Shown one piece after another: positions 1 to 64,000 of a stretch of 64,000 nt of DNA. The DNA lies in contig JAGYJY010000017.1 in the NCBI GenBank assembly GCA_018401745.1, positions 88 through 64,087 on the forward strand. The letters run 5' to 3'. A program made the position numbers and the translations under genes. The notes below the pieces were generated by a model. The model saw nothing but the letters and a program-made list of their open reading frames with translations, ran no database searches and was not told where the DNA came from. Position 1 is the stretch's first letter. Every line of letters starts with the position of its first letter. This DNA is from Pirellulales bacterium (GTDB lineage Bacteria; Planctomycetota; Planctomycetia; Pirellulales; UBA1268).

Positions 1-82
1 CACCAGCCACCGTCGTTAGGCCAGGCTGCGGAGTTGTGCAGCTGGCAGCGCGGACGACGCGAGCAGGCGGGTGCGTCTGCTT

Positions 83-1292
83 TCACGCCAGCTGCGGCAG
101 CATCCGATCGGCTTCGTGCAGGACGATAAGGCTTTCGGCGGTGGCGGAGAGCCTGGCAATATCTTCGGCAGAGGCGGCGTGGCCGATATCGAGGCTTTCA
201 ACCGCTGCTTCATCGAGGTCGCTGGCGAGCACCAGCCGCCGTGAGCCGAGTGACCGGGCAAACTGGCGGGTGAGCATGGCGTCGCGAATCAGAGCGACGT
301 CGCCGCTGCGGACGGCCTCCTTGACCAGTGGTTCGATGGCCACACCCTGCCGCCAGCGGGTGAACACGACGCCCGGCTCTTCGCTCAGCCTGCTGACCAC
401 GCAGACGGTGCCATCGGGGTAGGTGACCCGCGCTGCCGCCGCTGCGGCGCGGACCACCGCCTCGAGGCCTGCGTGGGGGTCTGAGAGGGTGGTGATCGTG
501 ACCTCGGCTGCTCGCGCCAGTCGCGGCATCCAGGCCCTGGCGGCCCGCCGAGCAAGCGGCCGTCACGCCGGGCTCCATGCCGAACGAGGCATCTGCGAGG
601 GAGTCACCACAGCCGGGAACTGCCCGCAGCTCGGCGATCACGCCAAGCTGCCAGAGCACTTCCTGGGAGGCCGTCTTCCAGGCCCGGTGGCTGCCGCGGG
701 GCCGCATCGCAAGGGATCGCGCGAGCGTCTCGGAGGCAGCCCGTCGTGAGAAGGCAGGCCAGAGCTCGCCTTCGGTGGCTCGCCCACCAAGCGCTGCGTT
801 CCAGCCGAAGGATCCCACGCTCACCACCACGTCGGCATCGACCAGTGGCCGGGCGATGTACCGTGGATTCGCCTCGTCGTCCGCCATCAGATACGACGTG
901 TCGGCGTCGCTAGCGGGATCAAAGATCACGGTGGTGGCCCCTGGCACGACCGGCTGCAGTCGGCTTGTCCAGAGTCGCAGCACCTCAATGCGGTCTGGTG
1001 GAGCGCCCGCCGAGGCCAGGGTCGACACCACGGCCTCAAGCAGAGCCTGATTCTGCGGCACGGTGTCAGCCACCGCCACAACGATGCGGTCTCCCTCGAC
1101 GACATGCTCAACCAGTGGTGGGCCGTCGGCTGGCTGGGTGAGGGCGTCGGCAACCCGCTGCTTCACCTCTGCGGCTGCAATGCCGGCCGGTCCGCGGCAT
1201 TCGGCGGCGACCGCATCGGGGCTGGGGGAAAGCCGAAACGGCTCGTCGTGCCCGGCGTTGAGTTCGATGGTGTCTGAAGGTGTGCTCGACAT
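83..1292 (-). CDS. Lactate racemase (LarA) N-terminal-domain-like protein, degenerate; apparent frameshift near 560
   Basis: ORF 210..1334 from ATG 1292 (VADALTQPADGPPLVEHVVEGDRIVVAVAD...RYIARPLVDADVVVSVG) resembles the LarA/DUF2088 fold. The C-terminus continues in ORF 83..529 (AAAARVTYPDGTVCVVS). Confidence 0.6.
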
Positions 1293-1487
1293 GATCTTTC
1301 CAGGCAGCATACGCGTTGGTCGGTGGCAGGTCATCGGTGTCGTGGAATGACCCGGTCAACCGTCACGGTCGGATAATTTGGCTGACGATTCCATGCCGTT
1401 TCTGCGACTCGCCGAAGAGACCTGCAGGAGGCTCGGCGGCCTCCTCACGCGACACGACCCGCTCACGGGCATTTCGAGGACGTTGCC

Positions 1488-2085
1488 ATGCGCCACCGTC
1501 AGGTTTCTCTCAGTGCGGAGTTGTTGAAGGCTCACGTCGTGCTCCCCGTGGTCGTGGCGGTCGTGCTCTGCAGCTCGGCCTCTGCCCAAGACCATCGGCG
1601 GAACGCCGGGTCACCTGCACTGAACTGGCAGCCACCGGTTGTTCGACAAACAGCCGGATACACCGAGCGTGGCGTGGCCGCACCGCGGCAGGCGATGTCG
1701 CCGCGGGATGGCTCAACGCGGATGGCCATGAGCGACGGTGAGATCGTCATGGATGGCGGCATGATGATGTTTGATGAGGATCCCGGGTTTTCCGGGGCTG
1801 TGGGTATCAGTGGGGGCATGATGAGCGAGCCCTGCACCACCTGCCGCACGCCCCCGTGGCATGGAAACGTGTCGCCGCCGGCATACTGCGGCCCGGGCCA
1901 GTGCGGCCCTGCGTGCGACCCGTGCGACCCGTGCCAGCCCGTGTGATCCCTGTGATCGCCCCTCTCGTCGGTCGTGCTTCCCGAGGCTGCAGGCGCTCTT
2001 TTCCGAGGGCTACCTTGCCTCGCCGATGCCCCCCTGCGAGCCCCGCTGCCGCCACTGCGGAACGCCAGTGCCAGTCGGTTTCTGA
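1488..2085 (+). CDS. Secreted Met/Cys-rich hypothetical protein with CDPC repeats; apparent frameshift near 1938
   Basis: ORF 1488..1946 has a signal-peptide-like segment (VVVAVVLCSSASA-QD). Removing one C from cagcccgtgt joins it to ORF 1861..2085 (CDPCDR...CRHCGTPVPVGF). Confidence 0.55.
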
Positions 2086-2135
2086 TGGCTGCGGGGAGCT
2101 GCTGGCATGGCTCGCTCACGAGGCGTGTGGGCGAG

Positions 2136-3635
2136 TCAGGGCGTCCAGAGCCTGCCGACGGCCAGCATCCCGATCGTCACACAGGCTGCTCCGGCGAGGT
2201 CGAGAATCGCACCGGCCCGCACCATGTCGGCTAGCGGCACGCGACCTGATCCATAGACGATCGCATTGCAGGGAGTGCTCACTGGCATCATGAAGCCGAG
2301 GCTTGCCGCAAACGTGGCCGCAAGGGCTGCCGGGAGCGGGTCGGCGCCGACGGCTGTGGCCAGGGCAAGTCCCACCGGCACCACCATGTTGGCGCTGGCG
2401 GTGTTGCTGGTGAACTCGCTCGTGATCGCGGCCACAAGCGCCGCGGCGGCGATCAGGGTGATGCCGCCGCCTTCCGGGATCAGCCCGGTGATGGAGCGGC
2501 CAAGGCCGTCGGCGAGCCCTGTGGTGAAGGAGAGTTCGCCCAGAGCCATGCCGCCGCCGTAGAGCAGGATCACGCCCCAGTCGATTTTTGCGGCCTGTTC
2601 CCAGCTGAGCACCCGCGTGCCGTTGCCTCCAGGCAGAATGAACAGCGCGATGGCTCCCAGGAGGGCTGCCACCCCTTCGGGCACCCGTGAGGCCAGCAGG
2701 GCAGTCGCGGGATGCTCCTTGCCCACCACGAGGGCCAGCACCCCTGGCGCCACCCACAGGGAAACGGTGAGGCCAAAGGCAGCAGCGGCCGACCGTTGGC
2801 CCGTCGTCCAGCGTCCGAGGGTTTTCCGCTGGGCGTGCACGTAGGCCGTCACCCCTCGAGCCGTGAAACGCCCGCAGGAAAGAGGCTCGTGCCCACAACC
2901 ACGACAACTAGGAGCATGACGAGCGTCAGTGGCACGCCGAGCAGGCACCACGAGAAGAAGCTGATGTCAATCCCCAGTTGCTTCTCGATGAAGGCCAGGC
3001 CGATCAGGTTGGGGGGCGTGCCGATGGGGGTTGCCAGGCCGCCGATTGAGGAGGCGAAGGCCACCACCAGCAGCAGGCCGGTGGCAAAGCGTGGGTTGAG
3101 CCGGCGACCACCCTCTCCTTGATCCGCCTGCTCGATTGCCGCCAGGATGCCGCTGACAATCGCGAACATCATCGCGGTCGTGGCGGTGTTGGAGATCACT
3201 CCGCTGGTGACGCCGCAGACGAGAGCCACGGCTGCCATGATCCGCTTGGGATGCTCGCCAACCCAGGGCTGGGCGAGCACGGCATACGCCAGTCGCCGGT
3301 CGAGGCCATGCACGCGGATCGCCTCGGCGAGCATGAACGAGCCGATAAACAGAAAGATGAGCGGCTGCGCAAACGGCCGAAAGACGTCCTTCGCGGGGCC
3401 AACGCCCGTGACCACACAGGCAGCGACGCCCGCAAGCGCCTGTCACCGGCAGCGGCAGCGACTCACTCACCCAGAGCACAACAACTGCCGCCAGAACGCT
3501 TGCCAGCCGATGGGCCTCAGGCGTCAGGCCGCCTTCTCCCGTGGAGAGCGGGGCCACCGCCAGCCCCACCGCAGCCGCGACTGCGATCCCCAAGGAGATC
3601 GCCAGTCGCGGCGCGTTTGGAAGGCTACCTGGCAC
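2136..3635 (-). CDS. SLC13/DASS family anion:sodium symporter; two apparent frameshifts (~3443, ~2853)
   Basis: Three overlapping ORFs carry DASS motifs: WVSESLPLPVT, ISNTATTAMM, SSIGGLATPIGTPPN, SEFTSNTA and FMMPVSTPCNAIVYG. Confidence 0.88.
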
Positions 3636-3659
3636 CAGTCTGCCTGCGGGGGAGAGAAA

Positions 3660-6464
3660 CTACTTGCCGTGCTTGAGGGCCGCCTGGCCAGCAGCCAGCC
3701 GAGCCACCGGCACGCGGTACGGCGAACAGCTGACGTAGTCGAGGCCGATCTCGTGGCAGAAGACCACTGAGTGGGGCTCGCCACCATGCTCGCCACAGAT
3801 GCCGAGCTTGATATCTGGCCGCGTTTCCTTGCCTCGCTCAACACCGATCTTCATCAGCTGGCCGACGCCGGTGGTGTCGATCGAAGCAAACGGATTCGCC
3901 TTCACGATACCCATCTCGGTGTACATCGGCAGGAAGGTCGCCGAGTCGTCGCGGCTCATGCCGAGGCAGGTCTGCGTGAGGTCGTTGGTGCCGAACGAGA
4001 AGAACTCGGCTGTCTCAGCGATCTCGTTGGCCGTGAGCGCCCCGCGAGGGATCTCGATCATCGTGCCGACGAGATACTTGATCTTCTGGCCCGTCTCCTG
4101 CTGCACCTGCTTGGCGACCGCGTGCACGATCTCCACCTGGTTGTCGAGCTCCTTCTTGAAGCCGACCAGCGGAATCATGATCTCCGGCTTCACCTTGATG
4201 CCGTCTTTCTGCACCTTGGCAGCGGCTTCAAACACTGCCCGCGCCTGCATCGCAGAGATCTCCGGGTAGGAGATGCCCAAGCGGCAGCCACGATGGCCGA
4301 GCATCGGATTGAACTCGTGCAGGGCAGCCACCCGCCTCGCGACCGCCGAGGTGGAGATGCCGAGCTTGGCAGCCAGCTCCTTCTGGGCGTTGGTGTCGTG
4401 CGGCACGAACTCATGCAGCGGTGGGTCGAGGAAACGGATCGTGGCGGGCCGGCCCTCAAGTGCTCGGAAGATACCCTCGAAGTCCTCCCGCTGGTATGGC
4501 AGGAGCTTGGCGAGTGCCTCACGGCGGGTCTCGATGTTTTCCGCCAGGATCATCTCCCGCATTGCATCGATGCGGTCGCCCTCAAAGAACATGTGCTCGG
4601 TCCGGGTCAGACCGATGCCTTCGGCTCCGAAGGCAATCGCCTGTCGCACCTGTTCTGGCGTGTCGGCGTTGGTCCGGATGCCGAGGCGACGATACTTGTC
4701 GGCCAGCTTCATCACGAAGGAGAAGTACTGATAGACCTCAGAGTCTTCCGGCTTCATCGTGCCGCTGACGAGCACCTGCTTGAGCTCGCTGTCGGCGGTG
4801 CCGATGGCACCAGCAAAGACCTCACCGGTGGAGCCGTTGATCGAGATCGCGTCGCCTTCCTTGAGGGTCTTGCCAGCGCAGCTGAGCGTTCCCTTGGCGT
4901 AGTCGATCTGGATCTCGCCGGCACCAGCCACGCAGACCTTGCCCATCTGGCGGGCAACGAGAGCGGCATGGCTGGAGACACCACCACGGCTGGTGAGGAT
5001 GCCCTCAGCTGCAATCATGCCTCGCAGGTCTTCCGGGCTCGTCTCGATTCGCGCCAAGACAACGCTCTGCCCCTTGGCACCGAGCTGCTCGGCCTTGTCG
5101 GCCGTGAACACCAGCTGCCCGGAGGCGGCACCTGGGCCAGCAGGGAGGCCAGCGGTCAGCAGGCGGCCTTCGTCGCCCGCTGCCTGATAGGCCTTGCGGT
5201 CGAAGATCGGGGCAAGCAGCTGCGAAAGGGCATCGGGATCTGCCGAAAGGATCGCATGCTCCGCGGTCATCAGCTTCTGCTTGACCATGTCGTGGGCGAT
5301 CTTCACGTAGGCCAGGGCCGTTCGCTTGCCGTTGCGGGTCTGAAGCATGTAGAGCTTCTTCTTCTCAACGGTGAACTCGAAGTCCTGGACGTCGCCAAAC
5401 TTCTTCTCCAGCGTCGCCCGCACCTTCTCCAGCTCCTTGTAAGTGCTGGCAAAGCCGGGGTCGTGGGCCATCTCAGCGACGGGCTTGGGGGTTCGCACGC
5501 CGGCAACCACGTCTTCACCTTGGGCATTGATGAGGTACTCACCGTAAAACACGTCTTCGCCGGTGGCCGGGTCGCGGGTGAACGCCACGCCGGTGGCACA
5601 GTCGTCGCCCATGTTGCCAAAGACCATCGCCTGCACGTTGACGGCGGTGCCCCACTCATCGGGGATCTTGTACTTGCGGCGGTAGAGGATCGCCCGCTCG
5701 TTCATCCAGCTGCCGAAGACAGCGCTGACCGCACCGATCAGCTGCTCCATCGGATCCTGGGGAAACTCCTTGCCAGTCCGCTGCTTGATCAGCTGCTGGT
5801 AGCGCTTGATCAGCTCACGGAGATGCTCCTCGGTCAGTTCGAGGTCTTCGGTGACGCCGAGCTGCCGCTTCAGCCCGTCCATCACCTCTTCAAACGGCTC
5901 ATGCTCGTTCTCGTGGACCTTCTGCACGCCCATCACCACGTCGCCATACATCTGGATGAAGCGGCGGTAGGAGTCGTAGGCAAAGCGGCCGTTGCCGGTG
6001 GCCTCGGCGAGCCCGACAACCGTCTCGTTGTTGAGGCCGAGGTTGAGGATCGTGTCCATCATGCCCGGCATGCTGTCGCGGGCACCGGAACGAACGCTCA
6101 CCAGCAGCGTGTTGGAAGGATCGCCAAGCTTCTTGCCGGTCTCTTTCTCAATCAGCTTGACGTTGGTCGCGATCTGAGCTTCAAGACCCTCGGGAAACTT
6201 CTTCTTCGACGTGTAGAAATCGACGCAGCAGTCGGTGGTGATCGTGAAGCCGGGGGGCACCGGCAGGCCGATCTTGGTCATCTGCGCGAGGTTTGCGCCC
6301 TTACCACCGAGGAGGTCGCGCAGCGTCCCGTCGCCATCGCACTTCTTCGCGCCAAAGAAGTAGATCATCTTGCCGGCCTTAACCTTGGCAGCCTTGGCTG
6401 CCTTCGTTGCCTTCTTGGCGGACTTGCCGGTTTCCTTGGATGCCTTGCGAACGGTTTTGGCCAT
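3660..6464 (-). CDS. ppdK: Pyruvate, phosphate dikinase
   Basis: 934 aa with [31 protein letters not shown], phospho-His loop [27 protein letters not shown] and GICGEHGG. Confidence 0.98.
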
Positions 6465-6676
6465 GGACGAAACGTTCCTCTTGAGAGATCAGATTGAGAG
6501 ATCAGAGAACTTGGACGGAATACATGCGGCGTCTCGGTGAACAGCCGCGACATCACCTGTCTGTCGGCGCGGACCATCGGCACACGCGGAAAAACCGGCA
6601 AACTGTCCGCAGACTGTAGAGTCGCGGCAGGGCGACCGTCAACGACCCGCCCTGCTGTGGCGGTGCAGAACTCTCA

Positions 6677-6706
6677 TTCGCAGCGTCCACACACGAGAAC
6701 TATAAT
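6677..6706 (+). promoter_or_regulatory. Candidate sigma70 promoter for the PSD1/DUF1501 operon
   Basis: Perfect TATAAT at 6701-6706 in GC-rich DNA, TTCGCA 18 bp upstream, about 40 bp before the ORF start. Confidence 0.45.
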
Positions 6707-6748
6707 TCATCACTTTTCACGATGCCGACTTTGTGAGGATTTTGCCTG

Positions 6749-9261
6749 GTGCGTTTCCCTGACTTGAGCCTGCGAACAGCTGAGAACCCGCCCTGCTGGT
6801 CGCGGGGTGCGCTGACGGCCCTCTTCGTGGCCTGTGGGCTCTGGTGGCTCGCTGTTTTTCAGGCAGAGGCTGCCCGCGGGGAAGAAGCGACGCCCGACTT
6901 CAATCGCGACATCCGCCCAATCCTCTCCCACAACTGCGTTGCCTGTCACGGTCCCGACGAGCACGACCGCCAGGCGGGCCTGCGGCTTGACGACCCTGCA
7001 GCAGCCGCGGCTGAGCTTGAGAGCGGCCTGCGGGCGATCGTGCCTGGGGCACCGCAGAGCAGTGAGATGATCGTCCGCATTCGCGAGCAGGATCCCGATC
7101 TCGTGATGCCGCCGCCAGAGAGCCACCACGTGCTCGACGAGGCCCAAAAGCAGCTGCTTGAGCGGTGGATTGCTGCCGGCGCTCCCTACGCCCCGCACTG
7201 GGCCTACGTTGCTCCCAAGGCCTGGCCTACGCCGGCAGCCATCGATCGGGCCTGGCCACGGTCGTGGATCGATGCCTTTGTGCTCGACAGGCTCAAGCGG
7301 GAGCAGCTTGCCCCGGCGGACGATGCCGATCCGACAACCCTCGTGCGTCGGCTGCATCTCGATCTCACCGGCCTGCCGCCGACACCGGCCGAGCTGGATG
7401 CGTTCCTGGCGGACAGCACAGCCGATCGGGTCGAGCGGCGGGTCGACGCGCTGCTGGCATCCCCCCGGCATGCCGAGCGGCTGGCCAGCTGGTGGCTCGA
7501 CCTCGTCCGCTATGCCGACACCGTCGGCTACCACGGCGACCAGACCCACAACGCCTCACCCTATCGCGACTGGGTGATCCACGCCTTCCTTGAAAATGTG
7601 CCCTTCGATCGCTTCACCCTGCTGCAGCTCGCCGGGGATCTGGTGGAGCCCGCCGAAGGGGAGCATCCAGACGACCGCGTGCTTGCCTCCGCCTACAACC
7701 GGCTGCTGCAGACGTCGCACGAGGGTGGGATTCAAGTCAAGGAGTATCGGGCGATCTACCAGGCCGATCGCGTGCGAAACATCTCAGAGGTCTGGCTCGG
7801 GGCGACGCTCGGCTGCGCCCAGTGCCACGACCATAAATACGATCCCTTGACCAGCCGCGACTTCTACGCGATGGGGGCGTTTTTCGCCGACATCGATGAC
7901 GAGCGGCACATGGGCAATGCCGGCTTTGGCGGCGGCACCAACACGCTGCCCACCACCCGCTTGCCCGAGCGGGCGATTCTGGGGCCGTTTGACCGGGCGG
8001 AGGCGGAGCGGCTGGATCGGGAAATCGCCGAGCTCACCAAGAGGCTTTCTGCTGAGCCAGCTGCCGGCGATCAGGCCACCGGGAATGAGCCTGAGCCGGC
8101 AGCGGTCGTCGCCGCCCGGGAGCAGTCTGCCAGGCTCACAAAGCAGCGGGAGTCGCTCACTCGCGCGGTGATGATCACCGAGCAGCTGAAAACGCCGCGT
8201 GAGGTGCGGCTGCTGCCGCGAGGCAACTGGATGGATGAAACCGGCGAGGCTGTTGAGCCGGCGGTGCTGAGCGTTCTTGGCAGCCTGAACGTGGATGGCC
8301 GTGCCAGCCGCGAAGACCTCGCCCGCTGGCTGACCGAGCCCGTGGCCGAGGGAGGCATCGGTGAACTGACAGCTCGCGTGGTCGTCAACCGGCTGTGGGC
8401 CCTCTTCTTCGGCGAAGGGCTCTGCCGCAGCACCGACGACTTCGGCGGGCAGGGAGAGCCGCCCGATCATCCCGAGCTGCTCGATCGGCTGGCGCTCGAG
8501 CTGGTGGCGTCGGGCTGGGATCTTCGCAGCCTGATTCGGCAGATCGTCACCAGCCGCAGCTACCTTCAGTCCTCGGAGGCTTCGGCCGAGCTGCTCGCCC
8601 GCGATCCCGACAACCGGCTGCTGGCCCGGCAGGGTCGCTGGCGGCTGCCAGCGGAGCATGTCCGTGATGCCGCCCTCTTTGCCGGTGGACTGCTGGTCGA
8701 AGAGCTCGGTGGCCCGAGCGTGCGGCCCTACCAGCCGGCCGGCTACTACCAGCACCTCAACTTTCCCAAGCGAACCTACGCGGCCGACACCGATGAGCAG
8801 CAGTGGCGGCGGGGCCTCTACGTCCACTGGCAGCGGATGTTTCTCCATCCGCAGCTGGCGGCCTTCGATGCGCCGACGCGCGAGGAGTGCACCGCCCGCC
8901 GCCTGCCCTCCAACACACCGACGCAGGCGCTCGTGCTGCTCAACGATCCGACGTTTGTGGAGGCTGCCCGGGGCCTTGCTGCGCGGGCGATGCGGGCCAG
9001 CACCGCCGATGACGATCGGCTTTCCCTGCTCTGGCGGCAGGCGGTCTCGCGGGAGCCTGATGCGACGGAACGGGCGGTGCTGAGGGAGCTGCTTGCCAGG
9101 CGGCGCGAGGAGGCTGCCGCAAACCCCGAGGCGGCTCGAGCGCGCTGCTGGGAGTTGGGATGGCGGCGGCGGATGCGTCGCTGGAGCCGGATGAGCTCGC
9201 AGCCTGGACGGCCGTGGCCCGCAGTGTGCTCAACCTGCACGAGGCCATCGCCCGCTATTAA
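6749..9261 (+). CDS. Planctomycete cytochrome c / PSCyt2 (DUF1549) / PSD1 (DUF1553) protein; apparent frameshift near 9140
   Basis: DFNRDIRPILSHNCVACHGPD (CxxCH), RRLHLDLTGLPP, WLDLVRYADT, CAQCHDHKYDP, NTPTQALVLLNDP. The canonical C-terminus (AAWTAVARSVLNLHEAIARY, stop 9259-9261) lies in a shifted frame. Confidence 0.92.
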
Positions 9262-9297
9262 CAGTCCGCCCCACACCAGCAGGACGAGGAGTCGATC

Positions 9298-10729
9298 ATG
9301 ATCAGCCCGACACCACTGCACCGCCGCTGCTTTCTCGGCCAGGCGGGGCTCTCGCTCGGTGCGGCGTCGCTCGGCGGCCTGCTCGCCCGCGACGGCCTCG
9401 CCGCTCTTGATTTGCCGGCGGCCGCCCGCGGGGCGATCTGGCCGCTGCACCATCCGCCGCAGGCCAAGGCTGTGATCTTTCTCTGCCTGGCCGGTGGGCC
9501 GAGCCACCTGGAAACCTTCGACAACAAGCCGACGCTCGCCCGGCTCGACGGCCAGCCGATGCCCGAGAGCGTGACGGCCGGCCAGCCGATCGCCCAGCTG
9601 CAGGGCAAGGAACTGGTCGTGCTCGGGCCGCGAAAGCCGTTTTCCCGCTACGGGGAATGCGGCGCTGAGATCAGCGACTACCTGCCGCGGCTGGGCGGTT
9701 TTGCCGACCGGCTGGCGATCGTGCGGAGCATGGTCACCGAGCAGATCAACCACGACCCGGCCCACACCTTTCTCAACTGCGGCACCGCCATCTCCGGACG
9801 GCCCAGCATGGGCGCGTGGGTGACCTATGGCCTCGGCAGCGAGGCCGACGACCTGCCCGGCTTTGTGGTGATGACGAGCAAGATGGGCCGCAATCCGCAG
9901 CCGATCGCCGCTCGGCAGTGGCACTCGGGCTTTCTGCCGGGGCAGTTTCAAGGCGTGGAGTTTGCCACGAGCGGTTCGCCGGTGAACTACGTGGCGAGCC
10001 CGCCGGGTGTTTCCGAGGCGCATCAGCGCGACGTGATCGACACGGTGGCGGCCCTCGAGCGGCACCGGCTTGCGACCGTTGCCGATCCAGAAATCGCCAC
10101 GCGAATCCGGCAATATGAGCTCGCCTTCCGGATGCAGATGAGCGTGCCGGAGCTGGCCGATCTCTCCGATGAAACCGCAGAGACTCTCGCTTGCTACGGG
10201 GCTGAGCCTGGCCGCGCGACGATCGGCACCAACTGCCTGATGGCCCGGCGGCTGGTGGAGCGGGGCGTGCGGTTTGTGCATCTCTACCACAGCGACTGGG
10301 ATCACCATGGCGGCATCGAGCCCTACATGGACGAAATCTGTCCGCCGACCGACCGGGCTGCCGCGGCTTTGCTTGCCGACCTGGAGGAGCGAGGCCTGCT
10401 TGAGGAGACGCTCGTGGTGATTGGCGGGGAGTTTGGCCGCACGCCGATGGCCCAGAGCAAAGACAAGGGCGCCGGCCGCGACCATCACATCAAGGGCTTC
10501 AGCATGGCCCTGGCAGGAGGTGGCATCCGCGGCGGGGTGACCCACGGCGAGACCGACGAGTTTGGCTACCACGCGGTGACCGACATCGTGCACGTTCGCG
10601 ACCTGCACGCCACGATGCTGCACCTGCTGGGCATCGACCACACTCGCTTTCAGCGTGGCCTTCCAAGGCCTCGACGCCAAGCTCACCGGCGTGGAGCAAG
10701 CCCGCGTGGTGACGCCGCTGCTGGCGTAG
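9298..10729 (+). CDS. DUF1501 domain protein with Tat-like leader; apparent frameshift near 10650
   Basis: HRRCFLGQ leader, GGPSHLETFD, GRPSMGAWVTYGLGSE, GEFGRTP, HVRDLHATMLHLLGIDH. The canonical end FQGLDAKLTGVE..LLA (TAG 10727-10729) is in a shifted frame. Confidence 0.92.
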
Positions 10730-10840
10730 GGCTCGTGATTCGAGACCTCGTGAAACCAACGTGACGTGCGCCAATCATTGAAGGCACCCCGGGGCACCGA
10801 GGGCCGCGCCCAGCGATGGGCTCGGTTTTCTTGGCTGGCA

Positions 10841-11254
10841 TTATGGGCTGCGGAGGTTTGGATCGCTCTGCCGCAGCTGCCACCAGGAGGTTTTCTCCAG
10901 GGGCAGCCGAGGCACGGAGGATGTCCAGGCTCCGGCGGCATCAAGGGCCCGGCTGAAGGGGCCACCAGCCACGAGGCTCGCGGCGATCACGCCAGCTGCG
11001 ACGGCCGAGAGGGTGGCGGAGATCAGCGACCGCCGCTGCTTCTGCTCGACGAGGTGCGGCTCTGGTGGTGGCAGCGGAATGCCGCCATACCAGTCGCGGA
11101 CCAGGTCTTCGATCGCCAGGGCCGTTCCTGCGGTCCGACGGGCGTCGGCATCGTGGCGCAGGGCATCGGCCGCCCGGTCAGCTTCCTCGAGGATCGACTC
11201 GCCCGAGAGCCAGATGCTGATGTCTTGGCTGAGCTGGTCACGAAGGGGATTCAT
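10841..11254 (-). CDS. Probable membrane-anchored anti-sigma factor
   Basis: Coupled by ATGA overlap to the ECF gene. N-terminal ASD-like helices (ISIWLSGE..EEADRAADAL) and one hydrophobic segment. Confidence 0.55.
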   Translation of the reverse strand: MNPLRDQLSQDISIWLSGESILEEADRAADALRHDADARRTAGTALAIEDLVRDWYGGIPLPPPEPHLVEQKQRRSLISATLSAVAAGVIAASLVAGGPFSRALDAAGAWTSSVPRLPLEKTSWWQLRQSDPNLRSP

Positions 11255-11823
11255 CGTCGGCCCTCCACAATCGCCCCGAGGTATGACCGCAGCTGCGTGC
11301 GGGCGCGGTGGATCGCGTTGTTGACCTCCGCGTAGGAGAGCCCGAGCGTCTCGGCGGTGTCACGGTAGCTGAGCCCCTCGCAGACGGTGAGCAGAAAGCA
11401 GCCCCGCTCCCGGTCCGGAAGGTTGGCGACGGCCTCAGCAACCCGATCGGCCACCTCACGGGTTTCGGCTGCGGCCGCCGGTGAGACAACGGTTGCCGCC
11501 TGGAGCGAGGCGATCCGTCGGTGCTCGGCCTGCCGCGACCTGCGATGATCGATGCACAGCCGGGCGGCAGTCTTCACGAGATACGGTCCGAACAGCTCCT
11601 CAAGCCGATAGCGGTGGCGGTGTTCAAAGAGTCGCTTCAACGCCTCCTGCACAATGTCTTCGGCGAGATGCCGATCACCGAGGAAGGCCGTGGCAAACCG
11701 CAGCACACGCTGGCGGTGGGCTGTTGCCAGCTCCGCAAACATGTCGGCCGACAGGCGTCCAGCGGCCGCCATCTCGCGTGCGGCGGTCGCTCCTCTGGTC
11801 GAGACTGACGGATGGTGTTGCAT
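11251..11823 (-). CDS. ECF RNA polymerase sigma factor
   Basis: Region 2 LAEDIVQEAL...YLVKTAARLCIDH; region 4 EGLSYRDTAETLGLS..VNNAIHRARTQLR. Confidence 0.9.
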   Translation of the reverse strand: MQHHPSVSTRGATAAREMAAAGRLSADMFAELATAHRQRVLRFATAFLGDRHLAEDIVQEALKRLFEHRHRYRLEELFGPYLVKTAARLCIDHRRSRQAEHRRIASLQAATVVSPAAAAETREVADRVAEAVANLPDRERGCFLLTVCEGLSYRDTAETLGLSYAEVNNAIHRARTQLRSYLGAIVEGRR

Positions 11824-11856
11824 GGGATGCTCCCGAACCCGCTCACCTGGCTGAGG

Positions 11857-12822
11857 TTACCACTGCTCGCTCTCTGCAGGCAGCTCGCCATCAGCCCGGT
11901 CTCCAAGCTGTCGCAGCACCTCCGCATCGACGTTTTCGGAAAGGAATCGCACCGCCCCATCGCCCAGGCCGACATTCAGCCCGCCGACATGATGGCTGCC
12001 GAATCCCCCGACGAAGAGTGGATCCTCCGGCGTGGCGTCATCGATCCATGTTTCATCGGTCCTACGAAGGATGGGCGACGTGGTGCGGAGCGTCGAGCGA
12101 GTGCCGGAGGCCCAGCCGAGGTCGCCCTCGCTCCCGCGTCGCTCAGCAATCACCAGCGTGTTGCTCGAGCCGTCGGCGATGTCGGAAAAGCGGATGCGGC
12201 TGTTGAGAAACAGCACACCGTTGTTGTCGTCGTCGATCGGGGCTTCAACGGCGTTGGAGCAGCCGGCATAGTTCGACACGGCCACGCGCTGACTGCCTGA
12301 TTCGCGAACCGACGGCGTTGGTGACGACGGGCACAGCAGTGGCCCGATGACCACCGACCGCACCGCGGCGTTGGTGTCGGCATAGACGCCGTCTTCGATG
12401 CTGAAGTGATGTGCCAGCCGCTGCTGCTCAAAAAAGGGTAGCAGACGCACAATCCAGCCAACGTGATGCCCCTCAGGCAGGCTCCTGATCGGCCCTGATT
12501 CCCCAGAGGAGGCAAACTTTGAGTAGATAAATGTGACGACACCCTCAGGCAGGCTCTTGATCGGTCCTGATTTCCCAGTCACGCCTGCAGGGAATCGCTC
12601 AAAGGCAAACTCATGATTGTGGAGGGCCAGGCCGAGCTGCGCGAGGTTGTTGGTGCAGGAGCATCGCCGCGCGGCCTCTCGAGCGCTCTGCACGGCAGGC
12701 AGGAGCAGGCCGATAAGCACCCCGATGATCGCGATCACGACCAGGAGCTCCACAAGGGTGAAGCCATGCCGGCAGGGCTGTCGGCGGGATGGTGGAGCAG
12801 AGGCGGCGTTTGACGCATTCAT
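11857..12822 (-). CDS. DUF1559 family prepilin-type N-terminal cleavage/methylation protein with H-X9-DG-type motif
   Basis: [84 protein letters not shown]. Confidence 0.95.
12470..12578. repeat. Two 37-bp direct repeats (3 mismatches) separated by a 35-bp AT-rich spacer, in frame inside the DUF1559 gene
   Basis: 12470-12506 ccctcaggcaggctcctgatcggccctgattccccag and 12542-12578 ccctcaggcaggctcttgatcggtcctgatttcccag, encoding [12 protein letters not shown] and [12 protein letters not shown]. Confidence 0.9.
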
Positions 12823-13256
12823 GGCAGAGATTCCTCGGGGGATGGCTGAGAGGGAGGCGAGATCCTGAGATTCCGGGAACGACGAATGGTGAGTGGGCCT
12901 TCGAGCGGGTAGGTGACAACGACGTGGACGCCCTGTGGGTCGTCGGGATCGCGTGCGATGCTGATGCGAGCGGAGCCGGCACCCGTCAGCTGCTGTGGCG
13001 TGAGCTCTACGTCGCCGTCGACTTCCTCGCCTGAGGCATGGCGTGCTCGGGCTAGGTCTTCCGCTGCCACGAGCAGCCGCTCCACCTGTCGCAGCTGCCG
13101 TTCGTGCCGCAGATGGTGGCGGGTCGCGGTGGCGGACCGCAGCATCGTCAGGCCAATGGCCGCGGCCACCGCCATACAGGCCACCGCCACCACCATCACA
13201 CCGCCCCGCCGCGGCTGCTGCCCGCTGGCCAACACCAAGGCCGCCATCGTGGTCAT
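12819..13256 (-). CDS. Pilin-like protein lacking Glu5 (GspK/PilX-like)
   Basis: PRRGG|[20 protein letters not shown]: basic leader, Gly, hydrophobic helix, no E5. ATGA overlaps on both sides. Confidence 0.6.
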
Positions 13257-13783
13257 GGTGAACCCCCTTCCGCCGCTCTCGCTGCGGAGACGGCTGCGAC
13301 GAGGTCGACGGCAAGGCGTGGCCTGCGGGGCGAGTGGCTCTCGATGCGACCCTGCAGGGAGACCAGGGTCCCATCGTAAGATGCGGTCCAGCTGAAGGGC
13401 CGTGAGAACCGGTACGACTCCCGATGGGTTCCGCCGGCAGCGTCGCTCATGAGTCGCGTGAGCGATGTTTCCATGAGGTGGTAGCTGATGTGGCCATCGG
13501 GCACCTCGATCACCACCAGCGGCTCTGAACCGTGCTGGGACGGCTCCCCTGCCCCATCGCATCGCACGCAGCGAGCCTGATGGACGTCGCTGCGAAACTG
13601 CCGCGCCAGCCGGGCGGCGGTCCGCTCGTCAGCCAGAACCTGCCGCGATCGCGACTCAAAGGTGAAACTGCGATGCACGAGGCCCACCGAGGTGGCCATC
13701 ACGACCGAGGCAGCGGTCATCGCGGCCATCAGCTCAAACAGCGACGCACCTCGTCGGCATGCCCCGTGGCCTCTGCGTGTCAT
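13253..13783 (-). CDS. Minor (pseudo)pilin-like protein (GspJ/PilW-like)
   Basis: Class III-like signal RRG|[17 protein letters not shown] with E5. Confidence 0.7.
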
Positions 13784-14232
13784 CGGGCGTCCTCCGGGGC
13801 AGGCAGAGGCGGCAGCCAGGTGGCCAGGGCGAGCGGTCGCTCGTGGCGGCCGGGAGCATCCCAGCCGAGCGAGAGCACAACGGCTTCCCCCAGCGGCGAT
13901 GCTCCGGCCCGTGCGACGGTCAGGCGAGCTCCCGGCAAGAGGTCGTGAAGCTCTGGAGACAGATCGACCGACGCCACCGCAGCATCGAGATTCGTCAACG
14001 AAGCAGCGGCCAGCCGCTCCGCCTGGTTGGCCAGTTCTTCCAGGGCGAGCCGTTCGCGGCGGGTTTCGCCCACCAGCCGCAGCTGCCGAGCAAACAGCGG
14101 CATGATCGTTGCGAGGGCCATGGCCGTGACAGCTGTCGCGGCGACCACTTCCAGCATGGTGAAGCCTACCCGCAGCCTGCCCGATGACGGCCGGGCGGCA
14201 GCCTTGTTTCGCAGCCTGTTAGGCGAGTTCAT
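13780..14232 (-). CDS. Minor (pseudo)pilin-like protein (GspI/PilV-like)
   Basis: Class III signal RVG|FTMLEVVAATAVTAMALATIMPLF. Confidence 0.75.
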   Translation of the reverse strand: MNSPNRLRNKAAARPSSGRLRVGFTMLEVVAATAVTAMALATIMPLFARQLRLVGETRRERLALEELANQAERLAAASLTNLDAAVASVDLSPELHDLLPGARLTVARAGASPLGEAVVLSLGWDAPGRHERPLALATWLPPLPAPEDAR

Positions 14233-15265
14233 CGATCAATCCCGTGAGTGAGGAGAAGACAGCCACCGCCTGAAACAAGACCAGCAGGCCCAGCATCACC
14301 ACTGCCGCAGGCACCAGCGTCTCGCGGAAGGCCTGCCCACGCCTGCCCAAGCGGGTGCGGCGGTTCGCGGCGATGCGGTGCATCACGAGCGTGCCGCTCG
14401 CGGCGTCCGCGTCGATCTGAGCGGCCTCGGCGGGATCGACGAGTCCCGCTGCCGCGAGGTCTGCGCCGAGGGCCCCCGAACGGGCGACCTTGCGAAGGCT
14501 GGCCTTGAGCCGCGGGTCGACGTGGCAGGCGGCCAGCGTGGTCGCGGCCTCGCACGGAGGGAGCCCGGCATCGATCGCCACTGCCAGCAGGTCGAACGCG
14601 GCTGCCCTTCGTCGTGGCCTCCGGAAAGGCCTCAGCAGCAGGCGGCGAAGCGAGGCGGAGAGCCGGCTGACCAGGGCCACCGCGACCACCGCAAAGGGCA
14701 CCCAGGCGATCTGCTCAAGGAAGCGCACGGCGCTCAGCCAGTGCTCAAAGAGAGCAGGCCGGCTGCCCCCTAACTCGCCGAGGACCATTATCAGCTGAGG
14801 CTTGATGAAGACCGCCAGGAAGGCCGTCACCATCAGGAGCATAGCAACGACGAACGACAGGTAGCCAACAGCTCCTCGGAGACTGCGGCCGGGCTTGCAG
14901 GCGAGCAGCTCATCGCCGGCGAGTGCCGTCTGGACCATCGGCCCGAGAAGCCCTGTCTGCTCGCCGAAGGCAACGGCCACCGCGTGGTCCTCCTGGACCA
15001 GCCCAGGCACAGCAGCGATCGCCTCGGAAGCAGTGGCTCCCTGACGGAGCCGCCGGGCGGCCTTCTCCAGACGTGTGCCCTGCCCGCCGCGGCTATCTTC
15101 GGCCCAGGCGTCGAGCAGCATCGCCGCGGGCACGCCCGCCGTGGCGGCTGCAGCAATCAGCCGCACGACCGCACCGCTCTCCGCCCTGGTTGCCCAGGTC
15201 GACCAGGTCCGTCGCCAGTGCCGGCGAAGCCTGCGGCCGATGCGGTGAAGGGAGTTGTCAGGCAT
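14219..15265 (-). CDS. Type II secretion system F / PilC family inner-membrane platform protein
   Basis: RLRQGATASEAI...VAFGEQTGLL, central TM segment ending VFIKPQLIMVLGELG, second repeat and a C-terminal TM segment ending LTGLIDELA. Confidence 0.75.
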   Translation of the reverse strand: MPDNSLHRIGRRLRRHWRRTWSTWATRAESGAVVRLIAAAATAGVPAAMLLDAWAEDSRGGQGTRLEKAARRLRQGATASEAIAAVPGLVQEDHAVAVAFGEQTGLLGPMVQTALAGDELLACKPGRSLRGAVGYLSFVVAMLLMVTAFLAVFIKPQLIMVLGELGGSRPALFEHWLSAVRFLEQIAWVPFAVVAVALVSRLSASLRRLLLRPFRRPRRRAAAFDLLAVAIDAGLPPCEAATTLAACHVDPRLKASLRKVARSGALGADLAAAGLVDPAEAAQIDADAASGTLVMHRIAANRRTRLGRRGQAFRETLVPAAVVMLGLLVLFQAVAVFSSLTGLIDELA

Positions 15266-15307
15266 GGCTGTCGGTGTCCGGCGTCACGGCGTGGAGGCTG
15301 GGGTTGG

Positions 15308-16222
15308 TCACGACAAGGCGTTGATCAGGTGCATCAGGGGCAGCAGCAGTCCCAGCAGAACGAAGCCCACCAACACGGCGATCACAGCGATCAGTGCTGG
15401 GCCTACCAGCAACGGCCCTGCACCGCTCGATCCACGGCACAGGTCTTCGTGGGCAGCCGCAATGGCATCCAGCAGGATCGCAGCGGCGTGCGGATCACAG
15501 TCGAGTGCGGCCGTTGCTGCATAGGTCAGCGGTCGGCGAGGTGCGGCCGTGTCGAGCGGACGTGCCGTCACGAGCCGAGCTGCGACGGCGACCGCGTCCT
15601 GCGGCGGCATGGTGCTGGCCACGAGCCTGGCCAGGCAGCGGGTAAAGTCTGCGGTGCTGCCGGCGGAGCTGCTCATCTGGCGGGTGAGGAGCCAGCGGCC
15701 CACGATCACGACGACGGCCACCGCGATGAGGGGCTGCCAGACGCTCGCGATGAAAGGCCGGATGGCAAGCGTTGCCCTTGTCAGCAGCGGCAGCTCAAGA
15801 CCGAAATCGCGAAAGATCGATTCAAAGGTTGCCAGGACGGTCACCGAGAGAAACGCGAGCAGCCCCAGGGCGAGGACCGCCATGACGGCCGGATAGGCAA
15901 TCGCCGCCCATCTCGTGTGCCCGCCACCACAACGCAGCCCCACCGCTGCCTGCAGGATGCGGGCTGGCAGCCGTGGATCGCCGCTGGGCGATGCAAACAG
16001 CGGTACCCAAGGGGCAAGCGAGGTGTCAGCAGCCTTGATACCGTCGGCGACATTCCCCGAGTCAAGGCATGCCGCCACCGCGAGCCAGGCAGGCCGTTCC
16101 CGTGGCGGAAGCTCCTCCGCGACAAGCCGCACGAAGCCTGCCTGCTCTCGGTGCCGGGCGATCGCCGTGGCCACGTGCGCGGCGATGACGTCGCGGTCGT
16201 CGGGGCGTGTGGCTGCGGTCAT
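15308..16222 (-). CDS. Type II secretion system F / PilC family protein
   Basis: AIAYPAVMAVLAL...FESIFRDFGLELPLLTR (PilC signature) and C-terminal GPALIAVIAVLVGFVLLGLLLPLMHLI. Confidence 0.8.
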   Translation of the reverse strand: MTAATRPDDRDVIAAHVATAIARHREQAGFVRLVAEELPPRERPAWLAVAACLDSGNVADGIKAADTSLAPWVPLFASPSGDPRLPARILQAAVGLRCGGGHTRWAAIAYPAVMAVLALGLLAFLSVTVLATFESIFRDFGLELPLLTRATLAIRPFIASVWQPLIAVAVVVIVGRWLLTRQMSSSAGSTADFTRCLARLVASTMPPQDAVAVAARLVTARPLDTAAPRRPLTYAATAALDCDPHAAAILLDAIAAAHEDLCRGSSGAGPLLVGPALIAVIAVLVGFVLLGLLLPLMHLINALS

Positions 16223-16946
16223 GGCCCACCTCGTGCGCCAATCGGGTCCTGCGGGGCTGCCAACGAGACGAGCAGGCCCGTCATCGGGCGAAACAGGGCA
16301 ACGCCGTAGCACAGCACCGCCAACCCTGCGATCAGGCTGCCCGCCAGCGGCAGCAGGCGGCGAGCCTTTTGTCGCTGCCGCTCGTCGAGCGACCGATAGA
16401 AGGCTGCTACGGCCCGGAGCGTGGCTGCCCGGCTGTCGATATCGCCCTGGGCCTCCGCAAACCTCACCAGCGGCGACGTCGTGCCAGCAGTGGGCAGGTT
16501 GATGGCCTGCACGACAGCGGTGGCGAGCTGTTCGCGTTGGGCTGCAGGCGTCTCGTTTGTAGCACTGCCGATTTCAGCCATCACATCGCACCGGGCCGCA
16601 CGGCCGGCATGGCGACCGACCGTGCCGCTCACGCGAACAGTCCAGGCTGCCAGAGCGACGGCGACGACAACGCCGAGAAGCCCCAGCAGAACCGCAGTGA
16701 GATCGACAGGCAGCCAGGAGGCTTCTGCGGGGATCGGCGGGCTTTCAAAGGCAGTCTCGAGGCCGGCGATCAGCTGCTGCTGCGGGACCAGCGTCCAGGC
16801 CATGCCCACGAGGGCGAGGCCAATGACCACCGCTGGGTAGAGGAGTGCGAGCCGAAACCGCACCTGGTCGTCGCGGACCGTCGCCGAGGCTGTCTCAACA
16901 ATCGCCTTGAGGCGACCGTTTTGGGGGCATCGTGGTCGTGTTTCAT
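16219..16946 (-). CDS. N-terminally short GspF/PilC-like protein; start uncertain, probable frameshift near 16920
   Basis: RLALLYPAVVIGL and C-terminal LPLAGSLIAGLAVLCYGVALFRPMTGLL. ATG 16946 follows a purine-rich RBS and joins the frame if one A is added to the CCCCCAAAA run. Confidence 0.6.
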
Positions 16947-17061
16947 CACTTCCCGTCCTCTCCGCTGGCCGCAGGCAGCAGCACCGAGGGGGAGCCGTCG
17001 CAGCGCCGGCCGTTTGCCGGCACTGAATCGCTGCTGCGAGGTTGCTCCCCACACAAGAGGA

Positions 17062-17103
17062 CGGAGCCCTCAGAAAAACCTTTTTTCGTTTTTCCGGGCT
17101 CCG
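17062..17103. promoter_or_regulatory. Dyad/hairpin upstream of the PilC-pilin operon
   Basis: cggagccc-tca-gaaaaac-cttttttc-gtttttc-c-gggctccg: 8-bp outer arms and 7-bp inner arms. Confidence 0.5.
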
Positions 17104-17187
17104 CTGGCAGACCGCGAGGGCGTTTCAGGCCGCACAGCAGCATCCGGTCTGGCAGTCAGGAGTGTTCGCGACTCGCTGCCGTGAGCC

Positions 17188-18453
17188 TCAGAGGCTCTCG
17201 GCGGTCGCCCCACGGATCCGCTCAAACTCATGCACAAACAGACCGCTGCGGAGCTTTGGCTCAAACCAGGTGCTCTTTGGCGGCATGATCTCGTCGGCAT
17301 CGGCCACCGCGAGCAGCTCATCAGCGCTCGTGGCGTGCATCGAGAAGGCGACGCCGTCGCTGCCGGCCCGCTTCTCCAGCTCTCCGCAGCCACGCACGCC
17401 GCCCACAAATGCAATCCGGGTGTCGGTTCGCGGATCCCCGATCCCGAGGATCGGCGCCAGCACCCGGTCTTGCAGCAGGGCCACATCGAGCGAAGCGATC
17501 GGATCGCTGCGGTCGATCGACGCTTCTGGGAAGGTCAGCAGCCACCAGCCGCCCGCCACAGCCACGAGCACCTGCCCACGGGAGGCTGGCGTTCCGGCAG
17601 CCGCAGGCTCGAGCGAGCCAACCTCGCGGAGCTTCTCGAAGAATGCCTCGGCAGAAAGCCCGTTGCGGTCGGCCACCACCCGGTTGTAGGGCAGGATGCG
17701 GAGCTGGTCGTGCGGAAAGATCACCGCCAGAAAACGGTTGTATTCCTCGCTGCCGTTGTGGCTGGCACTGGCCTTCTGCGAGGCGGTGGCTGCCCGCTCG
17801 CCGCCAGCAGAGCGGTGATGTCCGTCGGCGATGTAGAGTCGTCCGAGGCCTTCGAAGGCCGACACATAGGCAGCCGGGGTTGCCACCGGCCAGCCGGTGT
17901 GCTGCACGCCGGCTGGGTCCACAAAGTCAAAGAGCGGCTCCCCCGCCATGTCACCGGCCATCCGCTCGGCGATCGTCATGCCGCCGGAAGCCTCGTCGCG
18001 AAAGCAGAGAAACACAGGCTCGGCGTGGCTCGCCGTCACCAGCATGTGCCGCGTGCGGTCGTCTTCCTTGTCGGGCCGCGTCTTTTCATGCTTGCGAATC
18101 TCACCGGTGCGGTATTGCTCGGCTTCCACGCAGGCCACCACACCCGTCTGGGCCACGCCCTCGCGAATCTGTCGATAGAGAAAGAGGCTCGGCGAGGGCT
18201 CTCGAGACAGCGTGCCGTCGGCAATCATCGCCTGCAGGTTGTCGCTGGCCTTCTGGTAGACCTCCGCTGCATGGCAGTCGGTCTCCTCAGGAAGATCGAT
18301 CTCCGACCGCACGACATGCAGAAACGACTTCGGCTTTCCCTCGGCTCGCTCCCTCGCCTCCTGCGTGGAGATCACGTCGTAGGGATCGCAGGCGACCTCG
18401 GCGGCGTTTTCGGCGGAGGGACGAAGGGCGGCGAAGGGATGAATGCGGATCAT
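17188..18453 (-). CDS. DUF1015 family protein
   Basis: IHPFAALRP..ACDPYDV, IRKHEKTRPDKEDDR, LYIADGHHRSA, IMPPKSTWFEPKLRSGLFVH. Confidence 0.93.
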   Translation of the reverse strand: MIRIHPFAALRPSAENAAEVACDPYDVISTQEARERAEGKPKSFLHVVRSEIDLPEETDCHAAEVYQKASDNLQAMIADGTLSREPSPSLFLYRQIREGVAQTGVVACVEAEQYRTGEIRKHEKTRPDKEDDRTRHMLVTASHAEPVFLCFRDEASGGMTIAERMAGDMAGEPLFDFVDPAGVQHTGWPVATPAAYVSAFEGLGRLYIADGHHRSAGGERAATASQKASASHNGSEEYNRFLAVIFPHDQLRILPYNRVVADRNGLSAEAFFEKLREVGSLEPAAAGTPASRGQVLVAVAGGWWLLTFPEASIDRSDPIASLDVALLQDRVLAPILGIGDPRTDTRIAFVGGVRGCGELEKRAGSDGVAFSMHATSADELLAVADADEIMPPKSTWFEPKLRSGLFVHEFERIRGATAESL

Positions 18454-18547
18454 CGGGTCTCTCGAGGGCTGGCGTGTCGGCGAGTCGGCGTGCACGCGGA
18501 GGATAGCGATGCCCGCGACCGTGGTGCAAATGCTGCGCGGCCTGAGC

Positions 18548-18770
18548 GGGTCGCTCGGGGTGAGCCCGGGCCGATGAGCCGAGCGTTCGGGGTCGCTCGG
18601 GGTGAGCCCAAGCCGATTCGCCGAGCGTTCGGGGTCGCTCGGGGTGAGCCCAAGCCGATTCGCCGAGCGTTCGCTTCGCCATCCTGGCTTCGCTCACTCG
18701 TGCATTCTCGCTTTCGCCCTCCGGGCTGCGCTCGACTGCAAGGCCGGCTCATTCGGCCCGGGCTCACCCC
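18548..18770. repeat. Intergenic 42-bp tandem repeat x3 plus an inverted partial copy (REP/MITE-like)
   Basis: Units start at 18548, 18590 and 18632 (gggtcgctcggggtgagccc(aa/gg)gccgat(tc/ga)gccgagcgttcg). 18745-18770 is the reverse complement of 18557-18581 with one extra base. Confidence 0.9.
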
Positions 18771-19077
18771 TCGCTTACGGTTGTGAAGGGCGGCCTGTTC
18801 GCCGCTTCGCGGCGATCTGCGGCCGGGGCGGGGACGAGGGCCGAGCGGGGTGGCGGCGGGGCGCGTGCGGTGCGGCGCGCGGCTGCGCACGCGGGACGGG
18901 TCTTTGGGTGCCGGAGGCGGGACGGCTCGGCCGAGGCACTCGCAGCCGAGGCCGCTTTGCGGCCCGAGGACCCGTCCCGTTTCCTTGCTCGGGTCTTGTG
19001 CGCCGGGTGCTTGGGGACAGAAACTTGATGGTGGTGTTGGTGTGGACTGTGGCCTGGCCGGGTGAAGGAGCGAGTCG

Positions 19078-19575
19078 ATGAACCGTCGTGCTGTTGTGTC
19101 GCGTTGTGTGGGGATGGGCCGGGCGTTTTGCGTGCTGCTGGTGGCGGTCGCTGTGGCAATGCCGGCGGTGCGAGCCGAGGAAGACTTTGGTGACTTCAGC
19201 TCGGCCACGCTCACCGCGAAGGCCTGGGGGGCTGTTGGTGCCGGGAAGCTCGACACGGCCCTGGTGTTCACTGGCAAGTGCCGCGAGCTCTACATGGAGA
19301 AGGCGCTCGAGCAGCAGGCGTCGCTCGACGGGTTTGCCTCCGACGAGGAAGCCCCGATGCTCTGGGCGCTCAACGATGTGGGCACCTGCCTGTTTATCGA
19401 GGGGCAGGTCTACGAGCAGCAGAAGGACAGCAAGAAGGCCTTGGCTGCCTACGAGCAGCTGGCCTCCAAACTCGGATATGCCCAGTGCTGGGATCCCAAG
19501 GGCTGGTTCTGGAAGCCGGCCGAGGCTGCGAACAAGAAACTCAAGGAACTGGAGTTTGATGCGAAGCTTGAGTGA
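19078..19575 (+). CDS. Secreted TPR-like helical protein (family often annotated beta-glucanase precursor)
   Basis: Signal peptide ending AVRA-EE; SSATLTAKAWGA, WALNDVGTCLFIEG, AQCWDPKGWFWKPAEAA. Overlaps the GH gene start. Confidence 0.65.
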   Translation: MNRRAVVSRCVGMGRAFCVLLVAVAVAMPAVRAEEDFGDFSSATLTAKAWGAVGAGKLDTALVFTGKCRELYMEKALEQQASLDGFASDEEAPMLWALNDVGTCLFIEGQVYEQQKDSKKALAAYEQLASKLGYAQCWDPKGWFWKPAEAANKKLKELEFDAKLE

Positions 19576-20878
19576 GGCCTTCACGGCCGCGGTGGTGCTG
19601 CTGATCGCGGGAGTGGGAGCCGCCGCCGAGGCGCCATCGCCAGGAGCGATTCCCGTCCGCATCGAGGGCAGCCCTGCTGAAGGCTTTCGGCTGCTGAGAG
19701 CCGGCAGGCCGTTTCGGATTCAGGGTGTCGGCGGCCATCAGCACCTCGACGTGCTTGTGGCCTGCGGGGGCAACACGATCCGCACCTGGGATGTCGACAC
19801 GCTGCTCCGCGAGACCGATGGCGTGCGGCTGATCGACCGCGCAGCCAGCCTGGGCCTGGCGGTGACGGTGGGCATCTGGCTGGGGCATGAGCGGCATGGC
19901 TTCGACTATGGCGATCCGCAGCAGCTGCAGCAGCAGCGGCAGGCCGTGACGCGGGCTGTGGAGGCGCTCCGCGACCATCCCGCGGTGCTCAGCTGGGGGC
20001 TGGGAAACGAGATGGAGGGCCCCACGGGCTCCGGCGACAGCGAACAGATCTGGCAGGAGATCAACCGGCTGGCCGGTCTGATCAAGTCGCGTGACCGTGC
20101 GCATCCGGTGATGACGGTCGTCGCCAACATCAACCCGGCGAAAGTGGCAGCGATCCAGCAGCACGCTCCACTGGTCGACATTCTTGGAGTCAACGCCTAC
20201 GCCGGGGCCACCGGTGTGGGCCAGCAGCTGCGGCAGCTCGGCTGGCAGAAGCCCTACTGCATCACCGAATATGGCCTGCCAGGCCCGTGGGAAACGGAGC
20301 AGACCGCCTGGCACGCACCGGTTGAGCCGACCAGCCGGCAGAAGGCAGGGATGTACAACGCCGCCACTCGTGAGATCCTCGCCGATCCCGCGTGTCTGGG
20401 CGGCTACGCGTTTCTCTGGGGGCAGAAGCAGGAAGCGACCGCGAGCTGGTTTGGGATGTTTCTGCCGACGGGTGAAAAGACGATCACGGTCGATGCCGTG
20501 ACCGATGCCTGGACCGACCGCTGGCCTGACGACCGGGCGCCGGTGCTGCGGGATGTGGAGATGCCGCTGGCTGGCAAGCGGCTCGCGGCTGGCACCACGC
20601 TTCGTGTCGTGGCCCGCTCGACGGATCCTGAGGGCGAGCCGCTGTCGTATGCCTGGGAGGTTCGTCGCGAGAGCAGCGATCGGAAGACGGGCGGCGATGC
20701 CGAGCAGAGCCCTGAGGTTGTGCCGGGGTGCATTGTCTCAGCCGACGACCGCGGCGTGGCCACCGTCAGACTTCCGCGAGAGCCCGGCAGCTACCGGTTG
20801 TTTGTCACGGTTCGCGACGGCCACGGCTCTGGCAACATCGACAACTGGCCGTTTCAGGTCGGCTCAGGATCTCGCTGA
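19559..20878 (+). CDS. Secreted clan GH-A glycoside hydrolase (GH2 TIM-barrel-like, possibly GH157-like) with C-terminal Ig/PKD-like domain
   Basis: GGNTIRTW, acid/base motif WGLGNEME, GVNAY, nucleophile motif ITEYG, GGYAFLWGQKQE, C-terminal PGSYRLFVTVRDGHG. Confidence 0.8.
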   Translation: MRSLSEAFTAAVVLLIAGVGAAAEAPSPGAIPVRIEGSPAEGFRLLRAGRPFRIQGVGGHQHLDVLVACGGNTIRTWDVDTLLRETDGVRLIDRAASLGLAVTVGIWLGHERHGFDYGDPQQLQQQRQAVTRAVEALRDHPAVLSWGLGNEMEGPTGSGDSEQIWQEINRLAGLIKSRDRAHPVMTVVANINPAKVAAIQQHAPLVDILGVNAYAGATGVGQQLRQLGWQKPYCITEYGLPGPWETEQTAWHAPVEPTSRQKAGMYNAATREILADPACLGGYAFLWGQKQEATASWFGMFLPTGEKTITVDAVTDAWTDRWPDDRAPVLRDVEMPLAGKRLAAGTTLRVVARSTDPEGEPLSYAWEVRRESSDRKTGGDAEQSPEVVPGCIVSADDRGVATVRLPREPGSYRLFVTVRDGHGSGNIDNWPFQVGSGSR

Positions 20879-22978
20879 GCTGCTGCCGGGCTGCTGAAGG
20901 TCACCAAGGCAGCTCCCGCAACGGCGAGCCAGCAGGCCGGTTGCGGCGAGGGCAGCGGGCGAGATCTCCAGCGTTTCCAGCGAGGTGCCAGCCAGCAGTG
21001 AAACGCCCACCGGCACGGCGTTGTGCACGGCATGGCAGAGGACACCGGGTAGCAGGCTGCCGGTGTGCACCGCCATCCAGCCGAGCACAAGGCCCATCGC
21101 AAAGGTGGTGGGGAGCCGCTCGGGCAGCAGGTGGACCACAGCAAACAAGGCAGCCTGGGCGACGACCGCGGCAAACTGCCGGCCGGTAGATGGCTGCTGG
21201 CCTTGAAGCGCGGAAAGCATCCAGCCCCGGAAGACGAGCTCTTCACAGACCGCAGGGATCACGGCGAGCACGAGCACCACCAGCCACCATGGGGTGCCGG
21301 TAAGCAGGCCGCTGAGCCTGCCGGCGAGCTCATCAGCTGCCGCTGAAGGCGTGTCGCTTACGAGCCAGCGGATCGCCATTGCGCCGAGCAGGAAGAGGCC
21401 TGCTCCGAGGAGCACCGCTCCGGGCAGCGACAGCCAGCCGCGGCCCGCCGGCCGCATCAGCCGCAGGGTTTCCACGAGATTGACCCGCTGCCAGGCGATC
21501 ACCGCAGCCAGAGGCAGCAGCATCGAGAAGAGCTGCTGCAGCGGCAGGGCGATGGCGAGGTTCTCCGGAAGCAGGCTCTGCACATACCACACGCCCGCCA
21601 GGCCAACGATGGCCGGGAGCACCCCTTGCAGGGGCGAAGGGAGGCGACGCTCGGGAGGCCGTTGGAGCAGACCGCTGGCGGCATCAGGCCCCCGGAAGAT
21701 GATGTCTTCATCGGCCAGGGCAGCGGCCGTGGCCTTGAGCAGCAGCCAGCACCAGCCAACTGCCGCGAGGATCGTCAGGGGCAGCAGCAGCCCAATCGGC
21801 TCGCCGGTCAGCGCGAGCCTCGCCACCAGCACCTGCCCGGCCACGGGCATTGCCGCAATCGCCTCGCGTGGCAGCGGCATGGGCACAAGCCCCGCGGCCG
21901 CGAGCACGCTGACCGCCAGCATGACCGTGGTCAGGGCATGATGGGCTTCCTTGAGGCTTCGCAGCGACGACGTAATCGCCAGGCAGGCGGCGGCAGCCAC
22001 CGCCGCGAGCACCACCTGCGTGGCCACCGCGGTGAGCACAGCCGCAGCCGCTGGGGCGGCGGTCAGCAGCCCCTGCAGATTCTCTGGCAGCGCCTGCACT
22101 CCGACAGCCGCGGTGCCTGTGATCGCCACAAGGTTGGCCACCAGGGTGGCAAGCGTCACGGCATAGACCGCAAGAAACTTCCCCCAGACCACCTCGCCGA
22201 TCCCGCAGGGTGCCACTAGCAGCGTTTCGATCGTGCCCCGCTCCTTCTCGCCGGCAAAGGCATCGGCAGCAGGATGAAAGGCGCCGGTGACAGTGAGCAG
22301 GGTCAGGATCATCAGCATGCTGCTGGCGATCGTCGAGATCACGGAGCTGGCCTGGGCGACTGACGTGCCTCCGCCCGTCTTGGGAGCCACGATCAGGGTG
22401 ACTGGCTCAAACACTGAGGTCGGCACCTGCAGCCGGGCCATCCGTTCGCGGCGGATCGCATCGGCGAGGCTCTCGAAGACCGCTTCGAGATGGCCAATCG
22501 CAGCCTCCGCATCGATGTTGGGGCTTGTGGCCTGCAGCGGCAGGCCTACGCCACCGAGGGTCTGCAAGGCTCGAGCTGTTCCTGGTGGCACGTCGACCCA
22601 GGCATCGGCAGCACCCGCTCTCACCTCTTCGATCGCCGCCTCTACGCTGGCTGCGATCGACACACCCAGCGACGAGGGCCAGCCGTCGGCTGCCTTGAGC
22701 GACGAGCGGTCGGGAGCGTCGCGAAGGGCGACCAGCCGGGCGGCCACCGCCGGCGCATCCGCTCCCGTGAGCAGGAGCTTGAGCTCGAGAGGCTGCTGGG
22801 CCCCATCGATCTGCTCAAGCGCCGAGCGGAGGCCGAGAACCGTCGCCAGTGCCACGATCGGGTAGGCGATCAGCGGCAGCAAAAAGGTGATAAACACAGC
22901 CCGGCGATCGCGGACAAACTCTCGCAGGTCACGGCGGGCAATGGCTGATGCCGGTGATAGTGGTGCCGCGGGCTTCAT
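20864..22978 (-). CDS. ABC-2 permease (NatB-like) fused to a CPBP/Abi intramembrane protease
   Basis: AGEKERGTIETLLVAP permease motif; C-terminal CEELVFRG, FAVVH and HAVHN CPBP motifs. Confidence 0.88.
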   Translation of the reverse strand: MKPAAPLSPASAIARRDLREFVRDRRAVFITFLLPLIAYPIVALATVLGLRSALEQIDGAQQPLELKLLLTGADAPAVAARLVALRDAPDRSSLKAADGWPSSLGVSIAASVEAAIEEVRAGAADAWVDVPPGTARALQTLGGVGLPLQATSPNIDAEAAIGHLEAVFESLADAIRRERMARLQVPTSVFEPVTLIVAPKTGGGTSVAQASSVISTIASSMLMILTLLTVTGAFHPAADAFAGEKERGTIETLLVAPCGIGEVVWGKFLAVYAVTLATLVANLVAITGTAAVGVQALPENLQGLLTAAPAAAAVLTAVATQVVLAAVAAAACLAITSSLRSLKEAHHALTTVMLAVSVLAAAGLVPMPLPREAIAAMPVAGQVLVARLALTGEPIGLLLPLTILAAVGWCWLLLKATAAALADEDIIFRGPDAASGLLQRPPERRLPSPLQGVLPAIVGLAGVWYVQSLLPENLAIALPLQQLFSMLLPLAAVIAWQRVNLVETLRLMRPAGRGWLSLPGAVLLGAGLFLLGAMAIRWLVSDTPSAAADELAGRLSGLLTGTPWWLVVLVLAVIPAVCEELVFRGWMLSALQGQQPSTGRQFAAVVAQAALFAVVHLLPERLPTTFAMGLVLGWMAVHTGSLLPGVLCHAVHNAVPVGVSLLAGTSLETLEISPAALAATGLLARRCGSCLGDLQQPGSSSARS

Positions 22979-23760
22979 GAGGCGACCGCTCGGTAGAAGG
23001 CATCTTCGATCGAGTCTTCCGAGGGCTCGAGCAGTTCTTCCCGCGTGCCACGGGCCACGATGCGGCCTGCGTGCATGATCACGAAACGGTCGCAGCGGCG
23101 CTCGATCTCGTGCAGCCGATGGGTCGACAGCAGGATGGCCCTGCCTTCGCTGCGGAGCTGGGCGAGCAGGTCGAGCAGTTCTCGCGAGCCGAGCAGATCC
23201 ACGGCAGCGGTTGGCTCGTCAAACACGAGCACGGGTGGCTCATGGACGAGGGCCCGGCCGAGAGACACCCGCTGCCGCTGGCCACTGGAGAGCCGACCGG
23301 AAGGACGGTCTGCGTAGCTGGTCATCCCGAGCGCCCCGACGAGCCGCTCGACGGAGGCCTCAAGCTCTGCTGTGGGGATGCCGTGGAGCCTGCCGTAGGA
23401 GATGAGCGTTTCCCGGGGGGTGAGCCGGTCGGGGACACCCGTGGTGGCCGAGACGTAGCCGATCCGTCGCCGCACGCCGAGTGGATCCTCGCGAATGTCG
23501 ACGCCGTCTACGCTGGCCGTGCCGGAGGTGGGCTTCAGCAGCGTGACGAGCATCCGCAGCAGGGTCGTCTTGCCGGCGCCGTTGGCCCCCAGCAGCCCGA
23601 CGGTTTCACCGCGATGCACGTTGAAGGAGACGCCGTCGACTGCCCGCACCACACTGCCGTCGCGGGCCTGGTAGTGCTTCACAAGATCGACAACATCGAT
23701 CGCCGGCAGCCCTTGGGGCTGGCCGACATCAGCGGCTCGCGGATCTTGATCGGTCACCAT
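22975..23760 (-). CDS. ABC transporter ATP-binding protein (NatA-like)
   Basis: GANGAGKTT, LSSGQRQR, VLVFDEPT, LSTH. Confidence 0.93.
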   Translation of the reverse strand: MVTDQDPRAADVGQPQGLPAIDVVDLVKHYQARDGSVVRAVDGVSFNVHRGETVGLLGANGAGKTTLLRMLVTLLKPTSGTASVDGVDIREDPLGVRRRIGYVSATTGVPDRLTPRETLISYGRLHGIPTAELEASVERLVGALGMTSYADRPSGRLSSGQRQRVSLGRALVHEPPVLVFDEPTAAVDLLGSRELLDLLAQLRSEGRAILLSTHRLHEIERRCDRFVIMHAGRIVARGTREELLEPSEDSIEDAFYRAVAS

Positions 23761-23791
23761 CGACTTGCCTGCCTCACACACGCCGTGGCGA

Positions 23792-24625
23792 TCAGATCTC
23801 TTCACTCGGCGGAAACTGCCGCCGCTCCGCAATGACAACCGCAAGCCCGAGCAGGAGCGTAACGAGCACCAGCACCGCGAGCACCTGCACCGAGGGAGGC
23901 TGGGTGTCGATCAGCAGCTGCACCTCAGCCGGAAGCCGCCGCCGCCAGCCCATCCCCTCCACCAGCAGGCTCCGCAGCCGCAGGCTGACGGTGGCCTGAT
24001 TGATCACCGCTGGCAAAAGCCCCGCCAGGTATTCAACCACCAACGCCAGGCCGACGCTCGCCACCATCGCCCGCTTGGGCACGATCACCGCAGGCAGGGC
24101 AAAGAGCGCTCCACGGCCAGCCGCTGAAAGCACGATCAAGCCGAGCATCACGGAGAACACCCGCATGGGCTCTTCCGTGCCAGAGACCAGCACGGCCGGA
24201 ATCAGCGCGAGGGTTCCCACGCTCACCGTCCAGATGACAGCCGCAGCAAAGGTGCCCAGGATCATCGCCCGACGGCCGTTTGGTCGCACCGCCACATGAA
24301 TCCAGGTGCCACGCTCAAGCTCATCGGCAACCACAGGGCACATCGTGACCAGCAGGGCGAGCACGCAGACCGCCTCGGGCACCAGCGCGTAGATCAGGAG
24401 CGCAGCGAGGTCGCGCTCGATGGGGAAGCCGGCGGTGCGGCCGACCGCAGCCACAACAGCTGCGGGGAAGAGGATGCCGATGGCTGCGACAGCGAGCCGG
24501 GAGCGGGTGAGCATCCGCCGCAGCTGAAACTCGGCGATCGTCACTGCCGATGTGAGCAGCGACACAACCGGCTGGTCCTCGGCATGCCGTCCACGGGCGT
24601 CTGCAGCATCGACAGCAGCCATCAC
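23792..24625 (-). CDS. ABC transporter permease
   Basis: About six hydrophobic segments; ADELERGTWIHVAVRP; lies between ATPase genes. Confidence 0.8.
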   Translation of the reverse strand: MMAAVDAADARGRHAEDQPVVSLLTSAVTIAEFQLRRMLTRSRLAVAAIGILFPAAVVAAVGRTAGFPIERDLAALLIYALVPEAVCVLALLVTMCPVVADELERGTWIHVAVRPNGRRAMILGTFAAAVIWTVSVGTLALIPAVLVSGTEEPMRVFSVMLGLIVLSAAGRGALFALPAVIVPKRAMVASVGLALVVEYLAGLLPAVINQATVSLRLRSLLVEGMGWRRRLPAEVQLLIDTQPPSVQVLAVLVLVTLLLGLAVVIAERRQFPPSEEI

Positions 24626-25548
24626 ACGCCTCCCCGATGCAGCGACACGAGTCGACCAAACACACCTTCGAGTGAGCGGTCGTCGGGAACGACCTCGCGC
24701 ACCGCGATCCCCTCATCAATGGCGGCTGCCATGATCTGCTCGGCTAGCATGCCGGCCTGTCGCGTGCCGATGATCAGCGTGTCGTCGCGCTCGAACCGCA
24801 GGCTGCGGGCGTCGTCGCCGCGGCAGACGATTTCCGCAAGCCGGCGGGGCTTGTCGCAGACCACACGAACCTCGGCTGGTGTGGCATCGATCAGGCTGCG
24901 GATCTCACTCGATGAGCCGCTGGCCACCACTCGGCTGCCAAGAATCACGACCAGGCCGGCGCCGAGCGGCTCGATCTCATGCAGCAGATGGCTGGCAACC
25001 AGCAGGCTGCGATGGGTCGCCCACTCCTTCACCAGTGAGACAAGATCGTGTCGGGCGACCGGATCGAGCCCGTCAAAGGGCTCGTCGAGCACGAGCAGCT
25101 GCGGGCCGTGCGCCAAGGCACCAGCGAGCTTGGCCCGCTGCCGCATGCCCTTGGAGAGGGTGCCGATGGGGCGATCGGCGGCTGCGGAGAGCCGCACCTG
25201 ATCGAGCGCTGCGGCAGCTCTTCGCTCGGCCTCGTGCCGCGTGAATCCCGAGAGCCGCACCAGGTAGGAGACCCACTGCAGCGGCGTGACCGACCGTTCA
25301 CGGATGTCGCCAGCGGGGCAGTAGCCGATCCGTGAGAGCACCGAGGGATTGCTGAAGGGCCGCTCACCGAAGACCTCCACACGGCCCATCGTGGGTCGCA
25401 GCTGGCCGGTCACCAGGCCCAGGAGCGTGGTCTTGCCAGCACCGTTGGGGCCGAGCAGACCGTGGGCGCCTCGCTCCAGGTCGACCGTGACGTCGTTGAC
25501 GCCGATCACCTGCCCGTAGAGTTTCGTGACGTGCGTGAGTGAGATCAT
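24622..25548 (-). CDS. ABC transporter ATP-binding protein
   Basis: GPNGAGKTT, LSKGMRQR, LVLDEPFDGLDP, ASH. Confidence 0.93.
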   Translation of the reverse strand: MISLTHVTKLYGQVIGVNDVTVDLERGAHGLLGPNGAGKTTLLGLVTGQLRPTMGRVEVFGERPFSNPSVLSRIGYCPAGDIRERSVTPLQWVSYLVRLSGFTRHEAERRAAAALDQVRLSAAADRPIGTLSKGMRQRAKLAGALAHGPQLLVLDEPFDGLDPVARHDLVSLVKEWATHRSLLVASHLLHEIEPLGAGLVVILGSRVVASGSSSEIRSLIDATPAEVRVVCDKPRRLAEIVCRGDDARSLRFERDDTLIIGTRQAGMLAEQIMAAAIDEGIAVREVVPDDRSLEGVFGRLVSLHRGGV

Positions 25549-25576
25549 CGAGCGGCTTGCAACACAAAGAATCGCA

Positions 25577-26695
25577 TCAGGAACGCATCGGCGCATCCAC
25601 ACGCCGCACCAGCACCACGAGCGAGGCGACGGAGATGAAGGCCAAGGAGATCAGTGGAGGAAGAAACGCCTGTGGACGCTGCTCCATGCCGAAGATCGCT
25701 GCCTGGACCACCCCGATCGCATGATAGGGCGAAACCCAGGCCCAGTGATCGATGGAGTTGTCGAGGCCTGCGGCACGGGCCAGCCAGTGCATCTGTCGAG
25801 GGCGGCCATGACGATCGTCGTCCTCCAGCCCGCCAAACGGCTCATCGAAGAAGCTACCCGCTTCCGGCGGTGGCTGCTCGGCCATCAGTTCTGCGGTGCC
25901 CAAGGCTGCGTGGGTGATCCAGCAGGCAACCCAGGTGGCAAACCAGGCAAACCCTGCAATCCGGCTCTCGGTGGTGATCGCTGAGAAGGCGAGCGCCAGG
26001 AGCACGGTGGGAATGGCGACAGCCAGGCTCGCCACCACCACCTTTGCCGGAAGGTCGATCGTGGCCACCGCTACATCGACACTCGGACTGACCAGCACGC
26101 CCACCAGCCACAGGCCGAGGGCTGGCAGGAGCGTGACCATCGCCACCACGCCGGCGAGCACAGCGGCCTTCCCCAGGATGTAGTCGCGGCGTGACACCGG
26201 CCTTGTGAAGTAGACAAGCCAGGCTTTGGCCCGCATGTCACGGGAGATCAACGTGGGCGCAACCAGCCCGATCACCACCGCCAAGAGCACTGCCTGAGGC
26301 GCTCGCATGAAGGCGAGAAGCAGACGCGACCAGACGGTGCGGCGGGTCTGCTCCACCTCCTCGATCGAGCCAGGCAGAGAGCCGCCCTCACCCTCGGAGG
26401 GTCTGCCGAGCGCGTTGGCGAGGAGCCCGCCGAGCACACCGACGCCGTCGAGGTTACGACCGGCCTGTGCGGTCGCCTCGAGCATCCCCAGCCGTCCTTC
26501 TTCAACCGCCTGCTCGAAGGCGAAGAAGCTCATCGCGAAAGCGAGGGCTGGGCTCCAGGCGAAGAGCACCGCCCGCCTGAGCCAGCGGCTCTTCCAGGCC
26601 AGGGAGATGCCAGTCGACGCGATCACCACCGCGGCCGAGCCCGGAGGCCGTCGCACGCCTGTCCATGATCGATAGCCGACATCATGCAGGGGCAT
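25577..26695 (-). CDS. ABC transporter permease
   Basis: [11 protein letters not shown] start, LISRDMRAKAWLVYFTRPVSRRDYILGK, multiple TM segments. Confidence 0.85.
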   Translation of the reverse strand: MPLHDVGYRSWTGVRRPPGSAAVVIASTGISLAWKSRWLRRAVLFAWSPALAFAMSFFAFEQAVEEGRLGMLEATAQAGRNLDGVGVLGGLLANALGRPSEGEGGSLPGSIEEVEQTRRTVWSRLLLAFMRAPQAVLLAVVIGLVAPTLISRDMRAKAWLVYFTRPVSRRDYILGKAAVLAGVVAMVTLLPALGLWLVGVLVSPSVDVAVATIDLPAKVVVASLAVAIPTVLLALAFSAITTESRIAGFAWFATWVACWITHAALGTAELMAEQPPPEAGSFFDEPFGGLEDDDRHGRPRQMHWLARAAGLDNSIDHWAWVSPYHAIGVVQAAIFGMEQRPQAFLPPLISLAFISVASLVVLVRRVDAPMRS

Positions 26696-27681
26696 GGAGC
26701 ACCTCGGGGGTTTGAGCGGCTTCCGCCTCGCGAAGGCTGGCGATGAAGACCTCCTCAAGCGGTCGCTGCGCCGGCTCGAAACTCCGCACCCCCACGCCCA
26801 CGTCGCGGGCATGCTCACAGACAGCCCGCAGCACTGCCGGCGTGTCGTCATCGGCTGGCGTGGCGACCTCGACGGCCGGCCCGCGGATGGTGCGGACCAG
26901 GCTTGCGGCGATGCCTGCAGCGGAGAGCGCCCGGGCGAGTTCTTCCAGTGGCCCAGTTCCCTCGACACGGTGCATCGGCAGGGCTGGCCGTGTGAGTTCC
27001 TCGATGCTGCCCGAGAGCCGCACCCGGCCGGCCGCCAGCACGATCGCCCGCTCGCAGATCGCCTGCACATCGGGCAGCACGTGCGTGCAGAGGAAAATTG
27101 TTTTGCCGTGATCACGGGCCAGCGTGACGAGGCGGCCGAGCATCGCCTTTCGCTCGATCGGATCGAGGCCGTTGGTCGGCTCGTCGAGGATGATCAGCGG
27201 CGGATCGTGCACAATCGCTGCGGCGAAGGCGACCTTCTGCCGCGTGCCGACCGAGAACGTCTCCAGCGGCCGATACCGCTCCTGGCCGGCATCGCACCAG
27301 TCGAGCACCTCGTGGGCCCGTCGCAACGCCTCGCCGGCCGGAATACCGCAGAGCCGTGCCGCATACCGCACCATGCCCACGCCGGTCAGGCCGGGCACCG
27401 ACGATTCATCTTCAGGCACCACCCCCACCTGCTGCCGCACCTGCCGCGAGGCCTTCTGCGGGTCGAGGCCGAAGACCCGCACAGCTGCCGCCGGCGAGCT
27501 TCACCAGGCCGAGCACGGTCCGCACCAGGGTGCTCTTGCCCGCGCCGTTGGGACCGACGAGGCCGGTGATGCCCGGCTCGACACGCAGCGAAACGCCGTC
27601 GAGTGCGGTGCGGCTCCCGTAGCGTTTGACAACACGGTCGAGTTCGACTGGGCAGGCGTCGCTGCTGTCTGCACTACGCAT
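26682..27681 (-). CDS. ABC transporter ATP-binding protein; apparent frameshift near 27483
   Basis: Walker [10 protein letters not shown] is in ORF 27412..27783; signature [19 protein letters not shown] and CTH are in ORF 26682..27482. Confidence 0.88.
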
Positions 27682-27806
27682 AGCCCAACTTTCCGCGCGA
27701 TCAGATGACTGGTGTGATGAAAAAGCTGGTGCTGTGGGTTGCTGGTAATCCCAGATCTCTTCAACGGCGGAGGCCACGCACACGTTGCGTGAGCCACGCT
27801 TTGTCG

Positions 27807-27828
27807 CTTCCGGGCAGTGAACCGGAAG
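27807..27828 (-). terminator. Hairpin immediately after frr (possible terminator or processing site)
   Basis: cttccgg-gcagtgaa-ccggaag next to the stop codon; no clear U-tract. Confidence 0.35.
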
Positions 27829-27829
27829 G

Positions 27830-28390
27830 TCAGTCCTCCATCACCTCGACTTCTTTCGCTTTGGCAAGATCACCCACCTGGGCCTCAAACTTCTTGGTCA
27901 GCTCCTGCACGTCATCCTTGGTGGAACTGACGTCGTCTTCGGTCATGCTGCCACCGGTCTTCTCACCGTCGGCGGCCTTGTTGGCATCGCGGCGGACGTT
28001 GCGGATGGCGACGCGGCTCTCTTCAGCAAGCTCTTTGATGCGGGCGGTCATCTTCCGCCGCACGTCGGTCGAAAGCGGCGGCACGGTGATGCGGATCACG
28101 CGGCCATCACTCTGAGGATTGAAGCCGAGATCGCTGGCATGCAGGGCTTTCTCGATGTCTTTGAGCGTGCTTGGGTCAAACGGCCGAACCACGATCTGAT
28201 TCGGCTCGGGGGACCCTACGTTGGCCAAGGCTTTGATCGGTGCGGGAGAGCCGTAGACTTCCACCTTGAGCGAGTCGACGAGGCCCGGATTGGCCCGGCC
28301 TGTCCGAATTCCCGTGAGGGCGTGACGGAAGACCTCGACAGCCTTCTCCATGCGTTCTTCAGCGTCGAGCAGGATGTCGTCTGCCGGCAT
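27830..28390 (-). CDS. frr: Ribosome recycling factor
   Basis: [32 protein letters not shown]; rpsB-tsf-pyrH-frr synteny. Confidence 0.97.
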
Positions 28391-28579
28391 GTTGCGAGAT
28401 CTCCTAAGGGCAGCCGGCGGCTCTGCGGCAGCCCCTGCTGGCCACGCTCGCTGGCGAAGCACCGATTGTCGCAGGAGGCTGCGCGGCACTTCAAGTCAGC
28501 CGCCACAGAAACGGCTCCTGGAGCGATCGTGTGAGCTGCAGCCACCACCGCGAGACCCTCACCCCACGAGGCTCGCTGC

Positions 28580-29311
28580 TCAGGCCAGCCGGCTGGTGAC
28601 GAGCGTGCCGAGACGTTCTCCAGCGACGGCCCGTTCGATGTTGCCGTCGGTGCGGTAGTTGAAGACGAGGATCGGCATCGAGTGCTCTCGGCACTGGGAA
28701 ATGGCCGTTGCGTCCATCACCCGCAGTCCCTGCTCCTGCACCTGCTGGTAGGTCAGGTCGCGATAGAGCATGGCGTGCGGGTTTCTCTCCGGATCATCGG
28801 AATAGACGCCATCGACCCGCGTGGCCTTCAGCAGAATGTCAGCCTCAAGTTCGAGCGCCCGCTGGGCGGCCGCAGTGTCGGTCGTCACAAACGGGCTGCC
28901 GGTGCCCGCAGCCAGAATCACGATGCGGCCCTTCTCAAGATGACGACGGGCCCGGCGACGGATGTAGGGCTCGGCGACGCCGTCCATTTTGATGGCGGTC
29001 ATCAGCCGCGTGCTCGCGCCAAGGCTCTCCAGGGCGTCTTGCAGGGCAAGGCCGTTGATGACCGTGGCCAGCATGCCCATGTAGTGGGCGGTGGCTTCTT
29101 GGATAGCAGCGTTGCCGGCGGTAAACGAACCACCTCGGAGAATGTTGCCACCTCCGATCACAACCGCCACCTGCACGCCTCGCGAAGCGACGCGGACCGT
29201 CTGCTCGGCGATGTGCACCACCTCCTCCATGGAGATGCCGCGCTCGCCTGCTCGCGCGAAACTCTCGCCGGAGAGCTTCAGGAGCACGCGCTTGTAGGGT
29301 GTGGGCGTCAT
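28580..29311 (-). CDS. pyrH: UMP kinase
   Basis: [40 protein letters not shown]. Confidence 0.97.
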
Positions 29312-29332
29312 GGTCACAGGAGAGAGCCGCTC

Positions 29333-30172
29333 TCAGCCGCCGAGGCTCCAGTTCTCCATCGTCTTCACCTCAATCCCAGAACTCTGGGCGAGTTTGCCGA
29401 CGGTCTGCTTGTCGTCCTTCACGAAGGGCTGTTCAAGCAGCACGCACTGGCTGAAGAAGTTGCGAAGGCGCCCTTCAATCATCTTGTCAACGATGTTGGC
29501 TGGCTTGCCTTCGGCCAGGGCGGCCTCGGTGAGAATCTCCCGCTCTTTCTCCACGGCCGCTGGGTCGAGCTCTTCCTTGGAGACGGCCTTGGGGGCCATG
29601 GCAACGATGTGCATGGCGATATCTTTGGCCACATCGGCAATCGCCGATCCAGCCTTTCCAGCGAGCTCGACGAGGCACGCCTTGGAGCCGTCGTGATGGG
29701 CGTAGCCGCCGCAGGGGGCGTCTATGCGGCGGATGCGGGAGAGCTCAAACACCTCACGCATGCGGTTGAAGAGATCGTCCTTCAGTTCGCCAAGCGTGCG
29801 GTCGGGGTGGGCCAGGCTCTTCTGGGCGAGCAGGTCTTCAGGCGAGCTGGCGCCTGGGCCGAGGGCCAACTGCTTGGCCATGTCAGCGACGAGCTCCTTG
29901 AAGTCGGGACTGTTGGCAACAGGAGAGCTCTCGCACTTCAGCTCAACCATCGCGCCAACACCCTTGTCGAGATCGGTGTAGACCGCCAGGCGGCCGGTGC
30001 TCATCTCGCGATCGGACCGCGTTGCCTGCGTCTTGATGCCCTGCTTCCGCAGCCACTCAATCGCCGCATTCGTGTCGCCACCACACTCTGACAGCGCCTT
30101 CTTACACTCCATCATCGGGAGCCCGGTCTTCTCCCGCAGGCTCTTGACATCAGCTGCCGTGATTGCCGCCAT
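29333..30172 (-). CDS. tsf: Translation elongation factor Ts
   Basis: VKSLREKTGLPMMECKKAL, ELKCES, IAMHIVA, LLEQPFVKD. Confidence 0.97.
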   Translation of the reverse strand: MAAITAADVKSLREKTGLPMMECKKALSECGGDTNAAIEWLRKQGIKTQATRSDREMSTGRLAVYTDLDKGVGAMVELKCESSPVANSPDFKELVADMAKQLALGPGASSPEDLLAQKSLAHPDRTLGELKDDLFNRMREVFELSRIRRIDAPCGGYAHHDGSKACLVELAGKAGSAIADVAKDIAMHIVAMAPKAVSKEELDPAAVEKEREILTEAALAEGKPANIVDKMIEGRLRNFFSQCVLLEQPFVKDDKQTVGKLAQSSGIEVKTMENWSLGG

Positions 30173-30413
30173 CGTTGTCTCTCCCTGTCACTCGGATTTC
30201 TGTTTTTCAACCGCATGCCGATCGTGGTGCATGCGTGTGACCGTTTTTCAGCCGAGCCTCTATCCTTGATTCACTTAAAAAGGACAGGACGCTCTCGGGC
30301 ATTCATTCAGGAAACTTTGCAGACCATCAGTTGCTTCGCAGGCCAGCAAGCAATTTTTGAAAATCTGGTGGTCTGGAAAATCTGGTGGCGGCAGGAGCAG
30401 AAACTCCGCCAGT

Positions 30414-31208
30414 TCAGGTTCGCGGTGGACGCGGCGCTGCTCGCTTGGCCCGCTGGGCACCGTCTTTGTCTGCACCTTCCGCAGCGACTTGGGAATGTGT
30501 GGAATGCTCGGCCTTGCCTTCCAGGATGGCATCGGCAAGACGGGCAGCCACCAACTCAATCGATCGGATCGAATCGTCATTGCCGGGAATCGGCAGGTCG
30601 ATGACGTCGGGGTCGCAGTCGGTGTCGATCAGGGCCAGGGTGGTGATCCCCATCTTGCGGGCCTCATTGACCGCGTTCTTCTCCTTCTTGGGATCGAAGA
30701 GCACAAGGCACTCCGGCAGCCGGGAGAGGGTGCGGATGCCACCGAGATTTCGCATCATCTTGCGATTCTCGCGTCGCAACGACGACTGCATTTTCTTCGA
30801 GTAGGCGGCGAACTCATCGGTGATAGCCGCCTCTGACGTCGAGGGCATCAGCCGCTCCAACTCCTCGAGGCGAGCGAGCCGGTTGCGGATGGTGCGGAAA
30901 TTGGTCAGCGTGCCACCGAGCCAGCGCTCGCTGACGTACGGCATGCCACAGCGGGCTGCCTCGCGGGAGATCGCTTCCTGCCCCTGACGCTTGGTGCCTA
31001 CAAACAGCACCAGGCTCCCGGAGGCCGCGACCTGCTTGAGATACTTCCTGGCCCGCAGCAAACCACGGATCGTCTCGCGGACGTCGATGATGTGGATCAG
31101 GTTCTTGCGGCCGTGGATATACGGACGCATCTTCGGATTCCAGCGGCTGGCACGGTGGCCAAAATGGACACCAGCCTCAATCAACTCCTGAGCCAAAACA
31201 CTCGACAC
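30414..31208 (-). CDS. rpsB: 30S ribosomal protein S2
   Basis: [44 protein letters not shown]. Confidence 0.98.
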
Positions 31209-31231
31209 GCTGACGGTCTCACGAAAAGGAA

Positions 31232-31335
31232 GGGTTGTGCTGCGGCGGACGCACGTTTCGCCCGCATCGCGAGCCTCGCAGCGTATTCTGTTTGATTGCC
31301 AGGGTCAACGCACCCTCGCGATATCTCGGTCTCCA
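31232..31335 (-). promoter_or_regulatory. Candidate rpsB 5' leader (S2-autoregulatory RNA, t44-like)
   Basis: On the minus strand, GGGUGC (31315-31310) and downstream GCACAACCC (31240-31232) resemble the GGGU...ACCC pairing of rpsB leaders. Confidence 0.45.
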
Positions 31336-31507
31336 GGGCAGGACGCTTGAATCGGCCGCTTTCGGGCTACTACACTACTCGGCCTCGGCCGGAAGAGGCG
31401 GCCGACACCCCTTGAGCCGACCGGCGATATTCCCGAACGCGTTTCCGCGTCGTTTGGCGGAATCCGACCGGAGCAGCCTCGGAGTGCCCCGGAGATTCAC
31501 GCCCATT

Positions 31508-32056
31508 ATGCGTCACGTCCTCTCTGCAACCGTCCAAAACGTTCCTGGCGTGCTCTCGCACGTCTCGGGAATGCTCGCCTCTCGCGGCTACAACATCGAT
31601 AGTCTGGCGGTGGGGGAGACCGAGAATCCAGGGCTTTCCCGAATGACGTTCGTGCTGCGGGGCGACAACCGCGTGCTCGATCAGGTTCGCCGTCAGCTTG
31701 AGAAAATCGTGACGGTCGTTCAGGTCAACGACATCAGCTCGCGTGACTACGTGGAGCGAGACCTGATGCTGATCAAGGTCTGTGCTCCGGCGGGGGCCGT
31801 GCGGTCGCAGGTCAAGGAGCTGGCCGACATCTTCCGCGGCCGTATTGTCGATGTCTCCGGCGACAGCGTCGTTGTCGAGATCTCGGGCACCGAAAACAAG
31901 ATCGAGGGTTTCATCGACATGATGCGGCCTCTGGGCATCATCGAGCTCGTCCGCACCGGCAGGATCGCCATGGTGCGGGGCGACGAGCCCGGGCCCGTGA
32001 GTGAGGTCAATCTGGCCCCCGCCGATCACGCAATCTCGCCGGAGGCTCTGGCCTGA
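31508..32056 (+). CDS. ilvN: Acetolactate synthase small (regulatory) subunit
   Basis: [52 protein letters not shown]. Confidence 0.95.
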
Positions 32057-32144
32057 GGCGATGGCGGTGAAGGCTTCCGAGGCCGCGAAGTTGATGCCGC
32101 CGCAACCGTTTTTTCCTTCCTACAGTCCGTTCCAGGAGAACCAC

Positions 32145-33149
32145 GTGCCCGCCACGATCTATTACGACGCTGACGCCGATCTGAAGCACCTTGCTGGCAA
32201 AACGATTGCTATTCTCGGCTACGGCAGCCAAGGGCATGCCCAGGCTCAGAATCTTCGTGACAGCGGCCTGAACGTGGTTGTGGCCCAGCGGCCGGGCGGC
32301 CCCAACTACGACCTCGCCAAGAGCCACGGCTTCGAGCCGATGAGCGTTGAGGATGCGGTCAAGCAAGCCGACGTGATCAACATCCTGCTGCCCGATGAGC
32401 TGCAGGCTGACGTGTACAAAACGGCGATTAAGCCCAACCTCAAGCCGGGTGCCATCTTGATGGCCAGCCACGGTTTCAACTTCCATTTTGCCCAGGTCGA
32501 GCCGCCTGCCGGCCACGATACGCTCCTGGTGGCTCCCAAGGGCCCTGGCCACCTGGTTCGCAGCGAGTATGAGAAGGGGGGCGGCGTGCCCTGCCTGATC
32601 GCGCTGGGTGAGGGTGCCAGCGAAGCCACCAAGCAGATCGGCCTCGCCTACGCCAAGGGCATCGGTGGCACTCGCGGCGGTGTGATCGAGACCACGATCG
32701 CCGAGGAGACCGAAACCGACCTTTTCGGCGAGCAGGCGGTTCTCTGCGGAGGCGTCTCCGAGCTGATCAAGGCGGGCTTCGACACGCTCGTCGAGGCAGG
32801 CTACCAGCCAGAAATGGCCTACTTTGAGTGCCTCCACGAGATGAAGCTGATCGTCGACCTGCTCTACCAGGGCGGTCTGGAATACATGCGATACAGCGTC
32901 TCCAACACCGCCGAGTATGGTGACTACACACGCGGCAAGCGGGTGATCACCGAAGAGACCCGTGCGGAGATGAAGCGGATCCTCGAGGACATCCGCAGCG
33001 GCCAGTTTGCCCGCGACTGGATCCTCGAGAACCGGGCCGGGGCCGCGAGCTTCAAGGCGACGCGTCGCCGCGAGCGGGAGCACCTGCTCACGGAAACGGG
33101 CCGCTCGCTGCGGAAGATGATGAACTGGATCGATTCCAAGGAGGTCTAG
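32145..33149 (+). CDS. ilvC: Ketol-acid reductoisomerase
   Basis: GTG after AGGAG; [50 protein letters not shown]. Confidence 0.97.
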
Positions 33150-33428
33150 ATGACCCCTGACGAACACGCGAGTCGAACGCTCTACAACGAGCTTGTTCCG
33201 GGAGATCAGGTCGAGGTGGTCCACGGTGTCACCGTGGGCTCCTCGGCAGCCTGGACCACGACCACGACCGGCCGCGTCCTGCGGCGGGAGCGGCGACGTC
33301 ATGGCCTCCATTTCCGCCGCAACAACGACGACAAGGTGTTCTCCGACGTGCTGATCCTCGCCCGTGATGATGGTGAGCTCACGACCGTCACGATCGATGA
33401 ATACACCCGGCTGAAGAAGCTGGCCTGA
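33150..33428 (+). CDS. Small hypothetical beta-rich protein
   Basis: ATG directly after the ilvC stop; typical GC3 codon usage. Confidence 0.65.
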   Translation: MTPDEHASRTLYNELVPGDQVEVVHGVTVGSSAAWTTTTTGRVLRRERRRHGLHFRRNNDDKVFSDVLILARDDGELTTVTIDEYTRLKKLA

Positions 33429-33494
33429 GGCCGAACCGCTTCTGTAGAGGCCGCTCGACGCTGCCCCTCGCTGGTTGTGAGGAGGGGGAAGCGT

Positions 33495-34823
33495 TTAGGC
33501 GACGCGGGCGATCACGCAGGTGAGGTATTCGCCTTCCAGGCAGCTCACGCTGACGGGATGGTCGGCGGCGGCACCGCGGCATTCGAGCATCGAGAGCGAG
33601 CGTCCGCTCCGCTGGGCGACGCCCGAGAGCATCATCAGGAAGTCGTCGCGTGTGACCGCGCCTGAGCAGGAGCAGGTGACGAGAATGCCACCGGGCTCCA
33701 GCAGGTCGACGCCTTGCCGGTTGATGCGGTGATAGGCCCGCAAGGCTTCGCCGTGGCTGCTGCGGTTGCGGGCAAACTTGGGTGGGTCGAGGATCACCAT
33801 TCCGAAGCGTTCGCCGGCCGCCGCGAGGGCGTCGAGTTTCTTAAACGCGTCGGCAGTTTCGACCGTGATGTTGGCGGCGCCGCTGAGCCCGGCGTTGGCC
33901 TCGGCTAGGGCGGTGGCCTTTGCGCTTCCGTCGACAGCGAGCACGCTCGCCGCACCCGCTTTCGCGCAGGCCACAGAAAAGCCTCCGGAATAGCAGAACA
34001 TGTCGAGCACCCGGCGGCCGCCCGCCAGGCTTGCGGCTGCCTGGCGGTTCTCTCGCTGGTCGAGATAAAAGCCTGTTTTTTGGCCCTCGGAGAGGTCAAC
34101 GCCAAACCGCATGCCGTGTTCGTTGATAAACACGGGGCCACCCGGCAGCCGGCCGCGGACGAGTCCGTCGGTCGTTTGCAGCCCTTCGAGCTTCCCAAGG
34201 CCCCGCTCCGCAGACCGCAGCAGAATGCCAGCCGGTCGCACACTCTGCTCGAGCAGATCGCAGATCAGCTCCATTCGGCAGTGCATCACGCGAGCGGTGA
34301 ACTGCACGCAGAGCCACTCACCGAAGCGGTCGACGATCAGGCCTGAGAGGTCGTCTCCCTCGCTGTTGATCAGCCGTGCTGCCGTGGCCCGATCGTCGAG
34401 GCCGAGAAGCCGCCGCAGGGCAACAGCCCGCTCGATCCGTTCTTGCCAGAAGGCGTCGTCGAGCCGTTCGCTGGCCGAAAACGCATAGAGTCGCACGCGG
34501 ATGCGGCTGTCTGGATTCCAGAGGCCACGGGCAACGAAGCTGTTGTCGTGGGTGACCAGGTCGACCACATCCCCCGGGGCAGGCTCGCCTTCGACCCGCA
34601 GCACCGCCGAGTCGAGCACCCAGGGGTGTCGGCCGAAAAAGGGGCGGGCTCGCTTGGGCTTGAGCAGCACGTTCGCGACCGGAAGGCCGGTCAACGCGAC
34701 CTCCACAGGGCCGCCTGTTGCCGCCATCGAGAAAGGGAGGGTCGAGGCTGGCGTCGTTGGAGCGTTGGCAGTCGGAGCGGGCGAAGCGGTGGGTTCGAGG
34801 GACTCGAGATCGTCCTCAGGCAT
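33495..34823 (-). CDS. RlmI/RlmK-family class I SAM-dependent rRNA methyltransferase
   Basis: PUA-like GRHPWV, RLINSEGDDLSGLIVDRF, GQKTGFYLDQRENR, VLDMFCYSGGF, ILDPPKF, TCSCS. Confidence 0.9.
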   Translation of the reverse strand: MPEDDLESLEPTASPAPTANAPTTPASTLPFSMAATGGPVEVALTGLPVANVLLKPKRARPFFGRHPWVLDSAVLRVEGEPAPGDVVDLVTHDNSFVARGLWNPDSRIRVRLYAFSASERLDDAFWQERIERAVALRRLLGLDDRATAARLINSEGDDLSGLIVDRFGEWLCVQFTARVMHCRMELICDLLEQSVRPAGILLRSAERGLGKLEGLQTTDGLVRGRLPGGPVFINEHGMRFGVDLSEGQKTGFYLDQRENRQAAASLAGGRRVLDMFCYSGGFSVACAKAGAASVLAVDGSAKATALAEANAGLSGAANITVETADAFKKLDALAAAGERFGMVILDPPKFARNRSSHGEALRAYHRINRQGVDLLEPGGILVTCSCSGAVTRDDFLMMLSGVAQRSGRSLSMLECRGAAADHPVSVSCLEGEYLTCVIARVA

Positions 34824-37355
34824 GAACGACCTGCTTCGGCTTGGATGACTGCTGCCCCTGCAGCACATGGGGCGCGGGCAGGGAGTCGCTGCCGGGTTCA
34901 CTCTTCACGCGACGCTGGTTGGTCTGGGCGGCCTTCTTGGCTTCCCTTCGCAACACACTCCAGGCAAACACGCCTCCGAGCGGCCCGGAGAGCATCGCCG
35001 GCAGCAGCACCAGGTTGCCGACCAGGGCAATTGTGAGCATCGAGAGCATCATGTAGCCAAATCGCTGTGTGGGCCCAAACGGCGAGAGCGCGAAGACCGA
35101 CAAGCCGATGCCAATCACACCCCAGCTCTGATACATCGCCCGGGCACAGCCCTTGTAGGCGAGCATCGTCGCCTCGCGGCGGTCGAGACCGTCGGAGATG
35201 CCCCGACGGAACCAGAGCATGAAGTGCACGACGTCGTCGACCGTCACGCCAAGCGCCACACTCGGTGCCATCACGGTGCCAATATCGACAAGCAGCGTGC
35301 CCGCGGTAAACGACTTCAGCAGCGAGTTGCCCCAGCCCATGCCGCCAAACACCATGATCGCGGGGAAGGCCGCGGGAATCAGCAGCACGAGGCCTGCGGA
35401 GAAGGCCCGGCAGATCACGACCATCACCGCCACGATGATCAGGAAGTCGACTCCGAAGCCGAGCACCAGACCATCGAGCAGCGAATGCTGCGCCTTGTAG
35501 ACCAGTGGCACGAGGCCGGTGTAGTCGACCTCGATGCCGGTCACGCCGTCGTCGGCAAGCGAGCTAAGAATCGGGTTGATCCGCTCTTTGAGATCCTCCT
35601 GGAAGAGGTCGTATTCCACTTCCTTCGTCGCGCTGACTCGGGCGCTGATTCGCCACAGCTCTCCAGGATTACCGTTGGGAAGCGTGGTTTCACGGAGATA
35701 GTCGCCATCGAGAAACTCGTGGCGATGCGCCTCAAGCCGCCGGTTGAGCACGCTGCGGCGAGTTCGAGCGCCGAGGCCGAAGGCTCGGGCTGCTGCCCCG
35801 CCAATGCCACTGTTGGCACCGCCAAGGTCGAGGCTGCGGCCGAAGGTGACGGTCGAGAGCGAGCTGCCGACCTCATCGAGGTTGCCGATTGCTTCCTGCA
35901 CCTCACCGACGAGCTCCATCCGCTCCAGGAAGTTGAGGTTGCACTCCTCGTCGTCGATCTTGAGCAGGATCTCCATCGGCACCAGCTGGCCGAGGTTGCT
36001 CTCAAGCCACTGATAATCCTGACGAATCTGAGCGTTGGGAGCAAAGAGCCGCATCAGCTGCACGCTCGTCTCCACCCGCGTCATGCCGTAGCCGATGCCG
36101 GCCATCAGGGCGAGGCAGCCCACGGTCGAGAGTGTGTGATGCCGGGTGATCCACTGGCCCACCTTCCACCAGCGGCTCTCCTCGATCGGTCGCCAGGTAT
36201 CTTCCGCTTCGCTGTCGGCAGCCTTGCCGAGCTTGAGCCGCGGTGGGAAGAGCTCCAGGGCTGCGGGCATCAGTGTGATGAGGATGAGAAAGCTCAACAC
36301 AACGCCGATTGCAGAGAAGATGCCGAACATGCGAATCGGGACCAACTCGCTCACTGCGAGCGTGGCCAGGCCAATAGCAGTGGTTCCGGTGGCCAGCGAG
36401 AGGGGCAGCGCGGCGTGGTGCAGGGCCCGGCCAGCTGCCCCTTCTTGAATGCCGGTTTCTGCGATCTGATCGCGGTAGTAGTTGGCCAGATGGATCGCGC
36501 CGCTTGTCGTGGCGACATACACCAGCGACGGCATCGTGAGCAGAATCGCATCGACGGGATACCCTGAGTACCAGACCACCGCCAGGCTCGCGAACATGCT
36601 GTAGACGCCTGAGGCGATCACCAGGCCCACCAGCAGTTTGCTCCGCAGCGAGAGCCAGCTGACGATAAAGCCCACCACGAGCGAGAGTCCGAAAAGGATC
36701 GTAACGCTGCTCTGGCCCGCCTTGTCGATCGCCACATTGTCGACGGGCGGGCCGCCGATATGCAGGCTTTTTCGGGAATCGCACACTCATCAGTGGCGAG
36801 CTGCCTCACCTGGTCGATCGCCCCATGCAGATTGGTGCGGGCGAGATCAGAGAGCGTCAGCACAAGGCAGGTCTGCCGCTCGTCGAGATTGTCGTCGGCC
36901 GACAGTGGCGCAACACCATCGGCGGCCGGCCCGATCAGAGCGCCGGTCAGCCTGCGGATGGCCTCCTCCCGCTCGAGCAGCAACGGCTCGCTGGTCATCA
37001 GGTCGACAGCGCGAGGCCCCGTCTGCACCGTCTTGAAATAGAGCGGCTGGTCGACTCGTGAGGCCTCTTCGGGCGGGGGCAGAAGCTTCGTCGCCATCAG
37101 CTCCAGCCGCGGGTCGCTCATCGTGCAGCCTTCCCAACTGGCGAGAATGAACTCCTCGCCCTGGAAATGCTGCCGGAAAAACTTGTAGACCTGCGTTTCG
37201 GGATACTCGGCCGGCAGCCATCCCTTCACGTCGTTGCGGTTGTTGCCCTTCGCCTTGATCGCGCCGACGACCACCAAGGGCAGCAAAAACACGAGCACCG
37301 CCATGATGGCAACGGCGTGCCGCTGGTAGAAGTTCGGCTTGGAGTGTGACGTCAT
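34816..37355 (-). CDS. MMPL/RND family transporter; apparent frameshift near 36770
   Basis: Two repeats of TM bundle plus periplasmic loop; SGAIHLANYY, TTAIGLATL, SVALGVTVDDVVHF, LVGNLVLLPAML. The N-terminus is in ORF 36618..37388. Confidence 0.87.
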
Positions 37356-37459
37356 ATCCTTCCACCGAGGGGCGTGGCCGCGGCTCACCGTTCCTTCCGC
37401 TCAACCAAACGGTACAGGTCGCGTTCGGGGCAGTCCATATGTCTCCGGCCCGCTCATCC

Positions 37460-37852
37460 TCAAAAAATCGGTTTCTTCCCAGGTGTTGGCGGTTTAACAC
37501 ACGCAGTTTCGCTGACGTGCGCTGTTTTCGCAGCCGCTGCGACCGGTTGCCGCTCGTTGTCGGAGGGGTGGGCTGCCTGTTCGGCGGCCACAAACTCATG
37601 CTGCCGATGCGATCCGTCGCAGAATGGCCTTGTGCTGCTGTGCCCGCAGCGACAGAGGGCAATCGCCCGCGTGCCCCCGGGAGGCGTGAATGCCTCCCCG
37701 AGATGGTCGGTCACCTGCAGTTTCAGGCCCGGCCGAGAGGTCTCGTGGGGCATCTCGACCACCAGCGGGCCGTTTTCACGGCAGCGAATCGTGACGGTGT
37801 CGGCAGGGGTTCGCGGGGAGCCACTGCGGTGATTCGCTCGCTGCTCGCTCAT
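37460..37852 (-). CDS. CDGSH iron-sulfur domain protein
   Basis: ENGPLVV...IALCRCGHSSTRPFCDGSH. Confidence 0.9.
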   Translation of the reverse strand: MSEQRANHRSGSPRTPADTVTIRCRENGPLVVEMPHETSRPGLKLQVTDHLGEAFTPPGGTRAIALCRCGHSSTRPFCDGSHRQHEFVAAEQAAHPSDNERQPVAAAAKTAHVSETACVKPPTPGKKPIF

Positions 37853-37863
37853 CACACACGGCC

Positions 37864-39247
37864 TCAGGGGCTTGCGCCTTCTGCCGTCGGTCCTGTGGCT
37901 GCTGGCTTTGTGGTGTCGACGATGTCGATCCACAGCCGCACGTAGCCTTCCGGAGGGATCAGCTTCGGCGGCGGTGGAACGTCGATGGCGGCTGCCGTCG
38001 GCGCCGCCATTTTGAGCGCCATCGCGACTGGAGGAGGAGCCGCCTCCGCCGGAGCAGCCGCGATACCGGCAGCCTCGGGCACCGCGATCCGGGCCGAGCG
38101 GCCACCAAGGCTGCGTGCCTGGGGCAGCGGTGCGTCCGCCTGGGCAATCGCCGCGATCGGCGGAGCGGCTTCTTCGGGCGTCGCGGCAGCCTCAGCAACA
38201 GGCCGCGTCGCCGCCGCGACATCAGCAGGAGGTGCTGGATCTGCCGCTCTCCGCATCGCCCGCGGCATGGCCGCTTGGCCGCTGGCCAGGGCCTCGGGCG
38301 GTGGCTGCAGTTCGGTGGCCGTTTCCACCTCGGCATCGGCAGCGGCGAGCATCGGCTCCGCGACAGGCCCGCGTCGCTCCAGGCGTTCGATCGCCTCGCG
38401 CGACAAAGAGCCTGCCTGCACCACCACGCTGCCAGAGGAAACCGACAGGGTTTCCAGCAGGCGATCGACCTCCGCGGCCCGGCCAAAGCAGCCAATCCGC
38501 TCCACGCGGCCCCCTTCCATGGTCTCCTCACGGTCGAGCCGCACGCGGCTGCGGGCAAGAAGTTCTTCGAACTGGCGTCGGCCTTCGCGATCCCCCAGGT
38601 GGACGGTCATGTGCAGGGTGCCCATCGACTTCCTGCCCTCGGTCAGCTCGATGCCGCGGGCAATCATGCGTTCGGCCAAAGCGACCGGATCGATCTCAGG
38701 TCGTTCAGCGACTTCGACACTGAAGGGCCTGTGGGCCTCGGCCGGGAGGTGCATCCACGGCGGGCGGATCACTGAGGTTGAGCATCACGGCGACGAGCAG
38801 GCCCGCGGCCAAAGCCAGCGTCATGGCCGGCTTGAGCCAGCGACGATCGGAGCCGGCTGTTGGGCCTTCGGTGCGGCGAGCTTCGCTGGTTGCCTCTTCA
38901 TCTTCGAGCGCCTCAGCTCGCTCCTGGTCGAGGCGATCCTGCTCGATTCGCTGCCACTCCTCTGCAACCGCCTCATCGACCTCTTCGTCGGTTTCGGTGA
39001 ATGGGTCTTCGCTGCCGGGCTCCAGGCCGGTGATGGCCGACATCACGGCCGAGGTCAGGGATGAGCTTGCCTCCACCGGCTGGTCGCCGGCAGTGGTCAG
39101 CAGCTCCTTGAGTTGGCGGAGCTCCGCCGCAACGTCTGCCAGCGGTGGGTTGGCTCGCACAGCAGCAGCCACCGCGTCGGCTTCCTCAGCTGGAAGCCGG
39201 CCATCAAGCCAGTCGCTGATCGTCGGTGAATCTGGTTCGAGCGTCAT
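37864..39247 (-). CDS. Probable transmembrane anti-sigma factor with Ala/Pro-rich periplasmic part; apparent frameshift at about 38720-38770
   Basis: ISDWLDGRLPAEEADAVAAAV ASD-like N-terminus, TM segment LALAAGLLVAVML, directly downstream of the ECF gene. Confidence 0.65.
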
Positions 39248-39260
39248 CCTGGCAGCCGTC

Positions 39261-39809
39261 TTACGAGGAACTCGATTCTGCTGTGACGAAAGGCCTGAGC
39301 CGTTCGCGAAGCTCCATGCGGGCTCTGTGGAGCCTGCTGCGGACCGTGCCGACCGGAATGTCGAGGATTCCCGCGATCGACTCGTAGGTTGCGTCTTCCA
39401 TATCGGCCAGAACGACCACCGCTCGATACCGCTGATCGAGTTGGTCCAGCGCCTGCTTCACGGCCTGCTGCCGGTCTGCCTGCTCGAGCCGAGCCGAGAC
39501 GTCGCTCGATTCCGCAACAGGATCGGCAGTCGGGGCAAGTGGCACAGGACGGCGACGCCTGGCAGCCGAGGTCGCCTTGTTGCAGGCAATGCGGTGGAGC
39601 CATGTCGAGAAACTGCTTTTCTGTTGAAACGACTTCAGGCCGCGAAAGGCCGCGATAAACGCTTCCTGTGCGAGATCTTGGGCCGTGTCACGACACCCCA
39701 CAAGCCGTTCGAGCAGACGCAGAATTTGCGGCTGGTGTCGCTCAACAAGCGTGGCGTAGGCCGCGTGATCGCCTGCGAGCACGCGTTCGATGATCTCGCT
39801 GTCCTGCAC
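39261..39809 (-). CDS. ECF RNA polymerase sigma factor
   Basis: AQDLAQEAFIAAF..FQQKSSFSTWLHRIACN; YESIAGILDIPVGTVRSRLHRARMEL. Confidence 0.95.
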   Translation of the reverse strand: MQDSEIIERVLAGDHAAYATLVERHQPQILRLLERLVGCRDTAQDLAQEAFIAAFRGLKSFQQKSSFSTWLHRIACNKATSAARRRRPVPLAPTADPVAESSDVSARLEQADRQQAVKQALDQLDQRYRAVVVLADMEDATYESIAGILDIPVGTVRSRLHRARMELRERLRPFVTAESSSS

Positions 39810-39839
39810 TTTGACGCCTCGAGCGGCAAAAAGATTCCC
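39810..39839 (-). promoter_or_regulatory. Candidate ECF-type promoter GGGAATC-N16-CGTCAAA
   Basis: Minus strand reads GGGAATC tttttgccgctcgagg CGTCAAA GTG, directly before the ECF start codon. Confidence 0.6.
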
Positions 39840-39853
39840 GGAAACGACCAGTG

Positions 39854-40921
39854 TCAGCCTGTTAGGGAGTCGGTGTCAAAGGAAACCCGTGGCGTCCGAC
39901 GAAAGGTGACCACCCAGAGCACGGCGGCAGCCCCGAGCAGCACCAGGGAAATCAGCTGTGAAATGGAAAATGGGGTGCCCAGAGCCGGGGGCTCATCGAC
40001 GCGGATCATTTCGATCAGGATCCGCGAAATCGGGTGGATGGTGAGCACGAGGGCAAACACCTGGCCATCGCGTCGTGCGAGCGGGGTGAAGCAGACGGCA
40101 AGCCACGCGAGCAGCCCGGCGTCGATGGCAGCGTAGAGCTGCGCTGGATGCACTGGCAGGCTCCGGCCCACGGCAGCCGGCGGGAGGTTGGGCAGCAGGC
40201 CTCGCTGCACCTGATCAAACCAGGGCGGGCTCTCGGGCGGGAAGGTGACCGCCCAGGGCAGCTCGCATTCGCCGCCGAAGCAGCAGCCGTTGAGAAAGCA
40301 GCCGACCCGACCCAAGGCCAGCCCCACGAGCAGCCCCGGGGCGATGCAGTCGGCCAGCTGCAGCAGGTCGAGGCCTCGCCGGCGGGCAAACCACCAGGCC
40401 GCCGCGGCCGCGGTTGGCAGCGACCCGAAAACCACCAGACCGCCAGCGGCCACGTTGGCGACGGCCACAAGGCTTTCGGCGAGGGGGCGGCCTCGACCGA
40501 AGAACTGCTCGTGATACTCGATCACGTAGAAAATCCGTGCCCCGACCAGGCCCCAGAGAAAGATCTGGGTGCCGAGGCCCAGCAGGGTGTCGGCGTCGAA
40601 CCCCATCCTGCGGCCACGGACGATCGAAAGCCACGTGCCCGCCGCGACGGCGGCCAGGAGCATCACGCCGTAGCCTCGAATCGGGATGCCCTGGCCGTCG
40701 TCGAGCGCCGGCAGCACCCACACGATCATTCCGCCAATCAGCGAAAGCGGCAGCAGCAGGCTGCGTACGGCGACCGGCCAACCGGATCGCCAGGCGATCC
40801 ACAGCGTGGCAGCGACCGCAGCGACGGCCCACAAGACCAGCAGCAGGCCGAAGCCAAACAGCGGCACGCCAGTCTCCGGATCACCGATCCGCGACGGAAT
40901 GTGAAAGAGCGTGGAGACCAT
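39854..40921 (-). CDS. lgt: Prolipoprotein diacylglyceryl transferase
   Basis: IRGYGVM, GARIFYV, GGLVVFG, GRVGCFLNGCCFG, HPAQLY, RILIEMIR. Confidence 0.93.
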   Translation of the reverse strand: MVSTLFHIPSRIGDPETGVPLFGFGLLLVLWAVAAVAATLWIAWRSGWPVAVRSLLLPLSLIGGMIVWVLPALDDGQGIPIRGYGVMLLAAVAAGTWLSIVRGRRMGFDADTLLGLGTQIFLWGLVGARIFYVIEYHEQFFGRGRPLAESLVAVANVAAGGLVVFGSLPTAAAAAWWFARRRGLDLLQLADCIAPGLLVGLALGRVGCFLNGCCFGGECELPWAVTFPPESPPWFDQVQRGLLPNLPPAAVGRSLPVHPAQLYAAIDAGLLAWLAVCFTPLARRDGQVFALVLTIHPISRILIEMIRVDEPPALGTPFSISQLISLVLLGAAAVLWVVTFRRTPRVSFDTDSLTG

Positions 40922-40951
40922 TCGCGTCGTGCTGGTTGAGGGGAAAACGTC

Positions 40952-41809
40952 TCAGGAGAGAAGCATGTTGTCGATCAGCCGTGTCGGCCCGACCCGGCCG
41001 GCTACCAACGCGATCGCTGGCAGGCTGCGTGCGTCGCCTGGATGCGGCTCGAGGCTGTCTGGGTCGACCACCACCGCATAGTCAACGTCGATCGCTTGGC
41101 GAGCAAGCGGTGCAGCCAGGGCCGCTGTGGCCTCCGCTGCAGTGCCGCCCTGCTGCCAGCAGCTGCGGGCCGAGGCGAGCCCCTCAGAGAGGGCCACCGC
41201 TCGCACGCGATCGTTGCTGCTGAGATACACGTTGCGAGAGCTGAGGGCGAGGCCATCGGGTTCGCGGACAGTCGGGCAGACCACCACATCGATTGGAATC
41301 GCAAGGTCACGAACCATTCGCCGCACCACCACGGCCTGCTGCCAGTCTTTGGCACCGAAGAAGGCAGCGTCAGCGGGCACCATCGAGAAGAGCTTACAGA
41401 CGACGGTGGCCACACCCTGGAAGTGGTGGGGCCGATGCTCGCCTTCCCAGCGGCGGCTCGGGCCATCCACCACCACCCGCGTGGCATCGCCAGGGGGATA
41501 GAGGGCTTCGGTCGGCGGTGCATAGACCCATCGCACGCCAGCCTCGGCGAGCAGCCTGCAGTCGGCGTCGAGCGATCGCGGGTAGCGGTCAAAGTCTTCG
41601 CCAGGACCGAACTGGGTCGGGTTGACGAAGATCGAGACCACCACGTCGTCGCAGTCGGCTGCCGCCTTGACGAGGCTGACATGGCCCGCATGCAGAGCGC
41701 CCATGGTTGGCACAAAGCCGACCCGCCTGCCGGCCGCTCTCGCCGCAAGCACCGTGCGGCGGATCGTTGCCGGGTCGTTTTCGATCACCAGGGTGGCTGC
41801 CTTGGGCAT
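40952..41809 (-). CDS. panC: Pantoate--beta-alanine ligase
   Basis: GFVPTMGALHAGH, SIFVNPTQF, FFGAKDWQQ, REPDGLALSSRN, RLIDN. Confidence 0.97.
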   Translation of the reverse strand: MPKAATLVIENDPATIRRTVLAARAAGRRVGFVPTMGALHAGHVSLVKAAADCDDVVVSIFVNPTQFGPGEDFDRYPRSLDADCRLLAEAGVRWVYAPPTEALYPPGDATRVVVDGPSRRWEGEHRPHHFQGVATVVCKLFSMVPADAAFFGAKDWQQAVVVRRMVRDLAIPIDVVVCPTVREPDGLALSSRNVYLSSNDRVRAVALSEGLASARSCWQQGGTAAEATAALAAPLARQAIDVDYAVVVDPDSLEPHPGDARSLPAIALVAGRVGPTRLIDNMLLS

Positions 41810-42953
41810 CTAGGCCATCGCCTCCACGGCAGCGAGTGCCTCGTCGGCGGCTTCACCAAGGTCATCGGCGTTGATGCGGAGAACAGCCTTGGGAATCGGC
41901 AGTGAGCAGGACGTGGATGATGGACAGTCGAGGAAAGCCTCAATCTGCGATTGAAAGGCGAGCAGTCGGTCGATGCAGCAGGCGTCGGAGGCTGCTGGCG
42001 TGGCGATGCCGCCGGCTGCGGTGTCCGCGGCCTGCAGGCATGCCAGAAGGTCGGCGAAGATATCGCTGCCACCGGCAAAGGGCCCGCGACAGAAACGGAT
42101 ACGTTCACCAAGGGCCGTCGCCGAGACCTGCGGCAAAATCAGCACGTGCGGCGGTGGCAGGCTCGCGACGAGCTGCTCAAGCCGCTGGCTGCGGTCGTCA
42201 CGGATGTCGTGACCGGCAGCGTTCCAAAGTGCTGAGAGGCTGCCGGCCCAAAAGTCAGACACACTCGTGCCCGACGCAGGTGCCTTCCCCAACGGACGTG
42301 AGCTGGCCATGCCAGCAGCTGGCAAGGTCGACAGCAGCGTCGAGCGCGTGGTCGGCCTCACGGTGGTGAATCGTCCGGGCCAGACCGGAGCCACCGTGGA
42401 TCACTCGACCGAGTGTGGCGTCGGCGAGCGTGGCGGACACTTCAGCCGCTCCGCTGCCGGGGACGCCGCAGATAGCAATCCGCCGATGCGTTGGGCTGAT
42501 GTTTTCGAGCAGGTCACGCACGGAGCATCCGGTCGATGGATGCAGAAAATCCGGTGCGATTTCGGCGCATGGTGCAAGCACAAACCGCCGGGTGGTCATC
42601 CGTGGGTGTGGGACGGTGAGGTCTTCGTGGTCAATCTCGAGGCTGTCGTAGAGCAGCAGGTCGAGGTCGATTGTGCGAGGGCCCCAGCGGACATCCCGCC
42701 GCCGATCGAGCGTGTTTTCCACCGCCTGGAGGGTGCCGAGGAGGTCGCGGGGCGGCAGGTCGGTTTCGAGCAGGCAGGCGGCGTTGAGAAAGGCCGGCTG
42801 GTCTGCCGGACCGCCCACAGCTTTGGACTCCAGGAAGCGGCTCGTCTGCAGCACCCGCACGCCTGGCATGAAGCGCAGGAGCTCGATTGCACGATCGAGC
42901 AGGTCGCGTCGGGGACCAAGATTCGAGCCGCATCCAACGAGGCAGCGTGCCAT
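41810..42953 (-). CDS. folK: 2-amino-4-hydroxy-6-hydroxymethyldihydropteridine diphosphokinase with a degenerate P-loop C-terminal extension; apparent frameshift near 42395
   Basis: GSNLG, FLNAA, RWGPRTIDLDLL, PHPRMTTRRFVLAP, then IAICGVPGSGAA; continues in ORF 41810..42394. Confidence 0.85.
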
Positions 42954-43440
42954 GCTTCCCACCATGGGTGCGTCGATGACATCCGACACGCTCCGTCCTG
43001 GAGCCATCGGGGCGTCATCGCATTTCGAGGTGTCGCCTGTGAGCACCCCACCAGTCTGGCAGGAGGATTCTACAAGGCACCCCGCACCTTCGGCCACCGG
43101 CCGACGCACGCTTGGGGGGGACATCCAGGCCACGACCTCAGGTCGTCGACTATCGGTCCCTCAGTCGTCGCCCCCCACATGTGCGTGCGTGCTGCGGTCG
43201 GTGCGGCCCCGACCTTCGCGAGAACATCCATGTTCGCTCGTCTGCCAACATTTCCTCGCTTACCACACGATGCTGCAGTCCATTCACCTTGCGCGACGAC
43301 AAGAGAGGAGTGGAAAGCATGCGGCTGACGAGACAAGCTGACGATGACGATACATCCTTTCGATGGGGCCGCATTCTGTGGAGGTGAGCGTTGTTGTCAA
43401 GCGAACAGACGACGCGACGCGGTTGAAGGGGGAATCGTTC

Positions 43441-44418
43441 ATGCCAAGCGATGACTGGCAGGCTCTGGATGCCATCGAGAGAGATCCTGACGGTCTCGTC
43501 GGCGCGCATCTTCAAACAGCACATCCCTTGGATGATTCCTTCGATTACGTCGATCTTCCCCACGATGCTTCATCGCCAGCGATCGCTCGCGATAGACCCA
43601 TCGAGGCAGAGCATACACGGCTTTTCGAAGAAGGTCATGCCACCGACGTCACGGCCGGGTTTGAGGCGGAATCGGACGTCGAAGAGAGCTACTGGGCCCT
43701 CTCGCGAGCACCGTTGGAGAGCCTGGTCTTCACGCTGCCGCTGGTGGCGGTCTATGAGATCGGTGTGCTGCTGCTGGGCCGCGGCACGCCTCGCAACGGG
43801 GCCGATGTGTGGCTGCGAAGCATCCTCGATTCTCTCGGCTTTGGCGCGTATTTCTTTCTGCTGCCGATGTTGACGATCATCGGCCTTGCTGCCTGGCATC
43901 ATCTCGAGCACGACCGTTGGCGGTTCAGCGGCCGCGTGCTTGTGGGAATGGTGTTTGAAAGCCTGGCGTTGGCCTGCGTGCTGGTCGGGATCGCGCACCT
44001 GCAGGAAGGGCTGTGGGCGGATGTCATGCCTTCGCGGTTCGCCCTGATCACGCTCGACACCGGCGTGTCGCCGGTGTTTGCCGAGCCGTCGTTGCTGCTT
44101 CAGCGGCTCGTTGGTTTTTGCGGGGCCGGGCTCTACGAGGAGGTGCTCTTCCGGCTCCTCTTGCTGCCGGTGCTTGGATGGATGCTGCAGCGTGTGGGCT
44201 TCTCGTCTGCGTCGGCCGCCGGAGGCGGTGTGCTTCTCTCCGCACTGCTCTTCAGCGCCGCCCATTATGTGGGCCTGCACGGTGAAGCCTTCGACCTCTA
44301 CAGTTTCACGTTCCGCACGGTTGCCGGAGTCTTTTTCGGCGTACTCTTTCTCCTGCGAGGGTTTGGCATCACAGCGGGAACGCACGCGGCCTACGACGTG
44401 CTTGTTGGGCTGCTGTGA
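43441..44418 (+). CDS. CPBP (Abi/CAAX) family intramembrane glutamic protease with an acidic N-terminal tail
   Basis: GAGLYEEVLFR, LFSAAHY, GTHAAYD motifs; multiple TM segments. Confidence 0.87.
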   Translation: MPSDDWQALDAIERDPDGLVGAHLQTAHPLDDSFDYVDLPHDASSPAIARDRPIEAEHTRLFEEGHATDVTAGFEAESDVEESYWALSRAPLESLVFTLPLVAVYEIGVLLLGRGTPRNGADVWLRSILDSLGFGAYFFLLPMLTIIGLAAWHHLEHDRWRFSGRVLVGMVFESLALACVLVGIAHLQEGLWADVMPSRFALITLDTGVSPVFAEPSLLLQRLVGFCGAGLYEEVLFRLLLLPVLGWMLQRVGFSSASAAGGGVLLSALLFSAAHYVGLHGEAFDLYSFTFRTVAGVFFGVLFLLRGFGITAGTHAAYDVLVGLL

Positions 44419-44500
44419 TGGCCTGCCGCAAGCATCGCTTCCGCCAATCATGTGGGGCCCTTATACTCGGCTTTTCCGTTGCCAGCAGGAGCGAAGGCCC

Positions 44501-45040
44501 GTGCTAGGAGTTCGTCCGAAGGTTGCCGAGTTGGTCTTCCAACTCTACGGGCGGAGCCTCCATCCGGAGCTCTTTGAGATGCACGCCCAGCGGCTGATCG
44601 AGCGGGCCGACTATCAGGCATCCGTTGCCATCACCAGCGCCGGGCATCTCATCACCTGGCGAAAAGCAGGGATCACGCTCACGGAGGTGGCAGCGAGCGG
44701 AACGCAGCCGCTGCCCGAAAAGCGCCGGCTGCTTTCGCATCGCCTGTGTGGCGAGCGGAGCGACCGTGTTGAGTGTCGCGGAGGGATCCTCTACGAGACC
44801 TCGTTTCAGCTTGAGACGGTCGAGCCGGAAGTGTTCTGGACGTTTCAGCAGGAACTGTGCACCGATGGAGGACGGCACGGTATCCTCCACCGGTTCGACT
44901 CCAGCGGCCGCATGGCGCTCGGCGCACTGAGTTGGCTGAATGTCGAGAGCCGCACCAAGAGCCTGCTCGTCCAGGCGTTCCATACGTTTCCGGATGATCT
45001 GGCGATTGTGAAAAGTCAATCTCTCTTCGAGGTTCCCTGA
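44501..45040 (+). CDS. DUF2617-like protein
   Basis: GTG start after AGGAG; VRPKVAELVFQLYGRSLHPELF...QAFHTFPDDLAIVKSQSLFE; TATACT at 44462-44467 upstream. Confidence 0.7.
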   Translation: MLGVRPKVAELVFQLYGRSLHPELFEMHAQRLIERADYQASVAITSAGHLITWRKAGITLTEVAASGTQPLPEKRRLLSHRLCGERSDRVECRGGILYETSFQLETVEPEVFWTFQQELCTDGGRHGILHRFDSSGRMALGALSWLNVESRTKSLLVQAFHTFPDDLAIVKSQSLFEVP

Positions 45041-45124
45041 GTGTCGTTGTTCGGTCTGGCGGCCCTTGGCCGCGTGTTTCCTTTCGCAGCTTGAGCACAG
45101 CCACCTTTTGTCCCAAGGCCCATC

Positions 45125-45637
45125 ATGTCGCTTTCCGACGCCGTCTCTCTTGCCAAGCCATCATCCTCGCCGGCATCGGCCGGCTGCCTCGAGCCTGGCA
45201 AGAGCCGGGTGTTGATTGCCGACGACAACGAGCCGAACCGCGAGCTGCTTGAGGCCTACCTAATGGAGGTCGATTGCGAGATCGCCACAGCCGTTGACGG
45301 CCTCGACACGCTGGAGAAGGTCGAGGCGTTTCGGCCTGACGTGATTCTGCTGGATGTGATGATGCCGAAGCTCTCCGGCTTTGAGGTCTGCTCACGGCTC
45401 AAGGGAGATCCGACAACCAGCCCGATCATGATCCTGATGGTCACAGCGCTTGGCGAACTCGGCGATATCGAGCGGGCCGTGGAGGCTGGCACCGACGACT
45501 TCCTCTCCAAGCCCGTCAACAAAGTGGAGCTGGTGAAGCGGGTGGAAAACATGCTCAAGCTGAGAAATGTCAGCGACGAGCTCGAGCGACTCCGCAGCTA
45601 CATCCGCACCATGGACGACGATCAGCCTCCGCGGTAG
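45125..45637 (+). CDS. Stand-alone response regulator (receiver domain plus short helix)
   Basis: VLIADD, ILLDVMMPKLSG, MVTA, FLSKP. Confidence 0.92.
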   Translation: MSLSDAVSLAKPSSSPASAGCLEPGKSRVLIADDNEPNRELLEAYLMEVDCEIATAVDGLDTLEKVEAFRPDVILLDVMMPKLSGFEVCSRLKGDPTTSPIMILMVTALGELGDIERAVEAGTDDFLSKPVNKVELVKRVENMLKLRNVSDELERLRSYIRTMDDDQPPR

Positions 45638-45667
45638 CCGGTGCAGCCGGCGACGACGCTGCTGAGC

Positions 45668-46564
45668 CTACGCAACGCCCGTCCGCATCCTGCCGACCTG
45701 ATCAAGCACGCGGCTGGTCGCCGGCGAGCGGTTGAGCACGTAGAAGTGGATGCCCGGCACATCGGCGTCGATGAGCTCTCGCACCTGCCGCGTGGCAAAC
45801 TCGACGCCTGCTTCAAACTGAGCCTCCGTGTCGTCTCCCGCAGCCTCGAAGGCACTGGTGAAACACTCCGGCAGCTTCGCCTTGCAGAGGCTGGCGATTC
45901 GTTTGATCTGTCCGAAGTTGGTCACTGGCATGATGCCCGGCACGAGCGGAGCGGAGATGCCAAGACGATCGCAGGCATCGCGGAAGCGGAAGAAGTCGGC
46001 ATTGTCGTAGAAGAGCTGCGTGACCACGACCTCGCCGCCGGCAGCACACTTTCGCTTCAGGTTTTCCAGGTCGGCCTCAGGGCTGAGAGCCTCCTGGTGG
46101 GTTTCCGGGTAGCCTGCCACGAGAATGCCGAGGTTGGGAAACTCATCGCGGATCATCTCCACAAGCTCTGAGGCATAGCGAAAGCCTCCCTCGACGGCTT
46201 GAAACTCGGTCTCACCCTTCGGCGGATCCCCCCGCAGCGCGACGATTGCCGACACACCGCGGTCGATGGCTGCCTGGAGGTAGCCCCGCAGCTCGTCGGT
46301 GGTCGACCCGACACAGGTCAGATGGCTCGCCACGGGCAGGCTGTGCCGTTGGCGAACTTCCTCGAGAATGTCGAGCGTCTTGTCACGGGTCGAGCCACCG
46401 GCACCGTAGGTGCAGGTGATCATCGATGGCTCGAAGGCCATCAGATCGTCCACCGTGGCCCACATCATCACTTCCGATTCAGGGGTTTTCGGTGGAAAGA
46501 GTTCGAACGACAGGCCGAAGCGGCCTTCGGAGTAGGCGTCGATGAGTGCCACGTGCGGAACCAT
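45668..46564 (-). CDS. metF: Methylenetetrahydrofolate reductase
   Basis: SFELFPPKT, TYGAGGST, HLTCV, ALRGDPP, AGYPETH, TQLFYD, HFYVLNR. Confidence 0.96.
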   Translation of the reverse strand: MVPHVALIDAYSEGRFGLSFELFPPKTPESEVMMWATVDDLMAFEPSMITCTYGAGGSTRDKTLDILEEVRQRHSLPVASHLTCVGSTTDELRGYLQAAIDRGVSAIVALRGDPPKGETEFQAVEGGFRYASELVEMIRDEFPNLGILVAGYPETHQEALSPEADLENLKRKCAAGGEVVVTQLFYDNADFFRFRDACDRLGISAPLVPGIMPVTNFGQIKRIASLCKAKLPECFTSAFEAAGDDTEAQFEAGVEFATRQVRELIDADVPGIHFYVLNRSPATSRVLDQVGRMRTGVA

Positions 46565-46681
46565 CCTGCGGGTGAGAAACGAACGGAAACCTCCCCTAGT
46601 CTAGCGCCGCTGCGGTGTTCACCCAACCGCGGCATATTTCGGCCCTTGCGAGCGTTTTGCGGGCCCGCTGGCTGAGAAGCC

Positions 46682-47995
46682 TCACGAGGCGGTGGTTGCG
46701 GCGTGGACGGTGGCGAGAAAATCCCGGTCTGCCGGCAGGATCTTCATGCTTCGGCGGATCATCATCCGCTCAAGCATCGTGGCAGCCTGATCTGAGGTGG
46801 TCCGGCCGCCGGTGAGCAGGTTGGAAAAGGCCGGAACCTGCTCAGGGGCGTTGCCTCCCACGGTCGCCACCACGCCGATGCGGGCCCCGCAGGCCAGCGA
46901 GGTGGTGACGCTGGTCTTGGCGAGGTCGCCGACCACCGCCCCTAAAAACTGGCGGTGCGTGTGGATCGTCGTCCGGCCGCCATCGGGAAGCAGCGTGTGC
47001 TGGCGGACCGGCCCATACGACGCCTTCAGGTTGCCCGTGTTGGTGCCGGCCGCAATGTTGACCCAGCTGCCGACATGGCTGTGGCCGAGATAGCCGTCGT
47101 GGGGTTTGTTGGTGAGCGGCTCAATCACGCTCGCCTGCACTTCCCCGCCAACGCGGCTGTCGTGTCCGATGGCGGTGCCTTCGCGGATCCAGGCATGGGG
47201 TGAGATGCGGACCCGCTCTGCGATCCAGGCTGGCCCGTCCAAGCAGGCGAAGGGGCCGATCTCCGCGTCATCGCCAACCACCACAGGCCCTCCACGAACA
47301 ACAACGGGGCTGGCGATCCGTGCGGAGCTGGCGGCAAAAAGCCCCGGCTGGACCTCGCGGTAGTGACCAGAGTCGATCCGCATCGCAAGGCTGCCGGCGA
47401 GGGCGTGTTCGTGGGCGGTCACCACTTCATGCGACTGCTCGACGAGGCGAAAGGCGGCTTCGTCGGCGGCTAGGTCGTCGAGAGGCTGGCGGGAGCCGAG
47501 TTCCGCGATGATTCGTTCGGCGGGAGACTCGCGGGCTCCCTCAGCCACACCTGGATGGGAAAGAAGGGCTTTGATGGCCGTGTCGTCGGCTGTTTCTCCG
47601 CTCGTGGCAGAGCGATGCACCACAGCGGCCACAAGGGCGCCAGCACGAAACACCACACCACGCTGGCCTGCCTCGACGAGCCCACGCAGGCCAGCGATGG
47701 CCTCGCAGGTCGGCACGAGCCGGGCGTTGACCACCAGCACGGTGCCTTCTCGACGCGACGCGGGTGCCGCGACGCCATGGGCTGGACCAGGGGTTCCCCA
47801 CAGCGGGATCCGCTGGCCGGCCAGGGCGGAGAGATAGTTGCCCAGCGAAGGCCGAGCGATCCGATGAACATCGCCGAAGATCTGCAATGCCTCAACGAGC
47901 GAGCAGCTGCCGATGAGGAGATCGCAGGCCGGCCGCATCGTGACGAGCACGCCAAGCGACCGCACCGCACCATCCTCAAACACGATCACGTTCAT
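46682..47995 (-). CDS. Putative sugar nucleotidyltransferase/acetyltransferase (GlmU-like, left-handed beta-helix)
   Basis: VIVFED..RPACDLLIG; hexapeptide repeats; RVGGEV..NKPHDGYLGHSHVGSWVNIAAGTNTGNLK. Confidence 0.8.
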   Translation of the reverse strand: MNVIVFEDGAVRSLGVLVTMRPACDLLIGSCSLVEALQIFGDVHRIARPSLGNYLSALAGQRIPLWGTPGPAHGVAAPASRREGTVLVVNARLVPTCEAIAGLRGLVEAGQRGVVFRAGALVAAVVHRSATSGETADDTAIKALLSHPGVAEGARESPAERIIAELGSRQPLDDLAADEAAFRLVEQSHEVVTAHEHALAGSLAMRIDSGHYREVQPGLFAASSARIASPVVVRGGPVVVGDDAEIGPFACLDGPAWIAERVRISPHAWIREGTAIGHDSRVGGEVQASVIEPLTNKPHDGYLGHSHVGSWVNIAAGTNTGNLKASYGPVRQHTLLPDGGRTTIHTHRQFLGAVVGDLAKTSVTTSLACGARIGVVATVGGNAPEQVPAFSNLLTGGRTTSDQAATMLERMMIRRSMKILPADRDFLATVHAATTAS

Positions 47996-48222
47996 GCGTC
48001 TCGCCTGCGCTGCCGACGGGTGCCGGGCGGTATGGGAAGGGAGCCACGGTCGCATCTGGTGCCGCGTCTGCCCGTGTCACCTCAACCGCGGACTCTACCA
48101 CGGCTGTCTCGCTGTCGTGAACGTCGTTGATCGCTGCGAAGGCCCCAAGGGCTGGCAAATCCGCAGCGGCCGACCTAGTCTTTCTATCCTGCTCGGGCTT
48201 GCCTATGGCGAGCTTGTGAGGG

Positions 48223-48305
48223 GCCGGAGTGGCGGAATGGCAGACGCGACGGATTCAAAATCCGTTGCCCGCAAGGGCGTGTGGGTTCAAGTCCCACCTC
48301 CGGCA
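48223..48305 (+). tRNA. tRNA-Leu (anticodon CAA), CCA not encoded
   Basis: Acceptor stem GCCGGAG/CTCCGGC+A, D-loop GGAATGGCAGAC, anticodon arm ACGGA-TTCAAAA-TCCGT, long variable arm GCCC-GCAA-GGGC, T-arm GTGGG-TTCAAGT-CCCAC. Confidence 0.97.
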
Positions 48306-48520
48306 TTTGAAGGGGCGTGGCTTGCTGAGGGCTCGCCAGGCGGCTTGGTGAAGACCTCCAGCTGAGGCACCAAGCCAACCGCGATGTTCTCGGTCTGCAC
48401 TTCGACAACTCCGGAGGCCGCGAGCAGGCAGACTGTAGAACGAGTCTGCTGCGGACAGCTGCCCCACGCCTGCACCGTAGCCAATCAGCATCTTCCAGGC
48501 GATCCAGATCAGTCTTGAGT

Positions 48521-49549
48521 TTACCGCTTCCGGCGGCCACCCACCGTCAGCCAGGCGGGCAGCCAGTGGGGCGTGCCTTTCCATTGCATCCAGACGTTGG
48601 ACGCCAGGATCAGTCCACCGCCACACAGCAGGGTCAGCGTGGCCTGCTCGTTGGGATAGGAGATGCCTGCCCAGGCTCCCAGCCACGCTGGAAGAAACAG
48701 GGCATAGGCCGACGCGAAGACCGGTTCGCTGGTGTAGATCAGCCCGGCTTCGGTGGCCGGCACATACCGCTGGTAGGTGTTCATCAAGAGGAACGCACCG
48801 ATCGTGCAAAACACCACCAGGAGTGCGAGCATTCCGGCTGTGGGCAGCGAGGCACCCGCGGTGAGCATGGCCCCTGAGGTTGGAGCGGTGGCCCAGGCGA
48901 CGGGGAGGGCGAGCACCGCGATGCCGACACACATCATCAAGGTCACGGGTCGGCCGCGATTCTCCGCATACCGCGGCTTTTCCAGCGTGAGGATCTGTCC
49001 TGTGAAGAACAGGGTTGAGAGAAGTGTTTCCAGCTCGCCGCGGCCAATCATCAGGCTGCCGGGCCGAATGCCTGAGAGCACCGCGGTGCCCACGACCACC
49101 AGGGCGGTGGCGCCGATCAGCCGCCGCGAAGGCACCCGCCGGCTCCGCAGCACGAGCCACAACGGAAGCAGCACACAGTAGGCTTGGGTGAGAAAAGCCG
49201 ACGTCGAGGCTTCGGTGTAGGCCAGGCCGTCGGTCTGGATTCCCATGCCGAGGCCTCCCCAGGCGGCCAGCTCGAAGCCTTGCTGGATTTCCCTGCGGGT
49301 GGGCCTGGGAAGATGGAGCACTGCGGGCGTCAGGAGCACGGCAGCCGTGCCAAAGCGAGCCAGCTGGATCCAGGCTGCCAGAAACCAGCTTGAGGCGTCT
49401 GGAAGTCGGAGAGTCTGCTCAAGCTGCAGCGCCTTGAGGACAGGAAAACTCAGCCCCCAGAAGCCGCAGGTGAGCACGAGGGCGAGCACAGCCATCAGCG
49501 TTGGTTCCCAGAGCCGCAAGGCGGGTCGGTCAGGAAGGCGAGTTCCCAA
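48521..49549 (-). CDS. DMT/EamA family transporter (start may be ATG 49495)
   Basis: FWGLSFPVLK, QTDGLAYTEASTSAFLT, QRYVPATEAGLIYTSEPVFA; about 10 TM segments. Confidence 0.9.
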   Translation of the reverse strand: MGTRLPDRPALRLWEPTLMAVLALVLTCGFWGLSFPVLKALQLEQTLRLPDASSWFLAAWIQLARFGTAAVLLTPAVLHLPRPTRREIQQGFELAAWGGLGMGIQTDGLAYTEASTSAFLTQAYCVLLPLWLVLRSRRVPSRRLIGATALVVVGTAVLSGIRPGSLMIGRGELETLLSTLFFTGQILTLEKPRYAENRGRPVTLMMCVGIAVLALPVAWATAPTSGAMLTAGASLPTAGMLALLVVFCTIGAFLLMNTYQRYVPATEAGLIYTSEPVFASAYALFLPAWLGAWAGISYPNEQATLTLLCGGGLILASNVWMQWKGTPHWLPAWLTVGGRRKR

Positions 49550-49591
49550 ACGTTCTGCCTGAGACTCCTCAGAGGAAACCTATCCGCCACC

Positions 49592-51040
49592 ATGACCACA
49601 CCGCCAGAGGGCACCGCCAGAGCCGATTTCCGTCTGCCGATGCTGACACTGCTGTTGGCCGTGGCGAGCCTGACCCACATGGTGTCTTTTCCCTGGTGGA
49701 TGGGGCTCGTCAGCGGTCAGCTGCTGCTGGCGGCCACGCTGGTGGCGGTCTTCTTCCCTGGGTCGCTGCTCGCCCTGTCTGCCTTTTTGCTGGCGAGCCT
49801 CACCTACTGGTTTGGCCGCCTGCCGGCGGTGCCCAATCACATCCTCTTTGAGATGCTGGTGCATCTCACCTTGATGGCAACGGTTGCCAGTTCACTCGTG
49901 GCCGCAGTGTGGCGGTGGGGCCGGAAACGCCACACCGACGCAGACGCGCCTCTTGGCAGCCGCGTCTTCGAGCAGGCCCGGCCGCTGATCATCACGGAGC
50001 TGATCGTGATGTATCTCTTCACCGTGATCCACAAGCTCAACCACGACTTTCTCAATCCGGCCGTGAGCTGTGCCGTCTCCATGCACCATGAGCTCGCAGC
50101 GGTGGTGCCGTGGGTGCCTGATGGGGAGTGGACCTGGTGGCCAACGATCCTCGGCACGCTCCTGATCGAACTGGCCATTCCTCTGCTATTTCTCAGCCGT
50201 GGCACGCGAACCGCGGGCATCCTCCTGGGGCTTGTGTTTCATATCTTTCTGGCCCTCCATCCCCATGGCGGCATCTACAGTTTTTCCGGGCTGCTATTTG
50301 CGCTCTACGCGCTGCTCCTCCCTGATGCCTCGCTCCGCTGGCTCGGCGGCCGTTGGCAGTGGCTGCCGCTGGCTGCCAGGATCGGGCTCACGCTTGCCGT
50401 GGTGGGCGGGTTTGCGGCAGCGATCGTCTTGCAGATGATGGCCTATCGGAATGGCCGTGGCTTCCTGGCGGCCAACGCGATCGGCTTCTCCGCCTGGCTT
50501 CCGCTCGCGGTCCTGATCGTCCTGGGCTACGTGCTGGCAATCGCCCGTGGCCGAGGCGACGGCCTTGCGGGGCAGGCCAGGCCCGCACCACCCTGGCCGC
50601 TGCTGTGGCTGTTTCCGCTGCTGGTGCTGCTCAACGGGGCCTGCCCGTATCTCGATCTGAAGACCACCACGGCCTTCTCGATGTTTTCCAACCTGCGGAC
50701 AGAGGATGGCCACAACAACCATCTCTTTCTGCCGCGGCTGCCTCTCTTTGGCTACCAGGACGATCTTGTCGAGGTGCTTGAAGCCAACGATCCCCGGCTG
50801 GCAGGCCTCGCCCGCAGCGGCGACCTGCTGCCCTGGTTTGAGTTTCGCCGCATCGCGTCGACGACGCAGCCAGGCACCAGGATCCGCTGCCGCCGCAACG
50901 GCGAGGAGCGTCTGCTCAGCCGTGACGACGACTCCGCCGAGAGCCGGGAGGCGTTTACGCCCCACCCCTGGTGGATGGCCAAGCTGCTTGTGTTCCGGCC
51001 CATCAGGCCCTTTGGCGAGCCGATGACCTGCCGACACTGA
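49592..51040 (+). CDS. HTTM-like (vitamin K-dependent carboxylase-like) multi-pass membrane protein
   Basis: PNH, MYLFTVIHKLNHDFL, LIELAIPLL..GLVFH, PYLDLKTTTAFSMFSNLRTE. Confidence 0.6.
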   Translation: MTTPPEGTARADFRLPMLTLLLAVASLTHMVSFPWWMGLVSGQLLLAATLVAVFFPGSLLALSAFLLASLTYWFGRLPAVPNHILFEMLVHLTLMATVASSLVAAVWRWGRKRHTDADAPLGSRVFEQARPLIITELIVMYLFTVIHKLNHDFLNPAVSCAVSMHHELAAVVPWVPDGEWTWWPTILGTLLIELAIPLLFLSRGTRTAGILLGLVFHIFLALHPHGGIYSFSGLLFALYALLLPDASLRWLGGRWQWLPLAARIGLTLAVVGGFAAAIVLQMMAYRNGRGFLAANAIGFSAWLPLAVLIVLGYVLAIARGRGDGLAGQARPAPPWPLLWLFPLLVLLNGACPYLDLKTTTAFSMFSNLRTEDGHNNHLFLPRLPLFGYQDDLVEVLEANDPRLAGLARSGDLLPWFEFRRIASTTQPGTRIRCRRNGEERLLSRDDDSAESREAFTPHPWWMAKLLVFRPIRPFGEPMTCRH

Positions 51041-51055
51041 CGCGCGTTGCCGCCG

Positions 51056-52306
51056 TCACTGACCGAGGTCGAGCTTCCGCCACTTTCTGTTGGCCTTCAC
51101 CTTCTCGGCAAGATCCGCCGGCACATCGCCATTCTTGAAGACGAGCGATTCGAGCGATTCAATCCCGAGGAGCGTCTCCAGGGATTCTGGGGAGGCGCCC
51201 GTCTCGCGAATCGAGAGCTCCTTGAGCTTCGGCAGGCCGGCGATCACCTCGACCGTGGCGTTGGTCATCCGCGGCAGGCTCCAGATATCGAGCACGGCGA
51301 GCTCTGTGGCGTCAGCCAGGCTTGCCAGCCCCTCGTCACCAACGCTCGTGAGTTCGTGGAGGTAGAGCCGGCGGAGTTTTGGCATCGTGGCGAGCGTCGG
51401 TATGGCAGCGTCGCCCACCTCAGGCAGGTCGCGGAGCGTCAGGCGGTCGAGCACAGGCATGCCAGCAAGGGCCATCACTCCGTCGTTGCCAAAGCCTTGG
51501 CAGCGGAAAATCTCGAGGGAGGTGAGATTTTCGAGCTGGCGGAGCTGCTCGCCGCAGCTGCTGGAAACGGCGAAGTCTTGCATCAGGATCGCCCGCAGCG
51601 AGGGGCTCTGGGCGAGGCCTTCGATGCCACCATCACTGACGATCGTGCTGCGGTGCTTAAATCCCGAGAGCTTGGGAAGCTTTCCGACGACCTTGAGCGT
51701 CATGTCACCGACTTCCATGTTGCCGCGGAGGTCGAGGGCTCGCAGCTGTGAAAGGCTCGACAGGCGACGGCAGTGGAGGTCGTTAAAGCGGTTTTGCAGC
51801 AGGGTGAGCCGCTCAAGGTTTTCCAGCGAACTGATCGGTCGCATTGCCCGGCCGGTGAGGTTGGTGTTGCTGGAGAGGTCGAGCTCACGCAGGTTCGGAA
51901 ACGCCTGTGCGAGCAGCTCCACGGCGGCGTCGGTGATTCCGCTGTTGGTGATTGCCAGGGCGGTGAGGTCGTCGAGCTCTGTCAGTGATGCAGCCATTTC
52001 ATCGTTGAACTCCCGGCAGTTGAGAATCTTCAGGGAGGTCAGCTTCGGCAGCGACGCGAAGAGAGCCACATCGTCGGCCGTGACGGTGGAGCCGTCGGTG
52101 ACGGAGATCGCCGTCACCTCTCCCGACTCCTTGTCGGCTTCGTAGCTGGCAGCCTTGCCCAGCGACTCGATCCGCTCAATCGCTGCGGTGTCTGCAACGC
52201 TCGCCAGAGCGGGCGTTGCCTGTCCGGCGGCCGAGCCGATCGCCAAGGCCGTGGCGACCAACGACATCCATCCTGTCTGACGAAACGCGGCAAGAAACCC
52301 GGTCAC
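51056..52306 (-). CDS. Secreted leucine-rich repeat protein
   Basis: GTG after GAGGAG; signal peptide; repeated LxxLxL units of about 25 aa (LRELDLSSNTNLT, LRALDLRGNMEVGD). Confidence 0.88.
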   Translation of the reverse strand: MTGFLAAFRQTGWMSLVATALAIGSAAGQATPALASVADTAAIERIESLGKAASYEADKESGEVTAISVTDGSTVTADDVALFASLPKLTSLKILNCREFNDEMAASLTELDDLTALAITNSGITDAAVELLAQAFPNLRELDLSSNTNLTGRAMRPISSLENLERLTLLQNRFNDLHCRRLSSLSQLRALDLRGNMEVGDMTLKVVGKLPKLSGFKHRSTIVSDGGIEGLAQSPSLRAILMQDFAVSSSCGEQLRQLENLTSLEIFRCQGFGNDGVMALAGMPVLDRLTLRDLPEVGDAAIPTLATMPKLRRLYLHELTSVGDEGLASLADATELAVLDIWSLPRMTNATVEVIAGLPKLKELSIRETGASPESLETLLGIESLESLVFKNGDVPADLAEKVKANRKWRKLDLGQ

Positions 52307-52487
52307 GGTGCGCACTCCTCTGAAGAAACTGATAACGATCATCGATGGACTGTCGAAGTCCTGAAACAGGGCACCGCCGGTGGAAGCATCACGAAGACGT
52401 TTCCACCGGCGGCCCAATGGTCACATGCGAAAACAACTCTTTCCGCAGATCAGGTCTTTCCGCAGATCCGGAGATCCTGAAACAGGA

Positions 52488-54007
52488 TCAGTCGAGCCGG
52501 TAGCCTTCGGCATAGGTCGGCTTGATCAGGTCGGCCACGTGGGGCGTCTTCAGCGAAGCAAGGTTGGTGACCTTGAGGTTCTTCGCGTCCCACTCGACCT
52601 TCTCACCCCACTCGCCCATCTCGCCGTCGGCACCACCCTCGGCGGCGGCCCAGACAGCCAGGTTGCCCAGCAGGATCGTCTCGGTCAGCGGGCCGGCTCG
52701 CGTGATGAAGTTGGAATGGGCGATCATCGGGTCGCCCGCCTGCTTGGCCCGGAAGAGCTCAAACATGTTGTTCACGTCGTTGCCCTTGCCGGTGTCTTCG
52801 GCCTTCTCGTAGTCGACCTTCCGCTTCTCCACTCCGCGGAGCTCGTAGATACCGCAGTAGTCGTCGGAGCTGTAGAAGGCCCCCTTCTCGCCAACGACGA
52901 GCACGCCGCTGTCGGAGACATTTTCGATGCCCCACTTCTGGAAGACCTCCATCGGGGGCTTGTTGCCCTTGCGGTCGTACCACCAAAAGGGAATCGCCGG
53001 CCGCTCGCTGGTCTCGGGAAACTCAAACTTGATGATCGAGCTGGCCGGGAAGCTGTCGAAGTCGTGGCCGGTCGACTTGGCCTGCACTGAGATCGGGTCC
53101 CTCAGGCCGCACGAGGCAAACGGCACCGTCAGCATGTGGCAGGCCATGTCGCCCAGGGCACCTGTGCCGAAGTCCCACCAGCCGCGATGCTGGAAGGAGT
53201 GGTAGAGGCCGGGCCAGTATTCCCGCGGCGGGGCAACGCCGAGCCAGCTCTTCCAGTCGAGCCGCTCAAGGGCGCGGGCGATCTCCTCGGCCTTGCCGCC
53301 GACGAGCTCGTCAACGATCTCCTTGATCTCAGCAGGATCAGCGCCATCACCTTCCTGTTCGGCGACTTCGGCCGAGGCTTGGGCACGATACATGTCGAGG
53401 TCCATACGGCGGCCGGGGCCCTGGGCCCAGACCGGGCGGTTTGACCAGGCGTAGACCTCCTGCAGCGGGCCGAGCACGCCGGAGCTGATCTGGGCGATCG
53501 CCTCGCGAGAGGAATCGAGCGCGGTGCCCTGATTGCCCATCTGCGTGCAGACGCCCGTCTCTTCGGCAACCTTGGCCAGCAGGCGGGCCTCATAGATCGT
53601 GCGGGTGAGCGGCTTCTGGGTGTAGCAGCTGATGCCCAGACGCATGCAGGCAAGCGTCGCAGGAGCGTGCATGTGGTCGGGCGTGCTGATCGTGCAGATG
53701 TCGATGTCCTTGCCATACTTATCGAGCAACTCGCGGTAGTCGGTGAACTGCTCCGCGTTCTTAAACCTCTCGCCGCGACCCTTGCTCTCAAGCGTGTTGC
53801 GATCGACGTCGCAGATCGCCACGACATTGCCGAACTGGGCAGCGTTCTCAGAGTCGCTGCCCCCTTGCCGCCGACGCCGATCGAAGCGACGTTCATCTGC
53901 TCGATGGCTGAGTTGCTCCAGGCTGGCCGGCTGCCTGCGGCCACGAAGTAGCCGATACCGGCTGCCGAACCTGTGCCAAGAAATCCGCGACGCGTCGTTG
54001 ACGCCAT
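52488..54007 (-). CDS. Tat-exported Gfo/Idh/MocA oxidoreductase; apparent frameshift near 53862
   Basis: TTRRGFLG Tat motif, IGVGGKG, ISTPDHMH, YTQKPLTR, QMGNQG, WWDFGTGALGDMACH. Confidence 0.92.
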
Positions 54008-54218
54008 GGCCTGCTCCTTCTGCTCTTCTCTGGTGGTGTGCGTGATGCCCAGCGGGCAAGCACCGTGTCTTGTTTCCCCAGTCGCGCCGCCCCGTTCGTC
54101 AAGCGCGAGTCCGGCAAATATACTCCAAGCCTGTGGGGGATGCGAACTCATCTGAAGGCCTCTTCGATGCCCAGCATTTCTGCACTTGTGCCCTGTTCTT
54201 GCTCACTCGGAAACTGTC

Positions 54219-55157
54219 ATGCCCATGCCACTCTCACGTCGTCATCTGCTGTCGGCTTCTGCAGCCGTTGCCTCCACTGGCCTGATGTCAGTCGCGTCTG
54301 CCGAGGAGCCTGCCGTGCAGGCCATGCCGCTGCCACCGCATCCGGAGCAGGGTCTGCTCTTTTCATGCAAATACGGCATGACGCAGGGGGAGTCGCTCGA
54401 AGAGCGGCTGCTCTCGGCGAAGGAGGCGGGCATGGATGGTGTCGACTTTGATGGGGCGGCATCGGTGACACCTGAGCAGCTGCGAGCGGCGGCCGCCCAG
54501 ACAGGCGTGTTTATTCACAACGCGATCAACCACGCCCACTGGGGCAAGACGCTGACGAGTGCCGACGAGGCCGTGCGAGCGGAGGCGGTGGCCAACCTCA
54601 AGCATTGCCTTCGCGTGTCGCACGCGGCCGGTGGCAGCGGCGTGCTGATCGTGGTGGGCGTCAACGGCGATGGGCCGGAGGGGCCGGATCGTGCCCGTGA
54701 GGAGATCTCCAAGGCGATCCCGCTCGCTGCGGCGCTCGGCCAGCGGATTCTCTTTGAGAACGTCTGGAACGGCATGTTTTATGAAGACGATGGGCCTCGC
54801 GATCAGTCAGCGCAGCCTCTGGCCGACTACATCGACAGCTTCAACAGCCCGTGGGTGGGCTCCTTCTTCGACCTGGGCAACCACGCCCGCTATGGCGACA
54901 TCGCCGAGTGGATCCGCGTGCTCGGTCCGCGGATTGTGAAGCTCGACATCAAGGGCTACTCCAATGCCAAGGCGGATGCTGAGGGTAAATGGAAGGGCTT
55001 TGTCGAGATCACCGGGGGCGACATCGACTGGGCGAATGTGCGGGCCGCCCTCAAAGACATCGGCTTCACCGGCTGGGTGTCGGCTGAGGTGGGCGGCGGC
55101 GATACGGCCCGCCTGAAGGTCGTGCTCGAGCAGATGAAGGAAGCCCTGCTGGGCTAA
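54219..55157 (+). CDS. Tat-exported sugar phosphate isomerase/epimerase (AP endonuclease 2 / xylose isomerase-like TIM barrel)
   Basis: LSRRHLL leader; ILFENVWN, FDLGNH, KLDIKGY, GWVSAE. Confidence 0.88.
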   Translation: MPMPLSRRHLLSASAAVASTGLMSVASAEEPAVQAMPLPPHPEQGLLFSCKYGMTQGESLEERLLSAKEAGMDGVDFDGAASVTPEQLRAAAAQTGVFIHNAINHAHWGKTLTSADEAVRAEAVANLKHCLRVSHAAGGSGVLIVVGVNGDGPEGPDRAREEISKAIPLAAALGQRILFENVWNGMFYEDDGPRDQSAQPLADYIDSFNSPWVGSFFDLGNHARYGDIAEWIRVLGPRIVKLDIKGYSNAKADAEGKWKGFVEITGGDIDWANVRAALKDIGFTGWVSAEVGGGDTARLKVVLEQMKEALLG

Positions 55158-55233
55158 ACCTTTTTCACTCTTCCCTCACCTCCCTGTCTCATTCCTTCTC
55201 CTTCTCTCTCTCCAGTTTCCAAGGCACACGTCC

Positions 55234-56574
55234 ATGACGCGTTCACGCTTGCTCGTTGCATGTTTGCTCACCATCACCGTCTGCGGGTTTGGGGTTCGGC
55301 AGGCCGCTGCCGAAGCCGCCCGCTGGCCGCAGTGGCGGGGTGGTGATGGGCATGGAATCGCGGCGGGGCAGTCGCTGCCAGTGCACTGGTCGAAGAGCGA
55401 GAACGTGCTCTGGCGAACGCTGCTGCCCGGCCGTGCGGGGGCCACGCCCTGCATCTGGGATGATGCGGTTTATCTCACCAGCAACGAAGGTGACGATCTC
55501 GTGCTCGTCTGTCTGGGCCGCGAGAATGGCGAGATTCGCTGGAAGAAGACGGTCACCAGCGGCAATCAGGATGCCCGCAGCGGTGAGGGCAACTCGGCAA
55601 GCCCGTCGCCGTCAACGGATGGCGAGCATGTGTGGGTGTTTTTCGGCACTGGTGTGCTCGCCTGCTACACCTGCGATGGCGAAGAGGTCTGGAAGTTCAA
55701 CGTTGGCGACCGCTTCGGCAGGCTTGATATTCAGTTTGGGATGACGAGCACGCCGGTGCTCGATGGCGACGCCCTCTATCTGCAGCTCCTGCATGGCCCG
55801 ATGCGGCTCGATGATCAGACGCGAATCGGCAAGGTGATCCGGCTCGACAAGAAGACCGGCGAGACGGTCTGGGAGTTTGACCGCATCACCAACGCGCAGT
55901 TTGAGTGCAAGCACTCCTATGCGTCGCCGTTTCTCTACCGAGCGGACGGCCGCGAGTTTCTGCTGGTGCACGGGGCCGACTGCATCACGGGCCACGCGCT
56001 CGACGATGGCCGTGAGCTGTGGCGGTTTGGTGGGCTCAACGGCCCCACCGACCTCAATCCTAAGCAGCACGACGGCACCTTTCGTTTCGTTGCTTCCCCA
56101 GGATTTGCCCCAGGCACGATTGTCGTGCCCACAGCCAAGGCCGGCCCGACGGTCTGCCTGAATGTCAACGACGACCTCACAGGCGACTGCACGGGCAAGG
56201 CGTCGGTCGTTCGCTGGGTGCTGCCCGTCACACCAGACGTGAGCATTCCGCTGATTGCTGACGGGCTTGTCTATCTGCTCCACAAGGATGGAAAGCTGCA
56301 GTGTGTGGAGCTCGAGAGCGGCGCGGAGGTCTATTTCGAGCGGACCCACACCGGGCAGCACCGCACCAGCCCGCTGCTGGCCGACGGCCGGCTCTACTTT
56401 GGCTCCAACGACGGCTGGGTGTCGATCGTGAAGGCCGGCCGTGATTTTGAGCTGATCGAATCGGTCGATCTTGGTGAGCAGGTCTCCTCCTCGCCAATCG
56501 CCGTCGACAACACGCTCTACATCCGCTCCGGCGACGCGATGTATGCGATCGGCAACGGCGAGGCGGCTGAGTGA
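55234..56574 (+). CDS. PQQ-binding-like beta-propeller repeat protein (BamB-like)
   Basis: Signal peptide, WPQWRG, LPVHWSKSENVLW, repeated G...W docking motifs, SSPIAVDNTLYIRS. Confidence 0.9.
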   Translation: MTRSRLLVACLLTITVCGFGVRQAAAEAARWPQWRGGDGHGIAAGQSLPVHWSKSENVLWRTLLPGRAGATPCIWDDAVYLTSNEGDDLVLVCLGRENGEIRWKKTVTSGNQDARSGEGNSASPSPSTDGEHVWVFFGTGVLACYTCDGEEVWKFNVGDRFGRLDIQFGMTSTPVLDGDALYLQLLHGPMRLDDQTRIGKVIRLDKKTGETVWEFDRITNAQFECKHSYASPFLYRADGREFLLVHGADCITGHALDDGRELWRFGGLNGPTDLNPKQHDGTFRFVASPGFAPGTIVVPTAKAGPTVCLNVNDDLTGDCTGKASVVRWVLPVTPDVSIPLIADGLVYLLHKDGKLQCVELESGAEVYFERTHTGQHRTSPLLADGRLYFGSNDGWVSIVKAGRDFELIESVDLGEQVSSSPIAVDNTLYIRSGDAMYAIGNGEAAE

Positions 56575-56599
56575 ATCGGCCGGCTGCGAGCCAACATGG

Positions 56600-57883
56600 C
56601 TAGTCGATGAGAAAGCCGTAGCTGCCGTCGTCAGCCTTGATGATTCGAACCATCGGCTGCTGGAGCTGACCACCGCCCTCATCGCCTGAAGCGCTGAGCG
56701 ATTCCGGCTGGGTGATCTCGCCGCCATTGCGGGTGAGGAAGGGAGCGAGCGTGTCGCGGTCGAGATCGCCGCGCACCGTGCGGACAGAGCCGTCGGCGAA
56801 GCCAACAAGGCCGACACGTTCTCCCGGCGAGGCTCCAGGATGCGGTGCACCGATGCCCGCCGGCTTGCCCACTCCGGGAAAAGCCTCATCAAAGACGATG
56901 TCTTCCGGCTTGGTCCAGGGAATCTTCCGTTCGGGATCAACTGTGGCAAACATGATCGTGTTGGACGTGCCGTCGGTCACGTCGCGAAAATGCAGTTTCT
57001 TGCGACTGAGGCATGCCGGGAAGTCGTCTGGCGACTGCATCTTCACCAGATTGGGGGCGAAGAGCGCGTTGTCGCCAACAATCGCGGCATAGTTCGTCAA
57101 CGCCCCTTCGCCTTCCACTGCTGGATCTCGATAGACGTTGACCACAGTCTCGCTGACCTGCCGATTCGCCGGCGAATCCCACGGCTGTGAGAAGTCGTAC
57201 TGCTCGTAGAGAGCCTGTTGCTCGAGAAAGGGGAGGAGGAGCACTCGCCAGGAGTGCCAGGGCTTGCCGTCTGGGCCGTAGATCACCGCCGGGGGGAAGC
57301 TGCGATAGGCATCGGCGTAGTTGTGGAAGGCAAGCCCGATCTGCTTGAGATTGTTCATCGACGCTGAGCGGCGGGCGGCTGCTCGGGCTGCCTCCATCGC
57401 TCCGAGAAGGCCACCGTCGGCATCGAGCGGCTTGCTCGTCAGCACATCAGGGAGCTCGCGAAGCTGCCGCGTCGTGGCTGGCGCGATGCGTCCTCCCGCG
57501 CCCATCTCGCCAGAAAACGGCCGGAAGAGCACAGCAGGCCCCCGCCGCATCGCGGCGGCGGCCCCATCGCCAAAGGCGACGAGCATTTCGCCATCCTTGA
57601 GCACCTCGCGGACGTCCACGCGGATAAGCGTGTCGAACGGGCCTCGGCCTGAAGACGAAAGGAGCATCACCCCAAGGCCTTCACTGGCCGAAAAGAACGG
57701 CGTCTGCGGCCGAGCCTTCACGATCGCAGTCTTTGCCTCACGGTCAACCGAGTCGATCTGATGGGTGGGCTCCCGGAAGAAGGGCATGCTCATCTCGACG
57801 CGGTCTTCTCCGCGGGCCGAAGAGGGCAGCAGGAAAAGGCTGCCCACAGCGAGCAGGAACAGACATACAGCCATTCGTGACAT
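56600..57883 (-). CDS. DUF1559-domain protein with a Sec-type signal and an extra N-terminal domain instead of a prepilin leader
   Basis: [25 protein letters not shown]; internal [53 protein letters not shown]. Confidence 0.82.
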
Positions 57884-58129
57884 GATCCACCTCGAAGAAG
57901 AAGGAAGCAGGTTCAGAGGCTGGGCGGAGACCCAGGCTCGCCAGGGTTTGGGTCGTTGGTCTCCCGCATTCTCGGCAAAGAATATCACCGTTTCCACTGG
58001 CGTTGGTCTCTCCACTACACTGCCACGCAGCAAAAAAGGGGAACGAGACTGCTTGTTTCCCCTTTCGGTCATCCAGTCGCCGCTGGGGTCTGTTGAGCCT
58101 CGGCACTCTTGGAGGAGGTCACCTGCACG

Positions 58130-59209
58130 ATGCACTCACCCGTGAAGATTCTCGTTGTTGGCTGCGGACACATGGGTATCTCGCATGCCAAGGCCTACCA
58201 CGCCATGCCGGGCTTCGAGATCGTGGGCATCGTGGCCCGGGGGGAGGCTTCGCGAAAGAACCTGCTTGAGGCAGTCGGAGCCGACTACCCGCAGTTTTCC
58301 GACTACACCGAGGCGCTTGCCGCCACCAAGCCGGGTGCGGTTTCCATCAACACGTATCCCGACACCCATGCCGACTATGCGATCGCGGCCTTTGAGGCGG
58401 GCTGCCATGTGTTTCTTGAGAAGCCGATCGCGGTGACGATTGCCGACGCGGAAAAGGTCGTGGCCGCAGCCAAGGCGGCGGGCAAGAAGCTGGTGATTGG
58501 CTATATCTTGCGGGTGCACCCAACCTGGAAGCGGTTCATCGAGGTGGCCCAGACGCTCGGCACGCCGCTGGTGATGCGGATGAACCTCAACCAGCAGTCG
58601 CAGGGCGACATGTGGAAGACGCACAAGTCGCTGATGGACTCGATGTCGCCGATCGTCGACTGCGGTGTGCACTATGTCGACGTGATGTGTCAGATGACCC
58701 GCTCCAAGCCGATCCGCGTATCGGCCATCGGCGCAAGGCTCTCCGATGAGCTGGTGCCCGGGATGTACAACTACGGCAACCTGCAGGTGACGTTTGCCGA
58801 TGGATCGGTCGGCTGGTATGAGGCGGGCTGGGGGCCGATGGTCAGCGAGACCGCCTACTTTGTGAAGGATGTGATCGGGCCGAAGGGGTCGGTGAGCATC
58901 TCCGGCGTGAAGGAGGGGGAAGCGGCGACCGACGACGTCAACGCCCACTCCAAGGCAGCGGCTCTTAAGCTCCATCACGGTGAACTCGCCGCTGATGGCT
59001 CCTTTGCCAAGCCAGACGAGATTCTCGACTGCGCCGATGAGCCTGATCACGACGGCCTCTGCCGGGCCGAGCAAGAGTTTTTCCTCGACGCGATCGAGAA
59101 CGACCGCGATCTCTCCGACCACATGGACGACGCGGTCTCGAGCCTTCGCATCGTGCTCGCCGCCGATGAGGCCTACCGCACTGGCACGACGGTCGCACTG
59201 CCTGGCTGA
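58130..59209 (+). CDS. Cytoplasmic Gfo/Idh/MocA oxidoreductase
   Basis: GGAGGAGG upstream; [26 protein letters not shown]. Confidence 0.92.
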
Positions 59210-59447
59210 GGCAGCGGATCTCCAGCGTTTTTTACGACGCGGGAAGCCAAACGCCTCCGGAAAAGGCCGGCACGGCCGCGCTGGGCAACGCGTGCGGCCA
59301 TGGTTGGGCAGATGCCCCGGGGGCAACTCGGCAAAAAAACCGCTCTAACAACGCGGCCGCTTCGTTGCTACAACCCGCTGGAACTGGGGTCCCAACGGCT
59401 GGGAGCACCCGCCAACCGTCGCGGGCTGCCATAAAGCGGGGCTAAAA

Positions 59448-60036
59448 ATGCTTTTCTCTTCTCTCGATTGTCGCTTGGTTTGTGGTGATGGTCGTGCTGA
59501 TGTCGCTGATCGAGCATCAGGTCCACCGCCGGTTGATGCACCGAAAGCCGCGAAACCCGCTGCTCAAGAAACTGCATGCCCGGCAGCGGATTTTCACGAG
59601 CCACGCTGTGGAGCATCACAGCCAGTATCGCAAGGTCTTTCATGATGACCCGCTGCCGCCTGGTGACGACCGGGGCATTCGCCTCAACCTCATCGAGGGG
59701 CTGCTTGAGTGTCTTCCCCTGAGCCTGATTCTTGGGCTTGTGGCGTACACCACCGGGCTGACCACGTTTTATAGTGCCGCGATTGTCTGGCCGGCGGTGG
59801 TCGCTCTCCACCACACGATCTGGAATCAGATTCATCTGGAGATGCACCAGCCGAAGAAGCGGTTTTTTGCAGACTGGCAGGCCTATAAGTTCGTCGCCAG
59901 GCACCACTTTCTGCACCATCGCTATCCCGACAAAAACTTCAACGTCGCCTTTCCGGTCGGAGACTTTCTCTGCGGCACGATCGCCCGTCCGTCGAATGCC
60001 GACTGGGACGCGATGCGGGCCGAAGGCATCGCCTGA
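59448..60036 (+). CDS. Fatty acid hydroxylase / sterol desaturase-like membrane di-iron protein; start uncertain (possible frameshift at ~59460)
   Basis: His boxes HRRLMH, HAVEHH, HLEMH and HHFLHH, followed by KNFNV. The main ORF is 59482..60036; the upstream ATG 59448 is in another frame across a CT-rich run. Confidence 0.72.
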
Positions 60037-60178
60037 CAGCCTGGTGCGACCAAGGCGAGCGCCAGCTTTCGCAGCCGCGGGCTGCCGCTTCCCGGGCTTC
60101 TGTTGGGCGTCGGGCTACGCTTGGGCGTCGCGGATCTGCCGCTCGTAAACCATCGCCAGCCTTGGGGAGCGAGATCGC

Positions 60179-61537
60179 ATGCACGCGTCCGACGAGTCGT
60201 CGAGCGATGGCCGCCGGCTGACCCCTGTGCTCGGCACCTGGCAGCTATGGGGGCTGGCCGTGGGCCTAGTGATCTCTGGCGAATACTTCGGCTGGAGCTA
60301 CGGCTGGGCCCAGGCTGGCACGCTCGGCTTCCTCGTGACCACGCTCGTGGTGGCGGTGATGTACACGAGCTTCATCTTCAGCTTCACCGAGCTCACCACG
60401 GCTATTCCCGATGCCGGCGGCCCCTTCGCCTACGCCCGGCGGGCCTTTGGGCCACTGGGAGGTGCGATCGCCGGCTGGGCCACGCTGATCGAGTTTGTGT
60501 TTGCGCCGCCGGCGATCGCTCTGGCAATCGGTGCGTATGTCGGCGTGCAGTTTCCCGGCCTGGAGCCGACCTGGACGGCGGTGGGGGCTTACGCAGTGTT
60601 TATGACGCTCAACATTCTCGGTGTCACCATCGCTGCCAACTTCGAGCTGTTTGTGACGCTGCTGGCTGTCGGTGAGCTGCTCGTGTTTATGGGGGTGGTC
60701 GCTCCGGGCTTCTCATGGGCGAACTTCACCGCCGGCGGCTGGGCCGGCAGCGACAGCTTCAGCCCGCAGGCGATCGGCGGCATTCTGGCAGCGACGCCGT
60801 TTGCGATCTGGTTTTTCTTGGCAATCGAAGGCGTGGCGATGGCCGCCGAGGAGGCCCGTGAGCCCCACCGCACGATTCCCCGTGCCTACATCGGCGGCAT
60901 GCTCACGCTCGTCGCGTTGGCCCTGGGGGTGATGTTTTTTGCTGGCGGCGTGGGCGACTGGTCGGAACTGGCCAACATCAACGATCCGCTGCCCCAGGCG
61001 ATGAAGAAGGTCGTCGGCGACTCCAGCGGCTGGCTGCACATGCTCGTCTGGCTCGGCCTGTTCGGGCTCGTGGCCTCCTTTCACGGGATCATCATGGGCT
61101 ACTCGCGGCAGATATTTGCAATGGCCCGCGCCGGCTACCTGCCGCGGCGACTGGCGACCCTGCATCCCACCCGCGGCACGCCTTGGGTGGCGATCCTGGC
61201 CGGCGGGCTTGTGGGGATCGCGGCTATTTTCAGCGACTCAGTGATTGCGTTTGGTGGCCAGCCGCTGACGGCCAACATCGTGACCATGGCGGTGCTCGGT
61301 GCGATGGTGATGTATATCTCCGCGATGGCCAGCCTCTTCGCGCTGCGTCGCCGCGAGCCCGATCTGCCTAGATCCTTTCCGGCCATCGGCTATCCGTGGG
61401 TTCCGGGGATTGCCCTCGTGCTGGCTGTCGTTTGCCTCGGCACCGTGATCTGGTCGAATCCTGGGGTGAGCCTTGCCTTCGGCGGGCTGATGACAACAGC
61501 GGTCGCCGGAAACATGCTCTTCGGTGTGGAGCGATGA
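60179..61537 (+). CDS. eat: Ethanolamine permease (APC family)
   Basis: LWGLAVGLVISGEYFGWSYG, ELTTAIPDAGGPF, FAIWFFLAIEGVAMAAEE; directly upstream of eutB. Confidence 0.92.
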   Translation: MHASDESSSDGRRLTPVLGTWQLWGLAVGLVISGEYFGWSYGWAQAGTLGFLVTTLVVAVMYTSFIFSFTELTTAIPDAGGPFAYARRAFGPLGGAIAGWATLIEFVFAPPAIALAIGAYVGVQFPGLEPTWTAVGAYAVFMTLNILGVTIAANFELFVTLLAVGELLVFMGVVAPGFSWANFTAGGWAGSDSFSPQAIGGILAATPFAIWFFLAIEGVAMAAEEAREPHRTIPRAYIGGMLTLVALALGVMFFAGGVGDWSELANINDPLPQAMKKVVGDSSGWLHMLVWLGLFGLVASFHGIIMGYSRQIFAMARAGYLPRRLATLHPTRGTPWVAILAGGLVGIAAIFSDSVIAFGGQPLTANIVTMAVLGAMVMYISAMASLFALRRREPDLPRSFPAIGYPWVPGIALVLAVVCLGTVIWSNPGVSLAFGGLMTTAVAGNMLFGVER

Positions 61538-61546
61538 GGATTTTCC

Positions 61547-62923
61547 ATGGGCTATCAGCACACCCTCGACAGCCGTGTCTGGCATTTTGACGATCTGAAA
61601 ACGCTCCTCGCCAAGGCCTCGCCATACCGCTCGGGGGATGTGCTTGCCGGCGTGGCAGCCGAGTCGCCGGTGGAGCGGACTGCCGCCCGGATGGCTCTCG
61701 CCGAGCTGCCGCTGGTGCGGTTTCTTGAGGAGCCGATGATCCCCGGGGAAGACGACGAGGTCACCCGGCTGATTCTGGAAAGCCACGACGCCCGGGCGTT
61801 TGCTGCGGTGGCCCACCTGACGGTCGGCGACTTTCGCGATTGGCTGCTCGGCGAGGCTGCCGATGAGGCCACGCTCACGGCGATTCGGCCGGGCCTCACG
61901 CCCGAAATGGTGGCGGCTGTCAGCAAGCTGATGCGCAACCAGGACCTGATCAGTGTGGCCCGCAGATGCCGGGTGGTCACCCGCTTTCGCAACACGATCG
62001 GCCTGCCGGGCACGCTGGCGATGCGGCTGCAGCCCAACCATCCCGCCGACGACCCGCGAGGCATCCTCGCAGGCGTTCTCGATGGCCTGATGTATGGCTG
62101 CGGTGATGCGGTGATCGGTGTGAATCCCGTCAGCGACGACATGACGACGCTGGCGGTGCTGTTGGAGAGCCTGGATGCGGTGATTCAGCGGTTTGAGATT
62201 CCCACCCAGGCCTGCGTGCTCGCTCATGTCACCAGCCAGATTGAGGCGATCAACGCGGGGCTTCCGGTCGACCTTGTGTTTCAGTCGATCGGCGGCACCG
62301 AGGCGACCAATCGCAGCTTCGGCATCACGCTCGCCATGCTTCGCGAGGCTCGCGAGGCGGCGCTTGCCACCAGCCGCGGCACCCTCGGCAGCAACGTGAT
62401 GTATTTCGAGACGGGCCAGGGATCGTCGCTCTCGGCCAACGCCCATCATGGGCTCGACCAGCAGACCTGCGAGGCCCGGGCCTATGGGGTGGCGAGAGCC
62501 TTCGAGCCGCTGATCTGCAACACAGTCGTAGGCTTCATCGGTCCGGAGTATCTCCACGATGGCAAGCAGATCATCCGAGCTGGTCTCGAAGACCATTTCT
62601 GCGGCAAGATCCTCGGCCTGCCGATCGGCTGCGACGCCTGCTACACCAACCATGCCGAGGCCGACGCCGACGATATGGACACCCTGATGACGCTGCTGGC
62701 CACTGCGGGCGTGACGTTTTTGATCGGCGTTCCCGGAGCCGACGACGTGATGCTCGGCTACCAGAGCCTCTCCTTTCACGACGCGCTCTACCTGCGGGAG
62801 GTGTTTGGCCTCCGTCGGGCTCCGGAGTTTGAGGCCTGGCTTGAGCGGATGGACCTCGTCGACAGCCGCGGACGCCTGCTGCCTGTCACGTCGCGACACC
62901 CGCTGCTGGCGATTCAGACGTAA
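61547..62923 (+). CDS. eutB: Ethanolamine ammonia-lyase large subunit
   Basis: RSGDVLAGVAA, RLQPNHP, NVMYFETGQGS, NTVVGFIGPEYL, CYTNHAEAD. Confidence 0.97.
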   Translation: MGYQHTLDSRVWHFDDLKTLLAKASPYRSGDVLAGVAAESPVERTAARMALAELPLVRFLEEPMIPGEDDEVTRLILESHDARAFAAVAHLTVGDFRDWLLGEAADEATLTAIRPGLTPEMVAAVSKLMRNQDLISVARRCRVVTRFRNTIGLPGTLAMRLQPNHPADDPRGILAGVLDGLMYGCGDAVIGVNPVSDDMTTLAVLLESLDAVIQRFEIPTQACVLAHVTSQIEAINAGLPVDLVFQSIGGTEATNRSFGITLAMLREAREAALATSRGTLGSNVMYFETGQGSSLSANAHHGLDQQTCEARAYGVARAFEPLICNTVVGFIGPEYLHDGKQIIRAGLEDHFCGKILGLPIGCDACYTNHAEADADDMDTLMTLLATAGVTFLIGVPGADDVMLGYQSLSFHDALYLREVFGLRRAPEFEAWLERMDLVDSRGRLLPVTSRHPLLAIQT

Positions 62924-62965
62924 GATGCTGGTTGCTACTCACGTTTGCGGTCCACGGAAAGTCTG

Positions 62966-63769
62966 ATGGACGAGTTCACGTCTCCTGCACCTTCCCCGCC
63001 GAGCCAGCCCACGGTCATCCGTGATCCGTGGATCGGCCTGCGGTCGCTGACCCCCTCACGGATTGCCCTGGGCCGTGCAGGCCATGCCCTGCCCACGCGT
63101 GAGGTGCTGGCGGCAGACGAGGCGCATGCCAGGGCTCGCTCGGCGGTGCACGCGCCGCTTGACCTCGACGACCTGAGCACTCGGCTGGCCGCGATCACAA
63201 AGGGGGAGCCGCCGGTTCGGGTGTGCTCGGCGGCTCCCGACCGGCAGCGGTATCTGCTGCGGCCCGACCTCGGCCGCCGCCTCTCAGCTGAGAGCCGAGC
63301 GGAGCTCACCGCCCTGCCCCTTGAGCCCGAGGGCTGTGATCTGGCGATCGTGGTTGCCGATGGCCTCTCCACGACGGCGGTCGCCCGGCATGCCGCTCCT
63401 GTCATCGAAGCGATCCTTGCCGGCCTGCCGGCTGCCTGCCGCCTGGGTCCGGTGGTGATCGCCAGCCAGGCGCGGGTGGCTCTCGGCGATGAGATTGGCC
63501 AGCTACTCAAGGCGCGGCTGGTGGCTGTGCTCATCGGCGAGCGGCCCGGCCTGTCCTGCCAGGAGAGCCTGGGCATCTACCTGACCTGGGAGCCTCGCCC
63601 CGGCCGTACCGACGCCGAGCGGAACTGCCTCTCCAACATCCACCCCGGCGGCCTCTCGCCTGCCGCCGCCGCCACTCGTCTCTGGTGGCTCGCCGGTGAG
63701 GCCCGTCGCCTGTGCACCACCGGCGTTGCCCTCAAAGACCGCAGTGGCGAGCCAGGCCGGCTGGGTTGA
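62966..63769 (+). CDS. eutC: Ethanolamine ammonia-lyase small subunit
   Basis: TPSRIALGRAG, YLLRPDLGR, VADGLS, LIGERPGL, DAERNCLSNIH. Confidence 0.96.
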   Translation: MDEFTSPAPSPPSQPTVIRDPWIGLRSLTPSRIALGRAGHALPTREVLAADEAHARARSAVHAPLDLDDLSTRLAAITKGEPPVRVCSAAPDRQRYLLRPDLGRRLSAESRAELTALPLEPEGCDLAIVVADGLSTTAVARHAAPVIEAILAGLPAACRLGPVVIASQARVALGDEIGQLLKARLVAVLIGERPGLSCQESLGIYLTWEPRPGRTDAERNCLSNIHPGGLSPAAAATRLWWLAGEARRLCTTGVALKDRSGEPGRLG

Positions 63770-63822
63770 ACGGACAGCATGCACACAGAGCACCATGGCA
63801 GGCGGCGTTGGAGGAGCACCAA

Positions 63823-64000
63823 ATGAGCGATGATCAGCGAAGCGATCAGTGGGCTGGGCTGAAACCAGGACGAGACCGACTCGCCGCCACCGCGGCCTGC
63901 CTGTCCTGTCTGCGGAGGCGGCCTGATCGAGATTCGTGCCAAGCTGCAGTGCTCTCGCTGTCACACCATCTGCGAGACCTGCTGCGAAGGCGGCCGAGGG
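63823..64000 (+). CDS. Small Cys-rich zinc-ribbon-like protein, absent from the ORF track; runs off the window; apparent frameshift at ~63863
   Basis: GGAGGA RBS and ATG 63823. The frame from 63902 reads CPVCGGGLIEIRAKLQCSRCHTICETCCEGGRG. Confidence 0.65.
   Translation, partial: MSDDQRSDQWAGLKPGRDRLAATAACLSCLRRRPDRDSCQAAVLSLSHHLRDLLRRRPR

Follow-up and report, generated by a model that had tools for sequence, protein, structure and literature searches.

The described system closest to the locus reported here is the pseudopilus module found in type II secretion systems (T2SS; Gsp, Pul, Eps or Xcp), which has a single GspF-family platform gene and a GspG pilin of about 140 residues. For a platform that combines more than one GspF-family product of adjacent genes, the Tad/Flp system offers a precedent: its paralogues TadB and TadC, with one T2SSF domain each, are found beside the CpaF/TadA ATPase and Flp pilins. 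In the PulF trimer of the Klebsiella T2SS, a Tyr-Pro pair in TMS1 and a Glu-Pro pair in TMS3 are described as lining a central channel (Guilvout et al. 2023, PMC10790770). In planctomycetes, two DUF1559 proteins are reported to be essential in Planctopirus limnophila (Rivas-Marin et al. 2023, PMC10632474). The Plim_0410-Plim_0401 locus of that organism matches, at the level of composition only, the ATPase-FFF-IJK-G operon of a sister family (f19) of the organism studied here, whereas the copy described below lacks the ATPase. The available part of that account makes no mention of a threefold platform, of a trio of priming pilins or of any connection with DUF1559 assembly at Plim_0410-Plim_0401.

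The DNA analysed (the window) is a stretch of 64,000 nucleotides on contig C16 of a Pirellulales assembly. Its minus strand carries nine co-oriented genes between 10841 and 17052, every frame being open. As the original prediction had stated, most stop and start codons overlap: 4-nt ATGA overlaps occur at five of the eight junctions (F1/F2, I/J, J/K, K/G and sigma/anti-sigma), F3 and I overlap by 14 nt, and gaps of 42 and 33 nt separate F2 from F3 and G from the sigma gene respectively. The first seven genes, F1-F2-F3-I-J-K-G, form the core of a T2SS-like type IV filament cassette, known here from its genes alone. On balance, the genome probably carries a conserved planctomycete cassette twice, here and at a second locus, with a three-paralogue platform, an I-J-K tip, a DUF1559 polymer and an ATPase acting in trans.

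F1 (16219-17052, open from GTG 17052 and with a conserved ATG at 16946), F2 (15308-16222, 304 aa from ATG 16222) and F3 (14219-15265, 348 aa) had been predicted to be three PilC/GspF paralogues, and profile comparisons bear this out. F3 passes the PF00482 cut-off (41.1 bits in two stretches, cut-off 25.2), and its alignment spans GspF positions 59-392. F2 falls under that cut-off with 17.6 bits and matches TIGR02120 (GspF) with an E value of 8.9e-12, while the short F1 on its own has no Pfam match. When profiles of orthologues were used, all three matched PilC of M. xanthus (3jc8), with E values of 1.5e-6 for F1 (13 orthologues), 6.2e-28 for F2 and 2.2e-14 for F3, and hhalign related the three profiles to each other with 97-99% probability (F1 with F3 97%, F1 with F2 98%). 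The f19 orthologues of F1, F2 and F3 score 118, 102 and 68 bits with PF00482, in two stretches each. All three proteins have three hydrophobic segments at GspF-equivalent positions, a topology in common with the modelled PulF. The F1 of the window subtype is missing most of the first (N-terminal) cytoplasmic region, which is present in the B-type and f19 F1 proteins; this is in line with the PulF N-domain being described as dispensable (PMC10790770). On these profile matches F1, F2 and F3 are all assigned as GspF/PilC homologues. In a tree that took in five canonical PilC/GspF proteins, each of the three is monophyletic with the sister family included (supports 0.996, 0.755 and 0.991 for F1, F2 and F3) and separate from the canonical proteins. 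They are, on this tree, anciently diverged paralogues, each orthologous across two orders.

The proteins were also compared with a Tad-type platform (TadB/TadC), and this assignment was rejected. Unlike the Tad proteins, F3 covers both GspF halves and F1-F3 of f19 each contain two PF00482 stretches; the pilins are GspG/I/J-like and no Flp-type pilin was seen.

Each of the four genes that follow encodes a prepilin, and the motifs noted earlier were confirmed: GFTMLE in I (13780-14232), GASLFE in J (13253-13783), RRG-GVMVV without Glu5 in K (12819-13256) and GFTLVE in G (11857-12822). The proposal that the first three form an I-J-K-like set holds best for J and less well for its neighbours; none of the three has a sequence-level PDB match. 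An AF2 model of J (pLDDT 85.2) gave XcpW (Z 9.9, rmsd 3.0, 112 residues aligned), EpsJ (Z 8.9) and GspJ (Z 8.8) as the top three VIA-align matches, compared with at most 5.6 for unrelated structures, and J is therefore assigned a GspJ fold on the strength of the model. I belongs to a conserved family (11 rows) and weakly resembles gspI: its TIGR01707 match has an E value of 9.5e-5 and, at 22.8 bits, falls short of the cut-off (44.35). The K motif is kept in 11 orthologues, and its model (pLDDT 84.5) is a long helix with a four-stranded sheet. Its best match is GspK (3ci0_K, Z 7.6), tied within one Z unit with a competence pilin and EpsI (both Z 7.1). The labels GspI and GspK are thus tentative. 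G, 321 aa from ATG 12822, matches PF07596 with 182.5 bits and the N_methyl family PF07963 with 33.4 bits, and TIGR04294 (H-X9-DG, 28.6 bits) and TIGR02532 (29.1 bits) both above their cut-offs. Judged by these matches it is, as predicted, a DUF1559 / H-X9-DG prepilin. Among equivalog models its N-terminus scores best with GspG (TIGR01710, E 2.4e-9, under the cut-off).

The cassette resembles the T2SS module in its GspF-family platform, in the order of its weakly GspI-like, GspJ-fold and E5-less pilins, in the GspG-like N-terminus of the terminal pilin and in the GspE-family ATPase that heads the operon in relatives. It differs in having three diverged platform genes rather than one, a K of 145 residues without the inserted domain of GspK, and, as the candidate polymer, a DUF1559/H-X9-DG protein of about 300 residues. 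Neither a secretin nor GspH belongs to the cassette, none of the nine genes matches GspC, GspL or GspM in Pfam or NCBIfam, and the ATPase gene is detached in this genome.

The seven cassette genes are inherited as a unit; translation is coupled at most of their junctions, and purifying selection acts on them. A second copy, on contig C12, is orthologous gene by gene at 34-52% identity. The gene order, which had been expected to be conserved, is kept in 15 of 18 relatives' loci, twelve with all seven genes and three without a tblastn-detectable F1, and it recurs in three f19 loci and in genomes G035 and G039. The dN/dS values against the orthologues in G001 are 0.19-0.58 for the seven cassette genes and below 1 for all nine. 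The three-subunit platform is not universal among relatives, because F1 is absent, weak or broken in some of them (G006, G011 and G020).

The operon had been described as having no motor. Family searches of the whole assembly, which is 74% complete, agree: on contig C16 they found neither a T2SSE ATPase nor a secretin nor a prepilin peptidase. This is nevertheless a derived, motor-detached state of the window copy, because a GspE-family ATPase heads the cassette in other Planctomycetia: among genomes of the same taxonomic order, G035 and G039 have ATPase-F1-F2-F3-I-J-K-G as an unbroken run and G031 shows part of it, and in the three f19 loci the ATPase lies ahead of the cassette with a CNNM gene between. 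Elsewhere in the assembly there are two orphan GspE-family ATPases (on C9 and C17), a prepilin peptidase on C6 and one unlinked PF00263 secretin gene on C23; neither the window nor any of the cassette loci examined contains a secretin. Orthologues of the C9-type ATPase are full-length in 20 of 24 family-mates, and a 21st (G014) runs from residue 70. They show no tight co-occurrence with the cassette, their carriers including eight family-mates that lack it. No close orthologue of either kind of cassette-linked ATPase was found in the genome's own assembly (best identities 27-40%). In a FastTree phylogeny the ATPases linked to the cassette in the two lineages do not form a single clade, so the pairing of motor and platform is evolutionarily labile.

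By analogy with the homotrimer model of PulF, F1, F2 and F3 would combine in a 1:1:1 ratio, most likely as a heterotrimer, to give a single asymmetric platform. This platform would dock a hexameric GspE-type ATPase encoded elsewhere, for which C9 and C17 each provide an orphan candidate gene. The pilins would be processed by the prepilin peptidase on C6, I-J-K would make the priming tip, and the DUF1559 pilin, possibly with other members of its family, would polymerise behind the tip to form a pseudopilus or fibre. The cassette offers a testable assembly machine for DUF1559, a very large family of proteins whose function is unknown.

The last two of the nine genes encode a sigma factor (11251-11823) and a putative anti-sigma factor (10841-11254, 137 aa). 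The sigma protein matches Sigma70_r2 (PF04542, 57.2 bits), r4_2 (PF08281, 51.4 bits) and TIGR02937 (91.7 bits, cut-off 42.9) and is classed by these matches as an ECF factor with regions 2 and 4 only. Its partner has one hydrophobic segment (residues 77-95) and no Pfam or NCBIfam match at E values up to 0.1; its putative identity rests on its position (the ATGA overlap), its single helix and a pairing with the sigma gene that is kept in G001 and G010. The pair had been proposed as part of the unit, and this did not hold: it adjoins the cassette only in the same-genus orthologue (one of 15 cassette loci), and in G010, from the next genus, it lies on a separate 11.3-kb contig without cassette genes, other ORFs following the G010 cassette. 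It is a lineage-specific neighbour outside the conserved cassette.

The pair may still regulate the window subtype of the cassette or be co-expressed with it. In the fuller version of this idea, which takes up the signalling role originally proposed, the filament or platform signals envelope status through the anti-sigma factor, or expression of the cassette depends on the sigma factor; this is possible, although we lean against it. The sigma gene follows G on the same strand after a 33-nt gap that contains no terminator-like site, and contigs from two RNA-library runs bridge the junction (X19, 11555-12513; X20, 11160-12234), although a contig across two genes does not establish a single transcript and RNA libraries may hold DNA. 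Sigma orthologues occur in three of 25 genomes (G000, G001 and G010), precisely those with a cassette that clusters with the one in the window and not with the C12 type, and the genus's other four species have neither the sigma orthologue nor the cassette subtype; this co-occurrence, however, comes from three genomes in two genera, too few and too closely related for a test. The anti-sigma gene is the most strongly constrained of the nine (dN/dS 0.03). Against these points must be set the single adjacency among 15 loci and the unlinked pair in G010, as well as the C12 cassette, which is followed by an ABC transporter and not by the pair. The regions upstream of the cassettes and of the G010 sigma gene yielded no promoter-like motif in common.

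The channel residues bear on the proposed heteromeric platform. Both the YP pair of TMS1 and the EP pair of TMS3 are present in all five canonical proteins, and together they occur in none of F1, F2 and F3, the degeneration differing from paralogue to paralogue. YP is kept in 13 of 14 F1 rows and EP in none; F2 has YP in all 14 and EP in one, with GP instead in 12; in F3 the Tyr is kept in 13 of 14 and the Pro in none, EP is again absent from all 14, and an acidic residue lies four positions upstream in 13. Homo-oligomers of any one F protein would miss the conserved constriction, because no paralogue keeps both pairs. The complementary losses, as read from these alignments, are compatible with an obligate hetero-oligomer. 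Unlike PulF, it would contain three different protomers, none with both YP and EP, and any channel it has would be asymmetric, each ring position holding no more than one acidic residue.

A prediction of the complex, with F1 as the partner of F2 and F3, scored 0.57, compared with 0.31 for the best of three controls; the runs share at least 73% of contacts and the partner pLDDT is at least 61. Among solved complexes 58 of 80 reach the mark used, as do two of 110 mismatched pairs, but at scores of 0.60 or less only seven of the 80 do so, together with both mismatches. The modelling thus hints at an association of F1, F2 and F3 and is not a clear pass; the heteromeric platform originally proposed fits the motif losses and gains a little from the model.

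The three proteins might instead be alternative homo-oligomeric platforms for different pilin sets or ATPases. Haloarchaeal genomes are reported to hold several pairs of pilB-pilC paralogues that can replace one another only in part (PMC6491452), and this genome has about 20 DUF1559 genes (26 matches) and two orphan ATPases; some relatives also seem to manage without a recognisable F1. This arrangement is improbable, however. The F1-F2-F3 order is fixed, each of the three has orthologues in two orders, F1 and F2 are joined by an ATGA overlap, the cassette has one pilin set and not three, and no F protein has both of the channel pairs found in all five canonical proteins, so that homo-oligomers would be without the constriction.

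The heteromeric platform remains the preferred reading, and F1, its short subunit, needs one comment on its start. The operon was originally taken to begin at 16946. This is indeed the conserved F1 start codon, but as assembled it stands one base out of frame with the body of F1, a difference that lies in the G-run at 16923-16927 and is also seen against the G001 orthologue. One extra G in this run would give an F1 of 242 residues from ATG 16946. The extra G is absent from contigs of one public run, with a depth of only 2.2 at this position, and present in those of the other three.

That the motor-less copy is a decaying remnant without present function is very improbable: the contig without an ATPase, the frameshifted F1 start, an in-frame TGA in F2 of the C12 sister cassette and the dN/dS of 0.45-0.58 for F1, I and J would fit such decay, but the F1 difference is one base of homopolymer length, with three of four runs favouring the intact gene, the nine frames are open with each dN/dS below 1, metatranscriptome contigs (two runs of one study, with DNA carry-over possible) cover parts of F1, F2, F3, I, G and the sigma and anti-sigma genes, and intact ATPase-less cassettes are present at at least 12 relatives' loci.

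The assembly comprises 2.88 Mb in 28 contigs, with completeness rated 74%, and its close relatives are MAGs labelled as Pirellulales, Planctomycetaceae or Planctomycetota. On the reverse strand of the window, between 10841 and 17052, nine genes lie head to tail: three platform paralogues (F1, F2, F3), three small prepilins (I, J, K), a DUF1559 prepilin (G), an ECF sigma factor and, last, a putative anti-sigma factor of 137 aa that has a single hydrophobic helix. This locus, and the motifs quoted for it in the original prediction, were confirmed in the window sequence. Stop and start codons overlap as ATGA at five of the eight junctions, F3 and I overlap by 14 nt, and gaps occur only between F2 and F3 (42 nt) and between G and the sigma gene (33 nt). 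A promoter/terminator scan returned no promoter-like site and three terminator-like sites; for the latter the expected number was 3.1.

The gene immediately preceding F1, likewise on the reverse strand, encodes a DUF1015 protein (17188-18495, 300.8 bits), and it precedes the cassette in the same-genus genome G001 too (95% identity). On the other side, at 6749-10764 on the forward strand, genes for a PSCyt1/DUF1549/DUF1553 protein and a DUF1501 protein, with overlapping stop and start codons, converge on the anti-sigma gene; this pair adjoins the locus in G001 too.

All three membrane proteins proved to be GspF/PilC homologues, as had been proposed. With single sequences only F3 passes the Pfam T2SSF threshold (41.1 bits), while F2 is sub-threshold and F1 gives no match; with NCBIfam models F3 aligns across GspF positions 59-392 and F2 across part of GspF. 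Profiles built from 13 orthologs each all match Myxococcus xanthus PilC (3jc8_Ca), with E-values of 1.5e-6 for F1, 6.2e-28 for F2 and 2.2e-14 for F3, and match each other with hhalign probabilities of 97-99%. Each protein has three hydrophobic segments at the positions of GspF TMS1-3, and the orthologs in the sister family score 118, 102 and 68 bits on PF00482, in two stretches apiece. In a FastTree phylogeny of 42 cassette platform proteins and five canonical ones, F1, F2 and F3 each form one clade that includes the sister-family genes (support 0.996, 0.755 and 0.991), with the canonical proteins apart. The triplication is older than the split of these lineages.

The three paralogues have degenerated differently. 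PulF has been modelled as a trimer in which a bundle of TMS1 and TMS3 forms a channel constricted by Tyr168 and Glu370 (PMC10790770); the same report describes each of these residues as adjoining an invariant proline and the N-domain of PulF as dispensable (PMC10790770, Guilvout et al.). In an alignment of 47 proteins, both motifs, YP and EP, are present in all five canonical proteins. F1 has YP in 13 of 14 rows and EP in none; F2 has YP in all 14 and GP in 12, with EP only in the sister-family row; and F3 has the tyrosine in 13 of 14 and never the proline or EP, an acidic residue standing four positions upstream in 13 of 14. These complementary losses, together with the fixed gene order and coupled translation, are what would be expected of the proposed obligate heteromer.

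The heteromeric three-subunit platform of the original prediction thus fits the channel-motif losses, and complex prediction agrees with it weakly. When F1 was scored against F2 and F3 with custom alignments the outcome was classed as 'weak support': the score was 0.57, and the highest of three controls scored 0.31. Of 80 solved complexes 58 attain the mark used, as do 2 of 110 mismatches, but only 7 of the 80 do so with a score of 0.60 or less, the range in which both mismatches fall. Contacts agreed to at least 73%, and the pLDDT of the partner was no lower than 61.

Among the prepilins, G carries N_methyl and DUF1559 domains (182.5 bits) and the H-X9-DG motif. The model of J (pLDDT 85) has XcpW, EpsJ and GspJ as its best three matches among 48,161 chains (Z 9.9, 8.9 and 8.8), unrelated chains reaching at most 5.6. 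I gives 22.8 bits on the GspI model, under the cut-off. K, a pilin of 145 aa made of a helix and a sheet, lacks Glu5; the GspK pilin core is its top structural match (Z 7.6) but is statistically tied with other small pilins, so that the K fold is not assignable to GspK specifically. The description of the set as I-J-K-like is therefore solid for J, the gene order and the missing Glu5, but weak in the remainder. Sequence profiles of I, J and K gave no GspI, GspJ or GspK match in the PDB, J matching only generic pilin N-termini, and Foldseek returned nothing at E ≤ 0.001 for the J and K models.

Conservation of gene order in relatives, which the original prediction had made a test, was borne out. 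The order F(1)-F2-F3-I-J-K-G was kept in 15 of 18 loci fetched around F3 matches, 12 with all seven genes and three without an F1 detectable by tblastn; the other three were ordinary GspE-GspF-pilin loci. The conserved unit is the seven genes F1-F2-F3-I-J-K-G. Their dN/dS values against the G001 ortholog are 0.19-0.58. The F1 profile has matches in 19 of 41 relatives. A K-pilin profile, searched against 201 genomes sampled across the phylum, gave full-length matches in small frames only in the present genome and in seven of eight genomes of one sister family, its other matches being N-terminal segments of large proteins. By this query, then, the cassette appears restricted to the class. The F2 profile was unsuitable as a marker in a search of the phylum, as it matched canonical PilC in 295 of 301 genomes, and of the loci that a search with the four closest F2 rows yielded, four were cassettes, the other 76 being lone canonical PilC genes, mostly from Verrucomicrobia.

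The genome contains a second cassette, on contig C12 (positions 7859-13108, forward strand, of the fetched locus L020), with the same order followed by an ABC-transporter ATPase gene and no sigma factor. Each of its genes has its best match in the gene at the same place in the window cassette (34-52% identity). An in-frame TGA interrupts F2 near position 9127 of L020; the G001 ortholog (L051) is intact. The three variants without detectable F1 (L043, L048 and L049, from genomes G006, G011 and G020) would be two-platform versions. The F1 profile picks out weak matches in two of them: in G006 one interrupted by an internal TGA, in G011 a frame of 275 aa.

The sigma pair did not hold up as a conserved component. 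It follows the cassette only in G001 (95% identity); in G010, from the next genus, sigma and anti-sigma genes sit together on a contig without any cassette gene, and other ORFs follow the cassette. Orthologs of the sigma factor were found in three of 25 genomes, namely the present one, G001 and G010, and these are the genomes whose cassette is of the window subtype; in the four remaining species of the genus the cassette is of the C12 subtype only, and this sigma factor is missing. The junction between G and the sigma gene is spanned by RNA-library contigs of two runs from a single study; contigs of runs X19 and X20 leave 12910-13793 (J and K) uncovered, a gap that is not interpretable. A k-mer comparison upstream of the F1 and sigma genes revealed no shared promoter motif, only GC-rich chance words. 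A regulatory link of the pair to the cassette is possible, if doubtful.

The predicted absence of an ATPase, secretin or prepilin peptidase from the window was upheld by whole-assembly family searches, which found none on its contig; T2SSE ATPases are on contigs C9 and C17, a secretin on C23 and a prepilin peptidase on C6. The locus of the window is thus without a motor gene, but the same cassette is headed by an ATPase elsewhere. In two genomes of the same order, G035 and G039, an ATPase of about 400-450 aa stands directly ahead of F1-F2-F3-I-J-K-G, and a third, G031, has an ATPase-F-F start on a short contig. In three sister-family loci the cassette comes after genes for a divergent ATPase of the GspE family (447 aa; PF00437, 154 bits) and for a membrane protein with a CNNM domain. 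The full form is therefore an eight-gene operon, of which the window holds a motor-detached copy. Cassette-linked ATPases of the two kinds are not monophyletic in a FastTree phylogeny. The short type occurs in two genomes of the genus, G003 and G004, as an orphan with no platform gene within 13-14 kb. The present genome has no close ortholog of either type (best identities 27-40%), and the sister-family ATPase has none above 33% identity in 41 relatives.

In these sister-family loci (L162, positions 5567-16752, and L163 and L164) the CNNM-type transmembrane-domain gene lies between the ATPase and F1, F3 has an N-terminal extension of about 200 aa, and a 634-aa protein without family match follows the DUF1559 pilin.

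DUF1559/H-X9-DG prepilins are described as the largest paralogous family in many planctomycetes, of unknown function (PMC10632474, PMC8567305), and an expansion of N_methyl+SBP_bac_10 proteins is documented (PMC8567305). Planctopirus limnophila is reported to have 68 DUF1559 paralogues, two of them essential (PMC10632474, Rivas-Marin et al.), and a locus in which six unknowns restricted to the phylum come after four 'type II secretion' genes (PMC10632474). The present assembly has 26 DUF1559 matches, in about 20 genes. A literature search that included DUF1559/prepilin found no description of three tandem platform genes in planctomycetes. As the cassette joins exactly one DUF1559 pilin to a priming trio and a platform, it is a candidate assembly machine for the family, which could be deleted, tagged or imaged in cultured species. 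With three platform paralogues that are fixed and have each degenerated in a different way, it also amounts to a natural experiment: does GspF/PilC act as a trimer, and is its Tyr/Glu channel required? That the ATPase gene has repeatedly become separated from the cassette shows that motor and platform can be encoded apart, a point of importance for the automated detection of such systems.

The furthest-reaching reading would be an obligate, symmetry-broken F1:F2:F3 heterotrimer, in whose channel three Tyr/Glu pairs have given way to an asymmetric ring that retains one acidic residue; the cassette, served by a GspE-type motor that is freely exchangeable, would assemble the entire DUF1559 family in Planctomycetia, and its activity would be read out or controlled in this lineage by the co-inherited ECF sigma/anti-sigma pair. 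Taken jointly, these propositions are unlikely.

Elsewhere in the window, at about 56945-57391 on the reverse strand, a 511-aa frame gives a further DUF1559 match (133.8 bits, over model positions 2-172) that is unlinked to the cassette.

The end coordinate first proposed for the locus, 16946, is the conserved F1 ATG, but in the assembly this codon is out of frame with the body of F1. The G001 ortholog has one extra base just downstream of the start codon, and contigs from three of four public sequencing runs (X19, X18 and X2) have an extra G in the G-run at 16923-16927 (G5), the fourth (X20, depth 2.2) having none. The short homopolymer is probably an assembly error. F1 has 242 aa if the G is added; in the assembly as it stands, a frame of 277 aa stays open from an in-frame GTG at 17052. 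One X18 contig joins window position 12711 to 16461, skipping 3749 nt, with a shorter side of 22 nt; the contig may be chimeric, joining similar stretches that code for hydrophobic helices.

The C9 orphan ATPase of the GspE family (positions 7675-9294, reverse strand, of locus L021; 539 aa) has a hydrophobic N-terminus of about 150 aa in place of the usual N-domain, and its neighbours, LutB-like and D12 methyltransferase genes, are unrelated. Twenty of 24 family-mates have a full-length ortholog, and in a 21st, G014, the match starts at residue 70. Co-occurrence was uninformative as a pointer to a dedicated motor, this type being present in all 12 cassette-bearing family-mates but also in eight of 12 without a cassette; like the C17 gene, it is a candidate motor. 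No F-, I-, J- or K-like ORF was found near the C9-type or type2 ATPases. The C17 ATPase, also an orphan of the GspE family (about 76.0-77.4 kb; positions 5738-7383, forward strand, of locus L173), is spread over two frames, with the break in the conserved GGE..V.LRLL region and a universal-stress-protein-like stretch N-terminal in the same frame. A one-base error has probably disrupted what is a single gene.
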